Of a DNA stretch of 23,925 nt, positions 1 through 23,925 are shown piece after piece. Each line of letters begins with the position of its first letter. Positions within the stretch are counted from its first letter, which is position 1. The DNA lies in the IMG/VR virus record IMGVR_UViG_2654587569_000016; one strand, given 5' to 3'. Under the pieces are notes generated by a model that was not told where the DNA came from, did no database searches, and was given only the letters and a program-made list of their open reading frames with translations. The translations under genes were made by a program, and so were the position numbers. This DNA is from a virus (lineage: Duplodnaviria > Heunggongvirae > Uroviricota > Caudoviricetes).

Positions 1-1314
1 CTAACCCACTGATTTTAATAAGTCTCTTGTGTCACTTTGGTGACCATGGGACATCATTGGGACATAATCTGCCAGCTTCTGATTCAGCATTGCGATCTGT
101 TCTGCATTACTGTCAGTCATCCATGCTCCGTATACATTGAACACCATCTGGGCACTTGCATGGCCCATCTGGCTGGCAATGAAGCTTGGGTTTGCTCCGG
201 CAGATAATGACCAGCACGCATAAGTGTGTCGTGACTGGTATGCTTTCCGGTGCCTGATGCCCGCACGCTTAATGGCTGTTTCCCATGAGTCGCCAATAGA
301 ATCTACCTTGTAGATAAAACCGACCTGTTTGCTTTTTCTAACCACCTGGGGGTTAAATACGAAAGTACATTCATGATTCACTGAACGCCCATATTCACGT
401 AGTTGAACCTTGATGTGGTGCTGCTTACCCAGTCTTGTCATTTCAGCCTGATTTTTCAGGACACTGATAGCGGGCTGGATAAGATGCACAACCCTGTTTG
501 TACTTGCTTCAGTTTTAGGTAGAGCGAACTCACCGAGTTTCGTATAATTGCGCCTGATAGTAATAGTTCCTGCTTTCAGATCGATATCTTCCCAGGCCAG
601 GGAGACCAGTTCACCGTGACGCATTCCTGTGTACACAGCCAATGACCACAGGTTTTTCGTCTGCTGATGTCGGCAAGCATCTATCAGGCGAATAAATTCG
701 TCACGAGTTAGCGGATCTGGCTCTGCCCTGGCTCTTTTAAGAGGCTTAATTCCCTGGAAAGGATTTGCTTCTAGGTAACCGTGATCTGCAGCAAACTGAA
801 ACATTCCAGCGATTGTCGTCATGTAATAATTTACAGTAACGACGCTCCGTCCTTTTGCTGCTGCTTTGTTTTTCGTTGAATTCTGATATCCGGTCAGCAA
901 ATCTTTCCTGATATACAGCAATTCCTCTTTAGTTACCGATGACACCAGTCTGCTGCCTCCAATTTTCGGAACCATCGTTCTTGCAACGGATTCATAGCGA
1001 TTGAATGCATTTGCAGAGATTTCCATTCGTTTCAGATCCAGCCACTTTTCTTCAAGTTCCTTCACCGTAATTTCTTTTTTACTTACCCCAAAAGCCTTGA
1101 GGTTAGGAGAGTCAGGGAACTGCGCAGCGTAATCAAAGTTTCCTGTACGAATAGCAAAACATACAGATGTCCGCAGCTCTCCGGCGATCTTCCTGTTCTT
1201 GGCAGTGTCAGGGACACCAAGATTTTCCCTGACACGTTTACCTTTAAAATTAAACCAGATGCGTAATGTGCCACCGTGGTTTTCGACGCCTGTTGGATAT
1301 TTGACTTTATCCAT
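1..1314 (-). CDS. int: Tyrosine-type site-specific integrase, complete (stop codon at 1-3)
   Basis: 437-aa ORF with tyrosine recombinase catalytic region (RHGEL, SRHTYA, C-terminal VYGAW tyrosine); sits at the prophage edge next to an excisionase-like gene. Confidence 0.9.
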   Translation of the reverse strand: MDKVKYPTGVENHGGTLRIWFNFKGKRVRENLGVPDTAKNRKIAGELRTSVCFAIRTGNFDYAAQFPDSPNLKAFGVSKKEITVKELEEKWLDLKRMEISANAFNRYESVARTMVPKIGGSRLVSSVTKEELLYIRKDLLTGYQNSTKNKAAAKGRSVVTVNYYMTTIAGMFQFAADHGYLEANPFQGIKPLKRARAEPDPLTRDEFIRLIDACRHQQTKNLWSLAVYTGMRHGELVSLAWEDIDLKAGTITIRRNYTKLGEFALPKTEASTNRVVHLIQPAISVLKNQAEMTRLGKQHHIKVQLREYGRSVNHECTFVFNPQVVRKSKQVGFIYKVDSIGDSWETAIKRAGIRHRKAYQSRHTYACWSLSAGANPSFIASQMGHASAQMVFNVYGAWMTDSNAEQIAMLNQKLADYVPMMSHGHQSDTRDLLKSVG

Positions 1315-1369
1315 TGATACCTCCAGACACCCAAGAGCGATACGAGCTTACATACTTCATGGCATTAAA

Positions 1370-1606
1370 TCACCCAGGTTGTTTGTTTTTCATTGAAGCA
1401 ACCCAGGCATCTATTGCTTTTCTGTTATACATACATTCACTGGAAGGCTTTGGATTACCGTCTGGTGATACGTGAATATACTCTCTTCCAACCATCCAGC
1501 ATTCTTTCCGGGCCCGAAGAATTGTGCCTGGTTTGAGCCCGGTAATTGCGATTAGAACGCTTTCACAAACCCATTCATTGGGAGCCAGTTGAATCACATT
1601 GCCCAT
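1370..1606 (-). CDS. xis: Excisionase, lambda Xis-like
   Basis: 78 aa; NEW...KECWMVGREYIH pattern resembles lambda Xis (EW...RECRIF...GREYLF); immediately upstream of int on the same strand. Confidence 0.6.
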   Translation of the reverse strand: MGNVIQLAPNEWVCESVLIAITGLKPGTILRARKECWMVGREYIHVSPDGNPKPSSECMYNRKAIDAWVASMKNKQPG

Positions 1607-1764
1607 GCATTACCTCACACAACACTCAGCCCACGGCAGTGGCACCACACTTCAAACATTCGTTTCACAATTTCACGACAGTAGAAACCGTCAACATCTC
1701 GTGTCAGGTCATAGCGATTGCCGTAACGCTGGTGGACCCATCGTTCAAATGCTTTATTCATTCT

Positions 1765-2007
1765 TTACTTCCTTTTCATGGCTCGTAATTTTTTCAGATG
1801 AGCTTCCTGCTCTGTTTCTGCCAGAATTTGTCGGTATTCCTGGTGATCGATCCGTTCAAACAGTTCATTAAAATCGTTTATTTTTACCGACTGTGTTCGC
1901 CCATCCATTCTTCTGTACAACACGATATTATTTATGCAGCGAATAATTTTTACCGGGTAACCGGCACTGTCGGTATACAGTTGCCCTTGATTAATCAAAG
2001 CGAACAT
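1765..2007 (-). CDS. Hypothetical protein (80 aa from internal ATG)
   Basis: ORF track extends to 2103, but the ATG at 2007 is preceded by AGGAG at a 5-6 nt spacing; no recognisable domain. Confidence 0.45.
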   Translation of the reverse strand: MFALINQGQLYTDSAGYPVKIIRCINNIVLYRRMDGRTQSVKINDFNELFERIDHQEYRQILAETEQEAHLKKLRAMKRK

Positions 2008-2038
2008 TTTTTCTCCTGTTCCCTGAGTTGTGAGAACT

Positions 2039-2398
2039 TCAGAGCCGTATGTTTGTAGCGGGTTCAATACTGATAATTTCTGCTGAGATAAGCATTCCGG
2101 CAAGCCATAGCTCTCCGATCAAGTTTTCATCCTTGCATTTCACGCCGCCGATATTAATGGTGGCGATGATATCGCGCTCATCCTCGACTTCTTCATAAGG
2201 CAGCGTTTCGTACAGGCTTTCAATAGCGCAACTGATAACATCGAGTCCGGTCAGGTTGCCACCGACAGTGACTTCGAATGTTTCGCGGTATTCCCATAGC
2301 CCGAAAATTAATCGAACGGTTTGTTTTGCCATGCGTCCGCATAACGTCAGATTTGGGTCATAGTTCATTATTTGCGGTTGAGTATTATGAGTGTTCAT
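2039..2398 (-). CDS. Hypothetical protein (119 aa)
   Basis: Clean ORF with AAGGGA upstream of the ATG; downstream of the SPFH gene in the same leftward operon; no recognisable domain. Confidence 0.5.
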   Translation of the reverse strand: MNTHNTQPQIMNYDPNLTLCGRMAKQTVRLIFGLWEYRETFEVTVGGNLTGLDVISCAIESLYETLPYEEVEDERDIIATINIGGVKCKDENLIGELWLAGMLISAEIISIEPATNIRL

Positions 2399-2438
2399 CT
2401 GCTTTTCCCTTAGCCCGGCGGCCTGCCGGGCATATAAG

Positions 2439-3266
2439 TTATTTAACCTGGATAAAGGGTGTATTGGCTCCGCTGGTCATGTATTGCGGCAGTGTGCCGT
2501 TCCATTTATTGATGGCTTCCAGCTCCATAACTCCGGGGTTCTGGCGCAGAGCTTCACCGCGTAAACGAATAGCATCGGCTTCGGCCTGGGCTTTTGTGCG
2601 AATTGCATCTGCCTGTCCGGCAGCCTCCGCACGCAACATGTTGGCTTCCGCTTCGCGCTGTTTTACTTCCTGCTCGCGTTGCAGGGTTTTCTGGTTTGCC
2701 GTGACTTTGGCGTTAATGCTGTCGATAACGGTTGGCGGGTACTCCGGTTTACCTACATAAGACAGGCTCATTACCTGAATACCGATGGGCGTCATTTCTG
2801 CCTGAATATCTTTTAGAGCTGCATCCAGTAGTTCAGATTTGCCACCGTCGATAAATTTATCAGTGGTCATTTTGCTGGCCAGCCGATTTAGTGCATCTGC
2901 TATCTTCTGGCGCAGGTCGGTGTCGGTAATGTCATCCACACCTTTGCGGTAGGTTTGAAACACCGTGGTAACTTTGGATGGATCAACCTTGTAGGCTACT
3001 CCGATGTGGTAACCAATGGTTGTTCCATCGCTCATCTGGAAACTGAATGGATCATCGTAGGTCTTCATCTGCTTAAAGGTCGGGAAGATATAAACTTCAG
3101 TGTTCCAGCCTGTCCAGTAGCGACCAACACCGACCACTTCACCGACGCCTTTGTCGTCGCCAAGTTTGTTGACTTTGATGCCCACATTACCAGGCTCAAC
3201 ACGATCACAACCGACAAGGCCAATGGCAGGCAGAACAATGGCTAAAGAAAAAATAATTTTTTTCAT
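2439..3266 (-). CDS. SPFH/band-7 (prohibitin-homology) domain lipoprotein
   Basis: 275 aa; N-terminal signal peptide with lipobox (LVGC); central band-7-like region and alanine/glutamate-rich coiled-coil tail (EAEANMLRAEAAGQADAIRTKAQAEADAIR); AAGGA RBS; ATGA overlap with the upstream gene. Confidence 0.8.
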   Translation of the reverse strand: MKKIIFSLAIVLPAIGLVGCDRVEPGNVGIKVNKLGDDKGVGEVVGVGRYWTGWNTEVYIFPTFKQMKTYDDPFSFQMSDGTTIGYHIGVAYKVDPSKVTTVFQTYRKGVDDITDTDLRQKIADALNRLASKMTTDKFIDGGKSELLDAALKDIQAEMTPIGIQVMSLSYVGKPEYPPTVIDSINAKVTANQKTLQREQEVKQREAEANMLRAEAAGQADAIRTKAQAEADAIRLRGEALRQNPGVMELEAINKWNGTLPQYMTSGANTPFIQVK

Positions 3267-3451
3267 CTTTTATCCTTAGTGAAAGAAAGCCCCTTATAAA
3301 TGGCATAAATGCATGGCGGGGTCAGAAACGCCAGTGCAAAGCCAGAAATTACCGCTACCGTATCCTTCATTGATATCAGAAACGGGACGAGTAATCCGTA
3401 AATGCATGAGATAATTGCCAGTGATATGACTATTCTGAAATAAATATTCAT
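3263..3451 (-). CDS. Small two-pass membrane protein (62 aa)
   Basis: Two hydrophobic helices (IVISLAIISCIYGLLVPFLI and VISGFALAFLTPPCIYAIY); start and stop codons overlap both neighbours as ATGA. Confidence 0.6.
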   Translation of the reverse strand: MNIYFRIVISLAIISCIYGLLVPFLISMKDTVAVISGFALAFLTPPCIYAIYKGLSFTKDKR

Positions 3452-3726
3452 GCTCCTCCTGATATCTTTCTGATTGCCTTTTTCAACTTTTTACTGTTAT
3501 TCACGCTACAGTAAATTTCGGCAATCTCACGTGATAACATTATTTCTCCACTGTTTTTATCTATAGCAACGAGACCGGGATTGTCTCGTATGAGTTTCTT
3601 TATCATTGGCATTGCCATAAACTCTTCTGGCGTATAGATGCGTGTATGGCGGCGAACGTGTTTTATCACAGGTGTTTTATGTTTTGACTCAACCTGAAAT
3701 ACATTAATTTTATTCTGATTTGACAT
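3448..3726 (-). CDS. Hypothetical protein (92 aa), first gene of the coupled SPFH triplet
   Basis: ORF whose stop overlaps the start of the membrane peptide; basic, no recognisable domain. Confidence 0.55.
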   Translation of the reverse strand: MSNQNKINVFQVESKHKTPVIKHVRRHTRIYTPEEFMAMPMIKKLIRDNPGLVAIDKNSGEIMLSREIAEIYCSVNNSKKLKKAIRKISGGA

Positions 3727-3728
3727 AT

Positions 3729-4310
3729 TTAATGTGCCACTGGTGTTTCTGGCATACCATGAGTATTCAGATCGTGAATCATTTCATCCAGAAGAAGTTC
3801 AAGCCCTTCTCGTCCCATAGCAGAGACAATGAAGCCATTATCAGGATCTGCGATGAGCATTTTTTGATAGAGAAACAGAACTCGCCCCATGCCTTCAGCT
3901 TCGCCATATTTTTCAATGAATCCCCATTCGACATGGTTTTGCAGGGCAATGCGAATTGGTTCAGGGTATATACTCATGCAACCATATTTCCCCTTATAAA
4001 TAACTGCACGATATGTAGTCCCATTATCGTTAGGGATATCAACGGTGCCGTTCCTGACTTCCTCTTCATTTATAAACGTCGTAACATACAGCCAGCGCCA
4101 TTGAGCAACTTTCATATCGACGGATAATTTTCCCAGCAATCCGGCATCATCCGCTTCAGCAAGGCACTGAAGAATTCTTAAACCGCGTGAATTTGGATAA
4201 TCATATTCACCATCATTAAGTCGCTGTACGGCCTCGGCATAATCTATGGTTGTATTGCCAATTTTTATACCGTGTGGCGTAACTTCTGGTCGGAACTCTG
4301 AATGATTCAT
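3729..4310 (-). CDS. Hypothetical protein (194 aa from internal ATG)
   Basis: ATG at 4310 preceded by AAAGGAG; ORF track offers a longer alternative to 4367; ends 2 nt from the next gene. Confidence 0.55.
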   Translation of the reverse strand: MNHSEFRPEVTPHGIKIGNTTIDYAEAVQRLNDGEYDYPNSRGLRILQCLAEADDAGLLGKLSVDMKVAQWRWLYVTTFINEEEVRNGTVDIPNDNGTTYRAVIYKGKYGCMSIYPEPIRIALQNHVEWGFIEKYGEAEGMGRVLFLYQKMLIADPDNGFIVSAMGREGLELLLDEMIHDLNTHGMPETPVAH

Positions 4311-4495
4311 AATGTTTGCTCCTTTGCTGGTGGAATAATAGTGTAACCCGCTCGTTTTACCATCCACAAAAATGTATCCGTGCAGCCAACAAATTCATTA
4401 TCCAACAGATGTTTTGAGTGAATTACCTTCCCATTTTCAATGGTCAACAACACTCTGACTTTTTCATGTGTTATGTTCTGTTCTTTTTCTTCCAT
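4307..4495 (-). CDS. Hypothetical small protein (about 62 aa)
   Basis: ATG at 4495 preceded by GGGAGA at 8 nt; stop overlaps the start of the downstream gene. Confidence 0.45.
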   Translation of the reverse strand: MEEKEQNITHEKVRVLLTIENGKVIHSKHLLDNEFVGCTDTFLWMVKRAGYTIIPPAKEQTL

Positions 4496-4695
4496 TGATT
4501 TATCTCCCATATGCTTTGCGCAAATACAGGTTGGCTATATGAAGATAAGAATCTCCATGTTGTGCAATGAGGCAGGCAGTTTTATACGATGCCTTATTTT
4601 TCAGGAAAGTCATAACTGAGTTCCATCTGTGAATAAAGGTTGTAACAATCCCCGGCGATAAAACCGTAATAAACGTTCAGGGCATATTTATTGTG

Positions 4696-5052
4696 CTAAT
4701 TATTTTCGGCAGCAGCTTTTGCATACTCACATGCAAAATTCAGAATTTCGCTGCCGAGTGTTTTCGTTTCGTGATTACTGGAAATATGTAATACCTGTGT
4801 TGCATGCAATAAATGATAAACATTTACCGCAAATGAATCAGGCTCCAGACAAATGCCTTCATAATCATCTTGTTGTGAGGTTGTTTCTGTCATTGCTCCT
4901 GAAGTGCATGCGAGCCTGTTTTTGACAATTCTCTTTCCTCTAATCACTATATCGGCAACATCTATTGCCTTTACAACCTCCGGGAGAAGTTCCTGGTTTG
5001 TATAATCAAAGTTATCAACATGGAGAACAGTTATGTTTTCGAACTTTTTCAT
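4696..5052 (-). CDS. Hypothetical protein (118 aa)
   Basis: ORF with GAGGAAG just upstream of the ATG; no recognisable domain. Confidence 0.5.
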   Translation of the reverse strand: MKKFENITVLHVDNFDYTNQELLPEVVKAIDVADIVIRGKRIVKNRLACTSGAMTETTSQQDDYEGICLEPDSFAVNVYHLLHATQVLHISSNHETKTLGSEILNFACEYAKAAAENN

Positions 5053-5180
5053 GGCTTCCTCAGCTGACTTATATGTTCTGCTATATAGCGAGTCTCAGAA
5101 GTGTTTTCATATTGAGACTGTTTCCGCAATGATTGATAAAAATGTTCGCATGTACCTTGAGGGGCGAAGCGGCGATTATG

Positions 5181-5678
5181 TCACCATTGGTATTGGTTCT
5201 TCCGTAGAAGAGCTTCGCGAGATAAGGAGCAAACTTGTTGAGATGCGTCATGGTGTTGCTGCTCCTCACTTTTTGGTTGCTCCGGAGGAGTAACCTCGCC
5301 AGTTAACAGCCACATCGGATCGCAGCCAAGAATATTTGCCAGTGGGATAAGCATACTGATAGTTGGTTCATACTCTCCGCTCTCCCACTGGATGATAATT
5401 TCTTCATCGAGATCGAGCAGCCTGGCGAGTTCGGCTGTTGTTAAGCCGCAGGCTTCGCGTTGGGTGCTAATCCGATTCTGGGAATTAATAGCTAAATTTT
5501 GTTTGCATAAACGCGACGCTGTGAGGCTATATTTTTGAGTTACAGCCAGGATGGAGCTGGCAAGTTCAATTAACTCAGGGTTATTGCTGCTATACAGTAG
5601 TGCACCAGCCCCGACTAAGAGCTGAATATTCTCAAGAGCATCGTGCTGATTTGTTGGTAACCCCATATACGATGACAT
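5181..5678 (-). CDS. HTH (XRE-like) DNA-binding protein, first gene downstream of the PL-like promoter
   Basis: About 165 aa from the ATG at 5678 (AGAGGA at 8 nt); helix-turn-helix segment TQREACGLTTAELARLLDLDEEIIIQWESGEYEPTISMLIPLANILG; N-terminal part unrecognised. Confidence 0.65.
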   Translation of the reverse strand: MSSYMGLPTNQHDALENIQLLVGAGALLYSSNNPELIELASSILAVTQKYSLTASRLCKQNLAINSQNRISTQREACGLTTAELARLLDLDEEIIIQWESGEYEPTISMLIPLANILGCDPMWLLTGEVTPPEQPKSEEQQHHDASQQVCSLSREALLRKNQYQW

Positions 5679-5727
5679 TTTTCTCATCCTCTATAATTGT
5701 TTTGGTGAGTTCGATACCTATGCCATG

Positions 5728-5756
5728 ATAATAGGTTTGCCGATTTTTCCTGTCAA
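5728..5756 (-). promoter_or_regulatory. PL-like sigma70 promoter (TTGACA, 17-nt spacer, TATTAT) reading leftward
   Basis: On the minus strand: -35 TTGACA (plus 5751-5756), 17-nt spacer, -10 TATTAT (plus 5728-5733); flanked by CCGAT/ATCGG inverted repeats. Confidence 0.5.
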
Positions 5757-5777
5757 TCGGTTTATCGATTTCTTTCC

Positions 5778-5803
5778 AAAAAAAAGCCCACTTAAGAGTG
5801 GGC
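5778..5803 (-). terminator. Intrinsic terminator downstream of cI
   Basis: Perfect 7-bp stem GCCCACT/AGTGGGC with 4-nt loop, followed on the minus strand by eight U; 19 nt after the cI stop. Confidence 0.6.
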
Positions 5804-5821
5804 GGGTTAAATGATTTTTGC

Positions 5822-6514
5822 TTATGCAAAACGGTGTAGTGTCATAGGCCAACTGACAATTACTTTTCCGTCAATGTGAAGTTGTTCAAAGTCTTCCGGT
5901 TCGATAGCCCAATCCTTGTAAGCTGGGTTGTCAGATATCACCGTTAGAGTATCTTTGATTTTTTGAAGTCTTTTGATGTGCGATGTTCCAGAGTATGTAA
6001 AGGCGTATATACCATCACCATTAAATGCGCGAACTGATACATCTACAAATACCAAGTCTTCAGGGTCTATTGTGCCTTTCATACTGTCGCCGTGGGCGTT
6101 TATTGCTTTGATTGCTGATGCTGGCCTGCCGCCAAAAACTCTTGATGCGTATCCTGGTTCTATCGCTATAGATCTGACAATGTCAGGAAAATCAGAGTTA
6201 TAACTACCAGGTCCGCAACTATATCTGATGTCTAAAACATCCACGACATACGAATCAGTAACCCAATCCTCAGAAATGTTACGTATTTGGTGTGAGTCTG
6301 CAGAGGTCACGATTTCCATTGGGCCAACACCCGATGCGAGCCATTCCGGGTTAACGCCCAAAACTTTTGCTATTTCGACTGTTTTTCTGGAACCGTTGGC
6401 TTTGTTAAGTAGTTGATTGACACTGGACTGAGCCATACCCACTTCTTTGGCCAGCCTACCTTGCGTAAATTTTGCGTTGCGCATAGCTAAATCAAGTCGT
6501 TCTGAAAATGTCAT
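5822..6514 (-). CDS. cI: CI-type prophage repressor (HTH plus LexA-like S24 peptidase domain)
   Basis: 230 aa; N-terminal HTH (QGRLAKEVGMAQSSVNQLL); C-terminal autocleavage module with GDSM serine motif and KRL lysine; divergent from a cro-like gene. Confidence 0.9.
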   Translation of the reverse strand: MTFSERLDLAMRNAKFTQGRLAKEVGMAQSSVNQLLNKANGSRKTVEIAKVLGVNPEWLASGVGPMEIVTSADSHQIRNISEDWVTDSYVVDVLDIRYSCGPGSYNSDFPDIVRSIAIEPGYASRVFGGRPASAIKAINAHGDSMKGTIDPEDLVFVDVSVRAFNGDGIYAFTYSGTSHIKRLQKIKDTLTVISDNPAYKDWAIEPEDFEQLHIDGKVIVSWPMTLHRFA

Positions 6515-6548
6515 TGCGATTTTCCTCCCCTCTCTATCTTGGCTAGTC

Positions 6549-6564
6549 TATCGGCTTTCCGATA
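6549..6564. promoter_or_regulatory. Operator-like inverted repeat TATCGG-CTTT-CCGATA
   Basis: 6-bp inverted arms in the cI/cro intergenic region; related CCGAT/ATCGG arms flank the PL -35. Confidence 0.35.
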
Positions 6565-6582
6565 AATGTTCTAGGTTTAACG

Positions 6583-6611
6583 TTGAATATCGCTTTTCCT
6601 GTTGTTATTAT
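6583..6611 (+). promoter_or_regulatory. PR-like sigma70 promoter (TTGAAT, 17-nt spacer, TATTAT)
   Basis: -35 at 6583-6588 and -10 at 6606-6611, followed by AGGAGA and the cro ATG at 6634. Confidence 0.5.
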
Positions 6612-6633
6612 GCGTTCAATAGGAGATGCGATT

Positions 6634-6897
6634 ATGAAACATAAAGCCATAGAGAAAGCTATTGAGATTCTTGGAAGTCAGCAAGCCTTAGCCAAGCGAT
6701 GCGGAAAGGCCCAGTCAACAGTCTGCGATTGGTTGAACTGCAAGAACAAGATTTCACCAGAATTTGTGCCGTTATTGGTTGCAGCTGTCGACGGAAAGAT
6801 CCAAGCGTATGAATTTCGTCCAGACCTACCAGAGCTTTTTCCACATTCAGGCTTAGCGCACACAGAGGATGACAAGCCCACAGGAGACCAACAATGA
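6634..6897 (+). CDS. cro: Cro-like small HTH regulator
   Basis: 87 aa from the ATG at 6634 (AGGAGA at 7 nt); HTH segment (SQQALAKRCGKAQSTVCDWLN); divergent from cI. Confidence 0.7.
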   Translation: MKHKAIEKAIEILGSQQALAKRCGKAQSTVCDWLNCKNKISPEFVPLLVAAVDGKIQAYEFRPDLPELFPHSGLAHTEDDKPTGDQQ

Positions 6898-7601
6898 ACA
6901 CCGCAATTTTTAACGGCAAAGCATCCATGACCAGCGTTGAGATCGCAGAGCTGGTGGGTAGCCGCCATGACAAAGTGAAACAATCCATTGAGCGCCTTGC
7001 TGAACGAAGGATTATTCAGCTTCCCCCAATGGGGATTTCTGAAAATATCAATGGGTTAGGTTTAACTCAAAAAAGTAAGCATTATCTTTTCGAAGGTGAA
7101 CGAGGCAAACGCGACAGCATCATTGTCGTCGCACAGCTTTGTCCCGAATTCACAGCCCGCCTGGTAGATCGCTGGCGCGAACTGGAAGAACAGATCCGTA
7201 AGCCAATGAGCGAAATCGAAATGGTTGCCGCGATGGCTCTTGAAGCTGTTCGTCAGCAGAAACGGATCACTCAGGTGGAAGAAAAAGTCAGCCACGTTGC
7301 CGAAACAGTTGAGCAAATCAAAAAGGGCAACATTCGTGAGGGCTATGCCGGATATCGCCAACTGAAAGCAAAAACCGGTTTGTCAGATGATAAATGCCGC
7401 AATCTGGTGAACGCCTATCAAATTCCTACAGACACCCATGAGTTCATGACGCCGGACGGATTGTTGTCACGTCGCGCAATTGTTGCTGTGGAACCGTTTA
7501 TGGCTGCTTTTTATCGGATTATGGAGGAAGCAGAACCGCGAGGGACTCGCTGGTATCACCCGAAAATGGGGTTATTTCAGGTTATTGGTTGGCAGCGGTG
7601 A
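6894..7601 (+). CDS. Rha-like phage regulatory protein
   Basis: 235 aa; N-terminal segment SVEIAELVGSRHDKVKQSIERL and following region resemble the Rha-family signature; ATGA overlap with the cro stop. Confidence 0.6.
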   Translation: MNTAIFNGKASMTSVEIAELVGSRHDKVKQSIERLAERRIIQLPPMGISENINGLGLTQKSKHYLFEGERGKRDSIIVVAQLCPEFTARLVDRWRELEEQIRKPMSEIEMVAAMALEAVRQQKRITQVEEKVSHVAETVEQIKKGNIREGYAGYRQLKAKTGLSDDKCRNLVNAYQIPTDTHEFMTPDGLLSRRAIVAVEPFMAAFYRIMEEAEPRGTRWYHPKMGLFQVIGWQR

Positions 7602-7827
7602 AAAAAAGCCGGGTAGTGACCCGGCTCGCTCAACGTTAGTAAAGGCAACCTCACAAAGAAGTAAGCCAGTAACATCCAAGAACATTTGCGTTAGTAAAAA
7701 TACCAGTAAGCATATGAATGTTTCAAGCCAAAATATTGATTCTGTAATTTCGGGACGTTACACTGTTCCAGCACCTTATAAAGCGGGTGCCGGGGGTCGC
7801 AGCCCGGAATTGATCAAGGCGATATAC

Positions 7828-7849
7828 GACGCGCCAGCGTCTTTTTTAT
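7828..7849 (+). terminator. Candidate intrinsic terminator (tR1-like)
   Basis: Stem GACGC/GCGTC with loop GCCA followed by TTTTTTAT; lies in the untranslated gap before the next strong RBS. Confidence 0.4.
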
Positions 7850-8013
7850 CGTCTGCGCTCACGCACGCCAGAATTATGGTGGGCTGGGCAGGGGAGCCGA
7901 AAGGCTCGCCGGTTTCCTTGATCGCCGGTACTGCGAACCCTGTTCAGTTCACCACCCATGAGTTTCGCAGCTCCGGTGGTGGAAGTTTTTCACCGATCAA
8001 GGAGGCTGCCATC

Positions 8014-23925: not shown

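What the first reader, a model, noticed from the sequence alone, without database searches (positions are those of the whole stretch)
1765..5678. Entire leftward early operon is unrecognised cargo
Between xis and the PL-like promoter I expected lambdoid recombination, ssb, kil, cIII or N functions. Instead there are about ten tightly packed ORFs, none of which I can assign; several are coupled by overlapping stop/start codons, and the block looks AT-rich. This is a classic location for anti-defence and host-takeover genes, and the block is large enough to hold more than one functional unit.
Basis: inference. Interest (0 to 1): 0.6.

Follow-up and report, generated by a model that had tools for sequence, protein, structure and literature searches.

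The report
Uncharacterised early-left genes of phiP27-like prophage
The stretch is the normal, tightly packed "early leftward" gene set of a phiP27-type E. coli prophage: the genes are real and mostly of unknown function, but the set was already sequenced and is common, and nothing here shows that it counters host defences.

Summary
Window 1765-5687 carries ten to eleven real, densely packed genes (96% coding). Three pairs share ATGA stop/start overlaps, and GC is 0.435 against 0.494 elsewhere. The block lies between xis/int and a strong repressor-side promoter at 5756-5728. No ORF matches Exo, Bet, Gam, Erf, RecT, SSB, Kil, CIII or N.

It is not unrecognised in the sense of new. It is the family-typical early-left region of phiP27 (genes L03-L10, 92% identical DNA). 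It is 99.4% identical to a prophage at yecE in E. coli MS8345, and parts occur in 941 of 5426 complete E. coli genomes.

Four ORFs fall in named families:
- DUF4222, the family of the regulator RgdR
- DUF5406
- an SPFH/Band-7 inner-membrane lipoprotein with a coupled two-helix partner
- an XRE-type HTH protein

The block is not one operon, because ORF I (5033-5293) is a real gene on the opposite strand. Modules differ in distribution. ORF E and the ORF I slot are variable. The H/I/J trio next to the repressor gene recurs in Salmonella and Citrobacter prophages.

Confident AlphaFold2 models of the 193-aa ORF F and of DUF5406 match no solved fold. Anti-defence or host-takeover roles remain untested. 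The finding is ordinary, with a few leads worth following.

The parts
5728..5756 (-). PL-like sigma-70 promoter (TTGACA-17-TATTAT). Operator-like palindromes lie at 5756-5769 and 5731-5744.
   Evidence: 11 of 12 match; the exact palindrome is found only here and at 6550-6563 next to cro
5786..5803 (-). Terminator-like hairpin plus T-run that ends the repressor (cI) transcript upstream of PL.
   Evidence: sequence
5181..5687 (-). ORF J, the first gene after PL. It has a variable N-terminal helical domain and an XRE/HTH_3 domain. Its last ~37 codons (5181-5293) run antisense through ORF I and are not constrained in J's own frame.
   Evidence: Pfam HTH_3 1.5e-10; phrog_4739 and phrog_4836 'CII-like regulator'; alignment; substitutions J core 16/10/59 against tail 24/9/11
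5033..5293 (+). ORF I, an 86-aa gene on the opposite strand (phrog_6104 family). It lies in a variable slot: absent in STEC313, and replaced beyond its first ~36 codons in phiP27 and E423. It is not annotated by PGAP.
   Evidence: (13/9/32 against ASU11)
4696..5052 (-). ORF H, 118 aa. The N-terminal ~50-aa domain is conserved to Salmonella and Citrobacter. The C-terminal ~60 aa resembles the N-terminal domain of J. Its start overlaps the start of I by 20 bp, divergently.
   Evidence: phrog_5451 4.6e-79; phrog_4587 hits both H and J; BLASTP E 0.003; hhalign E 2e-4, probability 47%; alignment
4500..4613 (-). Possible 37-aa ORF in the G-H gap.
   Evidence: annotated in PhiR49_2; substitutions 12/5/24; no family hit
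4307..4495 (-). ORF G, 62 aa (phrog_340, unknown function). It is coupled to F by an ATGA overlap.
3729..4310 (-). ORF F, 193 aa, acidic (pI 4.9), phrog_1515. The named homologues are all Escherichia. The alpha/beta model is confident and matches no known fold.
3448..3726 (-). ORF E, 92 aa, basic (pI 10.1). No family hit in any library. It is a rare insertion, found in 14 of 5426 E. coli genomes.
3263..3451 (-). ORF D, a 62-aa protein with two predicted transmembrane helices (phrog_1130). It is translationally coupled to C.
   Evidence: the same membrane-protein/SPFH overlapping pair occurs in the P2-like phage P88
2439..3266 (-). ORF C, a 275-aa SPFH/Band-7 lipoprotein. It has the lipobox LVGC with Asp at +2, which predicts inner-membrane retention. 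It is under strong purifying selection.
   Evidence: Pfam Band_7 1.1e-30; phrog_200 1.8e-114; substitutions 10/5/120; 731 phage records by tblastn
2039..2398 (-). ORF B, a 119-aa acidic (pI 4.35) DUF5406 protein.
1765..2007 (-). ORF A, an 80-aa basic DUF4222 protein (the family of RgdR). It starts at the ATG at 2007, not at the upstream TTG.
   Evidence: Pfam 2e-15; phrog_285 7e-33 from residue 33; PGAP call; PMC10877973
1615..1761 (-). 48-aa ORF (phrog_3871) between A and xis.

Best explanation
This is the ordinary early-left (PL) region of a phiP27-type temperate phage integrated at yecE in E. coli.

How it most likely works. When the LexA-like CI repressor is inactivated, a strong sigma-70 promoter at 5756-5728 is freed. 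Two CI-operator-like palindromes overlap this promoter. It most likely drives one leftward transcript of about 4.4 kb through J, H, (37 aa), G, F, E, D, C, B, A and the 48-aa ORF, and on into xis and int. The transcript appears to have no N-type antiterminator and no internal terminator. Several genes are translationally coupled.

The phage family simply lacks lambda-style Exo/Bet/Gam, SSB, Kil, CIII and N in this region.

The block is a mosaic of units that are inherited separately:
1. A trio beside the immunity region: J (an XRE regulator), I (a small protein on the opposite strand, convergent with J) and H (a paralogue of J's N-terminal domain without an HTH). This is most likely a regulatory unit.
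2. The Escherichia-restricted pair G-F.
3. The rare insert E.
4. The membrane pair D-C. C is an inner-membrane SPFH lipoprotein facing the periplasm and D is a two-helix partner. This pair is a mobile unit also found in P2-like phages. The SPFH gene alone is found in P1-like and many lytic phages.
5. The int-proximal small genes B (DUF5406), A (DUF4222) and the 48-aa ORF.

Shown here: gene reality, synteny, family assignments, the promoter and operator motifs, the variable slots, and the absence of standard functions.

Inferred: co-transcription, regulation by CI, and every biochemical role.
For: Identity and synteny. The DNA is 92.5% identical to phiP27 L02-L10. It is 99.4% identical to the MS8345 prophage, which is flanked by yecE, yecN and cmoA. 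The same gene order occurs behind different integrases and different repressors.

Transcription signals. Promoter, operators and lack of - strand terminators.

Coding reality..

Families..

Absence of recombination, N, CIII, Kil and SSB families.. The rest of the window holds replication, Q, methylase, lysis and terminase genes but no recombinase among the ten large ORFs scanned.

Module-specific distributions. Any part 941 genomes, I slot 218, F-G 81, E 14.

H/I/J trio. It recurs in Salmonella and Citrobacter prophages whose other early-left genes differ.

D-C pair. Also present in P88.
Against: No expression data were available. Co-transcription from PL and control by CI rest on consensus scans, whose totals are no higher than in shuffled sequence.

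ORF I interrupts the leftward unit, so convergent transcription could attenuate read-through past J.

The H-J domain paralogy is only moderately supported (hhalign probability 47%).

Distant ORF I relatives sit after DnaB helicase genes, not next to XRE genes. That weakens the idea that I and J work together.

I could not test any function of A-H.
Confidence: 0.75

Rival explanations
1. Anti-defence or host-takeover island. Several of the small, often acidic proteins (B, F, H, G, E) would be inhibitors of host immunity or of host machinery, made immediately after infection or induction.
For: Position in the early-left operon. Acidic pI of B (4.35), F (4.86) and H (5.07). Confident but unmatched folds for F and B. 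Patchy distribution of E and F-G. B occupies the same int-proximal position in distant proteobacterial prophages.
Against: No hit to any anti-restriction or anti-defence family in PHROGs or Pfam. Most of the block is conserved and syntenic rather than hypervariable. No functional data exist.
Confidence: 0.25
2. Prophage-expressed protection genes (morons). The D-C membrane pair, or the opposite-strand ORF I, or both, would be made in the lysogen and exclude or abort superinfecting phages.
For: The SPFH lipoprotein gene moves between unrelated phage types: lambdoid, P2-like P88 and P1-like plasmids, with 242 of the matched places on plasmids. ORF I lies on the strand opposite to the early operon, in a slot that is empty or differently filled in relatives. 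This arrangement is typical of independently expressed morons.
Against: No PADLOC defence model matches C, D or I. No convincing own promoter or terminator was found for either unit. SPFH homologues are also common in strictly lytic phages such as Staphylococcus Kayvirus MbpS and phiCbK, which argues for a role in the infection cycle. D-C overlaps the upstream gene E, as expected for operon members.
Confidence: 0.2
3. Lysis-lysogeny control set. J would act like CII (as some depositors label it). The SPFH lipoprotein would act like or upon HflKC to modulate FtsH and so the stability of the regulator. I mRNA would act as an antisense brake on J, as OOP RNA does on lambda cII.
For: J matches phrog_4836 'CII-like regulator' (3e-50), and no cII-like gene follows cro. 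C has weak HflC and HflK similarity (E 1e-5 and 6e-5, far below cut-off). Like HflKC, C is predicted to face the periplasm from the inner membrane (by sequence). I and J overlap convergently by about 100-118 nt in three genera.
Against: The 'CII-like' label is an annotation, not a test. J has no hit to Pfam Phage_CII. The HflK/C scores are far below NCBIfam cut-offs (24.6 against 134 bits). ORF I is missing or replaced in close relatives that are functional phages, for example phiP27.
Confidence: 0.2
4. Some of the ORFs are chance reading frames or decayed remnants of a defective prophage.
For: E and G show weak third-position bias (0.47 and 0.45). Frameshifted F variants exist in databases. 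J's C-terminal tail is unconstrained.
Against: Most ORFs show clear coding signatures, conserved lengths across genera and plausible ribosome-binding sites. The same genes are present in inducible phages: phiP27, and ASU11, which was obtained by mitomycin C induction.
Confidence: 0.05

Closest known systems
Enterobacteria phage phiP27 (NC_003356) early-left genes L03-L10
   Same: Same order: int, xis, DUF4222, DUF5406, SPFH lipoprotein, F, G, H, HTH gene, repressor. The DNA is 92.5% identical over 70% of the stretch, and the integrase arrangement matches.
   Different: phiP27 lacks ORF E. It has other DNA in the ORF I slot and keeps only the first 36 codons of I. It has a different repressor and operator set. 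phiP27 also does not annotate the 62-aa D gene.
Lambda PL operon (N, cIII, kil, gam, bet, exo, ea genes, xis, int)
   Same: Position and orientation. A repressor-controlled promoter next to cI reads leftward into xis-int. The genes are small and densely packed, and several are probably non-essential.
   Different: No N or nutL, CIII, Kil, Gam, Bet, Exo or SSB homologue was found. The first gene is an XRE regulator. One gene lies on the opposite strand.
HflK/HflC and other bacterial SPFH (Band-7) membrane scaffolds
   Same: C has a full-length Band_7 domain (PF01145, 107.5 bits) followed by a charged Ala/Glu/Arg/Gln-rich helical tail. It is predicted to sit on the periplasmic face of the inner membrane, as HflKC does.
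   Different: C is anchored by a lipid (lipobox) rather than a transmembrane helix. Its scores are far below the HflK/HflC equivalog cut-offs. Its partner is a 62-aa two-helix protein with no NfeD match. No link to FtsH was tested.
RgdR (ECs1581) of EHEC O157 prophage CP-933C, a DUF4222 regulator of the LEE and of motility
   Same: A carries the DUF4222 domain (56.5 bits against a 27-bit cut-off). It is small, basic and prophage-encoded.
   Different: A is 80 aa, not 99, and lacks the RGD tripeptide that is needed for T3S activation in RgdR (seen in the sequence; PMC3378721). I did not align A directly to RgdR.
Lambda OOP/cII antisense arrangement
   Same: A convergent transcript (ORF I) overlaps the 3' end of a regulator gene (J) by about 100 nt, and this overlap is conserved in three genera.
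   Different: The convergent transcript here encodes a conserved protein. No promoter or RNA has been shown. This is an analogy only.

Membership tests
Lambdoid early-left (PL) operon | Strong promoter next to the repressor gene that reads away from it towards xis/int | tested here: met
   TTGACA-17-TATTAT at 5756-5728 on the - strand, after the cI terminator-like hairpin. xis (phrog_539) and int lie downstream.
Lambdoid early-left (PL) operon | Repressor operators shared between PL and PR | tested here: inconclusive
   Exact ATCGnnTTnnCGAT only at 5756-5769 and 6550-6563. With 1-mismatch sites there are 5 matches in the window against 1.9 expected (4 of 100 shuffles reach 5). No binding data.
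Lambdoid early-left (PL) operon | N-type antiterminator as first gene | tested here: not met
   The first gene, J, is an HTH_3 protein. No ORF hits an N family in Pfam or PHROGs.
Lambdoid early-left (PL) operon | Recombination, SSB, Kil or CIII genes (Exo/Bet/Gam, Erf/RecT, SSB, Kil, CIII) | tested here: not met
   No such family at E<=0.1 (Pfam, NCBIfam) or E<=0.01 (PHROGs) for any of the ten ORFs.
SPFH / Band-7 (PF01145) | Band_7 domain above Pfam's gathering score | tested here: met
   ORF C scores 107.5 bits against a 23.6-bit cut-off, residues 22-208.
HflK/HflC FtsH modulators | Score above the NCBIfam equivalog cut-off | tested here: not met
   24.6 bits against 134.4 (HflC) and 22.7 against 159.4 (HflK).
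SPFH-NfeD operon pair | Adjacent NfeD-family membrane partner | tested here: not met
   The partner D (62 aa, two predicted helices) has no Pfam hit. It is only a 'membrane protein', phrog_1130.
DUF4222 / RgdR family | DUF4222 domain | tested here: met
   ORF A scores 56.5 bits against a 27-bit cut-off. The assignment of RgdR to DUF4222 is from PMC10877973.
DUF4222 / RgdR family | RGD motif required for T3S activation | tested here: not met
   There is no RGD tripeptide in the ORF A translation. The requirement is described in PMC3378721.
DUF5406 (PF17400) | Full-length match above the gathering score | tested here: met
   ORF B scores 78.8 bits against 25, profile positions 1-116 of 116.
XRE / Cro-CI HTH regulators | HTH_3 domain | tested here: met
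   ORF J scores 41.3 bits against 23.
Lambda CII family / DicA subfamily | Match to Phage_CII (Pfam), or DicA above cut-off | tested here: not met
   No Phage_CII hit. DicA scores 45.3 bits against a 101-bit cut-off. 'CII-like' is only the label of phrog_4836.
Known anti-phage defence systems (PADLOC-DB 2.0) | Match of any ORF to a defence-system protein model | tested here: not met
   The only significant hits are of J's generic HTH to RmrA, capH and HTH_VI; ORF I has one marginal hit (Cas11a, E 0.04). Nothing for A-H.
Known anti-defence proteins (Ocr, ArdA, Ral, Gam and others) | Sequence or fold similarity to a characterised inhibitor | tested here: inconclusive
   No PHROGs or Pfam hit. 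F and B models match nothing in the PDB, and F matches nothing in BFVD. The other ORFs were not modelled, and no dedicated anti-defence library was available.

The most novel reading that the evidence does not exclude
The block may hide one or more functions that have not been described.

(a) The H/I/J cassette beside the immunity region could be a new kind of regulatory switch. It would consist of an XRE regulator, a decoy paralogue of the regulator's N-terminal domain, and a convergent, overlapping gene of the widespread but uncharacterised phrog_6104 family. That family has 368 representative clusters, and one member is fused to an HTH domain.

(b) The orphan-fold proteins F and DUF5406 could be inhibitors of host immunity or of host machinery.
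Probability: 0.25. Interest if true: 0.6.

Novelty: new member of a known kind. Interest (0 to 1): 0.3.

Why it matters
phiP27-type prophages include Stx2e, Stx2a and Stx2d converting phages, and parts of this block occur in about one in six complete E. coli genomes. Even so, no gene in the block has a tested function.

Knowing what the regulator trio, the SPFH membrane pair and the orphan-fold proteins do would help explain how these toxin-carrying phages decide between dormancy and induction, and how they deal with the host.

In practical terms, the work shows that RefSeq annotation omits one conserved gene (ORF I) and truncates another (H).

As a discovery, the finding itself is modest. It restates that a known phage family has an uncharacterised early region.

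Tried and rejected
- Sequence search of the PDB with A, B (single sequence and profile), C, E, F, H and the I profile: nothing at E<0.1.
- Is DUF5406 functionally tied to the SPFH gene? Rejected. In Stutzerimonas and Serratia prophages it occurs without any SPFH neighbour.
- Is ORF I always paired with an XRE gene? Not supported for distant relatives, which follow a DnaB-like helicase gene. Only one fusion to HTH_3 was seen among ten hits scanned.
- Own promoter for ORF I. The perfect TATAAT at 5001-5006 is not conserved in the Salmonella and Citrobacter loci. The conserved TTGACA at 4923 is explained by H's conserved 'VKN' codons.
- Attempts to fetch distant ORF I loci from viral contigs, using a diverse alignment or single distant proteins, failed.
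- Rfam scan of 1300-7000: only a sub-threshold chance hit on the cI terminator.
- Literature searches found no experimental work on phage SPFH lipoproteins, DUF5406, phrog_1515 or the phiP27 early-left genes.

Full report
**What is there**

The window starts with a tyrosine integrase (1-1314, - strand) and an excisionase (1370-1606, phrog_539). A LexA-like CI repressor gene lies at 5822-6514 (-) and a cro-like gene at 6583-6897 (+).

Between them lies a run of short ORFs. I name them as follows, all on the - strand unless marked:
- a 48-aa ORF, 1615-1761
- A, 1765-2007
- B, 2039-2398
- C, 2439-3266
- D, 3263-3451
- E, 3448-3726
- F, 3729-4310
- G, 4307-4495
- a possible 37-aa ORF, 4500-4613
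- H, 4696-5052
- I, 5033-5293, on the + strand
- J, 5181-5687

Coding density is 96%. Three junctions (D/C, E/D, G/F) are ATGA overlaps, which I checked base by base.

GC is 0.435 in the block against 0.494 outside it. The low GC lies in 3267-5052 (0.396). The B-C part is 0.486.

**Are the ORFs real?**

I aligned the block to eight related loci and counted substitutions by codon position. Third positions dominate for most ORFs:
- C 10/5/120
- F 57/41/145
- J core 16/10/59
- A 25/21/62
- D 3/5/14
- the 48-aa ORF 8/6/22
- the 37-aa ORF 12/5/24
- I 16/10/37

E (9/8/15, few loci) and G (32/19/41) are less clear.

For the stretch where I and J overlap, the pattern fits I's frame and not J's. The J tail gives 24/9/11 in its own frame. 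Against phage ASU11 alone, I's frame gives 13/9/32. ORF I is therefore a real gene on the opposite strand. J's last ~37 codons are read-through into its antisense.

Homologues of I with 64-97% identity and lengths of 82-88 aa exist in Escherichia, Salmonella and Citrobacter.

**Transcription signals**

The best sigma-70 match in 1300-7000 is on the - strand at 5756-5728 (TTGACA-17-TATTAT, 11 of 12). It lies directly after a hairpin plus T-run that ends cI (5803-5786).

The palindrome ATCGnnTTnnCGAT occurs exactly only twice in the 23.9-kb window. One copy is at 5756-5769, overlapping the -35 hexamer. The other is at 6550-6563, between cI and cro. A 1-mismatch copy at 5731-5744 overlaps the -10 hexamer.

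No convincing - strand terminator lies between this promoter and xis/int.

This fits a CI-repressed PL that reads through the block into xis-int. That remains an inference from consensus scans.

**Identity of the element**

The block is 92.5% identical to phage phiP27 across its genes L02-L10, which were deposited as 'unknown'.

It is 99.4% identical to a prophage in E. coli MS8345 that sits next to yecE (DUF72), yecN and cmoA.

The same gene order is found behind other integrases (strains 'numer 3' and E423), other repressors (EC12, PhiR49_2), and in ASU11 and Stx2a/Stx2d-converting phages.

So this is the family-typical early-left region, not strain-specific cargo.

The rest of the window carries Rha/Roi-like and ash genes, replication genes (HTH_36/DnaD-like, DnaC-like, DnaB), Q, a DNA methylase, lysis genes and terminase. 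None of the ten large ORFs I scanned is a recombinase.

**Profile searches**

Pfam, PHROGs, NCBIfam and PADLOC gave the following.

| ORF | Result |
|---|---|
| A | DUF4222 (56.5 bits), phrog_285 |
| B | DUF5406 (78.8 bits), phrog_3409 |
| C | Band_7/SPFH (107.5 bits), phrog_200 'lipoprotein'; only weak, sub-threshold HflC/HflK similarity |
| D | phrog_1130 'membrane protein' |
| E | nothing in any library |
| F | phrog_1515, unknown function |
| G | phrog_340, unknown function |
| H | phrog_5451, unknown function |
| I | phrog_6104, unknown function |
| J | HTH_3 (41.3 bits), phrog_4739, and phrog_4836 labelled 'CII-like regulator' |

No ORF matched Exo, Bet, Gam, Erf, RecT, SSB, Kil, CIII or N. 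Apart from a marginal hit of ORF I (Cas11a, E 0.04), the only PADLOC hits were of J's generic HTH.

The claim that none can be assigned does not.

**What the named families tell us**

DUF4222 is the family of RgdR, a small prophage regulator in EHEC O157. RgdR activates LEE1 and represses motility, and it needs an RGD tripeptide for the LEE effect (PMC10877973; PMC3378721). ORF A has the domain but no RGD.

C begins with the lipobox LVGC followed by Asp. By the established +2 rule this predicts a lipoprotein retained in the inner membrane, with its SPFH domain in the periplasm. That is the same side as HflKC.

C is under strong purifying selection. It is translationally coupled to the two-helix protein D. 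The same membrane-protein/SPFH overlapping pair is present in the P2-like phage P88. The SPFH gene alone sits in P1-like plasmids.

By tblastn, relatives of C occur in 731 phage records. These include lytic Staphylococcus, Caulobacter, Erwinia and Pseudomonas phages.

I found no experimental study of a phage SPFH protein. One paper only speculates about an HflC-like role (PMC10269572).

**Structure prediction on two unknowns**

In Stutzerimonas, DUF5406 sits just upstream of the prophage integrase. In Serratia, it sits within a long run of early genes. Neither locus has an SPFH gene nearby. It is therefore an independent, widespread early gene.

Both proteins are acidic. They remain unassigned.

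**Which parts vary**

- ORF E is an insertion present in only 14 of 5426 complete E. coli genomes.
- The ORF I slot (about 5054-5298) is occupied in 218 genomes. It is deleted in STEC313 and filled with other DNA in phiP27 and E423.
- F-G occurs in 81 genomes.
- Some part of the block, mostly the SPFH core, occurs in 941 genomes.

The block is thus a mosaic of units with separate histories.

**The H/I/J trio**

In Salmonella (L011, L012) and Citrobacter (L013) prophages the trio lies in the same arrangement. These prophages have different repressors. Where the leftward flank was recovered (L011, L013), the other early-left genes also differ.

The arrangement is a 121-aa H-like gene (L012 is cut off before it), an 88-aa I-like gene whose start overlaps H's start divergently by 20 bp, and an XRE gene that converges on I with a 100-118 nt overlap.

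H is conserved over its full 118-123 aa. PGAP's 66-68 aa calls are therefore truncations. PGAP also does not call I at all.

H's C-terminal ~60 residues resemble J's N-terminal domain. The evidence is:
- phrog_4587 hits both
- BLASTP E 0.003
- hhalign E 2e-4, but probability only 47%

A profile search of 1.84 billion representative proteins found 368 relatives of I at E<=1e-3. Most are 60-110 aa. None of the nine stand-alone hits I scanned has a Pfam family, and nine of the ten scanned also matched phrog_6104. The tenth, P0183, has an I-like domain fused to a C-terminal HTH_3 domain.

Distant members in three high-GC viral contigs instead follow a DnaB-like helicase gene. The link between I and XRE regulators is therefore not general.

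My reading, as inference, is that J, H and I form a regulatory unit at the edge of the immunity region.

**Verdict**

The standard lambdoid functions are truly absent and most genes are of unknown function. However, the block is a known, conserved feature of a known phage family. It contains recognisable regulator and membrane-scaffold genes, and it is not a single operon. There is no evidence for or against anti-defence roles.

I rate it a new member of a known kind, with modest interest.

The most useful by-products are:
- the unannotated ORF I
- the truncated annotation of H
- the conserved H/I/J arrangement
- two confident models without known fold relatives

Noticed in passing
window 12200-14000 (gene 12688-13875, - strand): A second AT-rich island (GC 0.41) lies just downstream of the Q antiterminator gene (12155-12520). 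It holds a 395-aa reverse-strand gene with an N-terminal DUF4236 domain (phrog_17982). From memory, this is the slot where phiP27 carries stx2e; I did not check that here. It is a likely moron.
   Followed up: partly
window 5033-5293 (+) and 4696-5052 (-): RefSeq/PGAP annotation of related E. coli prophages omits ORF I altogether. It calls H as a 66-68 aa stub, although the 118-123 aa form is conserved to Salmonella and Citrobacter.
   Followed up: yes
L009 4235-4948 (ASU11) and L016 9961-10689 (Stx2a phage Stx2_14040): The J homologues in these phages are 237-242 aa. In ASU11 the protein carries two tandem HTH units and is labelled 'putative CII repressor'. I did not inspect the Stx2_14040 sequence.
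   Followed up: partly
L097 1949-2185, L098 4681-4899, L099 9697-10041: Distant relatives of ORF I (phrog_6104 family) in high-GC viral contigs sit immediately after, and overlap the end of, a DnaB-like replicative helicase gene on the same strand.
   Followed up: partly
window 4500-4613 (-): A 37-aa ORF in the 185-bp gap between G and H shows third-position-biased substitutions (12/5/24). It is annotated in phage PhiR49_2 and has no family hit.
   Followed up: partly
window 4900-5052: The 5' third of H, which also holds the region upstream of and the start of ORF I, is unusually invariant at the DNA level: 14 substitutions in 153 nt across about 7 loci, with no third-position bias. This suggests overlapping constraints.
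   Followed up: no
window 14563-15621 (+): An N6/N4 DNA methylase gene (PF01555) lies between the Q region and the lysis genes. It could be a phage self-protection function against restriction.
   Followed up: no
L015 (P1-like phage RCS47) 2467-3294: The SPFH lipoprotein gene lies in the tRNA/plp/upl/ban region of P1-like plasmid prophages. An unannotated 410-bp gap lies upstream of it, so the gene moves between very different phage types.
   Followed up: partly

What the first reader, a model, noticed from the sequence alone, without database searches (positions are those of the whole stretch)
2439..3726. Translationally coupled three-gene module ending in an SPFH/band-7 lipoprotein
Three consecutive minus-strand genes (92 aa unknown, 62 aa two-pass membrane peptide, 275 aa SPFH lipoprotein) are linked by ATGA overlaps, implying fixed stoichiometry. 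SPFH proteins pair with small membrane partners and scaffold membrane proteases; the host HflK/HflC SPFH complex controls FtsH, which degrades lambda CII. A phage SPFH module in the early-left operon, where lambda carries the FtsH inhibitor cIII, could be a phage-encoded modulator of the lysis-lysogeny decision or a membrane-level exclusion system.
Basis: partly seen in the sequence, partly recalled or inferred. Interest (0 to 1): 0.75.

Follow-up and report, generated by a model that had tools for sequence, protein, structure and literature searches.

The report
Two-gene phage SPFH membrane-cage module
The real unit here is two genes, a tiny two-pass membrane protein and a lipid-anchored SPFH scaffold protein; the pair is widespread in temperate and strictly lytic phages (including model phage N4) and in bacterial chromosomes, has no known function, and the third gene and the link to the lysogeny decision do not hold up.

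Summary
The three minus-strand ORFs and both ATGA overlaps are real. The 275-aa protein is a confident SPFH/Band-7 lipoprotein, and the 62-aa protein has two membrane helices.

The conserved unit is a pair, not a triplet:
- The 92-aa gene is a narrow ORFan of E. coli/Citrobacter prophages. It occurs without the pair, and the pair nearly always occurs without it.
- Four-base overlaps are common throughout this operon.

The 62-aa/SPFH pairing is very well supported:
- The two genes are adjacent, and usually overlap, across bacterial phyla and many phage types: lambdoid, P2-like, P1-like, SSU5 and N4 (gp19-gp20).
- About 14% of distant relatives are single-chain fusions of both proteins.
- A profile built only from the fusions' N-termini finds the 62-aa protein at 52 bits; shuffled versions reach at most 19.

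The predicted structure matches full protomers of all cage-forming SPFH proteins. The lipobox, the Asp at +2 and the fusion topology place the cage on the periplasmic face of the inner membrane.

The protein is not an HflK/HflC equivalog, has no NfeD partner, and matches no PADLOC defence model. Its presence in virulent phages and in ordinary chromosomal loci argues against a role specific to lysogeny.

I found no functional study of it. My best guess is an early-expressed module that shields or partitions the inner membrane.

The parts
3263..3451 (-). Gene for the 62-aa two-pass inner-membrane partner (N-in/C-in predicted; short periplasmic turn ...VPFLISMKDT...)
   Evidence: ORF. Two hydrophobic segments and charge distribution. 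PHROG 1130 at E 1.5e-23. Homologous to the N-terminal domain of fused SPFH proteins: 52 bits, E 2e-15, against at most 19 bits for 2000 shuffles. Always followed by a Band_7 gene in the reverse look-ups.
2439..3266 (-). Gene for the 275-aa SPFH/Band-7 lipoprotein: signal peptide with lipobox LVGC (Cys20, Asp21), SPFH domain about 20-175, long helix 178-242, short helix 244-254, conserved C-terminal W255-G257-P260 tail
   Evidence: Pfam Band_7 at E 1.1e-30. PHROG 200. AF2 model at pLDDT 90.8. Foldseek matches to full protomers of HflK/C, prohibitin, erlin, stomatin, flotillin and QmcA. Invariant columns. +2/+3 residues are Asp-Arg in 99 of 107 close homologues that have a lipobox.
3263..3266 (-). 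ATGA start/stop overlap coupling the partner gene to the SPFH gene; SD-like TAAGGA lies upstream
   Evidence: In 32 diverse loci the junction overlaps in 22 (ten of them by 4 nt), and no gap exceeds 21 nt.
2413..2431 (-). 7-bp GC hairpin (GCCCGGC-AGGCC-GCCGGGC) just after the SPFH stop, with no U-tract. It marks the 3' edge of the cassette and is not a canonical terminator.
   Evidence: -17.1 kcal/mol, z -1.7. The same hairpin is present in phiP27, but P88, the P1 variant and KpCHEMY26 have different 3' flanks.
3448..3726 (-). 92-aa soluble basic ORFan (U92). It is adjacent and overlaps by ATGA, but it is NOT part of the conserved module; it travels with the upstream L06-like gene (3729-4310).
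   Evidence: No match in any family library. Only 10 clusters among 5.8 billion proteins. Found without the pair in ASU11 and three other prophage contexts. Present in only 7 of 86 loci. AF2 pLDDT 68 with no fold match.
5728..5756 (-). Best sigma-70-like promoter on the minus strand (TTGACA-17-TATTAT, 11 of 12), just after the repressor gene's terminator-like hairpin (5786-5803). It is the likely pL-type promoter that drives the whole leftward operon, including the pair (inferred).
   Evidence: No promoter-like site lies on the minus strand between 3266 and 4860, and none lies upstream of the partner gene in phiP27.

Best explanation
The functional unit is a self-contained two-gene cassette (3263-3451 plus 2439-3266).

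Shown:
- The 275-aa protein is an SPFH/Band-7 protein with a lipoprotein signal. Its predicted protomer (SPFH domain, one roughly 65-residue helix, conserved C-terminal tail) matches the protomers of every solved SPFH cage.
- The 62-aa protein is homologous to the N-terminal two-helix domain of natural single-chain versions of the same SPFH protein.
- The two genes are adjacent, and usually overlap, across phyla and phage types.
- The 92-aa gene is unrelated to the unit.

Inferred:
- After Lgt/LspA processing, the SPFH protein is held by its lipid anchor on the periplasmic face of the inner membrane. The evidence is Asp at +2 in the enterobacterial clade, and the fusions, whose two-helix domain plus signal-like third helix can only sit in the inner membrane with the SPFH domain outside.
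- It oligomerises into a ring or cage, as other SPFH proteins do.
- The two-pass partner, made 1:1 by translational coupling, supplies the membrane-spanning part of the assembly. Its conserved P-x-L-[IV]-S turn lies where the SPFH domain meets the membrane. Together they would fence off a patch of inner membrane.

Expression is read from position only. In this prophage the cassette has no promoter of its own and lies in the repressor-controlled leftward early operon. In P2-like, P1-like and N4 phages it also lies among early genes. It would therefore be made early after infection or induction.

Most likely role (my commitment, roughly 35-40%): an accessory device that shields or compartmentalises the inner membrane of the infected cell. 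It could do this by excluding superinfecting phage DNA or by buffering membrane damage. It is not a lysogeny-decision regulator.
For: Family and fold:
- Pfam and PHROG hits.
- AF2 model at pLDDT 90.8.
- Foldseek probability 1.0 over 240-300 columns to HflK/HflC, PHB1/2, erlin1/2, stomatin, flotillin, QmcA and MVP.

Pair linkage:
- 82 of 85 close SPFH loci have the partner by tblastn. The other three are explained by a diverged partner or a truncated contig.
- The same pairing is seen in phiP27, P88, a P1 variant, KpCHEMY26, N4 gp19-gp20 and SSU5 061-062. In rV5-like phage 4MG the partner is present but separated from the SPFH gene by one small ORF.
- Of 80 diverse genomic loci, 32 have an adjacent partner and 1 is fused by profile search; about 12 more have one by eye.
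- Junction overlaps are conserved.
- Reverse look-ups from three partner clusters always find Band_7 next, with a 4-nt overlap.

Fusions:
- 20 of 142 distant full-length representatives are fused, and nearly all keep the lipobox Cys.
- They are scattered over 14 clusters in a crude UPGMA tree.
- There is also a natural P1-type fusion, P0002.
- The profile built from fusion N-termini scores the window's 62-aa protein at 52 bits; the best of 2000 shuffles scores 19.

Topology: lipobox and Asp+2; charge bias.

Early-operon position.

Cassette behaviour:
- GC of 0.53-0.55 against 0.37-0.43 in the flanks.
- Different flanking genes in every phage type.

Weak guilt by association with exclusion genes: N4 gp18 and PhiSH19.
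Against: - No experiment or multimer model supports oligomerisation, localisation or the partner contact.
- The partner is not universal. It is missing upstream of the SPFH gene in Bruynoghevirus, phiEa21-4, phiCbK, Cytophagales, Bacteroidia and Novosphingobium.
- Asp+2 is followed by Arg. From memory, a basic residue at +3 may weaken Lol avoidance.
- N4 gp20 has Tyr at +2, and distant relatives have Thr, Ser or Gly.
- A prophage SPFH protein of Pasteurella multocida (PM0222; homology to this family not checked) was detected in lysogen cells and in outer-membrane vesicles (PMC9872710). If it is related, that argues against strict inner-membrane retention and against lytic-only expression.
- No PADLOC defence model matches.
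- The biological role is a guess based on position and analogy.
Confidence: 0.5

Rival explanations
1. A phage HflK/C mimic. The periplasmic SPFH cage engages FtsH and tunes degradation of CII-like regulators or other FtsH substrates, so biasing the lysis-lysogeny decision.
For: - HflK is the best sequence match among solved structures, but only at E 1.3e-3 and over the helical region.
- Foldseek ranks HflK first, but level with prohibitin and erlin.
- Of the E. coli SPFH proteins, HflK/C shares the inferred periplasmic orientation (established knowledge).
- The cassette sits in the early-left operon, where lambda keeps cIII.
Against: - Scores of 24.6 and 22.7 bits against equivalog cut-offs of 134 and 159.
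- One SPFH gene instead of an HflK/HflC pair, and a lipid anchor instead of a transmembrane helix.
- The same pair is in strictly virulent phages (N4, Pylasvirus, rV5-like, and others) and in non-prophage chromosomal loci of many phyla, with no conserved protease neighbour.
- No ftsH or cII linkage was seen.
Confidence: 0.12
2. A three-protein complex of fixed stoichiometry, in which the 92-aa protein is a genuine third subunit or a regulator of the SPFH pair.
For: The ATGA overlap at 3448-3451 and a strong SD (AGGAGG) inside the end of the 92-aa gene. The triplet recurs in 7 of 86 related loci.
Against: - The 92-aa family has only 10 clusters, all from E. coli or Citrobacter.
- It occurs without the pair in ASU11, where it overlaps DUF5406 by ATGA instead, and in 3 further contexts covering 19 contigs.
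- The pair occurs without it in all other phage types.
- In P88 and KpCHEMY26 unrelated upstream genes overlap the partner's ATGA in the same way.
Confidence: 0.03
3. A lysogenic-conversion surface or vesicle lipoprotein that benefits the bacterial host (a virulence or immune-modulating factor). The model is PM0222, a prophage SPFH protein of Pasteurella multocida that reaches outer-membrane vesicles and signals through TLR1/2.
For: PMC9872710. The pair is common in Stx-converting and other prophages of pathogens.
Against: - Homology of PM0222 to this family was not tested.
- Asp+2 and the obligatory inner-membrane partner and fusions point to the inner membrane.
- No promoter of its own.
- Presence in virulent phages and in environmental bacteria.
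Confidence: 0.08
4. A lysis device: a spanin-like pair made of an inner-membrane protein and a lipoprotein encoded by overlapping genes.
For: Superficial resemblance in gene architecture only: a small inner-membrane protein gene overlapping a lipoprotein gene.
Against: - The window has its own lysis cassette, with lysozyme at 18396-18929 and Rz at 18911-19390.
- The partner has two helices and no periplasmic coiled coil.
- The lipoprotein is a 275-aa SPFH protein with an inner-membrane retention residue.
- The position is in an early operon, not a late one.
Confidence: 0.02

Closest known systems
HflK/HflC-FtsH complex of E. coli (PDB 7VHP, 7WI3, 9CZ2)
   Same: SPFH domain plus a long helix plus a C-terminal cap segment. 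The SPFH domains lie on the periplasmic side of the inner membrane. Predicted protomers superpose (Foldseek E about 1e-13).
   Different: - 16-19% identity, far below the equivalog cut-offs.
- A single gene, so presumably a homo-oligomer, rather than two paralogues.
- A lipid anchor instead of an N-terminal transmembrane helix.
- The partner is a 62-aa hairpin, not a protease.
- No evidence of FtsH binding.
QmcA-YbbJ and other SPFH-NfeD operons (PDB 8Z5G)
   Same: An SPFH gene paired in an operon with a small membrane-protein gene, and occasional fusion of the two.
   Different: - The partner has no NfeD/OB domain (no Pfam hit at E <= 0.1).
- The partner gene is upstream of the SPFH gene.
- The QmcA SPFH domain faces the cytoplasm (established knowledge), whereas this one is exported.
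Phage N4 gp19-gp20, SSU5 061-062, phiP27 L05 (PHROG 1130 plus PHROG 200)
   Same: True homologues of both proteins with the same overlapping arrangement: 62-98% identity for the SPFH protein, and profile E 1e-11 to 1e-17 for the partner.
   Different: None in kind. All are annotated only as 'membrane protein' and 'lipoprotein', or wrongly as 'serine protease', and I found no functional study.
Early-expressed phage envelope exclusion proteins (T5 Llp lipoprotein, T4 Imm/Sp, P22 SieA) - recalled from general knowledge
   Same: Small membrane or lipoprotein genes expressed early that act at the envelope of the infected cell. This is the functional analogy proposed here.
   Different: No sequence or fold relationship. 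Exclusion activity of the SPFH pair is untested.

Membership tests
SPFH / Band 7 superfamily (Pfam PF01145) | Match to the Band_7 profile above the gathering score | tested here: met
   107.5 bits against a cut-off of 23.6, E 1.1e-30, residues 22-208
SPFH / Band 7 superfamily (Pfam PF01145) | SPFH alpha/beta domain followed by a long coiled-coil helix and a C-terminal segment, as in cage-forming members | tested here: met
   AF2 pLDDT 90.8, with strands at 20-94 and 163-175 and a helix at 178-242. Foldseek probability 1.0 to full protomers of HflK/C, PHB, erlin, stomatin, flotillin and QmcA.
SPFH / Band 7 superfamily (Pfam PF01145) | Assembly into a large membrane-attached ring or cage | not testable with these tools
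   Only single chains can be modelled here. The low-confidence C-terminal tail (pLDDT 58) is consistent with a segment that orders only in an oligomer, but that is inference.
HflK/HflC FtsH modulators | Sequence membership (NCBIfam equivalogs TIGR01932, TIGR01933, NF008259, NF008181) | tested here: not met
   24.6, 22.7, 18.4 and 17.6 bits against cut-offs of 134.4, 159.4, 427 and 660
HflK/HflC FtsH modulators | Two paralogous SPFH genes side by side, each with an N-terminal transmembrane anchor | tested here: not met
   One SPFH gene, with a lipobox instead of a transmembrane anchor. The neighbouring gene encodes a 62-aa hairpin.
HflK/HflC FtsH modulators | Physical enclosure or regulation of FtsH | not testable with these tools
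   No conserved protease neighbour in 32 diverse loci. The interaction itself needs an experiment.
SPFH-NfeD operon pairs | Partner protein carries an NfeD domain | tested here: not met
   No Pfam family at E <= 0.1 for the 62-aa protein, and 62 aa leaves no room for an OB domain.
Bacterial lipoproteins (Lgt/LspA substrates) | Signal peptide ending in a lipobox [LVI][ASTVI][GAS]C | tested here: met
   MKKIIFSLAIVLPAIGLVG-C20. A lipobox is found in 107 of 120 close homologues and 103 of 142 distant representatives by regex. Actual acylation was not tested.
Bacterial lipoproteins (Lgt/LspA substrates) | Inner-membrane retention signal (Asp at +2 in Enterobacterales; rule recalled from the literature) | tested here: inconclusive
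   Asp21 here, and Asp at +2 in 102 of 107 close homologues. The +3 residue is Arg, and localisation has not been measured. The fused forms independently require the inner membrane.
PHROG 200 (lipoprotein) plus PHROG 1130 (membrane protein) | Profile match | tested here: met
   E 1.8e-114 and E 1.5e-23
Known anti-phage defence systems (PADLOC-DB v2) | Match to any defence-protein model | tested here: not met
   No hit at E <= 0.1 for any of the five proteins tested
Two-component spanins (Rz/Rz1) | An inner-membrane protein with a periplasmic coiled coil plus a small outer-membrane lipoprotein, located in the lysis cassette | tested here: not met
   The lysis cassette with Rz is at 18396-19390. 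The partner has no periplasmic domain. The lipoprotein is a 275-aa SPFH protein.

The most novel reading that the evidence does not exclude
The pair builds a phage-encoded SPFH nanocage that faces the periplasm. The cage is lipid-anchored, and the two-pass partner forms its transmembrane fence. Many unrelated phages, from N4 to lambdoid, P1-like and rV5-like, deploy it early to wall off inner membrane. That could block DNA entry by rival phages, or blunt host suicide effectors that target the membrane. This would be a new, very widespread class of envelope-level phage weapon. A corollary: the fused forms, which keep an internal lipobox, would be polyproteins cut by signal peptidase II into the hairpin and the lipoprotein.
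Probability: 0.25. Interest if true: 0.8.

Novelty: new variant of a known kind. Interest (0 to 1): 0.5.

Why it matters
SPFH scaffolds (HflK/C, prohibitin, stomatin, flotillin, erlin) have recently been shown to be membrane cages, and what they enclose is an active question.

This subfamily is a minimal two-gene version. It is exported, lipid-anchored and paired with a 60-residue hairpin instead of NfeD or a protease.

It is widespread:
- It is in 383 of 50,697 phage records.
- DNA matching the region, mostly the SPFH gene, is in about one in ten complete E. coli genomes (at most 581 of 5,426, many of the matches on plasmids).
- The carriers include tractable model phages (N4 gp19-gp20, P1 variants, SSU5).

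I found no functional study, and a 2026 paper still calls its presence in phages 'unclear' (PMC13239085). Showing what it does would explain a common phage accessory gene and give a simple system for studying SPFH cages.

The result also corrects the 'serine protease' annotation, which propagates through Stx-phage records and has been discussed as virulence-associated.

Tried and rejected
- PADLOC, NCBIfam, Pfam and PHROG searches on the 92-aa protein found nothing usable. Its AF2 model (pLDDT 68) has no Foldseek match better than E 1.9.
I replaced it with an 8-sequence alignment.
- A neighbour-joining tree timed out. A crude UPGMA on identity replaced it, so 'multiple independent fusions' is only indicative.
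- A search for a conserved third gene or protease next to the pair in 32 diverse bacterial loci found only heterogeneous housekeeping genes.
- A search for a promoter or terminator belonging to the cassette found no promoter. The 3' hairpin has no U-tract, has z of only -1.7, and is not conserved between phage types.
- I considered programmed frameshifting at the A-rich junction to make a fusion. The sequence T-AAA-AGA is not a standard slippery site, and the SPFH frame has TAA stops just upstream (read). I rejected it as unsupported.
- Eight literature searches (SPFH with prophage, lipoprotein, superinfection exclusion, anti-phage, phage-encoded, lipobox or N4-like; phiP27 with serine protease; N4 gp20) gave annotation-level mentions only.
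- The spanin reading was rejected.
Full report
**1. The observation**

The window carries three consecutive minus-strand ORFs: 3448-3726 (92 aa, here U92), 3263-3451 (62 aa, here TM62) and 2439-3266 (275 aa). The stop of each upstream gene overlaps the next ATG as ATGA.

They lie in a run of co-oriented genes between a LexA/S24-type repressor (5822-6514) and xis/int (1370-1606 and 1-1314). The whole region is about 92% identical to the left end of Stx2e phage phiP27, and 99.8% identical to a prophage at yecE in E. coli MS8345.

The best minus-strand promoter-like site (5756-5728, 11 of 12 matches) follows the repressor gene's terminator-like hairpin. No promoter-like site lies directly upstream of the three genes. 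'Early-left operon' is therefore a fair description.

Tight packing is normal in this operon. Of its ten junctions, three are 4-nt overlaps and three are gaps of 8 nt or less. The overlaps alone do not mark out a complex.

**2. What the three proteins are**

*The 275-aa protein.*
- It matches Pfam Band_7 at 107.5 bits (cut-off 23.6) and PHROG 200 'lipoprotein' at E 1.8e-114.
- It begins MKKIIFSLAIVLPAIGLVG-C-D-R, a textbook lipoprotein signal with Asp at +2.
- Its AF2 model, built from 51 diverse sequences, has pLDDT 90.8. It shows an SPFH alpha/beta domain (about 20-175), one long helix (178-242), a short helix, and a less confident C-terminal tail carrying the family's invariant W255, G257 and P260.
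- Foldseek aligns 240-300 columns of it, at probability 1.0 and 15-19% identity, to full protomers of HflK, HflC, prohibitin 1/2, erlin 1/2, stomatin, flotillin, QmcA and the major vault protein. No one of them is clearly nearest.
- By sequence it is far below the HflK and HflC equivalog cut-offs. Among solved structures it reaches only E 1e-3 to HflK.
- The widespread database label 'serine protease' for this gene has no support here. Nothing beyond the SPFH fold was found apart from one weak PHROG 'protease' family hit (E 6e-4).

*TM62.* It has two hydrophobic segments, a six-residue turn, and more positive charge at the two ends. It matches PHROG 1130 and has no NfeD domain.

*U92.* It is soluble and basic and matches no family.

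**3. Triplet or pair?**

U92 fails the co-occurrence test.
- In 5.8 billion proteins it has ten clusters, all from E. coli or Citrobacter.
- In phage ASU11 its homologue sits between the same upstream gene (L06) and DUF5406, overlaps DUF5406 by ATGA, and has no SPFH pair nearby.
- Three further contexts covering 19 contigs show the same thing: U92 follows the L06-like 193-aa gene and is followed by DUF5406 or DUF4752/Ead.
- Conversely, only 7 of 86 related loci carry all three genes, while 82 of the 85 SPFH-bearing loci carry TM62 by tblastn. The other three have a diverged partner (P88, P1 variant) or a truncated contig.
- phiP27 itself has the pair without U92.

The pair passes every test.
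- It recurs with a start/stop overlap in several phage types: P2-like phage P88 (upstream gene Ead/Ea22-like), a P1 variant (within the dmt-ban interval, where reference P1 has plp-upl-tciABC), the virulent N4-like Klebsiella phage KpCHEMY26, coliphage N4 itself (gp19 membrane protein plus gp20 lipoprotein, 62% identity), and SSU5.
- Reverse look-ups from three TM62 clusters found a 275-aa Band_7 gene next, with a 4-nt overlap, in all 11 places shown. The flanking genes varied.
- The flanks of the cassette differ between phage types. The SPFH gene is more GC-rich (0.53-0.55) than its surroundings (0.37-0.43). It behaves as a mobile two-ORF cassette that plugs into host operons.

**4. Depth of the association**

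An exhaustive profile search found 3004 relatives at E <= 1e-3 and 220 at E <= 1e-30. About 142 of the best 150 are full-length at 30-64% identity, and most have a lipobox.

Twenty of these are 320-390 aa long because they carry an N-terminal extension with two hydrophobic helices and a P-x-L-[IV]-S-x-x-[ST]-like turn. A third hydrophobic segment follows, and in nearly all of them it ends in the lipobox Cys directly before the SPFH domain.

I built an HMM from those twenty extensions only and searched all short ORFs of the window and the first six loci fetched.
- It scored the window's TM62 at 52 bits (E 2e-15), the P1-type partner at E 1e-13, KpCHEMY26's at E 9e-12, and P88's at E 7e-9.
- No other of the 508 background ORFs scored better than E 0.009.
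- In later searches with the same profile, N4 gp19, SSU5 061 and 4MG_114 scored E 2e-11, 3e-17 and 1e-12.
- One thousand full shuffles of TM62 reached at most 8 bits, and one thousand shuffles that preserved the hydrophobic profile reached at most 19 bits.

So TM62 is homologous to a domain that is repeatedly fused to this SPFH protein. The fusions fall into 14 clusters of a crude tree, and a recent P1-type fusion also exists (P0002). This is the strongest evidence for a 1:1 physical partnership.

In 80 loci from a species-level genome collection, the profile found an adjacent upstream partner in 32 and a fusion in 1. These loci span Pantoea, Yersinia, Xenorhabdus, Sutterella, Desulfovibrio, Leptospira, Sphingomonas, Saprospirales, cyanobacteria, Acidobacteria, Myxococcota and others. 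About a dozen more have a two-helix ORF with a similar turn by eye.

The gene junction overlaps in 22 of 32 loci, and no gap exceeds 21 nt.

The partner is not universal. It is absent upstream of the SPFH gene in Cytophagales, Bacteroidia, Novosphingobium, Bruynoghevirus, phiEa21-4 and phiCbK.

**5. Where and when it acts (inference)**

*Location.* The fusions can only be inner-membrane proteins. With the N-terminus in, helix 1 going out, helix 2 coming back in, a basic cytoplasmic linker and a third helix going out, the SPFH domain ends up in the periplasm. In the enterobacterial clade the +2 residue is Asp in 102 of 107 homologues that have a lipobox; this is the classical Lol-avoidance signal, a rule I recall from the literature. 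Together these place the mature protein on the outer face of the inner membrane, with its first strand only about five residues from the lipid anchor.

*Timing.* No own promoter was detected here or in phiP27. The cassette sits in repressor-controlled or early transcription units in four phage types:
- the leftward operon here;
- the P2-type early operon after cox;
- the P1 interval between the C1-controlled Pban promoter and ban, co-oriented with ban;
- the N4 region just after the RNAP II genes.

This suggests early lytic expression, but it is read from position only.

**6. What it probably does**

*Mechanistic core (moderate confidence).* A homo-oligomeric SPFH ring or cage lies on the periplasmic face of the inner membrane. 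Because a lipid anchor reaches only one leaflet, the co-translated hairpin supplies the membrane-spanning part. Its conserved turn sits exactly where the SPFH domain meets the bilayer.

*Biological role (low confidence).*
- The pair is carried by temperate and strictly virulent phages of many families: 383 phage records, including N4-like, rV5-like, Felix O1-like, Burkholderia, Caulobacter, crAss-like, Lak and jumbo phages.
- It is also carried by ordinary chromosomal loci whose neighbours are unrelated housekeeping genes.
- A function tied to the lysogeny decision is therefore unlikely to be its general role.
- I favour a membrane-shielding or compartmentalising function in the infected cell, either exclusion of superinfecting DNA or buffering of membrane damage.
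- The only hints are its early position, its envelope location, and adjacency to genes annotated as superinfection exclusion in N4 (gp18) and PhiSH19.
- No PADLOC model matches.

**7. Rivals**

- *FtsH/HflKC mimicry.* Not excluded, because the periplasmic orientation is shared. It fails the membership tests and does not fit the distribution.
- *A three-subunit complex.* Contradicted by the distribution of U92.
- *A lysogenic-conversion lipoprotein.* Suggested by PM0222 of Pasteurella multocida, a prophage SPFH protein found in vesicles that acts through TLR1/2 (PMC9872710). I could not check whether PM0222 belongs to this subfamily. If it does, it would challenge both inner-membrane retention and lytic-only expression.
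- *A spanin-like lysis pair.* Excluded by the separate lysozyme/Rz cassette at 18396-19390.

**8. Known or new?**

The genes are known to databases as PHROG 200 and 1130, 'SPFH domain-containing protein' and 'lipoprotein'. Genome papers have noted them for years. In eight literature searches I found no functional study, and a 2026 paper states that the reason for an SPFH lipoprotein in a Schitoviridae phage 'remains unclear'.

I did not find the following described: the obligate hairpin partner, the lipobox-retaining fusions, and the inferred periplasmic topology. I therefore rate this a new variant of a known kind, the SPFH scaffold family.

**9. Verdict**

It does point to a widespread, uncharacterised and experimentally tractable phage module. 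Interest 0.5.

Noticed in passing
window 3448-3726 and 3729-4310: The 92-aa ORFan always travels with the upstream L06-like 193-aa gene (PHROG 1515, function unknown) in E. coli and Citrobacter prophages, whatever lies downstream. The two may form their own small unit.
   Followed up: partly
P0002 (P1-type plasmid contig); junction equivalent to window 3263-3266: A natural in-frame fusion of the P1-type partner and the SPFH protein (347 aa, 8 member sequences) arises at the A-rich overlap. It could be a real indel or a homopolymer sequencing error. In addition, 20 of 142 distant representatives are fused, and nearly all of those keep an internal lipobox.
   Followed up: partly
L185 (phage 4MG) 1141-2379: In this rV5-like phage the hairpin partner (4MG_114, profile E 1e-12) is separated from the SPFH lipoprotein (4MG_116) by a 54-aa soluble ORF. 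This is a different three-gene arrangement with an unrelated middle gene.
   Followed up: no
L170 (phage N4) 1907-3331; PhiSH19 74,140-75,457 (PMC3220722): N4 gp18, annotated 'superinfection exclusion, similar to P22 gp17', lies directly upstream of gp19-gp20. In Vi01-like phage PhiSH19 an SPFH gene also lies next to an annotated superinfection exclusion gene.
   Followed up: no
L174-L176, L179-L182, about 1860-2100: A small ParE_like gene sits two genes upstream of the pair in seven of the nine Klebsiella/Enterobacter lambdoid prophage loci shown.
   Followed up: no
window 12688-13875 (-) and 14563-15621 (+): A 395-aa DUF4236 protein is encoded on the strand opposite to the flanking rightward genes, next to an N6/N4 DNA methylase. 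This looks like an inserted accessory gene.
   Followed up: no
phiP27, Stx2 phage and KpCHEMY26 records (H1, H3-H13, H78): The SPFH gene is labelled 'serine protease' in many records, and this label has been discussed as virulence-associated (PMC8456039). No protease domain was found.
   Followed up: yes
L096 (Pacearchaeota MAG), L102 (Gerdarchaeota MAG): Contigs binned as archaeal carry the hairpin and SPFH lipoprotein pair at 38-39% identity with strong partner hits (E 6e-10 and 4e-12). This could be mis-binning, a viral contig, or a real transfer.
   Followed up: no
window 5728-5803 (-): A strong terminator-like hairpin (GCCCACT-CTTA-AGTGGGC plus a T-run) ends the repressor gene and is followed at once by an 11-of-12 sigma-70 promoter. 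This is probably the pL-equivalent of this phage.
   Followed up: no
E. coli complete genomes: 241 of the 677 matching places are on plasmids of about 75-110 kb (P1-like and SSU5-like phage-plasmids). The cassette therefore circulates between integrated prophages and phage-plasmids.
   Followed up: partly
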